In this document: positions 1 to 53,003 of the stretch, piece by piece
How the letters are laid out: the number at the start of each line of letters is the position of its first letter
Position numbering within the stretch: position 1 is the first letter of the stretch
Source of the DNA: an uncultured Candidatus Saccharibacteria bacterium
GTDB lineage: Bacteria > Patescibacteriota > Minisyncoccia > Minisyncoccales > 2-12-FULL-40-12
Assembly: GCA_964518135.1 (NCBI GenBank)
Contig: CAZFEY010000002.1
Coordinates: 1 to 53,003 of the forward strand
Length of the DNA: 53,003 bases
Reading direction: 5' to 3'
Notes under the pieces: model-generated
Seen by the model: only the letters and a program-made list of their open reading frames with translations
What the model was told of the DNA's origin: nothing
The model's database searches: none
Program-made: the position numbers and the translations under genes

Positions 1-46
1 TTGAAAAAGCACGACAAGTTCTCCAAGAGGAGCCGTATAGCGGAAT

Positions 47-1144
47 CTAAAATAGCTTTAGTTTGTTGCTCTCTGCCCTATATTGAGTTTCAGCTTCCTT
101 GATACGCTTTTTGGAAACTTCAATATAATCCACTTTATGTTTCTTGAATAGATAAACATCTTGGTTTTTCTCAATTCCAATAAATTTTCTCCCCTCTAAA
201 ACTGCCGAGACAAGGAAGCTCCCACTACCACAAGTATTATCTAAGACAACCTCTCCTTCTTTTGTGAAGGTACGAATGAGATAGCGTCCGAGCTCCACCG
301 GTTTTTGTGTTGGGTGATAAACTTCGCCTTCGCTCTCGGCGGTTTTGAAATAAACAACATCAGTGGGATACCTCTCGCCATTGCTTTTTACCTCAACAGT
401 TTTGAAATCGCCGTAACTTCCGGTGAATTGATCTTTCCTAAAACCTTTGTTGTAAGGTTCGCCATAAGTCATCTGAGGATTATATGCGGGCTGACTTTTA
501 TAAAAAATACAAATGTCTTCGTGTTTGCGAAGTGGTTGTTTTTTTGCATTCAAAAAATTAGTCGGTTTTGATTTAACCCAGGTGATTTTATATTTAAATA
601 GTCTCGGATTAGATAACATGAGGTTCGCTGTAAAGAGCCCTTGCCCTGTGAGAGCTATAACGCCTTTGTTTTTTATAATACGTTCGTAGTGGCTCCAAAG
701 TTGATCAATGGGAATGACGCTATCCCAGTGATTTTGTGTAGTTCCATATGGTAGATCACACAAAATCATATCTATTGATTTTGCTGGAATTTTTTTCATC
801 ACCTCCAGGCAATCTCCCTTAACGACCTGATTTATAAAATTGGAGATGGGTCCTTCGCTGCTCCTTATTAATTTCGTTTTCGTTTCCTCTACGCCGATAT
901 TTTTTCGCAAATACCAAAGGCAGTAAGTGTTTATCGGTAATCCCTCCTGTTGTGCGCGTTGTTCTAGCTCAAGATAAGAGTCGGTTCCAAGTAGGTTGCG
1001 CAATTCATTGCTTCCAAGATCAGCTACGCTTTTGTACAAATCGATATTCCTCTCGCCGAAAGCTAAAACAACGCCCCTTGCTTTCGGGTTCGTTTCTTTG
1101 TAGTCAGAAAAATAGACTGCCTTGAAAATTTGGTTGCTCGCCAT
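47..1144 (-). CDS. DNA methyltransferase, N6-adenine/N4-cytosine family (beta-class motif order) with ~100-aa N-terminal extension
   Basis: 365-aa ORF. Catalytic DPPY-type motif 'ILCDLPYGT' lies upstream of SAM-binding motif 'VLDNTCGSGS...FIGIEKN'. No partner endonuclease is visible; the window edge is 46 nt away. Confidence 0.85.
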   Translation of the reverse strand: MASNQIFKAVYFSDYKETNPKARGVVLAFGERNIDLYKSVADLGSNELRNLLGTDSYLELEQRAQQEGLPINTYCLWYLRKNIGVEETKTKLIRSSEGPISNFINQVVKGDCLEVMKKIPAKSIDMILCDLPYGTTQNHWDSVIPIDQLWSHYERIIKNKGVIALTGQGLFTANLMLSNPRLFKYKITWVKSKPTNFLNAKKQPLRKHEDICIFYKSQPAYNPQMTYGEPYNKGFRKDQFTGSYGDFKTVEVKSNGERYPTDVVYFKTAESEGEVYHPTQKPVELGRYLIRTFTKEGEVVLDNTCGSGSFLVSAVLEGRKFIGIEKNQDVYLFKKHKVDYIEVSKKRIKEAETQYRAESNKLKLF

Positions 1145-1430
1145 GCTTATATTATAATATGATACCTTTATAAATACGAGGTGGACTTATTCACATGAGC
1201 AACAATAAGATCAATATTTTTTACCTGTCTGTCGGTAGGCAGGTCGAGAGACCGAGATACCCCAACAACTCAATGGACAAACACCGAATTTTCCCTTAAA
1301 ATAACCCTAGGTTAGTGGTTCTAGACCGAGTTACACCGCCAATTTTTACATTCAGCGAAATTGAAAGAAAAGAAGTTTTTTAATAAAAATCCTTTTATTG
1401 GGACGACAATTTTCTAAGCAGCATAAATAG

Positions 1431-1439
1431 TGATATAAT
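1431..1439 (+). promoter_or_regulatory. Extended -10 promoter element (TGATATAAT) for the radical SAM gene
   Basis: TGnTATAAT match about 50 nt upstream of the ATG at 1489. GGAGG Shine-Dalgarno at 1477-1481. The -35 (TTTCTA) is weak. Confidence 0.4.
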
Positions 1440-1488
1440 TTTATAAAGAAACAGCTCTTTACAAAATAAAAATATAGGAGGCAAAACA

Positions 1489-3018
1489 ATGCCGAACGTC
1501 CTTCTGGTTTATCCGAAGTTTCCCAAGAGTTTTTGGGGAATGAATTACGCCTTGCCTTTTGTCGGCAGAAAATCAACTATGCCTCCTTTGGGCTTGTTGA
1601 CGATCGCCGGGATGTTTCCACCAAATTACAATCTTAAGTTGGTGGATATAAACACAAGAGATCTTACGAATGAAGATTTGCGCTGGGCAGACGTTGTTTT
1701 TACTTCGGCAATGATAGTTCAAAAGAAGTCATTAAACGAGGTAATTTCCAGGTGCAAAAAGGTTGATGTGCCGATCGTTGTTGGCGGTCCTTATCCAACC
1801 ACTTTCCACGACGAAATCCTTGATGTTAATTATTTTCTTTTGGGAGAGGTAGAAGAAATCTTTCTCGAATTTCTTGACAGGGAATCGCAGCAAGGTTTCA
1901 AGAGAGAAGGGGTAATATATAGAGAGTCCGGAAAGCCGGATCTTTCTAAAACTCCACTTCCTCGTTTCGACCTGATTAATTTCAAGGATTACGAGTCTAT
2001 GTGTTTACAGTTTTCCCGTGGTTGTCCGTATGATTGTGAATTTTGTGATATTACCAAGTTATACGGTCGCAACCCGCGCACCAAGAGCAAGGAGCAAATG
2101 TTTAAAGAGTTTCAATTGCTTTATGATCTTGGTTGGCGAGGACGAGTGTTTCTAGTTGATGATAATTTCATCGGCCGGAAGAATGATGCGATGCAGTTAT
2201 TGTTGGATCTTGCTGGCTGGCAAAGAAAGAGAAGAAATCCTTTTTATTTGTACACTGAAGCCAGCATAGACCTTGCTAAATATCCAGAGCTATTGGATGC
2301 TATGGTAGAAGCAAATTTTAGCGAGGTTTTCGTAGGCATTGAAACCCCGAATAGAGAAGCGCTTTTAGCCACCAGGAAACGTCAAAATGTTTCAATGATT
2401 GACGACGGGTTTCTTCTAAGGGCAGTATCGCGTATTCAATCAAAGGGATTGGAGGTTATGGCCGGATTCATCTTGGGTCTTGATTCCGATTCCAATGATA
2501 TTTTCGATGCCATGAAAGAATTCATTCGAAAATCAGGAATTCCGGTGGCTATGGTAGGATTACTCGGCGCTGTTCGCGGTACAGATCTTTATAAAAGATT
2601 GTGCGCGGAAGGACGCATAGTGTCCGATGTCTCTGGTGATAATCTGGGGTGTGTTCTTAATTTCAAGCCAGAGATGAATGAGAAGACCTTATTGGACGGC
2701 TACAGAGAAGTACTATCTACCATATATGATCCTGGACTTCGGAATTATTTCAAGCGTTGCCTTCTGATGCTTGATCGTATGGGGAGCAAGAGGAGGAGTC
2801 GGGCAAAAGTCGGAAAAGCTGAAATCAAAGCGCTTTTCAAGTCGCTATGGAAGCAGCTTCTTTCGAGGCAAGGCATTGCGTATGGTCAATTTCTTGCTAC
2901 GGTATTGATTAGATATCCCAAGATGCTTCCGGACGCAGTGCGTTTTGCGATCATCGGTTATCATCTGGAAAAAATTACTAGAGAAATTTTCAACACTAGG
3001 AAAATTATTCCGGGATAA
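1489..3018 (+). CDS. B12-binding-domain radical SAM protein (class B, function unknown)
   Basis: 509 aa. N-terminal Rossmann-like B12-binding region (LLVYPKF...PPLGLLTIAG). Radical SAM cluster motif 'SRGCPYDCEFCD' (CxxxCxxC). Long helical C-terminal domain. Confidence 0.85.
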   Translation: MPNVLLVYPKFPKSFWGMNYALPFVGRKSTMPPLGLLTIAGMFPPNYNLKLVDINTRDLTNEDLRWADVVFTSAMIVQKKSLNEVISRCKKVDVPIVVGGPYPTTFHDEILDVNYFLLGEVEEIFLEFLDRESQQGFKREGVIYRESGKPDLSKTPLPRFDLINFKDYESMCLQFSRGCPYDCEFCDITKLYGRNPRTKSKEQMFKEFQLLYDLGWRGRVFLVDDNFIGRKNDAMQLLLDLAGWQRKRRNPFYLYTEASIDLAKYPELLDAMVEANFSEVFVGIETPNREALLATRKRQNVSMIDDGFLLRAVSRIQSKGLEVMAGFILGLDSDSNDIFDAMKEFIRKSGIPVAMVGLLGAVRGTDLYKRLCAEGRIVSDVSGDNLGCVLNFKPEMNEKTLLDGYREVLSTIYDPGLRNYFKRCLLMLDRMGSKRRSRAKVGKAEIKALFKSLWKQLLSRQGIAYGQFLATVLIRYPKMLPDAVRFAIIGYHLEKITREIFNTRKIIPG

Positions 3019-3041
3019 TCGGTTCACAGTTCTTAAAATCC

Positions 3042-3077
3042 AATAATCTCGTTTCTCGGAACGAGATTATTTATTTT
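3042..3077 (+). terminator. Rho-independent terminator
   Basis: Perfect 12-bp stem AATAATCTCGTT/AACGAGATTATT, 6-nt loop, then TATTTT. Confidence 0.8.
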
Positions 3078-3125
3078 GGATATAGAAACCTTGATAATCT
3101 TTTAAAAATAGAGATTTTTAGAAAA

Positions 3126-3153
3126 TTGACTTTTTAGAGCTGTTTGTTATAAA
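3126..3153 (+). promoter_or_regulatory. Sigma70-type promoter (TTGACT-16-TATAAA with TGT extended -10)
   Basis: Hexamers read directly, 44 nt upstream of the ATG at 3197. Confidence 0.45.
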
Positions 3154-3196
3154 AAATAATCAATCAAAACAGAAAGATTATTTTTAAGTTTAATTT

Positions 3197-3781
3197 ATGC
3201 AAAACAAGAAAGTTATAGGAATAGACTTGGATGACGTTCTTTTGGATTTTAATACAGCCTTTATTAAATACCACAACATTGTTTATAAATCTGACCTAAA
3301 TTTGCGCAGTAAGTACAATCATGCATTTGATAAGTTTTTAGGTTGTGACAAAGAGGAAGCGGAAAGGAGAATATTGGAATTTTATGAAACGGATGATCAT
3401 GATAGAGTATTGCCAATTCAAGGTGCGCCAGAAGCGATCCAAAAATTAAGCCAAAATAATTCATTGATTATTATTACCGCAAGACCAGAGCGCTTAAGAG
3501 AATGGGTTTCATTATGGCTAGGAAAACACTATGGTGATATCTTTTCTGGGTTGTATTTTACAAATCAGTTTCATGGAACAGGTATTGTGAAAACAAAAGG
3601 AGAAACGTGTAAGGAATTAGGGGTGGATATTTTCATTGACGATCATATTAAGCACATAGAGGAGGTCGCTCTAACTGGAATCAAGGTGTTATTATTTGAT
3701 ATGCCGTGGAATCAAGGGGAGTTAGGATTTGGCATAACTCGCGTATATTCGTGGGAAGATATCTTAAAAGAATTAAGTTAA
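3197..3781 (+). CDS. HAD-superfamily 5'(3')-deoxyribonucleotidase-like protein (NT5C-like)
   Basis: 194 aa. N-terminal HAD motif I 'IGIDLDDVLLDF', motif II 'IIITAR', C-terminal 'IFIDDH'. Size and layout fit NT5C-type nucleotidases. Confidence 0.7.
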   Translation: MQNKKVIGIDLDDVLLDFNTAFIKYHNIVYKSDLNLRSKYNHAFDKFLGCDKEEAERRILEFYETDDHDRVLPIQGAPEAIQKLSQNNSLIIITARPERLREWVSLWLGKHYGDIFSGLYFTNQFHGTGIVKTKGETCKELGVDIFIDDHIKHIEEVALTGIKVLLFDMPWNQGELGFGITRVYSWEDILKELS

Positions 3782-3843
3782 TATATTTATAACGGCGGGG
3801 TGCCTGAATTCCGCTTATGGCGAGATAAAGGTTGAAATTACTT

Positions 3844-3929
3844 GGAGGGTTGGCAGAACGGCTAATGCGCGAGTCTTGAAAACTCGTGGGCGAAAGCCCT
3901 TAGAGGTTCGAGTCCTCTACCCTCCGCCA
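3844..3929 (+). tRNA. tRNA-Ser (anticodon UGA), CCA encoded
   Basis: Manual cloverleaf. Acceptor GGAGGGT/ACCCTCC. Anticodon stem CGAGT/ACTCG with loop CTTGAAA. Long variable arm GGGC-GAAA-GCCC. T-arm AGAGG-TTCGAGT-CCTCT. Discriminator G + CCA. Confidence 0.92.
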
Positions 3930-4065
3930 GTTAGGAAATGAAGTCATTGGCTCGCCAACAGGATTGGTCGCCCCGTCGCAACCAAGCACGCGCCCTTAAC
4001 AGATTGCGCAAATTTGTTTATTATTAACATCAGTACAATTTTTGGATATCTGGAGGATATCATAA

Positions 4066-4413
4066 ATGCCAATAAGACAGAGTGGTGGAGCGGAGACTCA
4101 AGAGAAGACTAGGATTGATAAGATAATCAATGCTCTAGGAAATATCGACGGTATTCTATTCGACGACGCCAACAAGAACGACCTCGAAGAGCTCGATCTG
4201 ATTTTTCAGTTGACTAATCCTGAAATAACAGAAATTAAACATCGACTCGAGAAAGAAAATCCTGGCGTTGCGAAATTAATCTTTGAGTTGAGGAGAACGA
4301 TACCTCAACAATATAAGTTTGACGCTAGATTGATAGCGTTAGGCACTCTTTATTTCGTAGCCATAAAATTGCCAAGCAAAGAACTACCCAAAAGAAAGTT
4401 AAAAGGACTTTAA
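4066..4413 (+). CDS. Hypothetical protein (115 aa)
   Basis: Strong GGAGG Shine-Dalgarno 9 nt upstream of the ATG and a terminator downstream. No recognisable motif. Confidence 0.55.
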   Translation: MPIRQSGGAETQEKTRIDKIINALGNIDGILFDDANKNDLEELDLIFQLTNPEITEIKHRLEKENPGVAKLIFELRRTIPQQYKFDARLIALGTLYFVAIKLPSKELPKRKLKGL

Positions 4414-4434
4414 TTGGCACAAGTCCCACGAACG

Positions 4435-4467
4435 AAACCCCCGCTTTATAAGTGGGGTTTTATTTTT
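4435..4467. terminator. Hairpin + T-run between convergent genes
   Basis: AAACCCC...GGGGTTT stem followed by TATTTTT. Lies between the 4066 ORF (+) and comFC (-). Confidence 0.6.
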
Positions 4468-4485
4468 CTGCAAGAATAATCTCTT

Positions 4486-5208
4486 TTATCCTCTTGCCGC
4501 CACTACGCCCCAGATCTCTTTGGCCCCTGATTCTTTTAAGGTTTTTACGCATTCTTCCATGGTGGCGCCGGTAGTATAAACGTCATCTATCAGCAAAACT
4601 TTCTTACCAATAATAATTTCTTTATTTAACACAAAGAAAGCGCCCTTTATATTTTCTTTTCTTTCTTGTCCTGATAGCTGTATTTGGGGAATAGTATTTC
4701 TGGTTTTAATTAGCGCATCATTAACAATGGGAATATTTAGGAAATCAGCGAGCCATTTTCCAATTTCTTCCGACTGGTTAAATCCCCTCCATCTTAGACG
4801 CCTTTTTGCTAGGGGAACTGGCAATAAAATAAAATCGGCAAATTCTTCTTTTTTCTTCCCAAGTAGCTGGAAATGGTTTATTATTATAGAAGCTATTGTT
4901 CTGGATAAGTCCCTTGCAAAGGGTTCGTATTTAAAAAGATGGAGTAGGGTTTTGGCAAGATTGTTTTGGTAGGGTGTCGCAAAATAAAGACCTTTTAGTT
5001 GATGGTTTCTGGAGCATTTACGACATCTCTCGTCCCCGACTAATCTTGTTGGTTTTTCGCACAGGCAAAAACGGTACTCCAGCAATTCGACAAGGGCTTC
5101 GCAATCTTGGCAAAGGTATTCGCCTTCTTTTTTACAGTTAATGCAATATTTTGGGAATATAATATCCAAGATATTTCCTTTAATCTTTTGGTAATTTAAT
5201 CTGTGCAT
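4486..5208 (-). CDS. comFC: ComF-family competence protein (phosphoribosyltransferase domain)
   Basis: 240 aa. N-terminal double Cys-pair zinc ribbon (CINCKKEGEYLCQDC...CRKC). C-terminal PRTase motif 'VLLIDDVYTTGATMEE'. Confidence 0.85.
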   Translation of the reverse strand: MHRLNYQKIKGNILDIIFPKYCINCKKEGEYLCQDCEALVELLEYRFCLCEKPTRLVGDERCRKCSRNHQLKGLYFATPYQNNLAKTLLHLFKYEPFARDLSRTIASIIINHFQLLGKKKEEFADFILLPVPLAKRRLRWRGFNQSEEIGKWLADFLNIPIVNDALIKTRNTIPQIQLSGQERKENIKGAFFVLNKEIIIGKKVLLIDDVYTTGATMEECVKTLKESGAKEIWGVVAARG

Positions 5209-5247
5209 TAAGAGTCTTTAATTTTTATAGTTTCCTATATATAATGA

Positions 5248-5326
5248 AGCTAAGCATATATGGCTTACCGCATACACTTCAGCTAAGTATATATGGATTA
5301 CCGCATATACCTCAACTAAGCATATA
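5248..5326 (+). repeat. 2.4 tandem copies of a 33-bp repeat in the comFC/pilM divergent intergenic region
   Basis: Copy 1 at 5248-5280 is AGCTAAGCATATATGGCTTACCGCATACACTTC. Copy 2 at 5281-5313 has 4 mismatches. A partial copy at 5314-5326 ends at the pilM ATG. Confidence 0.9.
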
Positions 5327-6418
5327 ATGAATTTGCCAAACTTTAAAACATTTTTTAATTTTCTTCGCAATCCATCAAAAAAATTCTTAGGAATTGATAT
5401 TGGAACATCTGCTATTAAAATTGTCGAGCTTACAAAATCAAAAGAAATAGTCAAGCTCGAAAATTATGGGCAGATAACTGTTCAATCGGACGAAGAAAAA
5501 CCATTCGCGGTTTTTGAGAAAAGCGCTTTTTTATTATCGAACCAAAGTGTAGCCGAAGCTATTAACAATATTATTGGCAAGGCTCAAATGTCAACGCGAG
5601 ATGCGTTTTTTTCTATACCTGATTTTTCAACCTTTTTCACCTTTATGGAATTGCCGGCAATGGAAAAACAAGAATTGGCCTCCGCTATCAAATTCGAGGC
5701 TCGTCAACACGTTCCATTGCCCTTATCAGAGGTTGTGCTGGACTGGTCCATTATCGAGAATACGAGCAAAGGGAACCAGAAATCAAAAGTAAAAATATTA
5801 TTGGTTGCAGTTCCCTACGAAATCGTTAATCAGTATCAGGCGATTGCGAAATTATGCCAATTACGACTAATAGCCCTGGAGGCAGAGATTTTTGGCTTAT
5901 TAAGATCTTTGGTTGGTTACAAGAAAGGAGTTGTTTGCGCGATAGATATAGGCGCCCAGAGTACCACTATCAATATTGTTGAAAATGGCAAATTAAAAAT
6001 GACTCATAGTACTGATATTTCTGGCAACGAGCTTACCAGAGTTCTGTCTAAATCTTTGAATATAAAGTATAATGAAGCAGAAGGACTAAAGAGAAAATAC
6101 GGAGTTCAAGTTCCTGAAATGCCGGTAGGTAGAATCCTGACGCCATTGATCGATTCTTTAGTTAACGAAATCAATAAGATTATTCGCAATTTCTACCACA
6201 CAGAAGGTAAGGAAGTGGGGGAGTTAGTTTTGTCTGGCGGATCCATCCTCTTGCCGGGCATAAGAGATTATTTGTACGTTTGGTTTAAGAGACCCGTAGC
6301 GATTGGTAATCCATTCGAGAACGTCTTGTATCCTCCGGTCCTAGAAGACACGTTAAAAATCATGGGTCCTTCCTATGCTATTGCAACGGGAGTCGCACTT
6401 CGGGGATTTGAGCAATAA
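5327..6418 (+). CDS. pilM: Type IV pilus assembly protein PilM (actin-like ATPase fold)
   Basis: 363 aa. 'FLGIDIGTSAIKIVEL' phosphate-1 motif and 'VCAIDIGAQSTTI' second ASKHA motif. Sits at the head of the pil cluster. Confidence 0.88.
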   Translation: MNLPNFKTFFNFLRNPSKKFLGIDIGTSAIKIVELTKSKEIVKLENYGQITVQSDEEKPFAVFEKSAFLLSNQSVAEAINNIIGKAQMSTRDAFFSIPDFSTFFTFMELPAMEKQELASAIKFEARQHVPLPLSEVVLDWSIIENTSKGNQKSKVKILLVAVPYEIVNQYQAIAKLCQLRLIALEAEIFGLLRSLVGYKKGVVCAIDIGAQSTTINIVENGKLKMTHSTDISGNELTRVLSKSLNIKYNEAEGLKRKYGVQVPEMPVGRILTPLIDSLVNEINKIIRNFYHTEGKEVGELVLSGGSILLPGIRDYLYVWFKRPVAIGNPFENVLYPPVLEDTLKIMGPSYAIATGVALRGFEQ

Positions 6419-6471
6419 GGTATATTTTATTTTGTAAGAATCAAGCTTATTTACTATAATAAATTCGTAGT

Positions 6472-7005
6472 ATGGCAATAGAGATTATTCCGAAAAAAAA
6501 AGAAAGAAAGAGCATTACTTTGATTGGTGCTATTTTTTACTTTTCGGTGATTTTATTGCTTTCGATCTTTTTGATTTCCTTATTGTTGTTAGGTTTTCAA
6601 TTAACTTTAAATAGAAATATCTCAAATGTTAAAGCGAAGATAGATTCTGTAGCCACTCCAGAGGATCTTATGACGGAAAGAAAAGTCACTTTGACCCAGA
6701 AGAAGATTAACGATTTTGCTTTCTTGATTGATAATCACAGGTCGAATGAAAAATTCTTTGCGAGTTTCGAGAAATTAGTCCACCCTAAAATATTTTTCTC
6801 TGAAATTAACTTGCGTTTAGAACAAGGAAGGGCCACACTTTCTGGCAAAACAGATAATTTTGAAATATTGGGACAACAATTTCTTATCCTAGAAAAGGAG
6901 GGTTATATAAAAAGTGTTGTATTGTCGAAATCAGAAATCGATAAGGAGGGGAAAATATCTTTTGTTGTTGAAGTTTCTTTTGATAGTAATAATTTCAAGT
7001 ATTAA
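6472..7005 (+). CDS. PilN-like bitopic membrane protein
   Basis: 177 aa with a single N-terminal TM helix. Positioned immediately after pilM. Assignment rests on synteny and topology only. Confidence 0.5.
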   Translation: MAIEIIPKKKERKSITLIGAIFYFSVILLLSIFLISLLLLGFQLTLNRNISNVKAKIDSVATPEDLMTERKVTLTQKKINDFAFLIDNHRSNEKFFASFEKLVHPKIFFSEINLRLEQGRATLSGKTDNFEILGQQFLILEKEGYIKSVVLSKSEIDKEGKISFVVEVSFDSNNFKY

Positions 7006-7021
7006 TTTTTTTTAATTTACC

Positions 7022-7543
7022 ATGTCGCGAGTCGCCACCATATTTGTTAGTCTATTAGCGGTTTTTCTGTTGGGTATTTTTTATGCTTGGCCTCAATATC
7101 AGCGCGTATCAAGTTTGATGAATGAGTTACAAGAAAAGAATATAGAGCTAAAAGTAAAAAAAGATTATTTTAATAGCGTGAAACAGGCCGCAGAAGAACT
7201 AAATGGATACCAAGAAGAAATTGCCAAGGTTGATTCTGCTATTCCCTCACGGCCATTTTTGCCGTCACTTTTTCATTTTGTTAGCCAAATATCCTCTCAG
7301 AACGGTTTAATTTTGACAAAGGTTGGCAAGTTTTCGGTAAGCCCTGCGAAAGACAAACCAGATCTTAAAGAAATTATGATAGAAGTTTCTTTTTCCGGGC
7401 CGTACCCCGCCACTAAAAGTTTTCTTGCATCACTAGAAAAATCTTCAAGAATTATAGAGGTTGAGTCGATTGATTTCGCTCCGGACAAAGCGGGAAACGA
7501 AGGTTCTCCATTCACATTAAGATTAAAAACCCATTCTTATTAA
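7022..7543 (+). CDS. PilO-like bitopic membrane protein
   Basis: 173 aa. N-terminal TM helix, then a coiled-coil segment (LMNELQEKNIELKVKKD). Assigned by synteny. Confidence 0.5.
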   Translation: MSRVATIFVSLLAVFLLGIFYAWPQYQRVSSLMNELQEKNIELKVKKDYFNSVKQAAEELNGYQEEIAKVDSAIPSRPFLPSLFHFVSQISSQNGLILTKVGKFSVSPAKDKPDLKEIMIEVSFSGPYPATKSFLASLEKSSRIIEVESIDFAPDKAGNEGSPFTLRLKTHSY

Positions 7544-7549
7544 CGCGCC

Positions 7550-7822
7550 ATGGTTATTATTGATTCAATAACAAAAAGAAGAAAGAGTTACCTGCCTTCG
7601 TTGGTGGTAATAATTATTGCAGCAATAATCGTATTTTTTGCTTGGAAAATGTTTTTATCCGAACCAAAAGTCTTGCCGCCGGAAATAGAGGCAAAATACA
7701 GAACAATTAAAATAAACTTCGATACGCTTAAAAATCCAATATTAGAAGGATTACAATCGTATCCGGAAATAGGAAATTTTGAGGGCACTCCTGGCAGAAG
7801 CGATCCATTTACTCCATATTAA
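7550..7822 (+). CDS. Small membrane-anchored protein of the pil cluster
   Basis: 90 aa with one TM helix (LPSLVVIIIAAIIVFFAW). No motif. Confidence 0.4.
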   Translation: MVIIDSITKRRKSYLPSLVVIIIAAIIVFFAWKMFLSEPKVLPPEIEAKYRTIKINFDTLKNPILEGLQSYPEIGNFEGTPGRSDPFTPY

Positions 7823-7859
7823 TGAGTAAAAATATATTTTCTTTCTGTTTTTTTAAACA

Positions 7860-9587
7860 ATGCCAAATCTCATTCGCTATTTAGTTAAAAAAGGTATTCT
7901 AGATAAAGAGAAGGCGAGTACCTTAGAGTTTGAAGTCAACAATTCCGGAAAAAGGGAGGAAGAATTGTTGCTAGAAAAAGGAATTGTTTCCGAGAGTTTT
8001 TTGTTTGGGTTGAAAAGCGAGAATTTAAAAATGCCGTTGAAGGAAATATCCGTTGATGAGATACCCCTCAAAACCCTAGAGCTTATTCCTGAGGAATCGG
8101 CCAAATATTACAGGATCGTTCCCTTGGTTTTGCGCGATAATGTTTTGGAGGTAGGAATGGTTTATCCAGAAGACCTCAAGACCCAAGAGGCTATTCAGTT
8201 CTTGGCTAGACAGGGTAAGTTCTCTTACAAAACCTTTCTGATCACACTATCTACTTTCAATAACATCCTTAAACAGTACCGCACCCTGAAAAGAGAGGTA
8301 AATAGAGCGCTAGAAGAATTGGAGACAGAATTGAAAGAAGAAAAGGTAAAACCCAAACCAGACCAGGCTGAAGAATTTCAGAGATTGGCAGAAGACGCAC
8401 CAGTTATTAAGGTGGTAGCGGTGATTTTGAGACATGCGGTCGAGGGTAGGGCTTCCGATATTCATATAGAGCCAGGTCGCGACAAATCAAGGGTTAGATT
8501 CAGAGTCGGTGGCACATTGCACTCTTCGATTCTCTTGCCAGCAAGAGCGCATCCGGCAGTTGTTGCCAGAATCAAAATCTTATCAAGTTTAAAAATTGAT
8601 GAGACCAGAATTCCTCAAGATGGCAGGTTTTCTGCCAGGATTCTCGACAAGGACATCGATTTTAGAGTTGCTACATTTCCGATTACTACAGGAGAAAAAG
8701 TTGCTATAAGAGTTTTAAATCCTACCGATGGGTCAAAGAATTTTGACGAACTTGGACTAGAAAGAAGAAACTTCGACGTAGTCAAAAAAGCAATCCAGAA
8801 ACCATTTGGATTAATTCTGTCTACTGGACCTACTGGTTCTGGTAAAACGACAACGCTTTACGCCATACTCAATCTTCTCAATAAAGAAGGGGTTAATATT
8901 GTAACGTTAGAAGATCCAGTAGAATATTTCATAGAAGGGGTTAATCAGTCGCAAGTAAGACCCGAGATTGGTTATGGATTTGCTCAAGGACTAAGACAGG
9001 TTTTAAGGCAAGATCCCAATATTGTTATGGTGGGAGAAATTAGAGATGAAGAGACGGCAAGCTTGGCAATCCATGCCGCCCTGACCGGACACATTGTCTT
9101 ATCGACCCTACATACAAATAATGCCATAGGAGTTATTCCTCGTCTTATTGACATGGGGGTAAAGCCGTTTCTGATATCGCCTGCCTTGAGCATAGCTATT
9201 GCCCAGAGACTTATTGGAGTTTTGTGTGTTCATTGCAAGGTAAAGGTTAAGGCAAAAAAAGAGATCCAGGCGCTGATCATGAAAGAAGTAAATAGTTTGC
9301 CGGAACAGATTAGGTCAAAACTCAAAATAAGCGACCCCTTGATGGTATTTGAGCCAAAAGGATGTAAGCAGTGCGGCTCCAGAGGTTTTTCGGGCAGAAT
9401 AGGGGTTTTTGAAATATTAGAAATGACAGATAGCTTGTCTAGCATAGTCGTGAAAGACCCGCAAGAGCAAAAAATCGCCAAGGAAGCATTTGATCAAGGC
9501 ATGATCACTATGCGCCAAGACGGAATACTAAAAGTTTTGGATGGCATCACTACCATAGAAGAAATTTTAAGAGTTGCCGAAGAATAA
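7860..9587 (+). CDS. pilB: Type IV pilus extension ATPase PilB/GspE family
   Basis: 575 aa. Walker A 'GPTGSGKTTT', Asp/His boxes, tetracysteine 'CVHC...CKQC'. Confidence 0.92.
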   Translation: MPNLIRYLVKKGILDKEKASTLEFEVNNSGKREEELLLEKGIVSESFLFGLKSENLKMPLKEISVDEIPLKTLELIPEESAKYYRIVPLVLRDNVLEVGMVYPEDLKTQEAIQFLARQGKFSYKTFLITLSTFNNILKQYRTLKREVNRALEELETELKEEKVKPKPDQAEEFQRLAEDAPVIKVVAVILRHAVEGRASDIHIEPGRDKSRVRFRVGGTLHSSILLPARAHPAVVARIKILSSLKIDETRIPQDGRFSARILDKDIDFRVATFPITTGEKVAIRVLNPTDGSKNFDELGLERRNFDVVKKAIQKPFGLILSTGPTGSGKTTTLYAILNLLNKEGVNIVTLEDPVEYFIEGVNQSQVRPEIGYGFAQGLRQVLRQDPNIVMVGEIRDEETASLAIHAALTGHIVLSTLHTNNAIGVIPRLIDMGVKPFLISPALSIAIAQRLIGVLCVHCKVKVKAKKEIQALIMKEVNSLPEQIRSKLKISDPLMVFEPKGCKQCGSRGFSGRIGVFEILEMTDSLSSIVVKDPQEQKIAKEAFDQGMITMRQDGILKVLDGITTIEEILRVAEE

Positions 9588-9633
9588 AATGCTGGTATGA
9601 TACAGATAATCAAATAAGTAACAATTAATAATT

Positions 9634-9999
9634 ATGAAAAAAGTTTTGTTGGTAGAGGACGACCCATTTTTAGTGGATATATACAAAAACAAGCTAGAAG
9701 AGTCGCATTACGAGGTTGAGGCTGTTGGAGATGGAGAAAAAGCGATAGAAAAGATAAAAGAAATAAAGCCAGATGTTGTTCTGCTAGATATTATTTTGCC
9801 CAGCATGGATGGCTGGGAGATACTAAGAATTATAAGAAATAATCCAGACACTAAAGATTTGAAAGTCATTATGTTGTCCAACTTGGGACAAAAAGAAGAA
9901 GTTGAAAAGGGCGTGGATCTTGGAGCAACTAAATATTTAATTAAGGCTCATTTCACCCCAAGCGAAGTCGTAAAAGAAATAAATGAATTGTTAAACTAG
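9634..9999 (+). CDS. Stand-alone response-regulator receiver domain (CheY-like)
   Basis: 121 aa. Acidic pocket 'VEDD', phospho-acceptor context 'VVLLDIILPSMDG', 'MLSNLG', 'KYLIKA'. No output domain. Confidence 0.85.
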   Translation: MKKVLLVEDDPFLVDIYKNKLEESHYEVEAVGDGEKAIEKIKEIKPDVVLLDIILPSMDGWEILRIIRNNPDTKDLKVIMLSNLGQKEEVEKGVDLGATKYLIKAHFTPSEVVKEINELLN

Positions 10000-10007
10000 T
10001 TAAAAGT

Positions 10008-11075
10008 ATGTCAGATTATTCCTCGTTTCTTAGAGAGTTATTGTCTATTACCATACAGGAGCTTGCTTCAGACCTGCATATTTCCGTTGGGCAACCTCCT
10101 ATTATCAGGATTAATGGCAGGCTAGTTCCGTTAATGAAGATGAAAGAGCTAACCGCCGAAGATGCGCAGGCTCTGGCTTTCGAGATAATGACAGCGGATC
10201 AGCAACAAAGATTCTTGAAGGAGAAAGAAATAGATTTTTCTTATAGCGTTGGAGAAAAAGCTCGTTTTCGTGTCAATATATTTTTCCAAAGAGGTTATAT
10301 ATCATGTGCCCTTCGCTTGATACCGGCCAAGATACCTACGCCAGACGAACTTAATCTGCCATCGATCTTATATGAATTTACTAAACCATCGCAGGGTTTT
10401 GTTTTAATAACCGGACCGTCTTCTCATGGCAAGTCCACCACCATGGCATCTTTATTAAACGAGATAAATAAAACGAGACAAGAACACATTATTACCATCG
10501 AGGATCCTATTGAATATATTTTCGAAGACGACAAATGCGTTATAGAGCAAAGAGAGGTTTATCAAGATACTTTATCCTTTTCAAGGGCGTTAAAGTCTAC
10601 TTTTAGACAGGACCCGGATGTCATTATGGTTGGAGAAATGCGAGATGCCGAAACTATGGCAACAGCCATAACGGCCGCGGAAACAGGCCATTTGGTTTTC
10701 GCCACTCTGCATACTAACTCTGCCAGCCAGACTATTCATAGAGTTGTTGATTCTTTTCCTCCGACACAACAAAGTCAAATAAGAGCGCAATTAGCAGATT
10801 CATTGCTCGGCGTTATTTCCCAAAGATTAATACCGGGAGTCAAGGGCGGGTTAGTCCCTGCCTGCGAAGTTATGTTGGCGACCCCGGCCGTAGCCAATTT
10901 AATCCGCGAAAACAAAGCTCATGAGCTAGATTTGGTAATCGAAACATCAACAGAATTGGGGATGATTACATTAAACCGGGCACTAGCCAATCTTGTTAAA
11001 ATGAAGCAAATTTCCTTGAAAAACGCACTCGTGTATTCCCTTAACGCCAGTGAATTAAGAAGGTTGCTTCACTAG
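10008..11075 (+). CDS. pilT: Type IV pilus retraction ATPase PilT
   Basis: 355 aa. Walker A variant 'GPSSHGKSTT', 'IMVGEMRD', 'GHLVFATLHTN', PilT-type 'VANLIRENKAHEL'. Confidence 0.9.
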   Translation: MSDYSSFLRELLSITIQELASDLHISVGQPPIIRINGRLVPLMKMKELTAEDAQALAFEIMTADQQQRFLKEKEIDFSYSVGEKARFRVNIFFQRGYISCALRLIPAKIPTPDELNLPSILYEFTKPSQGFVLITGPSSHGKSTTMASLLNEINKTRQEHIITIEDPIEYIFEDDKCVIEQREVYQDTLSFSRALKSTFRQDPDVIMVGEMRDAETMATAITAAETGHLVFATLHTNSASQTIHRVVDSFPPTQQSQIRAQLADSLLGVISQRLIPGVKGGLVPACEVMLATPAVANLIRENKAHELDLVIETSTELGMITLNRALANLVKMKQISLKNALVYSLNASELRRLLH

Positions 11076-11102
11076 GCCTTCATATAGAAAATATAGATAT
11101 TC

Positions 11103-12308
11103 ATGAAATTTAGTTATCAAGCTAAAACTGCATCAGGCTCTACGCAATCTGGTATTGTTGAAGCGTCTTCTAGGGAATCTGCTTTGTCTTTGTTGCAATC
11201 TTACGGATTGTTCGTCATTGGTATAAGAGAAGATAAAGAAACGGTTTCTTTGCTTGAACAGACGGGTATTTTTCAAAGAATTTCCAGAAAAGATTTGGTA
11301 TCTTTCTTTAGGCAGTTAGCTATTTTATTTAGGTCTAATGTCCCTGTTGTAGAGTCTCTTAAAACCATAGCGAATCAGACAACAAAGCATAGTTTTAGAG
11401 AAAAAATAACAGCTATTTCTGAAAAAGTAGAAGGAGGGACTCCTCTTTCTCGCGCATTGGGAGCTTATCCCAAGGTTTTCTCTTCGTTCTATATAAGCGT
11501 TATAAAATCTGGAGAAATGTCTGGAAAACTTTCTGATGTTTTAGGGTATTTAGCTGACCATATTGAAAATGAATACAATTTCTATTCAAAAATTGTTGCT
11601 GCAATGGTTTATCCTGTTTTCGTTATTGTTGTTTTCATTGCTATCTTGATGGTAATGTCTATTTTTGTTGTTCCCCAGCTTACAGAATTATTGATGGAAA
11701 CTGGTCAAGAACTTCCATTTACGACCCAAATGATGATAGCTCTCTCTAATTTCCTTCGAGATTTTTGGTGGTTGATTTTGATAGTCATCATTGGGATCGT
11801 CTTGGTTATTCATCAATTATTGCAGGAAAAAGAAGGGAAAGAATTTTTCGACCGGCTTCTTTTACGCACTCCCTTTGTTGGAGAATTCATAAAGAAGGTT
11901 AATCTTACAAGAATAGCCGAGAATTTATCCACTTTAATCTCGGCCGGGTTCCCCATTATTCAGGCCCTTGAGACTACCGCTGAAATAGTTGGCAATAGCG
12001 TTTACAAGAAAATCATGTACGACACAGGAGAAAGCATCAGGAAAGGGGAACCAATTAGCGCATATTTGTCCGGCTATCCGAAACTATTTCCACCAATTTT
12101 TATTCAAATGCTTATAGTTGGAGAAAAAACCGGACAGATTGATTTGACCCTGATGAATATAGTGAATTATTACCAAAAGGAAGTGGAGAGATCTTTGGAA
12201 GGGTTTATTAAAATGTTAGAGCCTATAATGATAATTGCTTTGGGAGGGGTTGTTGCGATCTTTATGGCTGCTATCTTGCTTCCTTTGTATAGTATTAGTT
12301 TTGAGTAA
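11103..12308 (+). CDS. pilC: Type IV pilus platform protein PilC/GspF family
   Basis: 401 aa. Duplicated GspF domains and three TM segments. Confidence 0.9.
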   Translation: MKFSYQAKTASGSTQSGIVEASSRESALSLLQSYGLFVIGIREDKETVSLLEQTGIFQRISRKDLVSFFRQLAILFRSNVPVVESLKTIANQTTKHSFREKITAISEKVEGGTPLSRALGAYPKVFSSFYISVIKSGEMSGKLSDVLGYLADHIENEYNFYSKIVAAMVYPVFVIVVFIAILMVMSIFVVPQLTELLMETGQELPFTTQMMIALSNFLRDFWWLILIVIIGIVLVIHQLLQEKEGKEFFDRLLLRTPFVGEFIKKVNLTRIAENLSTLISAGFPIIQALETTAEIVGNSVYKKIMYDTGESIRKGEPISAYLSGYPKLFPPIFIQMLIVGEKTGQIDLTLMNIVNYYQKEVERSLEGFIKMLEPIMIIALGGVVAIFMAAILLPLYSISFE

Positions 12309-12336
12309 TATAGATTTCTAGTTTTTCCACAGAAGC

Positions 12337-12366
12337 TTGATTGCTCTTAAGATATATTGATATACT
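12337..12366 (+). promoter_or_regulatory. Candidate sigma70 promoter for the pilin gene (TTGATT-18-TATACT)
   Basis: Hexamers read directly, ~75 nt upstream of the ATG at 12443. Confidence 0.35.
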
Positions 12367-12442
12367 GGATAATACATTGTTTTTAGATGGTTTTAAAAAT
12401 ATAAAGGTCGATTGTAAAATTTCAACTAAAAGAAATAATAAA

Positions 12443-12856
12443 ATGCAAATTTTTACTAGAAAGAATAAGGGTTTTACTCTTATCGAATTATTAGTTGTTA
12501 TTGCTATCATTGGTATTTTGGCTTCTATTGTGTTGGTAGCATTGGGCAATACAAGGGAAAAAGCTAGGGACGTAAGGATGGTGTCTGACATGAATCAAAT
12601 AAGAAGCTTGGGAGAGATTTTCCGCGATAACAATGAAACCTACGTTGGCCTAAGTGCCGATCCTTCTGTGGTTATACTCGCGGCTGATATTGCCGCTCAA
12701 GGAGGTACTCTTAGTTGGTCCAATTTAACAGTTGATGCTTACTGCGCGGAAGTCTTATTGAATGGTGGTAATTACTTCTGCGTTGATAGTACTTTGAGAG
12801 CAGATCACTACCCCACGAATCCTATTTGCACAGGAGCAGTCCAAACGTGTGAATAA
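12443..12856 (+). CDS. pilA: Major type IV pilin (prepilin)
   Basis: The internal Met of ORF 12341..12856 gives 'MQIFTRKNKG|FTLIELLVVIAIIGILASIV', a class III signal peptide with Glu+5. Four C-terminal Cys. A strong terminator follows. Confidence 0.85.
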   Translation: MQIFTRKNKGFTLIELLVVIAIIGILASIVLVALGNTREKARDVRMVSDMNQIRSLGEIFRDNNETYVGLSADPSVVILAADIAAQGGTLSWSNLTVDAYCAEVLLNGGNYFCVDSTLRADHYPTNPICTGAVQTCE

Positions 12857-12882
12857 GTGGGATAGTGGATTGAATTCATAAC

Positions 12883-12917
12883 AAAAAACGAGACGGTTAC
12901 GCCGCCTCGTTTTTTTG
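12883..12917 (+). terminator. Rho-independent terminator after pilin
   Basis: 8-bp GC-rich stem CGAGACGG/CCGCCTCG with 1 mismatch, flanked by an A-run and T7. Confidence 0.75.
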
Positions 12918-12958
12918 TCTGGTATCGCGGAAAATCCTTAAAATGTTAAAATATTATA

Positions 12959-13744
12959 ATGAGCATATTTTTAAATTTCATAATTTTTGTTTTCGGTTTA
13001 ACGATTAGCAGCTTTTTAAATTGCGTGATTTATCGTCTAGAGAAAAATGAAAGTTTTCTTTGGGGTAGATCGTATTGCCCGCATTGCAAACATATTTTAA
13101 GTTGGTGGGATTTAATCCCTGTTTTTAGTTTCTTGGTTCTTGGGGGTAAATGCCGTTATTGCCATCAAAAAATATCCTATCAGTATCCTTTGGTGGAAAT
13201 GACAACAGGGTTTTTATTTGTTTTAATTTTTCAATTAACAGTCAGCAATCAACAATTAACTATTAGCGGTCTAGCCAATCTTCTCTATTTGTTTATTGCT
13301 AGTTGTTTATTGTTAATTATATTTGTTTACGATTTAAAATATTATCTTATTCCAGATAAGGTTGTTTACCCCGGTATTGTCATTGCGATTATTTATCAGA
13401 TTCTTGCTAATTGGAGTTTATTTTCGATCGTGAATTTGGGCTTAGCTATTCTACCAGCCTTTATTCTTCTGGCTATAATTCTTTTTTCTCATGGTGCTTG
13501 GATGGGGCTTGGAGATTTTAAACTAGCGATTTTAATGGGTTTATTTTTGGGTTGGCCAAATATACTTTTTGCTTTGTTTTCAGCCTTTTTCTTGGGTGCT
13601 ATAATTGGTGCAGTGTTGATAATCTTGAAAAAGAAAGGATTGAAATCAGAAATTCCTTTTGGGCCTTTTTTGGTGACTGGAACATTCCTGGCTCTATTTT
13701 GGGGAGAAAAAGTTATTAATTGGTATCTCGGCTTTCTTTTCTAA
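12959..13744 (+). CDS. pilD: Prepilin peptidase / N-methyltransferase (A24 family)
   Basis: 261 aa, polytopic. 'CPHCKHIL...CRYCHQKI' zinc motif and 'GLGDFKL' active-site Asp context. Confidence 0.9.
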   Translation: MSIFLNFIIFVFGLTISSFLNCVIYRLEKNESFLWGRSYCPHCKHILSWWDLIPVFSFLVLGGKCRYCHQKISYQYPLVEMTTGFLFVLIFQLTVSNQQLTISGLANLLYLFIASCLLLIIFVYDLKYYLIPDKVVYPGIVIAIIYQILANWSLFSIVNLGLAILPAFILLAIILFSHGAWMGLGDFKLAILMGLFLGWPNILFALFSAFFLGAIIGAVLIILKKKGLKSEIPFGPFLVTGTFLALFWGEKVINWYLGFLF

Positions 13745-13747
13745 TAG

Positions 13748-14287
13748 ATGAATAAATCGATTCAGAACAAACAATTTGGAATCACTCTTTTGGAAATTAT
13801 AATTGTTATCGCGATTATCGGTATATTGAGCGCAATTATCATTCCTAATTATAAAGACGCGCAAGCCAGTTTCGCACTAGAAAGATCTGCGCATAAATTA
13901 TCCCAAGATATCAGAAGGGCAGCCGAAATGGCATTAGCCGCAGAAGAGTGTTGTGGTGGGATCATTCCTCCTAGATATGGGATATATATCTCTATGAGTG
14001 AATTGGTATTGTTTGCCGATACTAAACCACCCAAAGGCATTTATTCCGATCAAGACGATATTATAGACACGCTCGATTTAGAAGATAAAGTATTTATTAA
14101 AGACATTAATGTTGGTAGTCCGCCCAAAACTTCTATCACTTTTGAGCCACCAGCGCCAACGGTTGCGATAAAATGGGATAACGAAAGTGATCCAGGCGCG
14201 GATGTAATAATCACCCTAGCCCGGTCAGATTCGTCAGAAACAAAAAAGGTTATCGTAAGTCGGTCAGGGCTTGTTAGTGTTGAATAG
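13748..14287 (+). CDS. Minor pilin/pseudopilin (GspH/FimT-like)
   Basis: Prepilin N-terminus 'NKQFG|ITLLEIIIVIAIIGIL' with Glu+5. Confidence 0.7.
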   Translation: MNKSIQNKQFGITLLEIIIVIAIIGILSAIIIPNYKDAQASFALERSAHKLSQDIRRAAEMALAAEECCGGIIPPRYGIYISMSELVLFADTKPPKGIYSDQDDIIDTLDLEDKVFIKDINVGSPPKTSITFEPPAPTVAIKWDNESDPGADVIITLARSDSSETKKVIVSRSGLVSVE

Positions 14288-14299
14288 AAACGATTCAAA

Positions 14300-14824
14300 A
14301 TGACAAATCATTTGCGTGCCAAGATGAAAAACGGGTTTACTTTAATAGAAGCATTATCGGCTATTTTTGTAATCACCATAGGATTAATTAGCGGCATAAC
14401 ATTGATCACCCGTACAATTTCTTTTATGTCGTTGGGTTCGGCTAAACTAACAGCTAGCTATTTAGCGCAAGAGGGCATAGAGATTGTTAGAAATATCCGC
14501 GACAATAACTGGTTAGATTCCTCTATTCCTTCTTGGGACTTCGGATTAGATACTGAAAGCTACAGAGCTGATTTTGAAGATAGCGTATTAATCCTAGATA
14601 GTGGGACTACTCATCTTAATATCGATAATCAAGGTTTTTATAGATACGACAATAGTTTTCCAGAAGCTCCATTTACGAGGAAAATAACTATCGATAGAGA
14701 TCCATTCTGCGATGGAGAACTATATGGGTGTATAAAAGTGACTGTTGATGTTGGTTGGGAGCAAAATGGCGAGCCCTATAGCGTTAGTGCGCAAGAATAT
14801 CTTTATAATTGGTATCAGAATTAA
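14300..14824 (+). CDS. Minor pilin (PilV-like)
   Basis: 'KMKNG|FTLIEALSAIFVITIG' prepilin motif. Confidence 0.7.
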   Translation: MTNHLRAKMKNGFTLIEALSAIFVITIGLISGITLITRTISFMSLGSAKLTASYLAQEGIEIVRNIRDNNWLDSSIPSWDFGLDTESYRADFEDSVLILDSGTTHLNIDNQGFYRYDNSFPEAPFTRKITIDRDPFCDGELYGCIKVTVDVGWEQNGEPYSVSAQEYLYNWYQN

Positions 14825-14834
14825 CTATTAATAA

Positions 14835-15416
14835 ATGAATAGTGATAATTTAAAAAAACAAAAAGGCATATCTTTAATTGAGTTATTAGTAGCAATGTCT
14901 GTATTCATAATAATTTCTGGCGCAGTATCAGGAATCTTGATTTCTGGAATTAAAGGCCAAAGACACACTCTGGCATCTCAAAGATTATTAGATCAAACCT
15001 CTTTCGCCATGGAATATATGAGTCGAGCCTTAAGATTAGCGAAGAAAGGTGACGATGTATGCATTGGTAGTAATGTTAATTACGAAATTACCAATAGCGG
15101 AAAAGGTATCAAGTTTATTAATCATTTGGAACAAGACGATTGTCAAGAATTCTGTCTTGGCAATGGGTTGTCATGCGATACTAACGGAGAGCAGTTGATG
15201 CAGGTAAAAAATAATCCAGTAGGCGTGTTACCTCTAACTTCTTCGAAATTGAAAGTAGATTCTTTAAACTTCCTTCTCTCGGGAGGATCGGGGCCGCCAG
15301 ATCTTTTGCAACCCCGAGTCACGATTTCCATGAGAGTTCAAGATAAGAGTCAAAATCAGCCATCAATTCTTGTGCAAACAACAGTATCTCAAAGAAATCT
15401 TGATGTTGCGGAATAA
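14835..15416 (+). CDS. Minor pilin (PilW-like)
   Basis: 'KQKG|ISLIELLVAMSVFIII' prepilin motif. Confidence 0.7.
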   Translation: MNSDNLKKQKGISLIELLVAMSVFIIISGAVSGILISGIKGQRHTLASQRLLDQTSFAMEYMSRALRLAKKGDDVCIGSNVNYEITNSGKGIKFINHLEQDDCQEFCLGNGLSCDTNGEQLMQVKNNPVGVLPLTSSKLKVDSLNFLLSGGSGPPDLLQPRVTISMRVQDKSQNQPSILVQTTVSQRNLDVAE

Positions 15417-15420
15417 ATAT

Positions 15421-15849
15421 ATGAGAAAGTGCGCGCGCCAAAAGCCAATTCGCGAAAAATCTAATAGCGATAAGCAAAGAGGGGTGATTATATTTTTAGC
15501 TGTTATAACAACAGCGATTCTCTTGTCTATTGGATTAGCTATTACCACTATTTTAATAGGAGAAATAAGGATTATTAGGGGAATTGGTAATTCTGTAGTT
15601 GCGTTTTATGCTGCTGATACCGGAATCGAAAAGGCCTTACTGGATAGAGAGAATCCGTCCGATGTTGGATCGCCTTCGTCCCCATTGTTATTAGATAATG
15701 GTGCAGAGTATTGGGTGAAGGCATTAAGTCCTGGTGATTCATATCCTAGTCCTGGTGGCAAAGAATGCGATCCGAACAATGATAATGCTTGTTTTTATTC
15801 GTTCGGGACTTTTAGGGGAGTAACAAGGGCTATTGAGGTAGAGTATTAA
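15421..15849 (+). CDS. PilX-like pilus-associated protein
   Basis: The internal ATG at 15421 avoids overlap with the preceding gene. N-terminus '...KQRGVIIFLAVITTAILLSIGLAI' resembles the PilX N-terminal domain. Confidence 0.55.
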   Translation: MRKCARQKPIREKSNSDKQRGVIIFLAVITTAILLSIGLAITTILIGEIRIIRGIGNSVVAFYAADTGIEKALLDRENPSDVGSPSSPLLLDNGAEYWVKALSPGDSYPSPGGKECDPNNDNACFYSFGTFRGVTRAIEVEY

Positions 15850-15898
15850 TGGGAGAAGACAGAAAATGAAGCCTAGAGAATAGAAGATATAAAAATTT

Positions 15899-18013
15899 AT
15901 GGATAAGCAAGAAGCCAAAGAAAGAATTGAAAAACTGAAAGAGAGCATTCGTCATTATAGGTATTTATATCATGTATTAGACAGACAAGAGATTTCAGAC
16001 GCCGCTCTAGACTCCTTAAAAAAGGAGCTTTTTGATTTGGAGCAAGGATATCCGGAATTTGTGACCTCGGATTCACCAACTCAAAGGGTAGGAGGAAAAC
16101 CAATTGATAAATTCGTTAAAGTTAGGCATAAGGAGCAAATGCTTTCTTTCAACGACACTTTTTCCGAGCAAGACATGACAGATTGGCAAGAGAGAATTTC
16201 CAAGCTTCTAAGCGAGAAAGATCAAAAATTGATTGATTTTTACTGCGAGCTAAAGATAGATGGTTTGGCGATAGAGTTGGTTTACCGGGAAAATGTATTA
16301 CAGATTGGTTCTACCAGGGGAGATGGGATGATTGGAGAGGACGTAACAATGAATTTAAAAACGATTGATGCCATTCCGCTGAAAATAAGAACCTTGGACG
16401 ATTTTTCGGAAACAGAAAAAAGCGCTGTTGATTGGGTAAGATTCCAAGACAAAGAATTAATTGTTCGAGGAGAGGTATTTGTTCCAAAAAAGGAATTCTT
16501 GAGATTAAACAAAGAGCAAGAAAAAAAATCACTTCCTCTTTTTGCGAATCCAAGAAATATGGCAGCCGGGTCCATTCGTCAGCTAGATCCTAAAATAACT
16601 GTCCAGAGAGGGCTGGATTTTACTGCCTACGATTTAGTTGGCGAATACGGACAAGAAGGACACGACCAAGAGCATAATTTATTAAAGCTGTTTGGATTTA
16701 AAACAAGCCCGCACACAAAACATTGCAAAAACCTAAAAGAAGTTTTCGAATTTTATAATTATTGGAGAGAAAATAGAGAAAAACTTCCTTACGAGATAGA
16801 TGGGATAGTTGTTGTTGTAAATCAAAACAGGATATATGAAGAATTGGGCGTGGTGGGTAAGGCTCCAAGAGGAGCCGTGGCTTTTAAGTTTCCATTAAAA
16901 CAGGCAACCACTATTGTAGAGAAGATAGTTATTCAAGTCGGCAGAACGGGAGCTTTGACTCCTGTTGCTATTTTGAAGCCCGTCGAGATAGGTGGTGTTA
17001 AGATATCTAGAGCCACCTTACACAACGAAGATGAAATTAAGAAATTAGGCGTTAAAATTGGCGATACCGTCATTGTTGGTAGGGCTGGAGATGTAATTCC
17101 TGATATTGTTAAAGTTTTACCAGAATTGAGGACGGGAAAAGAGAAGGGATTTCATTTTCCAGAATTTTGTCCTGCGTGTAATAAAAAAATATTCAAAAAA
17201 AAGGATGAGGCGGTTTGGCGTTGTTCTAATCGGCAATGTTTTAATCGTCAAAGAAAAAATCTTTATCATTTTACTTCTAGAGGCGCATTTAATATTGTTG
17301 GGTTGGGACCAAGAATTTTAGATAAATTGCTGGACGCAGGATTGGTTGCAGATGCGGCAGATTTATTTAAGCTGGAAGTTGGCGATATAATCCATCTTAA
17401 AAATTTACCATCAGGCAAAACTCGTGTAGATGCTAAAATTCAAGGGTTCGCCGAAAAATCAGCCAATAATCTTATACGATCGGTCGCTTCTAAGAAGAGA
17501 ATTGGCTTGGCGAGATTTATTTATTCTCTTGGTATTAGGAATGTCGGAGAGGAAACTGCCAGAGACCTCGCGTTGTATCTCGGATCTCTAAATAAATTAA
17601 AAGTAGCTTCTTTTGAAGATCTGCAAAAAATTTTGGATATTGGGCCAATTGCAGCAGATTCAATCTACCAATACTTTAAAGACCCGAAAAATAGAGAATT
17701 TTTGGATAGACTAAATAGATTGGGTGTAGAGATAGTGTCGGAGAAAGGAATAAGAAATACGTTTTTAGAGGGAAAAAACTTTGCTTTGACTGGTATTCTG
17801 GATTCTATTACGAGAAATGCGGCAAAAGAAAGGATACGTTTTCTAGGGGGTAAAGTCTCGGAATCTGTTTCGCGCAATACAAGCTATGTTGTTGCGGGGA
17901 CTCATCCCGGGTCTAAGCTGGATGCTGCAAAAAGACTAAATATTCAGGTTTTAAACGAGACCGAATTTATAAAAATGCTAGATATTAAAGATAAAAATAA
18001 ACAGGGGTTATGA
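15899..18013 (+). CDS. ligA: NAD-dependent DNA ligase
   Basis: 704 aa. Adenylation 'CELKIDGLA' (KxDG), Zn finger 'CPACNKK...CSNRQC', HhH and C-terminal BRCT. Confidence 0.95.
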   Translation: MDKQEAKERIEKLKESIRHYRYLYHVLDRQEISDAALDSLKKELFDLEQGYPEFVTSDSPTQRVGGKPIDKFVKVRHKEQMLSFNDTFSEQDMTDWQERISKLLSEKDQKLIDFYCELKIDGLAIELVYRENVLQIGSTRGDGMIGEDVTMNLKTIDAIPLKIRTLDDFSETEKSAVDWVRFQDKELIVRGEVFVPKKEFLRLNKEQEKKSLPLFANPRNMAAGSIRQLDPKITVQRGLDFTAYDLVGEYGQEGHDQEHNLLKLFGFKTSPHTKHCKNLKEVFEFYNYWRENREKLPYEIDGIVVVVNQNRIYEELGVVGKAPRGAVAFKFPLKQATTIVEKIVIQVGRTGALTPVAILKPVEIGGVKISRATLHNEDEIKKLGVKIGDTVIVGRAGDVIPDIVKVLPELRTGKEKGFHFPEFCPACNKKIFKKKDEAVWRCSNRQCFNRQRKNLYHFTSRGAFNIVGLGPRILDKLLDAGLVADAADLFKLEVGDIIHLKNLPSGKTRVDAKIQGFAEKSANNLIRSVASKKRIGLARFIYSLGIRNVGEETARDLALYLGSLNKLKVASFEDLQKILDIGPIAADSIYQYFKDPKNREFLDRLNRLGVEIVSEKGIRNTFLEGKNFALTGILDSITRNAAKERIRFLGGKVSESVSRNTSYVVAGTHPGSKLDAAKRLNIQVLNETEFIKMLDIKDKNKQGL

Positions 18014-19104
18014 GTTTTTTGCTTCGTCATATAAAAAAGATGGATTGGATCATGATAACATCAGCTTTTTTATTGGCTGTGGCGGGCCTCGTGTTTCTAT
18101 ATGGATACTCTGTAAACAGGGGGGATTTTTCCAATTTTCATAAACAGATATTTTTTCTTGCGTTGGGGGTTTTCCTATTGTTTTTATTTAGTTTTATTGA
18201 TTGGAGAGTATTTAAACAGGATTCGTATTTGATTCTGGTAATTTATCTAATTTGTTTAATCTCTTTGGTCTTATTGCTTTTTTTGGCGCCAGAAATCAGA
18301 GGCGTTAGAAAATGGTATAAAGTTGGAGAATTTTCTATTGATCCAATAGAATTTACAAAAATAGCCCTTATATTGCTTTTGGCAAAATACTTTTCGACCC
18401 GACACGTTGAGATGTATCAGTTCAAGCACATATTTTTATCGGGTATTTATGTTTTATTGCCCATTATTTTTATATTTTTACAGCCAGACTTAGGTTCTAT
18501 CCTTGTGTTGCTTTCTCTTTGGCTTGGAATTCTATTGTTATCCGGCATAAGATTGCGCCATTTTTTAATCATATGTCTTTGCGGTATTTTGCTACTAGCC
18601 GCCGGCTGGCAATTTTTCTTAAAAGATTATCAGAAGGAAAGAATAGTCAGTTTTATTTTCCCGCAGACAGCAGATAGTTTGAGAATCGGTTGGAATCAAT
18701 TACAGTCAGAGATAGCTATTGGTAATGGTGGTTTCTGGGGCAAGGGATTGGGGAGAGGAACTCAAGTGCAGTACGGTTTTTTACCAGAGTCTCAAACGGA
18801 TTTTGTTTTCGCCGCCGTAGCAGAAGAAACAGGTTTTTTTGGGGTGTTAATTTTGTTTGCTTTGCTGTTTATTTTGATTTGGCGTGTAATTAGCGTTGCC
18901 TATTCAAGTTCGTCGAATTTCCCACGCTTATTTGCGTTGGGATTTTGTATTGTTTTGGTATCGCAGATAATTATAAATATAGGAATGAACGTTGGAATAC
19001 TGCCGATCATAGGTATACCGTTGCCCCTGGTTAGTTATGGTGGTGGCAATCTTGTCTTAACTTTCGTGGCAATAGGTATGTTGCAAAATATGCGATGCCG
19101 TTGA
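18010..19104 (+). CDS. SEDS-family peptidoglycan glycosyltransferase (FtsW/RodA)
   Basis: 364 aa, ~10 TM helices. 'PESQTDFVFAAVAEETGF' and 'GIPLPLVSYGG' signatures. 4-nt ATGA overlap with ligA. Confidence 0.9.
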   Translation: MSFLLRHIKKMDWIMITSAFLLAVAGLVFLYGYSVNRGDFSNFHKQIFFLALGVFLLFLFSFIDWRVFKQDSYLILVIYLICLISLVLLLFLAPEIRGVRKWYKVGEFSIDPIEFTKIALILLLAKYFSTRHVEMYQFKHIFLSGIYVLLPIIFIFLQPDLGSILVLLSLWLGILLLSGIRLRHFLIICLCGILLLAAGWQFFLKDYQKERIVSFIFPQTADSLRIGWNQLQSEIAIGNGGFWGKGLGRGTQVQYGFLPESQTDFVFAAVAEETGFFGVLILFALLFILIWRVISVAYSSSSNFPRLFALGFCIVLVSQIIINIGMNVGILPIIGIPLPLVSYGGGNLVLTFVAIGMLQNMRCR

Positions 19105-19149
19105 ATAAACTAACTCAATTTGCTATAAACTAATTATATCAATAACAAT

Positions 19150-21462
19150 ATGAGTGTTACGGAAAATCTGAATCAAAGGCCAATCGGGAAATTCAATTTT
19201 GTTTCTTGGGAAATTTTAGGCAAAATAGTTATTTGTTTAATAATATTCTTAATTCCTTTGTTTTTCCTTCCTTGGACATCGAATTACTTAGAGCTAAACA
19301 AGCAGGTGCTACTTTCTGTTTTGGTTTTTCTGGCCAGTGTTTTTATCTCTGTTAAATATTTATCTTCAGGAGGGTTAAAATTAAAGCCTACTATTATAGA
19401 TACGTCGGTGATAACTCTTGTAATTGTTTATGGGTTATCTGCGGCTTTTTCTGTGTCTCGTTATAATAGCTTTTGGGGTTGGCCATCGAGTATTGCGGAT
19501 AGCTTTACAACTCTAATTCTTCTAGTATTGCTGTATTTCCTTGTTGTTAAATTTTTCCACGGAAAGAAAAATGCGGTATTATTTTTGTCTTATTTGGCTG
19601 CGTCCGGCTTCCTAGCGGTGCTTTTCAATATTCTACAACTCTTCGGTAATTTTATTTTTCCTTGGGATATTACCAAAACTATTACCTTCAATACAATAGG
19701 GACGCCGTATTCCGTGGCTATATTCTCTGCGGTATTGCTACCGTTGATAATTACTTTAATTTTGCAAGCTACGAAAATAATAAGATGGTTATTATATGCG
19801 GCCGGATTGATTATTCTTTTGGGGTTGGTGATGATTAATTTTGCTTTTGCCTGGATAGTGCTAGCCATCGAAATGCTACTAATGTTTTTTATTGGTATGT
19901 ATGTTTTTGGCGCCAAAAATAGACTGCTTGTTGTTGCCCCTGTTGTTTTGCTTTCAGTTGCTATCTTTTTCACGGTATTAAAGATTGACCCATTTAGTTT
20001 TCTTGAGTTGCCCGTAGAAATAGCACTAAGCAATAGCACGACTATCGAAATTGCCAAGCACGCATTGCTATCGTCTTCTTTGCTTGGAACAGGACCCGGT
20101 ACGTTCACGTACAATTATGCCAGATTCAAACCGTTGGAAATCAATAATACGTCATTTTGGAATGTTCGTTTTGAATCCGGATCTTCAGAGATTTTTAACA
20201 AAATTATTACTGTGGGTATTTTCGGAACCATCTCTTTGTTGTTTATATTTATTTTGGTTTTGTGGTTTGGCACCCGACGCATTAAGGACATAATAACGGA
20301 AGGGGGAAATGATTCTGGGCTGTTGTTGTCTGGGGTGTTTACGGCTCTGGCCGGATTAATACTGGCTCAATTTTTGTATCCTATCAATTTTGTATTGTGG
20401 GCAATGTTTTGGCTTTTATTGGCACTGCTAGCCGTATTGATTGGAAAGGAAGAAATTGTTTCGGTTGAAAATCCAGAAGTGGGCACAACGATAAAAGTTT
20501 TCTTAGTATTAATTTTAATAACTATGTTTGGTTTTATTTTGGCTGGCGCTCCAAAGTATTTGGCAGAAATCAAATATTCCAGCGCATGGAAAAGCGATGA
20601 TCTTAATTCGTTAATGACAGATATTGGCAAGGCTATTGATTTGAATCCTTCGGTAGATCTTTATCGCAGAGAATTAGCAAGTGTTAGTTTGATGCGTATA
20701 CAAGAGATTATGGCCAATCAAGCAATATCGCCCGAGACAGCATTAGACGATATACGGAATTTGGCGTTGCAATCCTCTCAATCGATTGAGAAAGCGGTTG
20801 CCTTGAATCCAAAAAATATATCAAATCTGGTTTTTCGAGGAACGGTATACCAAAGCCTGATTGGTATAATTGATGGTGTTGATTTGGCCGCAATAAATGC
20901 TTACCGATCCGCTATTGAATTGGAGCCGTTAAATCCCTCTATCTTCACCGAAATTGGGCGTATATACATAGGAATATCGGATAATTCAGCGGAAGAGTCT
21001 CGAGAAAAGGAAACTAATCTAAAAATAGCAACGGAGAATATTGAGAAGGCAATATCTCTTAAGGCAGATTATCTGCCAGCATATTTTCTTCAGGCCGTGA
21101 TCGACGTGAGAAATGGTAAAACAGCAGACGCAATAAAGAAATTAGAAGAGCTTAAGATTGCATTGCCCGACGATGCCGATCTGGCATTTCAGCTAGGAGT
21201 TATGTATTATAACAATGGACAATTTGAAGAATCGAAGCCAGAGTTAGAGAGATCATTGGAACTTAATTCAAGCCTGGTTGGTTCTCACTACTTCTTAGGG
21301 TTGGTCGCGGATAAGGCAGGTGACAAAGAAGAAGCTATTCGCCACTTCGAAGTTTTAACAAAGTTAAATCCCGATAATAATAACTTTACGAAGATTCTGG
21401 AAAATTTACGCGCCGGCAAAGAAGCATTGGATGGTATTGGATTCAATGGGGTTGCGTTATAA
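19150..21462 (+). CDS. Polytopic membrane protein with C-terminal TPR repeats (O-antigen-ligase/Wzy_C-like, tentative)
   Basis: 770 aa. ~12 TM helices in the first ~460 aa, then at least 5 TPR-like repeats (AIDLNP..., AVALNP..., AIELEP..., LTKLNPDN). The family call is from architecture, not a verified motif. Confidence 0.55.
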   Translation: MSVTENLNQRPIGKFNFVSWEILGKIVICLIIFLIPLFFLPWTSNYLELNKQVLLSVLVFLASVFISVKYLSSGGLKLKPTIIDTSVITLVIVYGLSAAFSVSRYNSFWGWPSSIADSFTTLILLVLLYFLVVKFFHGKKNAVLFLSYLAASGFLAVLFNILQLFGNFIFPWDITKTITFNTIGTPYSVAIFSAVLLPLIITLILQATKIIRWLLYAAGLIILLGLVMINFAFAWIVLAIEMLLMFFIGMYVFGAKNRLLVVAPVVLLSVAIFFTVLKIDPFSFLELPVEIALSNSTTIEIAKHALLSSSLLGTGPGTFTYNYARFKPLEINNTSFWNVRFESGSSEIFNKIITVGIFGTISLLFIFILVLWFGTRRIKDIITEGGNDSGLLLSGVFTALAGLILAQFLYPINFVLWAMFWLLLALLAVLIGKEEIVSVENPEVGTTIKVFLVLILITMFGFILAGAPKYLAEIKYSSAWKSDDLNSLMTDIGKAIDLNPSVDLYRRELASVSLMRIQEIMANQAISPETALDDIRNLALQSSQSIEKAVALNPKNISNLVFRGTVYQSLIGIIDGVDLAAINAYRSAIELEPLNPSIFTEIGRIYIGISDNSAEESREKETNLKIATENIEKAISLKADYLPAYFLQAVIDVRNGKTADAIKKLEELKIALPDDADLAFQLGVMYYNNGQFEESKPELERSLELNSSLVGSHYFLGLVADKAGDKEEAIRHFEVLTKLNPDNNNFTKILENLRAGKEALDGIGFNGVAL

Positions 21463-21470
21463 ATACGTTG

Positions 21471-21499
21471 TTGACTTATTTTCGTTGAGAGTGTACAAT
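21471..21499 (+). promoter_or_regulatory. Sigma70 promoter (TTGACT-17-TACAAT) ~295 nt upstream of rpoB
   Basis: Hexamers read directly. Confidence 0.45.
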
Positions 21500-21793
21500 C
21501 TAAATTAGGCTGATTTTTTGTTTTCGGCTTGCATTTTTTTCTGGTTTTGATAACATAATCGTTATTAGTGTTTATATAAGACTAGGTGATCTCGGCTAGT
21601 TTTCGATAGATAGAATTAGCCACAGTTTTTAGACCAAAATTTCTTCTTTGGTTTAAGGCAAGTCAAATAAGTATTAGTTTACTTATTCTTGAATATTTTA
21701 TCCTTGCATACTTTTCGTTGGCTATATTTTTAATAATCATTTGTTTGAATCTTTTTCTGTTTTAACAGGGAGATTTTTTAAGTTTTAATCCGC

Positions 21794-24700
21794 ATGATTA
21801 ACGCCAAGACCAAGTATTTTGGTAAGTCGCAGGTTGTCCTCGATCTGCCCAATTTGCTTACTATCCAGAAAGATAACTGGAAGAAGTTTTGGGACGAGGA
21901 TTTGAAAGAGCTGCTTACTGAAATCTCTCCGATTAGAGATTATAGCGGAAAAGAGCTTGAGCTTTGGTTTTTGGATTACAAAGTTGGAGAATCTAAGTAC
22001 AAGGATGATTTTGAGGCGAAGAATAATAACGATTCCTACGAAGCCCCTCTCCGCGTCAAAGTTAGGCTTGTTAATCTTAAGACTAAAGAAATAAAAGAAC
22101 AAGAAGTTTTCTTGACTGATTTCCCCGTTATGACAGAACGGGGGACTTTTATTGTAAATGGCGTGGAAAGAGTGGCCATATCTCAACTTATTCGCTCTCC
22201 GGGAGTTTTCTTTACCATGCAGGGTTCTGGCGGAAAGAATCATTTTGGAGCTAAGATTATTCCCAATAGAGGATCTTGGTTGGAATTTGAGACAGAGCCC
22301 TCCGGTTTTATAGGAGTGAAAATAGATAGAAAGCGTAAGGTTTCTGCGGTTTGTTTACTGAGAGCTTTAGGAGCAGCGGAAGGTAATCAATCGATTAAGG
22401 AATATTTCGCAGACGTCAATAATGGCGAAGTTGATTTTATCGAAGAAACATTGAAAAGAGACCCAGTGAATAACCAGTCAGATGCTTTAATCGAAATATA
22501 TCAAAGATTAAGACCTGGAGATATTGCAACTCCAGATACCGCCAAAGAGCTAATATGGAATATGTTTTTTAATTTTGAAAGGTACGATCTTTCAAAGGTG
22601 GGAAGGTGGAGAATGGCTAATAGGTTATCGGAACAAATGACTATGGGCAATAAAGTAGATAGCAAGAAGAGCAAGAAAAAAAATAATAATGACGAAAGCG
22701 CAGTGTATGGAGAGATTAAGCTAGGGGATAGAATTTTAAAACTGGAAGACATTATTGCGACCATCCGCGAAATTATTAGACTGAATAATGATCCAAACAG
22801 CAGGCCAGACGAAATAGATCATCTTGGTAATAGAAGGGTAAGAGTTATTAATGAGCTAGTCCAAAGTCGTCTTAGGGCAGGGTTGGTGCGTATGGCAAGA
22901 ATTTTGAAAGACAGAATGTCGACTCTCGATTTGAGCGTCTTGACTCCCGCGCAACTTATTAATCCGCGTCCCGTAATGGCTGTTGTAAAAGAATTTTTTA
23001 CTTCTTCACAGATCTGCCAATTTATGGATAACGAGAATCCATTGGCAGAGGTAGAGCACAAAAGAAGGTTATCAGCAACGGGTCCAGGGGGCTTAGCAAG
23101 AGAAAGAGCGGGATTTGAAGTAAGAGATGTGCAAGCGTCCCACTACGGGAGAATTTGTCCTATCCAAACACCAGAAGGACCAAATATTGGACTGGTTGGT
23201 CATTTGGCTAGCTTTGCCAAAATTAATCCGTATGGCTTTATAGAAACTCCATATTTTAAAGTACAAAACGGGAAGGTAACTTCAGAGATTAATTACCTTA
23301 ATGCCTATGAAGAAGAAAAATACAATATTGCTCCAGGTTCAGTTCGCATAGGTGAAAAAGGGACAATGCTAGATGAGCAGGTAGAAGCAAGAATAAAGAG
23401 TGAGCCAGGATTAATAAATAAAAACACAATCGACTTCATAGATGTCTCTACGGAACAATCGATTTCCGTTGCTACTAGCTGTATTCCTTTCTTGCAAAAT
23501 ACAGACGCTAACAGAGCCTTGATGGGATCAAATATGCAACGCCAGGCGGTCCCTCTCTTAAAGCCAAATCCACCGTTGGTTTGTACTGGCGTTGAAGAAA
23601 AAGTTGCCAAAAATTCTGGACAGATAGTTTTAGCAGAAGAAGACGGAACGATAATGGAAGTGGATGCAGGTCATGTCAAGATAAAATTCTCTAACAACTC
23701 TACTAAAACCTATACCCTCAAGACTTTTATAAGAACAAATCAATACACGTGTTTTCATCAAAAGCCAGTCATTGAGGTTGGTCAGAAAGTTAAGAAAGGA
23801 GATGTTCTGACAGACGGCGGAGCAATTACTGATGGTAGATTGGCCTTGGGTCAAAATGTTTTGGTTGCGTTTTTGCCTTGGCGCGGAGGAAACTTTGAAG
23901 ATGCTATTTTGATATCAGAGAGATTGATCAAGGATGATGTTTATAGCTCTGTGCATATAGAAAGTTTTAATTGCGACGTTAGAGAAACGAAACTAGGGCC
24001 AGAAATAACTACTTGCGATATTCCAAATGTTTCCGAAGAGAAATTAAAAGACCTTGACGAAGAAGGAATAGTTAGGGTTGGCGCCGAGGTTGGCCCTAAC
24101 GATATTTTAGTGGGTAAGATTTCGCCCAAAGGAGAAACAGATTTAACCGCCGAAGAGAGATTGTTGAGAGCGATCTTTGGAGAAAAGGCCAAAGAGGTAA
24201 AAGATTCTTCTTTGAGAATGGAGCATGGGAAAAGAGGTAGGATAGTTGGCGTAAAGGTGTTTTCTCGAGAGCTTGGCCATAGATTAGAGCCAGGTGTTAT
24301 AAAAAGAATTGAAGTTGAAGTTGCGGAGTTAAGAAAAGTTCAGGCTGGAGATAAATTGGCAGGCCGCCATGGAAACAAAGGAGTTGTTTCTAAAATACTA
24401 CCAGAAGAAGAGATGCCATTTTTGGAAGATGGTACTCCTGTCGATATTATTTTAAATCCACTCGGAGTAGTATCAAGAATGAATATAGGCCAAATTCTGG
24501 AGACTCACTTAGGTTTTGCCGCAAAGAAATTGGGATTTATTGCCATCACACCGTCTTTGGCTGGTGCCACAGAAGAAGATATTAAACGAGAATTAAAAGA
24601 GGCTGGCATACCCGAAGATGGAAAAGTAGCTCTATTCGACGGCAGAACGGGACTTCCGTTTCCAGAAAAGATCACTGTCGGTTCTATCTACATGATGAAG

Positions 24701-25051
24701 CTGATTCATATGGTAGAGGATAAAATTCATATGAGATCCATAGGTCCTTACTCCTTGATTACGCAACAACCATTGGGAGGAAAGGCTCAATTCGGAGGCC
24801 AGAGGTTCGGAGAGATGGAGGTATGGGCCTTGGAAGGTTATGGCGCGGCTCATACTTTGCAAGAAATGTTGACCATAAAATCGGACGATGTGCCAGGTCG
24901 AGCCGCTACTTACGAAGCAATTTTGAAAGGTGAACCAATCAAAACTCCTAATGTTCCAGCTTCTTTTAATCTTTTGGTGAATGAATTGAAGTCATTAGGG
25001 CTAGGAATAGAGGTTAAAGAGAGTCCCAACGAAAAGGAAATCGAGGATTAG
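21794..25051 (+). CDS. rpoB: DNA-directed RNA polymerase subunit beta
   Basis: 1085 aa with conserved blocks (GTFIVNGVERV, RRLSATGPGGL, NMQRQAVPL, GRHGNKGVVSKI, GGQRFGEMEVWALE). Confidence 0.98.
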   Translation: MINAKTKYFGKSQVVLDLPNLLTIQKDNWKKFWDEDLKELLTEISPIRDYSGKELELWFLDYKVGESKYKDDFEAKNNNDSYEAPLRVKVRLVNLKTKEIKEQEVFLTDFPVMTERGTFIVNGVERVAISQLIRSPGVFFTMQGSGGKNHFGAKIIPNRGSWLEFETEPSGFIGVKIDRKRKVSAVCLLRALGAAEGNQSIKEYFADVNNGEVDFIEETLKRDPVNNQSDALIEIYQRLRPGDIATPDTAKELIWNMFFNFERYDLSKVGRWRMANRLSEQMTMGNKVDSKKSKKKNNNDESAVYGEIKLGDRILKLEDIIATIREIIRLNNDPNSRPDEIDHLGNRRVRVINELVQSRLRAGLVRMARILKDRMSTLDLSVLTPAQLINPRPVMAVVKEFFTSSQICQFMDNENPLAEVEHKRRLSATGPGGLARERAGFEVRDVQASHYGRICPIQTPEGPNIGLVGHLASFAKINPYGFIETPYFKVQNGKVTSEINYLNAYEEEKYNIAPGSVRIGEKGTMLDEQVEARIKSEPGLINKNTIDFIDVSTEQSISVATSCIPFLQNTDANRALMGSNMQRQAVPLLKPNPPLVCTGVEEKVAKNSGQIVLAEEDGTIMEVDAGHVKIKFSNNSTKTYTLKTFIRTNQYTCFHQKPVIEVGQKVKKGDVLTDGGAITDGRLALGQNVLVAFLPWRGGNFEDAILISERLIKDDVYSSVHIESFNCDVRETKLGPEITTCDIPNVSEEKLKDLDEEGIVRVGAEVGPNDILVGKISPKGETDLTAEERLLRAIFGEKAKEVKDSSLRMEHGKRGRIVGVKVFSRELGHRLEPGVIKRIEVEVAELRKVQAGDKLAGRHGNKGVVSKILPEEEMPFLEDGTPVDIILNPLGVVSRMNIGQILETHLGFAAKKLGFIAITPSLAGATEEDIKRELKEAGIPEDGKVALFDGRTGLPFPEKITVGSIYMMKLIHMVEDKIHMRSIGPYSLITQQPLGGKAQFGGQRFGEMEVWALEGYGAAHTLQEMLTIKSDDVPGRAATYEAILKGEPIKTPNVPASFNLLVNELKSLGLGIEVKESPNEKEIED

Positions 25052-25100
25052 TTTTTATAAATTTATTCTCGATAGAAAACAAACTAGTTTATAAATAGTC

Positions 25101-28100
25101 ATGAGAGTTCAAGACCTAGAAAAAATAAGAATTAAGATAGCTTCTCCTGAAGATATTTTGTCATGGTCCAGGGGAGAAGTTACTAAGCCTGAAACAATTA
25201 ATTATCGTACGCAAAGGGCAGAAAAAGATGGTCTTTTCTGTGAAAAAATATTTGGACCAGAAAAAGATTATGAGTGTTATTGCGGAAAATACAGAAGGAT
25301 TCGTTATAAGGGTATTGTGTGCGATCGTTGCGGGGTTGAGGTAACCAAATCTTTGGTTAGGCGAGAAAGAATGGGGCATATCAAACTTTCTTGCCCTGTT
25401 TCGCATATCTGGTTCCTAAAAGGAATTCCATCTAGGATGGGAATGGTTTTAGATATTTCAATGCAGCAGATAGAGAGGGTTATCTATTTTGCATCATATA
25501 TTATTACAAAAACCAATGACGAAGCCAGGAAGAACTATCTTGAGCAGATCGAAAAAGAATATATTCAGAAGGCAAAAGCCATTAAATCCACACTTAATAC
25601 GAAAAAGAAAGATGATAAAAAAGGAAAACAAGTAAAAAACAAAATTGATAAAAAAAGTACAAAAATAGTCGACGATAAATTGCAAGATCTCAAAGCCTTA
25701 AAAGATAAGGCCAAAGATGAATTAGTCTCACTTAAGCCGTTTAAAATACTATCAGAGCTGGAATACCATAATTTCTCTCTTAAATATGGTGAGGTTTTTG
25801 AAGCAGGAACAGGAGCTGAAATTCTGCGACAATTATTCCAAATAGTAGATCTAAAGCAGGAGATTAAAAAGATTAAAGCAGGATTGGAAGAGGTGTCGCC
25901 CCTTGCTCGCAGAAAATTGCTTGCAAGATTAAAATTCTTTCAGTCCATGGAATCAGCTGGCGTTAGGCCGGAATGGATGTTTTTGACCATGCTCCCGGTT
26001 TTACCGCCAGATTTGCGACCTATGGTACAGATAGACGGTGGCCGTTATGCTTCTTCAGACCTCAACGACCTTTACCGCAGAGTTATCAATAGAAATAATC
26101 GGTTAAAATATTTGTTGGAGATTGCAGCTCCCGATGTTATTGTTAGAAATGAGAAGAGGATGCTACAAGAGGCAGTAGATGCTTTAATTGACAATAAAAT
26201 GAGAAAGGGAACTATGACTCAGGCTACTACTGGAGGAAAAAGACTGCTTAAGTCTTTGACTGATATGCTAGAAGGAAAACAAGGAAGATTTAGACAGAAT
26301 CTTTTGGGTAAAAGAGTGGACTATTCGGGTAGGTCTGTTATTGTCGTAGGTCCCGAATTAAAGCTTCATCAATGCGGTATACCCAAAAAAATGGCATTAG
26401 AACTCTTCAAGCCATTTGTTATTCATAAGATCCTAGAAAAAGAGCTTGCATTTAATGTTAGGGGTGCAACCAGACTAATTGAAGAAGAAACAGATGAGAT
26501 CTGGGCTACACTAGAAGAGGTTACTAAAGACAAATTGGTGCTTTTAAACAGGGCGCCCACTTTACATCGTTTGGGCATACAAGCTTTTCAGCCGATTCTA
26601 ATCGAAGGAGAAGCATTAAGAATACATCCTTTTGTTTGTAGGGCTTTTAACGCTGATTTCGACGGCGACCAAATGGCTGTGCATCTGCCTTTATCAGAAG
26701 AAGCGCAGAAAGAAGCTAGGGAAATAATACTATCGACCAATAATTTACTTAAACCAGCTACGGGATTACCAATTGTCAGCCCAGACAAGGATATTGTTTT
26801 GGGTTGTTATTGGATGACCAGGATGTTGCGCGGAAAAATAGGAGAAGGTATGGTTTTTGGCAGTAAATCAGAAGCTATGTTAGCCCATGAATTTGGATTG
26901 GTGGATTTGAAGGTTCCAATTCAATTACGCATAAACGATAAATTTATTGAAACTAGCGTTGGAAGAATTATATTTAATGGAACATTGCCTGAAAACTTTG
27001 CTTTCTATAATGAAGTTATGGGCGCAAAAAATTTGGAAAGATTGATTAGAGGGATATTTGAAGAATATAGTAGGGATATTTTTCATGAAACATTGGACAA
27101 AATCAAGGCTTTGGGCTTTGAATATTCGACTTTGTCCGGAATAACTTGGGGCATGAACGATTTGATTGTGCCAGAAGAGAAAAAAGCGATCATTGAAGCT
27201 GCCGAAAAAGAAATAGCTGTTACAGAACTCCATTATCAGAAAGGTCTTCTTTCCAAAGAAGAAAAAAGAGATAAGGCTATTGAGATTTGGAATAAGGTAA
27301 AATCAGATATAGAAAAATTGGTTCCTAAAACTTTACCTAGCGAAGGTCCAGTATTTCAAATAGTAGATTCGGGAGCGAGGGGATCTTGGAATCAGCCCGT
27401 TCAGATGGCAGGTATGAAGGGTTTGGTGGTTAATCCCGCTGGTGAGACTATCGAGTTGCCAGTTAAGCATTCGTTTAAGGAAGGATTCGATGTTTTGGAA
27501 TATTTTATTTCTACTCACGGAGCTAGGAAAGGTACTGCAGATACTGCACTTAGAACTTCTACCGCGGGATATTTAACTAGGAGATTGGTAGATGTCGCTC
27601 ATGAGGTTATTGTTTCTGAAGAGGACTGTAGGGACGGTGATGGTATAGAAATTTTCAAGAAAGAAGCGGATGATATAGGTCAGAATTTAATTTTTAAAAT
27701 ACTTGGCAGGACTACTTTGGACGACATTAAGGTTAAAACCGATAAGGGCAATACCAAAACTATTCTTAAAAGCGGAGAGATTATTAATTGGAAAGTAGCG
27801 GAAACAATCGTTAGTAGTGGCCTCGAAAAAGTTAGGATTCGTTCACCATTGAGTTGTAAAACTATACGAGGCGTTTGTCAGAAGTGTTACGGTTGGGATC
27901 TGGGTCTTAGTCAGCAGATAAAATTAGGCGAAGCTATTGGCATTGTTGCGTCACAAGCGATTGGAGAACCTGGTACTCAGTTAACGATGAGAACCTTCCA
28001 TACAGGAGGTGTAGCTGGTGGTGGTGATATCACTTCAGGACTTCCAAGAGTACAAGAAATCTTTGAAGCGCGAGAACCAAGGGGAAGAGCTGTGATATCT

Positions 28101-28751
28101 CAAGTTGAAGGCAAGGTCATTGGTATTGCTTCCGATAGGACAGTTCGTATTAGCGTTAGAGAGGAATCCAAAACGAAAGCCACGAAGAAGGGCAAGAAAC
28201 AAGAGGTTGTTGAATACAGTATGCCGCAAAGAATGGCAATATTGGTGAATGTTGGAGATATAGTTCTTCCTGGCCAGCAATTGTGCGAAGGGTACGCTGA
28301 TTTAAAAGAGTTATTTAAATATACGGACATAGAAAAGACACAGAAGTATATTATTAGAGAAATTCAAAAGATTTATGTTTCTCAAGGAGCTACTATTCAC
28401 GATAAGCACGTTGAGGTAATAGTAAAACAGATGTTTTCTAGGGTGAAAATCAAAAATTCTGGCGATAGTTCTTTTGTCCCCGGAGAAATTCTTGAAAAAG
28501 CCAGATTTTTAGAAGTTAATAACTTGCTGAAAAAAGAGAATAAAAAATTAGCCATAGGTCAACCTATTCTGCTTGGTATGTCTCGGGTGGCTTTGAGCAC
28601 AGACTCTTTCTTATCAGCAGCTTCTTTCCAGGAAACTTCTCGAATTCTCATAAAAGCAGCTATTGAAGGAAAGGAAGATAGATTAAAAGGGCTTAAGGAA
28701 AATGTTATAATAGGTAAGTTGATACCGGCAGGTACAGGGTTTAAAAAATAA
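25101..28751 (+). CDS. rpoC: DNA-directed RNA polymerase subunit beta'
   Basis: 1216 aa. Zn motif 'CYCGKY...CDRCGVEV', catalytic 'NADFDGDQMAVH', trigger-loop and bridge-helix blocks. Confidence 0.98.
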   Translation: MRVQDLEKIRIKIASPEDILSWSRGEVTKPETINYRTQRAEKDGLFCEKIFGPEKDYECYCGKYRRIRYKGIVCDRCGVEVTKSLVRRERMGHIKLSCPVSHIWFLKGIPSRMGMVLDISMQQIERVIYFASYIITKTNDEARKNYLEQIEKEYIQKAKAIKSTLNTKKKDDKKGKQVKNKIDKKSTKIVDDKLQDLKALKDKAKDELVSLKPFKILSELEYHNFSLKYGEVFEAGTGAEILRQLFQIVDLKQEIKKIKAGLEEVSPLARRKLLARLKFFQSMESAGVRPEWMFLTMLPVLPPDLRPMVQIDGGRYASSDLNDLYRRVINRNNRLKYLLEIAAPDVIVRNEKRMLQEAVDALIDNKMRKGTMTQATTGGKRLLKSLTDMLEGKQGRFRQNLLGKRVDYSGRSVIVVGPELKLHQCGIPKKMALELFKPFVIHKILEKELAFNVRGATRLIEEETDEIWATLEEVTKDKLVLLNRAPTLHRLGIQAFQPILIEGEALRIHPFVCRAFNADFDGDQMAVHLPLSEEAQKEAREIILSTNNLLKPATGLPIVSPDKDIVLGCYWMTRMLRGKIGEGMVFGSKSEAMLAHEFGLVDLKVPIQLRINDKFIETSVGRIIFNGTLPENFAFYNEVMGAKNLERLIRGIFEEYSRDIFHETLDKIKALGFEYSTLSGITWGMNDLIVPEEKKAIIEAAEKEIAVTELHYQKGLLSKEEKRDKAIEIWNKVKSDIEKLVPKTLPSEGPVFQIVDSGARGSWNQPVQMAGMKGLVVNPAGETIELPVKHSFKEGFDVLEYFISTHGARKGTADTALRTSTAGYLTRRLVDVAHEVIVSEEDCRDGDGIEIFKKEADDIGQNLIFKILGRTTLDDIKVKTDKGNTKTILKSGEIINWKVAETIVSSGLEKVRIRSPLSCKTIRGVCQKCYGWDLGLSQQIKLGEAIGIVASQAIGEPGTQLTMRTFHTGGVAGGGDITSGLPRVQEIFEAREPRGRAVISQVEGKVIGIASDRTVRISVREESKTKATKKGKKQEVVEYSMPQRMAILVNVGDIVLPGQQLCEGYADLKELFKYTDIEKTQKYIIREIQKIYVSQGATIHDKHVEVIVKQMFSRVKIKNSGDSSFVPGEILEKARFLEVNNLLKKENKKLAIGQPILLGMSRVALSTDSFLSAASFQETSRILIKAAIEGKEDRLKGLKENVIIGKLIPAGTGFKK

Positions 28752-28786
28752 TATCGAACTTTTCTTCTGTATCTGCCAAAGAAATC

Positions 28787-31015
28787 ATGGCTAAGCACAG
28801 AAAGAAAAATAGAGATCACAAGAAAGATGATGGCAAATTTATTATGCCATCAGGTATAAAACGATGGGTTTGGGGCATCGTTTTCTTAATATTCAGCTTG
28901 GTAATAGCGTTTTCATTTTTCAACGCTTCTGGGGTAGCGGGAAGCGCCTTGAATAATTTGCTTAATTATCTGGTTGGCAAAACAGTGATATTGATGCCTT
29001 TGATATTAGTTTTTGTGGCTTTGGTATTTTTTTACTCTCGCTATCGTAAATTCAGTTTTCCTTTATCTCTAGCTACTGTTCTCTTGATTATTGGAATTAC
29101 TGGGATTCTAGGGGGATTAGATATATCTTCTTCCAAGAATTATGATGAAGCAGAAAAAACTTTACCAGGAGGGTGGATAGGGTATTTATTAAGCTCTCTT
29201 TTAGTAAAACTTTTTGGTTTTTGGATTTCGCAGATAATTTTTATAGTAATCGCATTGGTAGGGGCTTTAATTTTCTGGCATTTAGTAAAAAGACCACATA
29301 TTCCCAAACCACCCAAATCTCCCGACACAGAAGAGGTAGAAAAAAAACCTACCTTTATAAAACAAATATTTGCTCCAAAACTTACATTAAGGGAGGTGCC
29401 TCCGCTTTCTGAACCCAAAAGAAAGGAGATCATCGAGAAGTCTCTACAAGAGGAAAAGATTAAGGCTGGCACCGAACTTAAAGATCTTTTAAGCTACAAA
29501 CCCTTGCCACTAGATCTTTTAGAGGCTGATAAGGGTGAACCAGCTAGCGGCGACACAAAAAATAATTCAGCGATTATCAAGAAAACACTTCAGAACTTTG
29601 ACATACCCGTTGAGATGTCAGAAGTTCATATTGGTCCAACCGTAACGCAATATACCTTAAAGCCAGCTGAAGGAGTAAAATTATCTAAAATTACAGCACT
29701 CTCTAATGATTTGTCTCTGTCTTTAGCAGCTCATCCAATAAGAATTGAAGCTCCGATACCTGGTAGGGCATTGGTAGGTATTGAAATTCCAAACAAGACA
29801 AGGTCTCAAGTTCGCTTAAGAAATCTATTTTCAAGTCCAAATTTTCAATTATCATCGCCCGGACTTTCTATCGCCTTGGGCAGAGATGTCGCGGGCAACC
29901 CGATATTCACAGACTTAGCTAGAATGCCTCACATGTTGGTGGCTGGTTCTACTGGTAGTGGTAAAACTATTTTTCTCAATACATTATTATTGAACCTTTT
30001 ATATAAAAATTCTCCAACAACCCTGAGATTAATTTTAGTTGACCCAAAACGCGTAGAATTCCCTGTTTATAGCAGCTTACCGCATCTTTTGTGCCCGGTA
30101 ATTTATAATGCCGCCTTAACTTGCAATGCATTAAGATGGTTGGTAGGAGAAATGGATAGACGATTTGATGTGCTTGTTGATGCCGGGGCTAGGGATATAT
30201 CTGGCTATAACGATATCGTTGCGAAAAAACTCAACTCGTCCAAAGATAAAAAAGCCTTATCTGAAAACGGCTCTTCTTTAGAGCCAATGCCCTATATCGT
30301 GCTTATTGTTGATGAGTTAGCTGATTTAATGACTGCAAAAGGGAGAGACATAGAAGCCGGTGTTGTAAGAATCGCCCAAATGGCAAGGGCAGTAGGAATT
30401 CATTTGGTATTAGCCACCCAAAGGCCTTCGGTAGAAGTGATTACAGGATTAATTAAGGCAAATATTACCGCTAGGGTTGCTTTTCAGGTGGCATCTCAAG
30501 TTGATTCTCGTACTATCTTAGATATGTCTGGGGCGGAGAAATTGCTTGGAGCGGGAGATATGTTGTATATTTCCGGAGAAATAACAAAGCCAAAAAGAAT
30601 CCAATGTGCTTATGTTTCAGAGAAAGAGCTAAGGCGAGTTGTTGATTATATCAAATCAGAATCGGGCGTTTTTGCCGAAGACAATGAAAATATGCCATTA
30701 GATAATTCATTGTCCGACGACTTAAACAGGGCTTTGAAAGAAACAGGAGGCAACAATATTGACAGCACGTCTCAATCAGACGATGCGTTGTACGAAGAGG
30801 CGAAAAGGGTCGTTATCGAAGCCAAGAAAGCTTCTGCGTCTCTGTTGCAGCGAAGATTAAGGATAGGTTACGCAAGAGCCGCCCGTTTAATAGATGTATT
30901 GGAAGAGCAAGGTATCGTTGGTCCAGCCGAGGGAGCTAAACCAAGGGAAATTTATTTTAACAATCGGGTGGAAAATAATGACGAACCGAATAATTCTGAC
31001 TGGCAAAAGGTTTGA
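28787..31015 (+). CDS. ftsK: DNA translocase FtsK/SpoIIIE
   Basis: 742 aa. 4 N-terminal TM helices, Walker A 'GSTGSGKT', 'IVDELADL', C-terminal winged-helix gamma domain 'LLQRRLRIGYARAARLID'. Confidence 0.94.
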   Translation: MAKHRKKNRDHKKDDGKFIMPSGIKRWVWGIVFLIFSLVIAFSFFNASGVAGSALNNLLNYLVGKTVILMPLILVFVALVFFYSRYRKFSFPLSLATVLLIIGITGILGGLDISSSKNYDEAEKTLPGGWIGYLLSSLLVKLFGFWISQIIFIVIALVGALIFWHLVKRPHIPKPPKSPDTEEVEKKPTFIKQIFAPKLTLREVPPLSEPKRKEIIEKSLQEEKIKAGTELKDLLSYKPLPLDLLEADKGEPASGDTKNNSAIIKKTLQNFDIPVEMSEVHIGPTVTQYTLKPAEGVKLSKITALSNDLSLSLAAHPIRIEAPIPGRALVGIEIPNKTRSQVRLRNLFSSPNFQLSSPGLSIALGRDVAGNPIFTDLARMPHMLVAGSTGSGKTIFLNTLLLNLLYKNSPTTLRLILVDPKRVEFPVYSSLPHLLCPVIYNAALTCNALRWLVGEMDRRFDVLVDAGARDISGYNDIVAKKLNSSKDKKALSENGSSLEPMPYIVLIVDELADLMTAKGRDIEAGVVRIAQMARAVGIHLVLATQRPSVEVITGLIKANITARVAFQVASQVDSRTILDMSGAEKLLGAGDMLYISGEITKPKRIQCAYVSEKELRRVVDYIKSESGVFAEDNENMPLDNSLSDDLNRALKETGGNNIDSTSQSDDALYEEAKRVVIEAKKASASLLQRRLRIGYARAARLIDVLEEQGIVGPAEGAKPREIYFNNRVENNDEPNNSDWQKV

Positions 31016-31157
31016 ACATGAGCGAGAACTGAGCATTCGATGCGATTTTGCTCGCGTATGCCATAGTGAATTATGGACAATTATATTTATATAATGAAAA
31101 ATGTTATTGTTTAATTGAGCGCTTGGTGCTTGAATTAGTAATAATCAATTTTCGTAT

Positions 31158-32174
31158 ATGTCAAAAAAGAAAACATCCAAAGACGAAAAAACAGTCAAAA
31201 GCGATAGCGGAGGAGGTGAATTACAAGAGGCTATTGCTGAAATCCAGAATAAGTTTGGAGCAGGAGCTATAATGCGGTTAAAAGAGGCAAAATCGGTCAA
31301 TGTGGATACTGTATCAACGGGTGCCATTTCGTTGGATATGGCTTTGGGAGTTGGAGGAGTACCTAGGGGCAGAGTGGTTGAAATTTATGGCCCAGAGATG
31401 TCTGGAAAAACTACTCTGGCTCTGCATATCTGTGCTCAAGCGCAAAAGACTAAGGGAGTTGCGGCTTTTGTTGATGCGGAGCACGCCCTGGATCCTGATT
31501 ACGCAAAAAGAATTGGAGTGAATATAGATGAGTTGTTGATTTCCCAGCCAGATTCTGGCGAACAGGCCCTACAAATAGTAGAGACATTGGTGAGGTCTGG
31601 CGAGTTGGATGTTATAGTAATAGACTCTGTTGCTGCCCTGGCTCCAAGAGCCGAGATTGCCGGAGATATCGGTGATTTTCAGATTGGTCTTCAGGCAAGA
31701 TTAATGTCTTCGGCGCTAAGAAAACTCTCAGGTGTTATTGCGAAAACTAAGACCGTTGTAATTTTTCTGAATCAGATCAGAATGAAGATAGGTGTTATGT
31801 TTGGCAATCCAGAAACTACTCCCGGAGGATTAGCTTTGAAATTTTACGCTTCGGTCAGAATTGAGATGAGAAGAATAGCCCAGATAAAACAAGGAGATCA
31901 AGTTGTTGGGAATAGGGTAAGAGTTAAAATAGTTAAAAATAAAGTTGCAGCTCCATTTAAAACAACAGAGCTTGATATAGGTAATGATGGTATAGCCCAG
32001 TACGTAGACGTGATTAATACCGCGCAGAAGCTGGGTATTGTTCAAAAAAGCGGTTCTTGGTTTCAGTTTGGCGATCAGAAATTAGGACAAGGATCAGAAG
32101 GGGCGAAGCAGTTTCTAAAAGAAAATCCAGGAGCCTTAGACAAAATTCTTAAAGAAATCAAATCGCACCAATAA
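31158..32174 (+). CDS. recA: Recombinase RecA
   Basis: 338 aa. '[10 protein letters not shown]' Walker A, '[10 protein letters not shown]', '[22 protein letters not shown]' L2 loop. Confidence 0.98.
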
Positions 32175-32192
32175 ACACAATAGTTTCAAAAT

Positions 32193-32215
32193 AAAACCGC
32201 CTTCTGGGCGGTTTT
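32193..32215. terminator. Bidirectional terminator between recA and rpsR
   Basis: AAAACCGCC-ttctg-GGCGGTTTT. Confidence 0.8.
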
Positions 32216-32236
32216 AATTATGAAATAACTTTATTG

Positions 32237-32419
32237 TTATAGTAAACCAAAAGTTCTTGCTCGTTTTACGGCTTTCGCCATTTGACGCTGATGCTTGGCG
32301 CACAATCCAGTTTTCGTTCTGGCTTTTATTCTGCCCAGCATAGAGGTAAATCTCTGTAGTCTTTCAGAGTCTTTAAAGTCAACCTCTTTGACATTTCGTT
32401 GGCAAAAATAGCAATTCAT
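32237..32419 (-). CDS. rpsR: 30S ribosomal protein S18
   Basis: 'CYFCQ...DFKD...LQRF...GRI..R..TG.CAKHQR.....KRAR..GLL'. The ORF track extends to 32455; the Met at 32419 gives a canonical N-terminus. Confidence 0.88.
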   Translation of the reverse strand: MNCYFCQRNVKEVDFKDSERLQRFTSMLGRIKARTKTGLCAKHQRQMAKAVKRARTFGLL

Positions 32420-32487
32420 TGTTACGTGGAGCATGAAGCGTGAATCATGAAGCATTATGTTTCAAGTTACAGGCTTTAAGCTCTATA

Positions 32488-33052
<565 letters not shown>

Positions 33053-33088
33053 TTCATCTCAATTTGTTGTTTTTTATTGGATGACCTT

Positions 33089-33520
33089 TTAAACGTTATC
33101 TAAAATTTGTTCTAATTTTTCTTCAATTTCTTCTAGTTTTGATTTGTCTTGCTTTATTACTTCTTTCTGTTCTGTATGCGGCCTTGGTATTCTGGCTTGT
33201 CGGATTTTTACTCTTTTACTTATCTGTTTTAAAAATAAATACCGTAGTATATTTTTTTCTTCCTTTATCTTCCGTTCAATGTTTTTGATTTTTTCTGAAT
33301 CTGTACTAAAAAGCAACGATACCAAAGAAACCGCTTGTTTTTTGGGTTGTAAACTTGTTTTTATTGGCTTGGATAAATCCTTGTGAATAGGGTTTCTAGT
33401 TTCGATAAGAGAGCCTCCTTCTTCTTGGATTATGTTTTCTATTTTTTGCCCTAATGCTCTTGCCTCTTCTAATATTAGGTCAGCCGCTATTACATAGTTT
33501 AGTTCGTAGCGATAATTCAT
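33089..33520 (-). CDS. rpsF: 30S ribosomal protein S6 (with Lys/Glu-rich C-terminal tail)
   Basis: 'YELNYVI...EEGGSLI...ILRYLFLK' pattern and the conserved rpsF-ssb-rpsR order. The ORF track allows a start at 33535. Confidence 0.7.
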   Translation of the reverse strand: MNYRYELNYVIAADLILEEARALGQKIENIIQEEGGSLIETRNPIHKDLSKPIKTSLQPKKQAVSLVSLLFSTDSEKIKNIERKIKEEKNILRYLFLKQISKRVKIRQARIPRPHTEQKEVIKQDKSKLEEIEEKLEQILDNV

Positions 33521-33627
33521 ATTTTGGCTTAACATGAGAATTCCTTTTGCTGTTAAGATGGGTGTATTTTAGCAGTTTGTTATTGTTTTATCAAGCCCCG
33601 TGCAATTTCTTATTTTGAGGTTATCCT

Positions 33628-33657
33628 TTGATTATAACACCAGAATTAAGCTATAAT
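33628..33657 (+). promoter_or_regulatory. Candidate promoter (TTGATT-18-TATAAT) for pmm
   Basis: Hexamers read directly. The -10 lies 8 nt before the ATG at 33665, so the mRNA may be leaderless or have a very short leader. Confidence 0.35.
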
Positions 33658-33664
33658 ATTTATT

Positions 33665-35095
33665 ATGAAAGTGAATCCGAATATATTTAGAGGTTATGAC
33701 ATTAGAGGTGTTGTGGATAAAGATTTAGACCCGGTTTTTGCAAACAATCTGGGTAAAGCTTTTGGCACATATCTTGTTCGTCGTGGAGTAGGACAGGCCA
33801 TTGTTGGTCACGATTGTCGCATGACCAGCCCTGAATACAGCAAAGAAGTTACAAAAGGATTAATTTGGGCAGGGGTTGATGTTGTCAATATTGGCTTGAA
33901 TCTTGTAGGGACTTTTTACTGGTCTCAATACTATTTTGAATGCAAGGGAGGTATTTATGTGACAGCCTCTCATAATCCTGCCGAATATAATGGTTTTAAA
34001 TTAGCTATTAATTTTTCAGACACTCTAGTTTCGGATGGTATTCAAGAATTAAGACAAATGATAGAGCAAGAAGATTTTATTAAGGGGAAACAAGAAGGGA
34101 ATATTAAATACCAGAACATACAGAATGAGTACGTTCAAGATTTGTTGGGGAGAATATCTTTAAGAAGAGGATTCAGGGTGGTTATTGATCCCGGTTTTTC
34201 TACGGCAGGAATTATTATTCCAACCTTATTAAAAATGGCTGGTTGTGATGTGGTCGAAAGTAATTGCAGTATTGATCCTTCTTTTCCTTTGGGTACACCA
34301 GATCCGATAGATGTGGAGGTGGCTAGAAGATTAAGCAAGAAAGTAATTGAAGAAAAGGCAGATATAGGGTTTTCTTATGATGCTGATGGAGATAGGATAG
34401 GCATTGTTGATGAAAAAGGGAATATTATCTGGAACGACGTATTGGTAGCTATTTTTGCCAAAGACGTTCTAAATACCCATCCAGGAGAAATTATCATGTA
34501 CAATACACTTTGCTCGAAAGTGGTCGAAGAGTCTATATTGCAATCTGGCGGCAGGCCGTTTATGTGGCGAACTGGACACTCTTTCCTTAAAAAGAAAAAT
34601 CAGGAGATTAAAGCAGCTTTCATTGGTGAATTATCTGGTCATTTCTTTTTCTCAGCAGATTTTTACAACCATGACGACGGAGCTTATTCTTCTTTGCGGT
34701 TATTGAAATATCTCGCAGATACCAACAGATCACTTTCAGAAGCTGTTGATGAATTACCAAAATATATATCTAGCCCAGAAATCAAAATTTATTGCGACGA
34801 CAACGCAAAAGTAGATTTAATAAAAAAAATCACCCCAGTGTTAAAGGCCGATTTTTCAGACGCAGAAATTATTGACGATGAAAGAGCGGGGGATGGCGTA
34901 AGAATAGATTTTCGAGATGGAATGTTTGTAATTCGTTATTCACAGAACGCACCCTATATGACAGTCAAGTTCGAAGGAAAAACACAAGAAAGATATGACC
35001 AATTGAGGATTTATATCGATAAACTCCTTCATTCCTATCCCGAAGTTGATTGGAATTCCAATATTAATCAGAATACAAAATTCTTATCTGATTAA
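33665..35095 (+). CDS. Phosphomannomutase/phosphoglucomutase
   Basis: 476 aa. Active-site 'TASHNPAEYNGFK', Mg loop 'FSYDADGDRIG', 'GELSGH'. Confidence 0.9.
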   Translation: MKVNPNIFRGYDIRGVVDKDLDPVFANNLGKAFGTYLVRRGVGQAIVGHDCRMTSPEYSKEVTKGLIWAGVDVVNIGLNLVGTFYWSQYYFECKGGIYVTASHNPAEYNGFKLAINFSDTLVSDGIQELRQMIEQEDFIKGKQEGNIKYQNIQNEYVQDLLGRISLRRGFRVVIDPGFSTAGIIIPTLLKMAGCDVVESNCSIDPSFPLGTPDPIDVEVARRLSKKVIEEKADIGFSYDADGDRIGIVDEKGNIIWNDVLVAIFAKDVLNTHPGEIIMYNTLCSKVVEESILQSGGRPFMWRTGHSFLKKKNQEIKAAFIGELSGHFFFSADFYNHDDGAYSSLRLLKYLADTNRSLSEAVDELPKYISSPEIKIYCDDNAKVDLIKKITPVLKADFSDAEIIDDERAGDGVRIDFRDGMFVIRYSQNAPYMTVKFEGKTQERYDQLRIYIDKLLHSYPEVDWNSNINQNTKFLSD

Positions 35096-36069
35096 ATCAA
35101 GCCCATCTTCTTTCTTACTTCCTCCATTGTTGATTGGGCTATAATTTGCGCCCTCCTCGCTCCTTTAGCTAGGATATCTTCAATGTATACTTGTCTAGTT
35201 GCCAATTCTTTCTTTCTTCTTCTGAATTCTTTAAGAGAATCAATAAGTAACTCAGCTAAAGATTTTTTGAGATCTGCGTAATTTTTTCCTTTGAATTTTC
35301 TTTCTATCTCTTTTATTTCCTGGTCAGAAAACAAGCTGTATATGGAAAGCAGATTGGATATGCCAGGCTTTTTAACGCTATCGTATTTTATTTCTTTGCC
35401 GCTGTCGGTGGTTGCAGCCATTATTTTTTCTTTAATTGATTCGGGCTCTTCGAATAGACCAATGCAGCCTCGTTGATCATCGCTTTTCGACATCTTTTTT
35501 TTAGGATTTTGTAAAGACATTATTTTAGTTCCTATTTTGGGGCTGTATGCTTCTGGTTCAACGAAAACCTTTCCGAATCTTTGATTGAATTTTCGGGCAA
35601 TAGTTCTAGTTAGTTCTAAATGTTGCAGTTGGTCTTTGCCAACTGGTACCAAATCGGCCTTGTATAATAATATATCTGCTGCTTGTAAGACAGGATAATT
35701 TAAGAGGCCGGCATTAACATTATTTTTAAATTGACGGCTTTTTTCTTTGTATTGCGTCATTCTGCTTAAGTCTCCGACAGGACAAATCGTACTCAAAAGC
35801 CAAAACAGCTCATTGTGCTCTTTTACATGAGACTGAACGAAAATTACGCTTTTTTCGGGATCGATGCCAGCTGCCAAATAGGCCGTCACGGTGTCTAATA
35901 TGTGGCGTTGTAGCTCTTTGGTGGAGTAGGGGGTAGTTAGAGCCTGTAAATCAGCCACAAAGCAAATACATTCTTCTTTAGCCTGCAGTTCTACCCAGTT
36001 ACGAACAGCTCCCAAATAATTTCCAATATGTAATTCTCCACTAGGCCGAATTCCGCTAAGTATGCGCAT
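35092..36069 (-). CDS. trpS: Tryptophan--tRNA ligase
   Basis: 325 aa. HIGH-type 'GELHIGNY', 'KMSKS', 'GKDQLQHLELTR'. Confidence 0.93.
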   Translation of the reverse strand: MRILSGIRPSGELHIGNYLGAVRNWVELQAKEECICFVADLQALTTPYSTKELQRHILDTVTAYLAAGIDPEKSVIFVQSHVKEHNELFWLLSTICPVGDLSRMTQYKEKSRQFKNNVNAGLLNYPVLQAADILLYKADLVPVGKDQLQHLELTRTIARKFNQRFGKVFVEPEAYSPKIGTKIMSLQNPKKKMSKSDDQRGCIGLFEEPESIKEKIMAATTDSGKEIKYDSVKKPGISNLLSIYSLFSDQEIKEIERKFKGKNYADLKKSLAELLIDSLKEFRRRKKELATRQVYIEDILAKGARRAQIIAQSTMEEVRKKMGLI

Positions 36070-36087
36070 TTAATTATTCTTTATTAA

Positions 36088-37782
36088 TTAAGATTCTATA
36101 ACAACGGGCAAAACCATTGGTTTTCTTTGGGTTTTGTGAAATAAGAATTCCCCAACTTTATTTTTAATTTCGTCTTTGACGTAAACCCAGTTTATTGCCC
36201 CATCAGAACTAGCTGCTCTGTTGATAATCTCAATTACCTTTTTTCTGGTTTGTGCTAATAGCTCTTTTGATTCTTTGAGATAAACAAATCCACGAGATAT
36301 TATATCGGGAGAGCTCTTTACCTTGCCGCTTTTTTTATCTATTACTGCCACAATAACAAACATTCCATCTCTAGCCAATACTTGTCGGTCTCGGAGTACA
36401 ACTTCGCCAACATCGGCGATTCCCAATCCATCAACCATTATGTAGTTTGCGGGTACGCTCTTGGGTTCAACCGATATTTTGTTCTGGTCAAGATTTATGA
36501 TGTATCCATTTTCAGCAACAACTATATTTTTCTCCGGCATTCCAATTTCTTGTGCGATTTTAGAGTGGGCGACAAGCATGGAGTATTGGCCATGAATCGG
36601 CACGAAGAACTTAGGATGTATTAGTTTTATCATCTCGCCCAGCTCTTCTTTCTTGGCGTGTCCTCCGGCGTGTATATCCATCATGCCATAATGATAAACA
36701 TCAGCCTTTTGTCTGATCAAGTTATCTTTCAATGTCTGAACTGCTCTTTCGTTTCCAGGTATGACAGATGAGGAAAAAATAATCGTGTCTCCCTTTCCTA
36801 TTTGTATATTAGAATATTCTTTATTGGCTATACGCATTAAAACCGCCTGGCCTTCTCCTTGGGCACCAGTACAAACCAGTGTTACTTTCGAATCTGGATA
36901 ATTCTTAATTTCTTTTGCTGGGATCAAAGTTCCTTTTTTTGCCTTGATATATCCTAATTTTTTGCATATTTCAACATTTGTTCTCATAGAATAGCCGTCT
37001 ACTGCAATTTTTCTACCATACTTTTCGGACAGAGTAATAAGTTGCTGGATTCTATTGATAAGAGATCCGAACGTCGCAGCGATAATTTTTCCTTTAGACT
37101 GTTTGAAGATTTCTTCTAGATTCTCAAAAATTTCTTTTTCCGAAAGAGAGTGTCCAGAATCTTCAGCTCCAGTAGAATCTGACATTAATAAGGTGATGCC
37201 CTTTCTGCCTATCGCTTTCAATTTGTTAAAATCGGTCGGCTTGTCGTTTACCGGATGATTATCGAATTTGAAATCTGAAGTATGCAGAACACTTCCGGCG
37301 ACACAAGACACTATAATACCTGTATTGTCCGAAATATTGTGGTTTTGCTTGAAGAATTCCACTCTGAAAGGCCCAAGATTAACTATTGTTCCATCCTTTA
37401 TCTCTTCAATATTCAGTCTTGGTTGCATTGGAAAGTCTTCTTGTCTTTTTAAGATGATGGCCCTTGTTAAGCCAGAGGCAAACATAGGATAACGGTTGAA
37501 TGAAAATTTGTGCACTAAATAAGGAACGGCTCCTATGTGGTCATAGTGTCCATGAGTGAAGCCGATACCTACAATATCCTTTTCTCTACCTTTTAAGTAT
37601 TCGATGTTTGGAACAAGAAAATCAATACCAGGCATATCTGCGTCAGGGAAACGCAGCCCCATGTCGATAATGAAGATTTTCCTTTGGTATTCAAATAACG
37701 TCATATTGCGGCCAATCTCTCCTAATCCTCCAAGCGCAATAATTCGCATATGGTCTTGTTTTTTGACTATTTTTGTTGTCAT
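36088..37782 (-). CDS. rnj: Ribonuclease J
   Basis: 564 aa. Metallo-beta-lactamase 'HGHYDHIG', beta-CASP and C-terminal domain. Confidence 0.9.
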   Translation of the reverse strand: MTTKIVKKQDHMRIIALGGLGEIGRNMTLFEYQRKIFIIDMGLRFPDADMPGIDFLVPNIEYLKGREKDIVGIGFTHGHYDHIGAVPYLVHKFSFNRYPMFASGLTRAIILKRQEDFPMQPRLNIEEIKDGTIVNLGPFRVEFFKQNHNISDNTGIIVSCVAGSVLHTSDFKFDNHPVNDKPTDFNKLKAIGRKGITLLMSDSTGAEDSGHSLSEKEIFENLEEIFKQSKGKIIAATFGSLINRIQQLITLSEKYGRKIAVDGYSMRTNVEICKKLGYIKAKKGTLIPAKEIKNYPDSKVTLVCTGAQGEGQAVLMRIANKEYSNIQIGKGDTIIFSSSVIPGNERAVQTLKDNLIRQKADVYHYGMMDIHAGGHAKKEELGEMIKLIHPKFFVPIHGQYSMLVAHSKIAQEIGMPEKNIVVAENGYIINLDQNKISVEPKSVPANYIMVDGLGIADVGEVVLRDRQVLARDGMFVIVAVIDKKSGKVKSSPDIISRGFVYLKESKELLAQTRKKVIEIINRAASSDGAINWVYVKDEIKNKVGEFLFHKTQRKPMVLPVVIES

Positions 37783-37810
37783 ATCGTATTATTTATTTTT
37801 TTCTATAGTG

Positions 37811-37894
37811 TGCCGTGAGGGAGAGTTGAACTCCCACCCCCTTACGAGGACTGGCTCCTGAAGCCAGCGCGTCTGCCAATTCCGCCACCACGGC
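37811..37894 (-). tRNA. tRNA-Leu (anticodon CAG), CCA not encoded
   Basis: Manual cloverleaf of the reverse complement. Acceptor GCCGTGG/TCACGGC, anticodon stem CTGGC/GCCAG with loop TTCAGGA, long variable arm, T-arm GGGAG-TTCAACT-CTCCC, discriminator A. Confidence 0.9.
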
Positions 37895-38003
37895 ATTTTC
37901 AACGGGATGAACGTACGCGTATTCTAGTCTCATTCCATACCTCCGAGTTCAACTCGGTCGTTCGGGATTCAGCCACGAGGGCAAACTGTTTTATGGTTAT
38001 TAT

Positions 38004-38672
38004 TTATTGATTCTTTTTCAGGAAATCGAGGTTTTTCGGAATTTGTTTAAGGGATTTTTCAAATCGTAAATTGGGAATTGTTTTGTAGCTTTTGTTTTTT
38101 ATCCATTTATATTTTTTCTTTCCGGATCCTTTTATGCAATAATAGCAAGCCCCTCTCTTTTTAGAAAAAATATCGTATTCATTTATGCATTTTTCGCTTA
38201 TCCAATTAGCCATTATAAGTTTTTTCTGTCCAGGATTAACGGTTACATGGCCATATCCGTTTGGCACTATAACCGCTTCTCCTTTACTGGCTTCAACCGC
38301 GAAAACATCTATTAACCCTCCTTTTGCATCACGTTTCTGCGCCAAATATATTGCTTTGCCTTCTAGGACAATATAAAGCTCAGCAAAATTATTTTTATGT
38401 TCATGTCCTATCGTTTTAACAAATTCCTTGCCAAGTACCATAGGGGGTATTGCTGTAATATCGCATCTTAAATCTCCTTTCCGTTTTAGACCACGATACA
38501 TATAGTAAAGTTCGATATCGGGCATTTTTTTTACCCATTTTTGGTCGTATAAAACTTTCTTTGCGTCGTACAGAAAACGGACGTCAGGTTTTTTATTTGA
38601 AAAACAAACTTTTTTATTTGAAAAACAAACTTTTTTATTTGAAAAACAAACTTGTTTATTGAGTTTCATCAT
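38004..38672 (-). CDS. Cupin-type glucose-6-phosphate isomerase (archaeal cPGI-like) with repeat-encoded N-terminus
   Basis: 'GKEFVKTIGHEH...AELYIVLEG...VIVPNGYGHVTVNPG' matches my recollection of the cupin PGI metal-binding signature (TxGHxH...E...H). The start is uncertain: 38672, 38669 or 38714. Confidence 0.7.
   Translation of the reverse strand: MMKLNKQVCFSNKKVCFSNKKVCFSNKKPDVRFLYDAKKVLYDQKWVKKMPDIELYYMYRGLKRKGDLRCDITAIPPMVLGKEFVKTIGHEHKNNFAELYIVLEGKAIYLAQKRDAKGGLIDVFAVEASKGEAVIVPNGYGHVTVNPGQKKLIMANWISEKCINEYDIFSKKRGACYYCIKGSGKKKYKWIKNKSYKTIPNLRFEKSLKQIPKNLDFLKKNQ
38589..38651 (-). repeat. Three perfect tandem copies of a 21-bp unit
   Basis: The plus strand reads TTTTTTATTTGAAAAACAAAC x3 (38589-38609, 38610-38630, 38631-38651). 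It is in frame with the PGI ORF and encodes (KKVCFSN)x3. Confidence 0.95.
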
Positions 38673-40734
38673 TTTTCCACGTTCTTTTTGTTGCAATATA
38701 CCAACTTGTGACATTTGAAAACCTTTTTGAGGGATCGGTCAACAACATTTCTTCAATACCCTTTATGTTATTGGCGGTGAGATATGGGTAATCCTGGCTA
38801 TACAAAAATATCGCCGGAGCGTCTTTGAGGATAGTATTTTGTAACGCTTCCAGGTTTCTAGCTCTTTCCTGTTTGTCAAAAGACTGTCTTATTTCCTCTA
38901 AGATTTTATCTGCTGTTTTGTTTTCGTAAAGAGACAAATTAGATCCGGGATCTTTTTTCTGTAAAGAATGCCAAAATGGCAAAGGATCAGGGGTAGCAGA
39001 TAGAACCTCTCCGAACAATAAGGCTTTATAATTACGGTTTTTGATAATGTCTTTTTCGATGGTTTGTATGTCGAAAACCTCAATCGTAAGCTCTATTCCT
39101 AGTTTTGCCCACTGTTCTTTTAATAGGCCGGCTATTTTTGTGAGGGTCGAGTAATCTACTGTGGTTAAAGTAATTTTAAGAGGAATTTTGTTTTGTGTAG
39201 ATAGGTCGCACAGCTCGTTTAATTCTTCTCGGGTATTCTTGCTTACCATACCTGTTCCTTCTTTGAATCCCCCGGGCTCTAGGATGTCTTTCGCATATTT
39301 TTCTTGGAATTTAATCACTGCATTTTCGGTAGCCTTGTCAAAACTTCCGGTAACTTTTCCTTCGGGATAAACATCGCTTCCGCCAGCCGGCTCAATTGCC
39401 AAACATCTTTGTAATTCTCTTACTTCAGCGCCTCGAGACCCTAACTTGAGGTCGCTTTTAAATTGTGAAATCGTGTCTCTTTTGATAGTTTTTTCCCTGA
39501 TAATTTCTTGGCAGTTCCCATCTTTGTTATCGGTTTCAGCACAATCTTTCTGTGTCTCTATAAATCCTGCTTTGTCTAGTAATTCTTTTGCTTTGTCTAA
39601 ATTAAATTCGTATTTAATTTCAGGATCGGCTAGCTCGAAGAAGTTTGGCATTACTGGGGAAATTACTGGCTTTGCGTATTGCCCTAATGCTTTTTGGATG
39701 ATACTTTCCCGATCCGTTCCATAATTTAAAGCTTGTCTTATTTCCTTGTCAAATAAAATATCTGTATCTTCTGTGTTAAGAAAGATGGCAAAATAACGTG
39801 ATAAGGGAAATGTATGGGTTGTTAAATTAGATTTATTAAAGAGCTTGAAATTATCAGGATGCATCAACGAGAACCCTTGTATTTCGTTTCGTTTCGCGGC
39901 CTTAATCAATTCCTCTTCTGAATTATAAAATTTAAAAGTAAATTTTTTTATCTTGGGTTTTTCGCCGGCATAGTATTCATTCTCAACCATTGTTATTGCC
40001 GTGATATATCCCGATCTATTTTGCTTTATATCCTGTAGTTTATAAGGACCAGAACCAATTGGATTAAGGTTGTATATGGAAAGAGGGAATTGCTCCGGTT
40101 CAATTTTGCTCCACACGTGAGATGGTAATATTTTCAATGTTAAATTTTCCAAAAAGACAACAGAGGACTCTCGTAGTTCAAAACGCAAAACAGATTCCGA
40201 AACTTTCTTTACTGTAACCCCCACCCAGGATGCCCGTAAAGGACTTTTGTAATCGGGATTTTGAATCGTTTCTATGGTAAAAAGCACATCATTGGCCGTT
40301 AAAGCATCTCCGTCTTGCCAGGAAAGGTTTTCTTTTAGGGTGACTTCAAAAGCTTTGCCTCCTTCTAAGATTTTATATCCTTGAGCCAGCTCTGGTACCA
40401 AATCACCATTGTTATCATATTTCATCAAGCCAGAGAAAAGAATTTGAGCTATGTCCTTGTCTACGTCCGAAATATCGCTATAAAGTGGATTAATAAATCT
40501 AGGGTATCCTACTACGCCCTCTGCGAAAGATCCTCCCTTATCTGCGACAACAATGGTATTGTTTAGGTAAAGACTGGATAATACAAAAATCAAGCTAGAC
40601 AAGAACAAAACCAATAAAACAGAAAAAAGTATTTTTTCTTTTCCAGTTAGAACCTTAAAAACTTGTTTCCATTGAGGCCATGATGGCCATTTCGTTGGTC
40701 TTTTTGGTTTTGATGAGGAATAATCCGTGTCCAT
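38656..40734 (-). CDS. Family-5 (OppA/DppA-like) solute-binding protein, membrane anchored, with inserted peptidoglycan-binding-like domain
   Basis: 692 aa. N-terminal TM helix and SBP_bac_5-like blocks. Residues ~427-505, 'LGSRGAEVRELQRCL...VTGSFDKATENAVIKFQEKY...GMVSKNTREEL', resemble PG_binding_1. Confidence 0.75.
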   Translation of the reverse strand: MDTDYSSSKPKRPTKWPSWPQWKQVFKVLTGKEKILFSVLLVLFLSSLIFVLSSLYLNNTIVVADKGGSFAEGVVGYPRFINPLYSDISDVDKDIAQILFSGLMKYDNNGDLVPELAQGYKILEGGKAFEVTLKENLSWQDGDALTANDVLFTIETIQNPDYKSPLRASWVGVTVKKVSESVLRFELRESSVVFLENLTLKILPSHVWSKIEPEQFPLSIYNLNPIGSGPYKLQDIKQNRSGYITAITMVENEYYAGEKPKIKKFTFKFYNSEEELIKAAKRNEIQGFSLMHPDNFKLFNKSNLTTHTFPLSRYFAIFLNTEDTDILFDKEIRQALNYGTDRESIIQKALGQYAKPVISPVMPNFFELADPEIKYEFNLDKAKELLDKAGFIETQKDCAETDNKDGNCQEIIREKTIKRDTISQFKSDLKLGSRGAEVRELQRCLAIEPAGGSDVYPEGKVTGSFDKATENAVIKFQEKYAKDILEPGGFKEGTGMVSKNTREELNELCDLSTQNKIPLKITLTTVDYSTLTKIAGLLKEQWAKLGIELTIEVFDIQTIEKDIIKNRNYKALLFGEVLSATPDPLPFWHSLQKKDPGSNLSLYENKTADKILEEIRQSFDKQERARNLEALQNTILKDAPAIFLYSQDYPYLTANNIKGIEEMLLTDPSKRFSNVTSWYIATKRTWKNDETQ

Positions 40735-40735
40735 T

Positions 40736-40954
40736 TCAGACGATAAGGTTTAGGATAGCTAAGGCAATAAATAAAATCCCAAGAATGATAGTGCCTTGAA
40801 ATAATTTTGCCTGAATACCTCTTCTTGTTGAGTAAAAACTACCACCTTCGCCTCCAAAGGCAGAACCCAAAGCAGTTCCTCTTTGCTGTAAGAGGATGGC
40901 AATTATCAAGAGTATTGAGATTACTATTTGCACTATGGGCAAAAAAACAATCAT
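40736..40954 (-). CDS. secG: Preprotein translocase subunit SecG
   Basis: 72 aa from the Met at 40954: 'MIVFLPIVQIVISILLIIAILLQQRGTALGSAFGG...'. The ORF-track TTG extension to 41020 was judged spurious. Confidence 0.8.
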   Translation of the reverse strand: MIVFLPIVQIVISILLIIAILLQQRGTALGSAFGGEGGSFYSTRRGIQAKLFQGTIILGILFIALAILNLIV

Positions 40955-40974
40955 GTATTTATTTAATAAAATAG

Positions 40975-41000
40975 GTTTATTTGAAAAACAAACTTGTTTA
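40975..41000 (-). repeat. Single copy of the 26-nt motif ATAAACAAGTTTGTTTTTCAAATAAA upstream of secG
   Basis: Identical 26-mer to 38634-38659 on the same strand. Contains the inverted repeat AAACAA-GT-TTGTTT. Confidence 0.9.
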
Positions 41001-41026
41001 TTTAATCGCGAAGCAATCAAGCTTGC

Positions 41027-41401
41027 TTACTTACGAATTAAAATAGTAGAAAGGGTAAATATAATTAGCGAGGTAAGGAAAAGAGGCAGTATTCCCTCGA
41101 TTGTTAATCCGGGAGATGCAAGGTCAACCGCCCATATTAATCCCATTATAATCACAAAACTAAAAAGATTGAAAGTGATTAGCCTTAATGGGAAGGTAAT
41201 GAAATTCAATACCGGTTTTACAAAGAAATTAAGAGCTCCCAAGAGCATTCCTGCGAATAAGAGTGTTTGAGAAAAATTGTTCCAGTTAAATTCAGCTTTG
41301 GGCCAAATCGGGTTCGTAAATTCTACGTTGGGGATAAATTTTGTTGCCAACCAGAGCCCTAAAACTCCAACAACGAACTGGAGAATCAACCTCAATATCA
41401 T
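41027..41401 (-). CDS. Small 4-TM membrane protein (DUF360 / phage-holin-4-like family)
   Basis: 124 aa with four hydrophobic segments. 'LGALNFFVKPVLNFITFPLRLITFNLF' resembles the YvlD/DUF360 core. Confidence 0.6.
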   Translation of the reverse strand: MILRLILQFVVGVLGLWLATKFIPNVEFTNPIWPKAEFNWNNFSQTLLFAGMLLGALNFFVKPVLNFITFPLRLITFNLFSFVIIMGLIWAVDLASPGLTIEGILPLFLTSLIIFTLSTILIRK

Positions 41402-41435
41402 TGTCTATAGTATCAATTATTAGCTTTAAGGTCAA

Positions 41436-41501
41436 CCCGGTAGTGAATTCTGGACTCGCTTCGCGGAATTATTCGAAGAATGTCCAAAATCTACTACCGG
41501 G
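41436..41501 (-). repeat. Palindromic three-way-junction element, copy 2 (3' end of uvrC)
   Basis: 20-nt arms CCCGGTAGTGAATTCTGGAC (41436-41455) and GTCCAAAATCTACTACCGGG (41482-41501) enclose two mini-hairpins. The uvrC stop TAG lies inside the arm. Confidence 0.85.
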
Positions 41502-42756
41502 CAAGCTTTCTCAATTTCTTATGGTAGGCGATTGCAAATCTGTGGGCTTCGTCTCGTAGCTGCAAAATAAGATTAAAAATACTTCTTGATAGATTTTTCA
41601 GCAATAGTGGTTGTTTTCGTCCTTCTATAAATAATTCATTATTTCTTTTGGCCAAAGACATAATTTTGACTGTCTTGGCGATTGGAAATTGAGACCTTAC
41701 GGATATTCCGGCGTTAAGCTGGGCTTTGCCACCATCAATTAAAATTAATTCTGGAAAAGACCACTCTTCGTGATTCATTCTGCGGGTTAAAGCTTCTTTA
41801 AGCATAGCAATATCATTGGGTTTATTGTTGATCTTTATTTTAAATTTGCGATAAAGGTTTCTAACAGGCTTTCCGCCTATAAAAACCACCATTGAGCCGG
41901 TTGCCATTTTGCCTTGGATGTTGGATATATCATAGGCTTCAATGCGAGATATAGTTTTTTTAGCTTTTAATATGTTTCGTAGTGTTTTTTCAGTATCCTT
42001 CCAATGGATTTCAATATCCTCTTTTTTTTCGAATATTCTGGCATTAGCCATAATTCTTTCCAAAGACGCAATTTGGTTACGGATTTTGCTGGCTCTTTCG
42101 AACTCTTGCGTGTCTGATGTTTTTTTCATCTCTTTTTTTAGTCTCGTGAGCACCGACGAGCGCTTGCTTTGCAGCACCAAAACCAATCTTTTTAGGTTTT
42201 TTTTATATTCTTTTGGGTCGGGGTTCGGTCCAGGGCAAAGGCCCAAGTAGCACCAAGAGCAATTATTTTTGGGATGTTTTTGCGAAACGTAATAGGGGAA
42301 TACTCGCCTCAAGAGAGTCAAGGTTTTTTTTAATGCTCCAGCATCGACAAAGGGTCCGATGGTATTATGCTTTGCGTCTGGTTGATGAGCGATAAAGACT
42401 CTTGGTAATTTTTCTTTTGTTATAGTTACGTAAGAATAGTTCTTATCGTCTTTCCAAATGGTATTGTATTTTGGCTTGTATTTTTTGATTAATTCCGCCT
42501 CCAGAATCAACGCCTCTATTTCAGAATTTGTTTCAATCCAGCCGATTTTCTCTGCCTTTTCTATAAAAAAAGAATCCTTAAAATTCGCTTGATTGTAATG
42601 ATTTTTGACTCTTTCCTTTATATTTATCGCTTTACCAATATATAAAATTTCTTTGTTGTTAATGAGAGAGCCCGCCTTCGGCGAGGTAAAACAATAAATC
42701 CCAGTTGTTTGTGGTAAGGACTTAATGCGTTCTTTCTTTAAGAATCTAAAGCTCAT
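41494..42756 (-). CDS. uvrC: Excinuclease ABC subunit C (short form, no C-terminal HhH2 domain)
   Basis: 420 aa. GIY-YIG 'GIYCF...ILYIGKAINIKERV', UVR motif 'FERASKIRNQIASLERI', RNase-H-like endonuclease domain ending 'RDEAHRFAIAYHKKLR'. Confidence 0.9.
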   Translation of the reverse strand: MSFRFLKKERIKSLPQTTGIYCFTSPKAGSLINNKEILYIGKAINIKERVKNHYNQANFKDSFFIEKAEKIGWIETNSEIEALILEAELIKKYKPKYNTIWKDDKNYSYVTITKEKLPRVFIAHQPDAKHNTIGPFVDAGALKKTLTLLRRVFPYYVSQKHPKNNCSWCYLGLCPGPNPDPKEYKKNLKRLVLVLQSKRSSVLTRLKKEMKKTSDTQEFERASKIRNQIASLERIMANARIFEKKEDIEIHWKDTEKTLRNILKAKKTISRIEAYDISNIQGKMATGSMVVFIGGKPVRNLYRKFKIKINNKPNDIAMLKEALTRRMNHEEWSFPELILIDGGKAQLNAGISVRSQFPIAKTVKIMSLAKRNNELFIEGRKQPLLLKNLSRSIFNLILQLRDEAHRFAIAYHKKLRKLAR

Positions 42757-42798
42757 TATGGGAAATTATCATATTGTTTTAGCGTCAACAAGTAGATA

Positions 42799-42826
42799 TT
42801 GACAAATCATACATTGTTGCTAAATT
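42799..42826 (+). promoter_or_regulatory. Promoter TTGACAAAT-N10-TGCTAAATT
   Basis: Consensus -35, 16-nt spacer, TGn-extended -10. ~90 nt upstream of the ATG at 42919. Confidence 0.5.
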
Positions 42827-42918
42827 GTATTATTCGTTCTTTCAAAATTTTTGATAGTAGTTGCCTGCTATTATCAAATTCATTATAGATAATAATTCCA
42901 AAGAGGAGGTCATTTACA

Positions 42919-43338
42919 ATGACCGCACAAAAACGCCAAGTATTATTGTGGTGCTGTCCGTTTTTTGTCCTTTTCTTTCTAGTCGTGTTTGTGTCTTGGA
43001 GTGGGTGCGCTACGCCACTCAGCGTAGAAGGGCATTTGCCCTATGTCATCGCCGACGCCGATTACCCCGTATACCCAGATGGTTTCGTTATTCGAGTAGC
43101 CGTTTCACATAACGACGATGGAGTGTGTTTTCGGGTTTACGGTTCCGATAACGTTGAGGTCAATCCGGGTTTGCGCGTTGAAATTATTGGCGATATAGCA
43201 GATGAAGGTTTAAGGCTCTGGTCTTATAATTGCCTACCGGTCGATTGGAAATCCGGAGAAATTTATACCGTCAAAGTATATGACGGAGAAAATCTTCTTC
43301 GGTCGATCCGGTATCATTTTTTGGCTACGACAGAATAA
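42919..43338 (+). CDS. Putative lipoprotein (139 aa), GC-richer than its surroundings
   Basis: Strong AGAGGAGG Shine-Dalgarno. Signal peptide with lipobox-like 'VSWSGC'. No known domain. Confidence 0.6.
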   Translation: MTAQKRQVLLWCCPFFVLFFLVVFVSWSGCATPLSVEGHLPYVIADADYPVYPDGFVIRVAVSHNDDGVCFRVYGSDNVEVNPGLRVEIIGDIADEGLRLWSYNCLPVDWKSGEIYTVKVYDGENLLRSIRYHFLATTE

Positions 43339-43382
43339 AACACAGCTTTCTATTTATCAAGAGAATCAGGCAAACCTAAATG

Positions 43383-43410
43383 GTCCTTGAATTTAACTAA
43401 GGGCTTTTTT
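43383..43410 (+). terminator. Terminator (GTCCTT...AAGGGC + T6)
   Basis: 6-bp stem with one G.U, 10-nt loop, TTTTTT. Confidence 0.5.
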
Positions 43411-43423
43411 GTTCCGCCACGAC

Positions 43424-43451
43424 TTGACAAATACTGTATATTTGCTATAAT
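43424..43451 (+). promoter_or_regulatory. Near-consensus promoter TTGACAAAT-N10-TGCTATAAT
   Basis: Perfect -35 and -10 hexamers, 16-nt spacer, extended -10 TG. Confidence 0.65.
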
Positions 43452-43476
43452 CAAAACACAGCTCATTGAAAATTCT

Positions 43477-43503
43477 CCAACAATAGTGAACGACTATTGT
43501 TGG
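43477..43503 (+). promoter_or_regulatory. Perfect 11-bp hairpin in the CPBP 5' leader
   Basis: CCAACAATAGT-gaacg-ACTATTGTTGG, 26 nt after the -10 and 47 nt before the ATG. Confidence 0.6.
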
Positions 43504-43549
43504 TTTACGATAGATATATCAAAAATCCAAAAGAATGGGAGGAATGTAG

Positions 43550-44278
43550 ATGAAGTTTTCGTTTAGCCTAGAGGAGGAAGGAAATAAAGGGCAAGGTTGT
43601 TATGTTGTAGTAGCTCTATCTGCGTTGGTGTTTGTTCTGATCTGGGAATGGTTGTGGCCGAACGTCATTCCCTTTACGCTCGTAGAGTTTTGGAATTTGA
43701 GAGGATCGTGGGTTGATGTTTTGAAGACGTCATGGCCTATTCTATTATGGGCTGTGATTGTAAGTATTGTGACCTCTGCCTGTACGAGGAATGATCCTGA
43801 AGAGAATGATCTCGCCGAGAAAAATTTATTCGTAGGGGGCTTGATGAGTCTTTTTGCGGGCATTTTCGAAGAAATATCTTTTAGATGGTTCATCTTTTAT
43901 GGTCAAATTATTGCATATAAGGTGGCAAATTTCTTGTTTTTCGGATGGCTTGGTTTCGGCGTAGCCGAATGGCTTTATCTTCACTTAGAAGGACCAATTG
44001 TGAATTTTATAACGTTCGGCAAAATGAGTCATTTGTTGTTTAGTGATTTTGGATGGTTTGTAGGGGCAGCCATGGTGACATCTAATGGTAAATTCCGAGA
44101 TGGTCATGCATATCAGGGCTGTTTCGGCTGGCTGAATTCTTGGGTGATTGGTATGGTGCTATTTTATATCATGTTTAAACATGGCTTGTTGGCGTCTATG
44201 GTTACGCACTTCGTTTATGACATCATAATCTTTACAGTGCATTACATAGATTCTGTGATCGAACGTAGTTGCAAATGA
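43550..44278 (+). CDS. CPBP-family (CAAX/Abi) intramembrane glutamic protease
   Basis: 242 aa, polytopic. Motif 1 'FEEISFRWF' (EExxxR), later 'FRDGHAYQ' and 'MVTHFVYD' His motifs. Confidence 0.75.
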   Translation: MKFSFSLEEEGNKGQGCYVVVALSALVFVLIWEWLWPNVIPFTLVEFWNLRGSWVDVLKTSWPILLWAVIVSIVTSACTRNDPEENDLAEKNLFVGGLMSLFAGIFEEISFRWFIFYGQIIAYKVANFLFFGWLGFGVAEWLYLHLEGPIVNFITFGKMSHLLFSDFGWFVGAAMVTSNGKFRDGHAYQGCFGWLNSWVIGMVLFYIMFKHGLLASMVTHFVYDIIIFTVHYIDSVIERSCK

Positions 44279-44313
44279 ATCATATTTTTTGCAATCACAC
44301 AAAGACCTGAAAG

Positions 44314-44339
44314 GCCTTGGAGTAATCCAGGGCTTTTTT
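44314..44339 (+). terminator. Rho-independent terminator
   Basis: GCCTTGGA-GTAA-TCCAGGGC stem-loop + TTTTTT. Confidence 0.8.
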
Positions 44340-44349
44340 ATTTTAACCC

Positions 44350-44378
44350 TTGAAATATCTTGAAGGTTCAGCTATAAT
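44350..44378 (+). promoter_or_regulatory. Promoter TTGAAA-17-TATAAT for uvrA
   Basis: Hexamers read directly, 15 nt upstream of the ATG at 44394. Confidence 0.5.
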
Positions 44379-44393
44379 AGCTAACTTTGAAAT

Positions 44394-47363
44394 ATGGTAG
44401 ATAACGTAATAAAAATCCGGGGAGCGCGCGTACATAACCTTAAAAATGTTGATTTAGATATTCCAAAAAATAAACTCGTTGTGATTACGGGGCTATCGGG
44501 TTCTGGAAAATCATCCTTAGCTTTTGATACGTTATATGCCGAAGGCCAGCGCCGCTACATTGAAAGTTTGTCGGCTTATGCGAGGCAGTTTCTGGGCGTA
44601 ATGCAGAAACCAGATGTTGATACCATAGAAGGCATTAGTCCTGCGATTTCTATTGACCAAAGAAAATCAAGTCAAAATCCAAGATCAACTGTTGGCACAA
44701 TAACGGAGATTTACGATTATCTCCGTCTTTTATTTGCTAGGGTTGGAATTCCTTATTGTCCGAATTGCGGGAACAAAGTTAGCCGTCAGACAATAGATCA
44801 AATAGCGAGGCAGGTTTTGGATTTGCAAAAGAGAACCGCCTCGCCCGTAGGGCTACGGCCGAGGGAAATTGCCATTTTAGGTCCGGTTGTGAGTGGAAAA
44901 AAAGGAGAACACCAAGGTATTCTAGAAGAAATCCAGCGAGCCGGTTTCGCAAAAGTAAGGGTAGACGGGATTATATACAGAATAGAAGAAGCACTAGACA
45001 AGCCGCTTGATAAACAAAAAAAACACAACATAGAAGTTGTGATTGACAGGTTGATATTACCTGCCCGCAATGCTTCGCATAGCGATGCAGGCGGGGAAAA
45101 AGGTCTTGATAGGTCGCGATTGGTCGATTCCTTAGAAACAGGATTAAAACTTGGAAAAGGAATAGTAATTGTGGCAAATGGCAAAGCGCAAATGGCAAAT
45201 AGTGGAGAGAACCATAAGCCATTAGCTAAGGGAGATTTGCTATTCAGCGAGTATTTTGCCTGCGAAGATTGCGCCCGCCTGCCGGACGGGCAGGGTATTT
45301 CTCTACCAGAATTAGAACCGCGTCTTTTTTCTTTCAACGCTCCATACGGAGCTTGTCCGGTTTGTCATGGGTTAGGAGAAAGATTAGAAGTTGACCCGGA
45401 ATTAGTTATTCCTAATCCTAATTTATCCATAGCCGAGGGAGCGATTTTTCCTTGGGCTCATGCCTCGCATAAAATTGGCAGACAAGGTTTTTTCTGGTGG
45501 AAACTAGAAGAGCTGGCAGAAAAAAATAATTTTTCGCTCAATACTCCAATCAAAAATTTATCTACGAAAATAATGGATATGGTTTTGCGTGGCGAGCCTA
45601 CTGGTAATTGGGAAGGGATAATTCCTTGGTTGGAAAGACGTTATCTAGAAACAGAATCTCCTTATGCCAGAGAAGAAATTAAAAAATACATGATAGAAAA
45701 GGAATGTGAAAGATGTCAGGGAAAGAGATTAAAGCCAGAAGTGCTGGCAATAAAAGTCGCAGGAGAATCTATATATGGTATTGCAACAATGAGCATCGTT
45801 AATGCCATAGATTTTTTCCAGAAAATTTCTGGCGTAAAGAATAAAGATAAAAATAACAGCAAAACCCAGCTTAATAGCACCGAATTAAAAATCGTTCAAC
45901 CAATAGCCAAAGAAATTATTAATCGCCTTCAGTTTTTAGTTGATGTTGGTTTGGGGTATTTAACGGTAGATAGGAAAGTTTCGACCCTGTCTGGCGGAGA
46001 GGAACAAAGGATTAGGTTAGCAACTCAAATTGGTTCAAAGCTTACGGGTGTTTTGTATATACTTGATGAGCCATCAATAGGATTGCACCCGAGAGACCAG
46101 GGTAGGCTAATTGGTACTTTGCAAGCGCTTCGTGATATTGGAAACACGGTTTTGGTAGTAGAACATGACACGCAAACAATCAAGGCAGCTGATTGGGTCG
46201 TTGATGTTGGCCCGGGAGCCGGAAAGCATGGAGGGCAAATTATTTTTAACGGTGCTCCAAAAAAATTGCTGAAATCAAAAACTCTGACTGGTCAGTATTT
46301 ATCCGGACGATTAGAAGTTGGCGGTGAAGGAAAAAAGAAGAGCGCGGCAAAAGAAAAATATCCAAACAAACCCCAATCAAAAAGCCTTGTTATTAAGGGT
46401 GCTAGCGAAAACAATCTAAAGAATATCGATATTAGTATCCCCTTGGGAAACTTCGTTTGCGTGACAGGCGTCTCTGGATCTGGAAAGAGCTCATTAATAA
46501 ACGATATTTTAGCAAGAGCTTTAATGAAAAAGTTTTACAACGCCAAGGAAGGACCCGGTCAGCACAAAGAAATTCTAGGAACAGAATTTATTAATAAGGC
46601 AGTTGTGGTAGATCAATCGCCGATAGGCAGAACTCCAAGATCTAATCCCGTTACTTATACGGGGTGTTTTTCATATATAAGAGATATTTTCACAAAAACC
46701 AAAGAGGCAAAAATACGAGGATTTCTTCCCGGTCGTTTTTCTTTTAATGTAAAGGGTGGAAGATGTGAGAGCTGTGAGGGTCAGGGAGAAATAAAAGTTG
46801 AAATGTATTTTTTGCCAGATATTTATCAGGAATGCCAAGAGTGTAAAGGAAAAAGATTCAACCAAGAAACTTTATCTATCGAGTACAAGGGGAAAAATAT
46901 CGCAGATATTTTGGAAATGACCATAGAAGATGCCTTGAAGTTTTTCAAAGACATCCCGGCTATTAACCAAAAATTGAAGACACTCAACGATGTTGGCTTG
47001 GGTTATGTGCAATTGGGTCAGCCGGCACCCTATTTGTCTGGTGGCGAGGCACAAAGGATAAAACTGGCGACAGAGTTAAGTAAGAGAGACACTGGTAGAA
47101 CGTTATATATATTGGACGAGCCCACAACTGGCTTGCATCCGGCAGATATAAATAGATTGTTATATGTTTTAAAAGAGCTGGTAAGAAAAGGAAATACAGT
47201 TTTGTGTATTGAGCACAATATGGATGTAGTCAAGAATTCAGATTGGATAATCGATTTGGGACCAGAAGGGGGAGAGCAAGGCGGCTTAGTTGTCGCTGAA
47301 GGTACGCCCGCAGAAGTTGTTAGAAACAAGAAAAGTTACACAGGGCAGTACTTGAAAGGGTAA
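44394..47363 (+). CDS. uvrA: Excinuclease ABC subunit A
   Basis: 989 aa. Two ABC modules (GLSGSGKSS / [14 protein letters not shown] signatures) and zinc-finger Cys clusters. Confidence 0.98.
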
Positions 47364-47374
47364 TTTGGGGTGGA

Positions 47375-47458
47375 CCCGGTAGTAGATTTTGGACAGCCTC
47401 GCCACTTAAAGTGGCGAGTTATTTCGCGCGCAACGCGAGTCCAAAATTCACTACCGGG
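47375..47458 (+). repeat. Palindromic three-way-junction element, copy 1 (3' of uvrA)
   Basis: Arms CCCGGTAGTAGATTTTGGAC / GTCCAAAATTCACTACCGGG pair with 18 WC, 1 G.U and 1 mismatch. They enclose hairpins CTCGCCACT-taa-AGTGGCGAG and TCGCG-cgcaa-CGCGA. A T-run follows. Confidence 0.88.
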
Positions 47459-47522
47459 TGGACAATTTTTAAAATCAGTGATATAGCTAATTTAGCAAAT
47501 AAAAGAAAGGAGGTTCACCGAA

Positions 47523-47861
47523 ATGGGAACCACGAGCATCGGAAACCAGCCGGCAACACTAGCAGAAAAGGCAGTGAATACCGCCTTACATTCACTTAAA
47601 ATCCCACCTCTCTGCAAATTTTTAGGAGGAAGGGTCGTCAAAAGTATTTCGGCGCTGATAGTTGAAGGTCGTCGTGGGTTCAGGGTTACCTTTTTCAGTC
47701 CTAGTGGCCCGATGGACACTAGGTTAATCATCGTGGGTACTCGAGACCCTAAGACGCCTCCGATTTCCGAAGTTCTTTATATTCAGATAGAACAGAAGGT
47801 TGTCAAAAAGAGAGACAAGGTGCGTCGAAAGGTTATCGAGGCAATCGAGTCTTCGTTTTGA
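47523..47861 (+). CDS. Small hypothetical protein, paralog A (112 aa)
   Basis: AAGGAGG Shine-Dalgarno 8 nt upstream. Shares 'F.GGRVV' and a C-terminal 'KVRRKVIEAIESSF' block with paralog B. Has its own terminator. Confidence 0.65.
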   Translation: MGTTSIGNQPATLAEKAVNTALHSLKIPPLCKFLGGRVVKSISALIVEGRRGFRVTFFSPSGPMDTRLIIVGTRDPKTPPISEVLYIQIEQKVVKKRDKVRRKVIEAIESSF

Positions 47862-47888
47862 AAACAGATCGGTAAAAGATATTGAAAT

Positions 47889-47915
47889 CCCGTTGCCATT
47901 GCGACGGGTTTTTTT
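47889..47915 (+). terminator. Rho-independent terminator
   Basis: CCCGTTGC-catt-GCGACGGG + T7. Confidence 0.8.
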
Positions 47916-47958
47916 GATTCGATACGGTTTGTTCTTGCTTGCGGTAAGAGGATTGGGA

Positions 47959-47986
47959 TAGACAAATACACAGTTAATGCTATAAA
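47959..47986 (+). promoter_or_regulatory. Promoter TAGACAAAT-N10-TGCTATAAA
   Basis: Same grammar as the promoters at 42799 and 43424. Confidence 0.5.
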
Positions 47987-48027
47987 GAAAACAGTTTTTA
48001 AGATCAAAGATATTGGAGGAGAACAAG

Positions 48028-48375
48028 ATGACGGAACGGTTATCAACTTGGAATGGCGCACTAGTTCCTCGAGCTAGTAAGCTTGTCCACGCCGCTTTGG
48101 TGGCGTGTCGAGAAAGCCGTAAAGAATTTCCTGGTGGGAGAGTCGTGGGAAAGATCGAACCTATCAAATCGATAACGGAAGATGGTACTTACCGTCTTGA
48201 TTTCAGGGTTATTTTTTCTGCGTCAGATCCTCTATCGGACGATGTCAGATTGTTGACTTTAAAACGATATGGCGTGCCATTGCCACAGGTGATTAGCGTA
48301 GGGGTTTCGGACGACGATAGCAGAAGAAAAGTTCGTAGGGTAGTGAAAGAGTTAATAGAAGCGTCGTTTAGTTGA
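48028..48375 (+). CDS. Small hypothetical protein, paralog B (115 aa from the second Met)
   Basis: A GGAGGA Shine-Dalgarno precedes the ATG at 48028; the ORF-track start at 48013 overlaps the SD. 'FPGGRVV' and C-terminal 'KVRRVVKELIEASFS'. Confidence 0.65.
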   Translation: MTERLSTWNGALVPRASKLVHAALVACRESRKEFPGGRVVGKIEPIKSITEDGTYRLDFRVIFSASDPLSDDVRLLTLKRYGVPLPQVISVGVSDDDSRRKVRRVVKELIEASFS

Positions 48376-48396
48376 TAGCGTTATCGTGAAATCGGC

Positions 48397-48427
48397 CCCA
48401 TCGCAAAGCGGTGGGTTTCTTATTTTC
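48397..48427 (+). terminator. Rho-independent terminator
   Basis: CCCATCGC-aaa-GCGGTGGG followed by a T-rich tail. Confidence 0.7.
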
Positions 48428-48475
48428 GAGCACCGAGAGAAAACATTTATTCCCCGACGGAATAGTCTTTGAGAG

Positions 48476-48504
48476 TTGACACCAAAGCCCTATTTTATTA
48501 ATAT
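48476..48504 (+). promoter_or_regulatory. Sigma70 promoter TTGACA-17-TAATAT of groESL
   Basis: Hexamers read directly, immediately upstream of the CIRCE-like repeat. Confidence 0.6.
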
Positions 48505-48510
48505 AGAAAA

Positions 48511-48537
48511 TTGGCACTCGATCCATTCGATTGCCAA
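48511..48537 (+). promoter_or_regulatory. CIRCE-like inverted repeat (HrcA operator type)
   Basis: TTGGCACTC-N9-GATTGCCAA versus the consensus TTAGCACTC-N9-GAGTGCTAA. 8 of 9 positions are self-complementary. Confidence 0.7.
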
Positions 48538-48602
48538 CTCAGGATCGACGCTGAGTAGAGTCGAAGCGTCGAAGGTCACAATTTAATCATTAAAAAACGA
48601 AG

Positions 48603-48734
48603 CCCCGTTAGAAGTTTTAAGACAGAAAAAACAGGTTAGATTTTTTCTGCCACACAATAACGGGGAGACATAATTAATAGCAAGAGTCTGCTCGAAAATA
48701 ACGTAGCGTTATATAAGACAGACTTCTAACGGGG
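48603..48734 (+). repeat. Inverted-repeat leader module, copy 1 (groES leader)
   Basis: 5' arm CCCCGTTAGAAGT (48603-48615) and perfect complement ACTTCTAACGGGG (48722-48734). The last G is nt 1 of the groES GTG. 106-nt interior. Confidence 0.88.
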
Positions 48735-49024
48735 TGAAAATTAAACCATTATCGGATTATATTTTGATTGAGCCGATGAAAAAAGAAGAGAAAACCAAAA
48801 CTGGTATTTTGCTTCCCGACACAGCAGATAAGGAAAGGCCAGAGCAGGGCAAGGTTATTGCCGTGGGTCCCGGCAGAAAAACTTCGTCTGGGAAAGTTCT
48901 CCAAATGGATGTTAAACCCGGAGACAAAGTTTTGTTCACAAAGTACGGACCAAATGAAATAAAGGTTGAAGATAAAGAATATCTAATTGCAAAACAAGAA
49001 GATATATTGGCAATTATAGAATAA
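48734..49024 (+). CDS. groES: Co-chaperonin GroES
   Basis: 96 aa, 'MKIKPLSDYILIEP...KTKTGILLP...GKVIAVGPG'. GTG start. Confidence 0.95.
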   Translation: MKIKPLSDYILIEPMKKEEKTKTGILLPDTADKERPEQGKVIAVGPGRKTSSGKVLQMDVKPGDKVLFTKYGPNEIKVEDKEYLIAKQEDILAIIE

Positions 49025-49159
49025 TTGCAGATTAAAAATTAAAATCTCAAAATGCAAAACGATAATAATTTAGAATTCAAAATAGCAAAAAGAAAAATTC
49101 TCTTCGAATTTTAAACTTTTACTTTTGCGTTTTTGGTTTTGCGTTTGAGCGAAGCGAAT

Positions 49160-50785
49160 ATGGCTAAACAAATTATTTTTGATGAAGCTGCAAGAAAAAA
49201 ATTAAAATCCGGCATTGATCAAATTACCAATGCTGTAAAAGTCACCTTGGGTCCAAGAGCAAGGCATGTTGTTTTAGATAAGGGGTTTGGAGCTCCGGAG
49301 GTTTGTGATGACGGTGTGACTATTACCAAAGAAATTGAATTAAAAGACAAAGTAGAAAATCTGGGAGCCGAGATCATCAAAGAAGTTGCTGAAAAAACCA
49401 ATGATGTTGCTGGAGACGGGACAACTACGGCGGTTGTTTTGTCCAAGGCTCTTATAGAAGAAGGGTTAAAAAATGTAGCAGCTGGTGCCGATCCTTTATC
49501 TTTGAAAAGAGGAATAGAAAAGGGACTTGCTATTGTTGTGGATAATCTAAAGAAAATGGCAAAACCCATAAGCAAACAGGAAGAGATTGCGCAGGTAGCA
49601 ACTATTTCTGCTTTGAATCCGGAGATCGGAAATATGATCGCCGAAGTTTTCTCCGAAGTCGGCAAGGATGGCGTTATCACCGTTGAAGAATCAAAGAAAT
49701 TCGGTCTGGAAAAAGAGATCGTAAAGGGACTTCAGTTCGATAGAGGATATTTATCTCCTTACATGATTACGAATGCCGAAAGAATGGAGTCGGTTTTGGA
49801 GGATCCGTATATTTTAGTTACTGACAAGAAAATTTCAGCTTTAACTGAAATCGTTCCTATAATGGAAAAAATCGTGCAGACAGGAAATAAAGAACTGGTT
49901 ATTATAGCAGAAGAGGTGGAAGGAGAAGCTTTAGCTACCTTGGTCGTAAACAAGCTTCGTGGAGTATTTAATGCTTTGGCCATAAAGGCACCCGGCTTTG
50001 GTGATAGGAGAAAGGAAATGTTGCAAGATATTTCTATCGTTACCGGAGCCCAACTAATTTCGGAAGAGCTTGGTTTGAAATTGGAAAATGTAGAACTTAA
50101 ACAATTAGGCAGGGCAAGAAAGATTGTCTCTGAAAAAGAAAAAACAACTATAATTGATGGTCAGGGAGATAAGAAAGAGATTGATAAAAGAGTGCAGCAG
50201 ATCAGAAGTGAAATTACTCATACAGAATCTGATTTTGATAAAGAAAAACTGCAAGAAAGACTAGCGAAATTGGCCGGTGGGGTTGCTGTTATCAAGGTAG
50301 GAGCTGCCACGGAAGTTGAACAGAAAGCCAAGCAAAGAAAGACAGAAGATGCGTTGAACGCAACAAGAGCTGCCATAGAAGAGGGTGTTTTGCCTGGCGG
50401 CGGCACAGCCTTACTAAGATGTATAGGAGCGTTAGAAAATAATGATTTAACTGGGGATGAAAAAACGGGTCTGTCTATAATCAAAAAAGCCCTAGAAGCA
50501 CCAATTAAACAAATAGCTGAAAATGCTGGTATGGACGGAGCCATTGTGGTGCAGGAGGTAAAGAGCAAGGATGGTAATTATGGCTTTAATGCTCAAGATT
50601 TGAATTATGGAGATCTCATCGCGTTGGGTATTGTTGACCCTACAAAAGTTGTAAGATCTGCCTTGCAGCACGCAGCTTCTGCGGCCGCAATGTTGTTGAC
50701 TACAGAGGTGGTTATTGTTGACGAACCGGATGATGGCAAGAAAACCGACATGTCATCGGGCATGCCCGGAATGGGAGGTTATTAA
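49160..50785 (+). CDS. groEL: Chaperonin GroEL
   Basis: '[15 protein letters not shown]...AGDGTTTA...' with a GGM-like C-terminus 'MPGMGGY'. The ATG at 49160 is preferred over the ORF-track TTG at 49133. Confidence 0.97.
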
Positions 50786-50792
50786 TGGTTTT

Positions 50793-50828
50793 AAGAGAGT
50801 GGCTAAGATTAGCCGCTCTTTTGTTTTC
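50793..50828 (+). terminator. Candidate terminator after groEL
   Basis: AAGAG(agt)GGCT...AGCCGCTCTT interrupted stem followed by TTGTTTT. Confidence 0.45.
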
Positions 50829-50831
50829 GTG

Positions 50832-50860
50832 TTGATAAATTAGGCAAAATATTTTAATAT
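50832..50860 (+). promoter_or_regulatory. Promoter TTGATA-17-TAATAT for lemA
   Basis: Hexamers read directly. Confidence 0.4.
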
Positions 50861-50931
50861 AAAGACAAGGTCGCCATTAAATAATAATAAATGTTTTCTT
50901 CGCTACGCTTAGAAAATAAAAAATTATTTCT

Positions 50932-51483
50932 ATGAATTGGCTTTTAATAGTATTAATAATCGTTGTTGCGGTTATTTTTTGGGTAATCGCAATGTTTAAC
51001 AGGTTTATTGTTTTAAGGAATCGCGTTAGAGAGTCTTGGTCTGATATCGATGTTCAATTAAGAAGGCGATATGACCTGATCCCAAATTTAGTAGAAACTG
51101 TTAAGGGTTATGCGGTGCACGAGAAAGAGCTTTTTGAAAACGTAACCAAGGCAAGAAACATGGCAATGGGTGCCCAAACAATGAAGGAGCATTCGGAGGC
51201 AGAAAATTTCTTGAGCTCTACGTTAAAATCGCTTTTTGCCGTGTCGGAAAACTATCCCCAGCTGCAAGCTTCCCAAAACTTCCTGGAATTACAGAGAGAA
51301 CTGCGTGATACTGAAGACAAGATTCAGGCCTCAAGAAGATTCTATAACACTAATGTTATGGCATTGAATACTGGTGTTGAAAGTTTTCCTGCAAATATAG
51401 TAGCTTCAATGTTTAACTTTAAAGCGGCAGAATTCTTCGAGATAGAAGAGGCTGCCAAAGCCCCGGTAAACGTAAAATTCTAG
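50932..51483 (+). CDS. lemA: LemA family protein
   Basis: 183 aa. N-terminal TM helix, then 'RNRV.ESWSDIDVQLRRRYDLIPNLVETVKGY..HE...F..V..AR'. Confidence 0.88.
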   Translation: MNWLLIVLIIVVAVIFWVIAMFNRFIVLRNRVRESWSDIDVQLRRRYDLIPNLVETVKGYAVHEKELFENVTKARNMAMGAQTMKEHSEAENFLSSTLKSLFAVSENYPQLQASQNFLELQRELRDTEDKIQASRRFYNTNVMALNTGVESFPANIVASMFNFKAAEFFEIEEAAKAPVNVKF

Positions 51484-51490
51484 ATTCAAT

Positions 51491-52393
51491 ATGCCAACTT
51501 TGTATACTTTGGCGGAAAAAAACGTCCTGAAGTCTTGGGTGTATATTGGTTTTTTCTTAATCTTCATTATTTTGATTGGATGGGCTATAAGTTGGGCGCT
51601 AGACAGTAGCGCCATTCTGATATTCGCGGTTGTTTTTAGCGTTGTGACGAGTTTTTTCTCGTACTGGTATTCAGATAGCATAGTTTTGTCTTTAACGAGA
51701 GCAAAAGAAATTAAGAAAGAAGATAACCCCGAGCTTTACCGTCTTGTAGAAAATCTATGTATCACCGCTGGTCTTCCGTTACCCAAGATATATATATTGG
51801 AAGAAAGTCAACTCAATGCTTTTGCCACAGGTAGGGATCCGAAACATGGCGCGATAGCGGTGACTCGAGGATTGCTTGAGCGATTAGACAGAGTAGAACT
51901 AGAGGGCGTTATTGCTCATGAATTATCACACATTGGGAATAGAGATAGCTTATTATCAACGATAGCTGTTGTATTAGTTGGGATCGTGGTACTTGTTACG
52001 GATTTCGCTTTAAGAACGAGCCTATGGGGTAATAGAGGTAGTCGTCGCGACGACAGGGGTAATAATGCAATTGCTCTTGTTATTGTGCTTGTTTTGGCTA
52101 TCCTAGCTCCTATCATGGCCAATCTATTAAAATTAGCCATTTCCAGAAAAAGAGAATTTTTAGCCGATGCCTCCGGCGCTTTATTGACCAGATATCCAGA
52201 GGGATTAGCATTGGCATTGGAAAAAATATCAAAAGATAGTACCCCATTAAGAGTGGCTAATAATGCCACTTCGCACCTATTTTTAGCCAGTCCTTTTCGG
52301 GGGCAAGAACAGAAAATGTGGTTTTATAAATTATTCTTAACGCACCCGCCAATTGAAGAGCGTGTTTCTGCTTTAAGGCAATTAAAAATTTAA
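51491..52393 (+). CDS. htpX: M48-family zinc metalloprotease (HtpX-like)
   Basis: 300 aa, 4 TM helices. 'HELSHIGNRD' HExxH and a downstream 'EFLAD' Glu ligand context. Confidence 0.88.
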   Translation: MPTLYTLAEKNVLKSWVYIGFFLIFIILIGWAISWALDSSAILIFAVVFSVVTSFFSYWYSDSIVLSLTRAKEIKKEDNPELYRLVENLCITAGLPLPKIYILEESQLNAFATGRDPKHGAIAVTRGLLERLDRVELEGVIAHELSHIGNRDSLLSTIAVVLVGIVVLVTDFALRTSLWGNRGSRRDDRGNNAIALVIVLVLAILAPIMANLLKLAISRKREFLADASGALLTRYPEGLALALEKISKDSTPLRVANNATSHLFLASPFRGQEQKMWFYKLFLTHPPIEERVSALRQLKI

Positions 52394-52411
52394 AGTTTTA
52401 AATCAAAAACT

Positions 52412-52942
52412 ATGAAATGCCCAATAGATAAAGAAGAATTTGATAAGGCAATATTTTATGGAGTTGAAACCGATTGTTGTCCAAAATGTCTTGGGCTTTG
52501 GTTTGAAGAAGAGGAACTAAGAATCGCAAAGGACGTTAAAGACAGAAACTTAAGATGGTTAGATGTGGATTTGTGGAAAGATAAAACCAGATTGAAGATT
52601 GGTAGGGGCGTGAGATTGTGTCCTTCTTGTCGCCTCCCTCTTTATGAAGTACATTATAGCGATTCGAAAATAGTAATTGATATTTGCAATTTGTGTCATG
52701 GCGTTTGGTTGGATAGGGAAGAATTTAAGAAGATCACCAGCTACTTAAAAGAAAAATGCGATAAAGAGGTACTAAATAACTATGCCAAGGATTTAACCGA
52801 AGAATTTTGGGAAGTCTTTTCGGGCCCAGAAAGTTTACGCGAGGAGCTATATGATTTCTTGATGATTTTAAAACTGCTGAATTATAAGTTTTTCACTCAA
52901 CACCCAAATATCGCAAGATTGATATCCAATCTTCCGCGGTAA
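52412..52942 (+). CDS. Protein with two TFIIB-type zinc-ribbon modules
   Basis: 'CPIDKEEF...CCPKCLGLWFEEEEL' and 'CPSCRLPL...CNLCHGVWLDREEF'. Confidence 0.7.
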   Translation: MKCPIDKEEFDKAIFYGVETDCCPKCLGLWFEEEELRIAKDVKDRNLRWLDVDLWKDKTRLKIGRGVRLCPSCRLPLYEVHYSDSKIVIDICNLCHGVWLDREEFKKITSYLKEKCDKEVLNNYAKDLTEEFWEVFSGPESLREELYDFLMILKLLNYKFFTQHPNIARLISNLPR

Positions 52943-52949
52943 AACTTCT

Positions 52950-53003
52950 GGAGGGGTCGCATAGTGGCCTAGTGCGGTTGCTTGGAGAGCAACTATGTCC
53001 GAA
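52950..53003 (+). tRNA. tRNA-Ser (anticodon GGA), truncated by the window end
   Basis: Acceptor GGAGGGG, D-arm, anticodon stem GTTGC/GCAAC with loop TTGGAGA. A long variable arm begins; the 3' half is missing. Confidence 0.7.

Follow-up and report, generated by a model that had tools for sequence, protein, structure and literature searches.

A probable MITE-like element in the start codon of groES in a Patescibacteria genome

The groES gene in the 53,003-nt stretch of DNA analysed here (the window) raises a simple question: how did a heat-shock gene come to start with GTG at the end of a long leader, with the first base of its start codon forming the last base of a perfect inverted repeat? 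The original prediction read the repeat and its interior as a possible thermosensor or switch acting on groES or, alternatively, as a palindromic insertion element. It was the alternative that was borne out, by empty sites, target duplications and more than 100 copies elsewhere. We conclude, with a probability of about 0.85, that the 132-nt module is a non-autonomous (MITE-like) copy in a family with the 13-bp repeat CCCCGTTAGAAGT and a 4-bp target-site duplication. The features of the groES locus are:

48476..48504, + strand, sigma-70-type promoter TTGACA-17-TAATAT (TTGACA at 48476-48481, 17 nt, TAATAT at 48499-48504), outside the mobile element
48511..48537, + strand, CIRCE-like inverted repeat TTGGCACTC-N9-GATTGCCAA, between the promoter and groES
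48598..48602, + strand, decayed upstream target copy, CGAAG where ATGAA is expected, with the same decay in the relative L130
48603..48734, + strand, probable non-coding mobile element of 132 bp (MITE-like) from the main subfamily (E = 4e-24 in an nhmmer search with the profile of that subfamily)
48603..48615, + strand, 5′ terminal inverted repeat CCCCGTTAGAAGT, perfect reverse complement of ACTTCTAACGGGG
48623..48649, + strand, A/T hairpin CAGAAAAAA-N9-TTTTTTCTG, 9-bp arms at 48623-48631 and 48641-48649
48658..48666, + strand, internal TAACGGGGA, an incomplete third copy of the repeat end that can pair alternatively with the 5′ arm
48722..48734, + strand, 3′ terminal inverted repeat ACTTCTAACGGGG, its final G being base 1 of the groES GTG
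48734..49024, + strand, groES (96 aa), GTG start, an ORF with Pfam Cpn10

The perfect 13-bp repeat ending on the G of the groES GTG, the interior 9-bp A/T hairpin and an internal motif able to pair with the 5′ arm (TAACGGGG at 48658-48665) were all found as predicted. The A/T hairpin is kept across the subfamily, with two-sided changes preserving its pairs. The arm motif occurred five times in the window with two or fewer mismatches, compared to 0.94 occurrences expected, and none of 100 shuffles reached five. With the subfamily profile, nhmmer found exactly two copies of the element in the window, each co-oriented with its gene.

The promoter lay where it had been predicted to lie and, with 10 of 12 matches, was the best sigma-70-like site within 48300-49200; an equivalent promoter is found 5′ of groES in the relatives L130, L132, L133 and L153. 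The CIRCE-like repeat, likewise predicted, has three mismatches to the canonical TTAGCACTC-N9-GAGTGCTAA and is the sole match in the window at this level (three or fewer mismatches), where 0.01 would be expected by chance. Control of groESL by CIRCE and HrcA is a known system, in which the inverted repeat lies between the promoter and a groE or dnaK operon. The site at 48511-48537 shares with that system a related inverted repeat, the interval between promoter and groES, and a position that is kept in relatives, where the sequence reads TTAGCACTC-N9-nnnTGCTAA and the right arms are degenerate; it differs by its three mismatches. Both the promoter and the CIRCE-like operator predate the element in the leader and are separate from it.

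Other genes here had been said to have clear Shine-Dalgarno sites. These were present in only a few; the majority of the long ORFs of the window have no Shine-Dalgarno sequence, and in many a TATAAT-like box lies 5-9 nt 5′ of the ATG. The 3′ arm as a Shine-Dalgarno mimic (UAACGGGGUGA compared to UAAGGAGGUGA) was ruled out by its zero spacing to the start codon. An outward promoter within the element is not supported, the best candidate in a promoter scan being a weak CTGCCA-16-CATAAT (9/12). A TATAAY 3′ of the internal GGGG is moderately conserved in the subfamily alignment, without a usable −35. Rfam gave no match at the gathering score in the whole window and, with E values up to 10, only chance-level microRNA and sRNA matches around both copies; ARAGORN found three ordinary tRNAs in the window and nothing else.

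The origin of the GTG is most clearly seen by comparison with relatives in which the element is absent. In L153, L132, L154 and L133, groES has no element and starts ATGAAAATTAAAcc (ATGAAAATTAAACC) at the homologous codon, the empty sites reading ATGAAAATTAAA. As read from these alignments, the element entered the groES start codon at A/TGAA (the slash marking the junction), and the downstream TGAA together with the last G of the element gave the present GTG. The upstream TGAA copy has since decayed to CGAAG: L130 has the groES element and the decayed flank in common with the window, both reading ...AAAAAAC(A)CGAAG/CCCC. As the groES copy is without an exact target duplication, its insertion origin rests on the empty sites and on membership of the family. 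In GroEL identity, the window, L130 and the element-free L153 are roughly equidistant from one another, and the history of the insertion therefore needs a weak GroEL tree, or a loss or transfer event.

The second copy, which had been predicted at ssb, was found on the minus strand at 32925-33052, where the insertion is better preserved:

32488..32925, − strand, ssb (145 aa), an ORF whose GTG start is rebuilt as at groES
32921..32924, − strand, downstream TGAA target duplication; bases 32924-32923 and the last G of the element (32925) make the ssb GTG (32925-32923)
32925..33052, − strand, second copy of the element, 128 bp, between rpsF and ssb (nhmmer, E = 1e-12)
33053..33056, − strand, upstream TGAA target duplication, which with base 33057 retains the original ATG of ssb

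The orientation of this copy and its register to the GTG start are identical to those of the groES copy, and the mRNA strand at the upstream junction reads gagATGAA/CCCC... In L135, L136 and L137 the element is absent and ssb starts ATGAATTTAAAT or ATGAATCT; the empty site in L135 is ATGAATTTAAATAAAG. Excising the element and one TGAA from the ssb locus of the window predicts an empty site of this kind. The ssb insertion is an independent event of the same type, with both TGAA copies and the old ATG intact.

The original prediction proposed a search for further copies beyond the window. A scan of species genomes with a two-arm pattern, which demanded the arm sequence, matched at least 120 stretches of DNA. 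Nearly all of these carry a Patescibacteria/CPR label, and a genome typically has several copies; at least seven copies lie on contigs of one Nealsonbacteria genome and three lie within 8 kb in L108. Among the matches listed from species genomes there were 129 short copies of 114-141 bp, 99 of which have an exact target duplication of at least 4 nt and 106 of at least 3 nt. The targets overlap a start codon at 51 of these 106 sites, compared to 2% for random 4-mers (p about 1e-57). A start codon was counted where the ORF that it begins is 60 aa or longer and an in-frame stop lies no more than 15 codons 5′ of it; 62 sites qualify without the upstream-stop condition. There are two main registers of insertion: A/TGAA, which gives a GTG start (43 cases), and /TATG, in which the ATG is retained (26 cases). 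Targets of the TTGA class reconstruct to TTGACA-17-TATAAT promoters, placing other copies on the TTGAC of −35 boxes. No single 4-mer consensus accounts for the precision of insertion on both ATG and TTGAC. Transcription starts of leaderless genes were rejected as a general insertion target, since the excess of TANNNT 7-9 nt 5′ of the ATG was weak (17 at three offsets, 56 sites) and ssb and groES are clearly not leaderless.

The family has several of the characters by which MITEs are recognized. The window copies are small (132 and 128 bp) and non-coding, with no spanning ORF. The terminal inverted repeat is 13 bp and perfect in the groES copy, and the consensus stem over 29 copies is 14 bp. 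Target-site duplications are exact in 99 of the 129 copies, there are empty sites for both window copies, and copies recur at unrelated genome sites (two in this 53-kb window). Longer relatives of ∼282 bp, which may be the autonomous form, have the same ends, repeats and duplications, and contain an ORF for a GIY-YIG nuclease.

The Correia elements of Neisseria and the ERIC/IRU elements of enterobacteria are bacterial MITEs that are co-transcribed with neighbouring genes. The present family shares with them a length of ∼100-150 bp, terminal inverted repeats, a short duplication, a non-coding interior and many copies per genome, as well as a position in 5′ leaders and repeats that form a long RNA stem. 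It differs in lying on the start codon or the −35 hexamer itself in a fixed register, in regenerating that signal from its own last base and the duplication (4 bp, not TA), and in being spread across many CPR lineages; in addition, the sole coding relatives found carry a GIY-YIG nuclease and not a DDE transposase. The palindromic elements of Rickettsia are likewise small palindromic mobile units tolerated in the genes of reduced genomes, but they lie in frame within coding regions and are translated, whereas this family lies at the start codon, outside the host protein. A full-text literature search, which covered the repeat sequence, CPR MITEs, GIY-YIG proteins with inverted repeats or duplications, UPF0213 and IS1380/piggyBac but did not reach most subscription journals, returned no description of the family. 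It is a large family of the ultra-small CPR bacteria, and apparently an undescribed one. Spread by phages was rejected, as neither size class matched in a viral contig collection.

The ∼282-bp versions encode one gene only, a GIY-YIG nuclease of roughly 93 aa; the 93-aa ORF of the element in L033, where a short copy and a coding copy lie ∼470 bp apart, matches Pfam GIY-YIG (PF01541) with E = 2e-17. No coding copy was found within the 53-kb window. The ORF begins on the ATG of the target, so that MNPVRS is encoded by ATG plus the left repeat, and it stops at the TAA in the right repeat, 4 nt 5′ of the rebuilt GTG. There are at least 956 related protein clusters. Most of the 48 related sequences examined have a PVRS or PVRN motif at or near the N-terminus (12 begin exactly MNPVRS/N), and most end ...FFFAxDF or ...GF. 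The element of L138 is flanked by a HisF-like gene (Pfam His_biosynth) on one side and by a GATase-family (HisH-like) gene on the other, and the 212-aa HisH-like ORF starts on the rebuilt GTG, VKKNPEIAIIDYG. A metagenome scan gave at least 120 further stretches, and in 51 of the 120 listed a reading frame of 80 codons or more stays open up to the TAA of the repeat; among the matches listed, the duplications fall in the same classes (TGAA 12, TTGA 8, TATG 5).

The closest solved relatives of the nuclease by sequence are the UPF0213 proteins BH0048 (PDB 1zg2, E = 6e-6) and EF2693 (PDB 1ywl, E = 5e-3). It resembles these stand-alone GIY-YIG proteins in being a single domain of ∼100 aa, although identity is low, and the match to NCBIfam TIGR01453 is below the cut-off of that model. 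GIY-YIG homing endonucleases are encoded by free-standing genes, such as the seg genes of phage T4, and are also carried by group I introns. The coding relatives have the same catalytic domain, and as in the homing genes a selfish gene has the nuclease as its sole product and lies at or between host genes that it does not destroy. Homing genes are not known to have terminal inverted repeats or to make a target duplication, and they enter one cognate site via repair. In contrast, this family occupies many unrelated sites and has 13-bp repeats, 4-bp duplications and non-coding derivatives, and its protein is a bare catalytic domain of ∼93 aa with no separate DNA-binding domain.

These observations suggest a way in which the family could move. 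The GIY-YIG nuclease would mobilize the family, with the short copies at groES and ssb being mobilized in trans. By landing on a start codon, an element without its own promoter or ribosome-binding site would borrow the signals of the host gene, which would restart translation at the G-TG formed by the insertion. On the broadest reading, which we judge about as likely as not, the family would be a prokaryotic transposon of a new class, mobilized by a GIY-YIG nuclease of ∼93 aa with no further domain, and the ∼282-bp autonomous form would be the smallest self-mobilizing DNA element known. Such an element would have no expression signals of its own; it would target start codons (A/TGAA and /TATG) and −35 boxes (TTGAC), borrow the ATG, ribosome-binding site and promoter of the host and hand translation back through a TAA-CGGG-GTG stop-restart in the right repeat. 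Certain of its short derivatives, the groES copy among them, would by now be fixed in CPR mRNA leaders and under constraint there.

The GIY-YIG gene could instead be a passenger, as in an ordinary MITE moved by a DDE transposase of, for example, the IS1380/piggyBac type. Terminal inverted repeats with 4-5-bp duplications would fit this, and the ends of the family presumably resemble piggyBac and IS1380 termini (4-bp duplications, ends beginning CC); the likeness would extend to 4-5-bp duplications and ends starting with a run of C, and those two families appear to be treated together in the literature. However, in about 1 Mb of loci no DDE/DDD transposase was found between or beside the repeats: none of the repeat pairs 0.3-4 kb apart encloses a transposase gene, the lone arms in the loci examined adjoin ordinary genes, and an ORF beside a lone arm in L074 had no Pfam match. 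The sole ORF found inside the repeats is that of the GIY-YIG nuclease, and the repeats themselves encode its first and last residues. Nor are the targets TTAA. The duplications are TGAA, TATG, TTGA, TAAA and others, with exactly TTAA in 0 of 129 and TTAAA in one, and membership of the piggyBac/IS1380 group is not claimable on such targets and with no DDE transposase found. We consider movement by a DDE transposase improbable. It is still less probable, to the point of being very unlikely, that the two arms are paired DNA operator sites for a regulator, acting by looping or as a roadblock, rather than transposon ends. The arm sequence is highly conserved across distant lineages and the −35 boxes and start codons that many copies adjoin are places from which an operator could act effectively, but arm conservation is partly built in by the scan pattern, no candidate regulator was found, and the element came in as one inserted unit, as is shown by the target duplications and the empty sites.

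In groES, the element would be transcribed inside the putatively CIRCE-controlled leader. In its fold of lowest predicted energy (−75.2 kcal/mol, z = −6.6), this leader has the terminal stem closed. To open positions −12 to +6 of groES would by prediction take 22.8 kcal/mol at 10°C, 16.8 at 37°C and 14.7 at 45°C, compared to 3.5-7.6 kcal/mol in element-free relatives, and the modelled probability of an open start region is about 1e-12 at 37°C and at most 1e-10 across 10-45°C. At equilibrium, the 14-16-bp stem would shut the groES start codon. In this equilibrium model, the start region is too firmly closed to explain the translation of two presumably essential genes. With the start codon closed in the stem, translation needs the stem to be opened or never to form. 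Our best guess is a kinetic route in which the nascent 5′ arm would pair first with the internal TAACGGGG, leaving the 3′ arm and the GUG free for a time; the main alternative would be processing of the stem by a nuclease. When the 3′ arm was held free, the 5′ arm paired with the internal TAACGGGG in 27 of 29 subfamily copies. The original prediction of two mutually exclusive structures is upheld to this extent, but the alternative fold is 7-20 kcal/mol less stable than the terminal stem (16.9 in the groES copy). The natural orientation of the element is predicted to be cheaper to open than the flipped one (13.2 versus 18.5 kcal/mol, p = 3e-6).

Between the window and L130, the groES elements are identical at 119 of 130 aligned positions (91.5%). 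In the same genome pair, the four-fold sites of groEL are only 36% identical and the third codon positions of groES, groEL, uvrA and two neighbouring genes 47-60% identical. Since this identity is found where synonymous sites are near saturation, the groES copy is under constraint in the leader, as judged from the sequences of one orthologous pair (the window and L130); evolution as a regulator is not implied. An orthologue identity of 91.5% is not expected of a decaying selfish insertion. The next-best non-orthologous copies have interiors that are 77% identical. The spacer between the M48 and Zn-ribbon genes is not conserved between the window and L130, so the conservation is local to groES. 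Recent recombination was rejected as the source of the similarity, because between the two conserved non-coding blocks the identity of the groES coding sequence drops to 82%, and that of its third positions to 60%. The conserved stems have 6 G-U and 6 A-C mispairs, numbers that do not distinguish selection on the RNA strand from selection on a DNA palindrome.

What the element now does at groES is a separate matter from how it came there. Thermometers that occlude initiation regions are established, groES is a heat-shock gene and its start codon lies in a stem, and the original prediction accordingly envisaged a thermosensor and proposed folding the leader at several temperatures. An RNA thermometer, in which heat shock would melt the 13-bp stem and expose the start codon, now appears exceedingly improbable. 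The opening cost falls merely from 22.8 to 14.7 kcal/mol over 10-45°C, with the start region closed throughout, whereas known thermometers are weak, imperfect helices; the stem is neither a weak melting helix of the ROSE or fourU kind nor matched by any Rfam family; and ssb and housekeeping genes have the same stem. Less improbable, though still unlikely, is a processing site at which a double-strand-specific RNase cuts the terminal stem, giving a near-leaderless groES mRNA to be read from its 5′-proximal GUG by leaderless-adapted ribosomes. RNase III cleavage has been reported for Correia elements, a perfect stem of 14-16 bp abuts the start codon, and cleavage would solve the problem of start-codon accessibility. 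The scarcity of Shine-Dalgarno sites in the window genes and the TATAAT-like boxes close to many of their ATGs also suggest that leaderless or near-leaderless initiation is frequent. However, 14-16 bp is short for a classical RNase III substrate, and conservation of the interior would then be needless, yet the interior is conserved. A somewhat better, but still tentative, possibility is that the element has been exapted as a translational gate for post-transcriptional control of groES, moving between the terminal stem (closed) and the two-hairpin fold (open). This is compatible with a mobile-element origin, as it concerns the present role. The constraint on the orthologous pair, the lower identity of the non-orthologous interiors, the restriction of the conservation to groES, the alternative pairing conserved in 27 of 29 copies and the lower opening cost of the natural orientation are all in its favour. 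Against it, the closed fold is favoured over the open one by 16.9 kcal/mol at groES, the equal numbers of G-U and A-C mispairs give no sign of selection on the RNA strand, and only two orthologous sequences are at hand to judge constraint. The same architecture stands before ssb and many unrelated genes and so did not evolve for heat-shock control. The element may nevertheless have a lasting role, or be held by constraint, in the groES leader.

For the biology of these bacteria, the reading as a MITE-like insertion means that one event accounts for the GTG start of groES, its missing ribosome-binding site and its long leader, all of which are scars, and it cautions against taking the groES stem for a purpose-built heat sensor. 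The element is very widespread in the reduced genomes of CPR/Patescibacteria, with at least 120 stretches in each of two scans and at least 956 related protein clusters, and its landing sites are the start codons and −35 boxes that punctuate genes, signals that it rebuilds with the last base of its own sequence. Such insertions also bear on annotation, because they leave as by-products many of the GTG starts of these genomes and many of the ‘GIY-YIG nuclease family protein’ calls whose reading frame runs into the following gene. The start codons of groES and ssb, both presumably essential, are predicted to be locked in stems, which poses a testable question about initiation where Shine-Dalgarno sequences are mostly absent. 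If the GIY-YIG protein does mobilize the family, its nuclease fold would join the short list of transposase types, the family would show how small an autonomous mobile element can be, and a 282-bp element with one 93-aa protein would provide a simple experimental system.

The leader of groES contains a promoter, a CIRCE-like operator and the 132-bp element with its terminal inverted repeat, as the original prediction had described, and the ssb copy mentioned there is present in the same register relative to its GTG. The features of the window are as follows.

48476–48504, + strand: sigma-70-like promoter TTGACA-17-TAATAT (10 of 12 matches, the best promoter-like site of the region)
48511–48537, + strand: CIRCE-like repeat TTGGCACTC-N9-GATTGCCAA (three mismatches; the sole such site in the window, with 0.01 expected by chance)
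48603–48615, + strand: 5′ arm of the element, CCCCGTTAGAAGT (a perfect 13-bp inverted repeat with the 3′ arm)
48722–48734, + strand: 3′ arm of the element, ACTTCTAACGGGG
48734–49024, + strand: groES reading frame, GTG start, first base being the last G of the 3′ arm
33089–33535, − strand: rpsF, upstream neighbour of the second copy
32925–33052, − strand: second element copy, between rpsF and ssb, in the same orientation to its gene as the groES copy
32488–32925, − strand: ssb, GTG start, first base being the last G of the second copy

The A/T hairpin and the internal TAACGGGG described for the groES copy were both found. Since the element is positioned downstream of the promoter and CIRCE-like operator both in the window and in L130, a comparison locus from another genome, it should be transcribed within the groES leader; the operator is real and distinct from the element. 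Arm motifs with up to two mismatches occur five times in the window (0.94 expected). A subfamily profile search of the window gave exactly two copies, at groES (E = 4e-24) and ssb (E = 1e-12), and neither matched any Rfam family. On the mRNA strand the ssb copy reads gagATGAA|CCCCGTTAGAAGT...ACTTCTAATGGGG|TGAATTTAAAT; its A/T hairpin is followed by an internal AACGGGGA, with the remaining interior being unlike that of the groES copy.

Other sequences in the window were also recorded. The motif (A/G)AAGGTC(G/A) is present at 48563–48602 and in the groES leaders of L130 and two further comparison loci (L132 and L153), as well as in the rpsF–ssb spacers of the window, L136 and L137, where it follows the rpsF stop codon. 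The CIRCE-like repeat of relatives has this motif as its 9-nt spacer; in the window the motif precedes the element by 25 nt, in a segment resembling a decayed duplicate of the ancestral CIRCE region. A further 13-nt inverted repeat, also perfect (TTATTTTCGAGCA / TGCTCGAAAATAA, 48420–48432 and 48689–48701), has one arm immediately 5′ of the groES promoter and the other in the element interior, and is probably due to chance as it is not conserved in L130. The mini-hairpin CCCCGTTATGACAGAACGGGG at 22123–22143, inside a 1090-aa ORF (21794–25051), has the same 7-nt core as the element ends and is probably chance or a remnant. Two small paralogous ORFs on the + strand (112 aa, 47523–47861; 120 aa, 48013–48375) lie after a tRNA-Leu (47374–47460) and have similar C-termini (...RRKVIEAIESSF and ...RRKVRRVVKELIEASFS), with no Pfam hit on record; L130 has a single 124-aa ORF, without a Pfam hit, between uvrA and groES. 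The view that other genes here have clear Shine-Dalgarno sequences held for only a few: most genes of the window, including most long ORFs, lack one, and many have a TATAAT-like box 5–9 nt before the ATG (for example at 33665, 1144 on the − strand, 12959 and 25101). This pattern suggests frequent leaderless or near-leaderless mRNAs in the source organism.

The proposal that the module is a palindromic insertion element proved right, with empty sites in relatives at both genes. Deleting the ssb element together with one TGAA predicts ...ATGAATTTAAATAAAG, and element-free relatives (SSB 81–87% identical) have ...ATGAATTTAAATAAAG or ATGAATCT..., with an ATG start. The window is from a CPR bacterium of Rifle groundwater that is close to Nealsonbacteria. 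At groES, its syntenic relatives L153, L132, L154 and L133 have no element and the homologous codon starts ATGAAAATTAAAcc; in L130 the site is occupied by the element and has the same decayed upstream flank as in the window (...AAAAAAC(A)CGAAG|CCCC). The empty sites of the relatives, and the element and flank shared with L130, show that the groES target was A|TGAA within the start codon, that TGAA was duplicated, and that the present GTG is the last G of the element plus the TG of the duplicated target.

Extra copies were sought in related genomes by scanning one genome per species for two arms 90–120 nt apart, and at least 120 DNA stretches with both arms were found. Of the stretches listed, almost all were labelled Patescibacteria/CPR, often with several copies per genome, and the carriers belonged to many lineages: Nealson-, Staskawicz-, Falkow-, Kaiser-, Uhr-, Taylor-, Wildermuth- and Jorgensenbacteria and Kazan. 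A few carrier contigs are labelled Gammaproteobacteria, Syntrophobacter, delta proteobacterium or Elusimicrobiota (e.g. L016, L030, L036, L045, L061 and L073), and these could be mis-binned CPR or real spread beyond it. Nested copies, tandem arms and 62–102-bp versions with the same ends also occur (L081 2256–2521, L030 893–1054, L019 6014–6091 and L057 2216–2277).

An exact flanking duplication of at least 4 nt was present in 99 of 129 copies from the stretches listed: TGAA/TTCA in 30, TTGA/TCAA in 16 and TAAA/TTTA in 11 (reverse complements pooled), TATG in 23, TATA in 3 and rarer types in 16. Empty sites were reconstructed for the 106 copies whose duplication spans at least 3 nt; 51 overlapped a start codon, defined as opening an ORF of at least 60 aa with an in-frame stop within 15 codons upstream, compared to 2% for random 4-mers (p ~1e-57); without the upstream-stop condition, 62 qualify. 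There are two recurrent registers, A|TGAA, which becomes a GTG start (43 cases), and |TATG, where the ATG is kept (26 cases). In the TTGA class the reconstructed sites are textbook promoters, such as TTGACA-17-TATAAT in L041, L067, L094 and L129, cut on the −35 hexamer, and the downstream duplicate preserves the whole hexamer. No single 4-mer consensus covers the start-codon and −35 targets. These positions are too sharp for selection alone, and the targeting of start codons and −35 boxes is therefore real. Carriers of the −35 class (L015, L039, L041, L044, L067, L094, L129 and others) include short and coding copies alike, inserted on the TTGAC of TTGACA-17-TATAAT, with the duplicated TTGA or CTTG keeping the downstream promoter intact.

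Odd-sized repeat pairs revealed a coding relative in L033 (Jorgensenbacteria), a 282-bp element with TGAA flanks and a single 93-aa ORF matching the Pfam GIY-YIG domain (E = 2e-17). The ORF takes its first codon from the ATG of the target and continues across the left repeat (ATG AA|C CCC GTT AGA AGT = M N P V R S); its last codons, GAC TTC TAA, lie in the right repeat and end 4 nt short of the rebuilt GTG. At least 956 related clusters of 85–109 aa were retrieved by a protein search. Most of the 48 sequences read have the repeat-coded PVRS/PVRN at or near the N-terminus (12 exactly MNPVRS/N, others MSPVRS, or ..INPVRSQ behind a short extension), and most end in ...KNRLKFFFAxDF or ...GF; other related proteins start at an internal ATG ∼20 nt into the element (MWYVYVL). 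By sequence, the nearest proteins of solved structure are 1zg2 and 1ywl, stand-alone GIY-YIG proteins of the UPF0213 group without assigned function.

L138, from Hainich groundwater, has the element with a HisF-like gene (Pfam His_biosynth) on one side and a GATase-family (HisH-like) gene on the other, joined as ...ATGAA|CCCC...GGGG|TGAAAAAAAATCC, and the HisH-like ORF (VKKNPEIAIIDYG..., 212 aa) begins at the G-TG. Start-site annotation beside these elements is likely to be systematically wrong, because gene callers extend the host gene past the rebuilt GTG into the nuclease ORF, giving an 11-nt overlap (L138 2772–2782 and L143 1692–1702). A metagenome scan for arms 248–276 nt apart gave at least 120 stretches; in 51 of the 120 listed, a frame open for 80 codons or more terminates on the TAA of the repeat, and the coding copies fall in the same target classes as the short ones (TGAA 12, TTGA 8, TATG 5). 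In ∼1 Mb of loci, no DDE transposase turned up within the repeats or next to them, neither size class was found in a viral contig collection, and the window has no coding copy. We suggest that the GIY-YIG nuclease moves the family and that the short copies at groES and ssb would be its non-autonomous derivatives. Landing on a start codon would lend the signal-less nuclease gene the promoter, ribosome-binding site and ATG of the host, and the stop-restart arrangement would keep the host gene alive.

The groES elements of the window and L130 share 119 of 130 aligned positions (91.5%), with three differences in the 3′ 70 nt. In these two genomes, four-fold degenerate sites of groEL show 36% identity; for third codon positions the value is 60% in groES and 47–52% in groEL, uvrA and two genes downstream, and a different spacer does not align at all. 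The two copies have common derived features absent from other members, with the next-best copies being 77% identical in their interiors. Because of these derived features, and of the 91.5% identity set against low silent-site identity, the copies are orthologous and constrained; such identity does not fit a passive scar. We read this as constraint that arose after insertion, with the leader having to hold a fold that permits translation, and these copies may have a genuine regulatory role. The GroEL of the element-free L153 is as similar to that of the window and of L130 as the latter two are to each other, so the order of events is not fully settled. The groES–groEL spacer (49025–49159, 135 nt), an A/T-rich long imperfect palindrome with arms 74–81% complementary, is common only to the window and L130, at 83% identity, the spacers of other relatives being unrelated and 22–149 nt long. 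It has no repeat elsewhere in the window and could be an old insertion or an element of mRNA processing or stability.

In the minimum-energy fold of the groES leader (−75.2 kcal/mol, z = −6.6) the terminal stem is closed over the start codon. The consensus of 29 subfamily members has a 14-bp terminal stem and a 12-bp A/T hairpin, with pair-keeping changes on both sides; G-U mispairs are as frequent as A-C mispairs in the stems, so selection on RNA and on a DNA palindrome are not separated. For the groES copy, the predicted cost of opening positions −12 to +6 falls from 22.8 kcal/mol at 10 °C to 16.8 at 37 °C and to 14.7 at 45 °C, compared to 3.5–7.6 kcal/mol (10 to 37 °C) in element-free relatives. 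The thermosensor that had been proposed is thus not supported, as the start region stays closed across the temperatures folded and a melting RNA thermometer is thermodynamically implausible. The proposed alternative pairing of the 5′ arm is conserved: when the 3′ arm is kept unpaired, 27 of 29 copies fold with the 5′ arm joined to the internal TAACGGGG. This fold is weaker by 12.3 kcal/mol on average and by 16.9 kcal/mol in the groES copy, and could serve only as a transient co-transcriptional state. Predicted opening is cheaper in the natural than in the flipped orientation (13.2 versus 18.5 kcal/mol, p = 3e-6), which fits selection on orientation. Translation of groES and ssb may depend on transient folding, or on nuclease cutting of the stem followed by near-leaderless initiation; where the old ATG survives, as at ssb, ribosomes may instead enter the 5′ arm and unmask the GUG.

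The element qualifies as a MITE by its size, its inverted repeats and target duplication, the empty sites and the presence of multiple copies, and behaves in the leader much like Correia and ERIC elements. It differs from all of these in that its family is placed precisely at start codons and −35 boxes, uses its own terminal base to restore the signal and is spread over CPR lineages, and in that the sole coding relatives found carry a GIY-YIG nuclease whose ends are repeat-coded. Homing endonucleases are known selfish GIY-YIG genes and have neither repeats nor duplications; we know of no insertion-sequence family with a GIY-YIG enzyme. A full-text literature search of incomplete coverage found no description of the family. 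The interest of the finding is in what is apparently a large and undescribed family of elements that target start codons.
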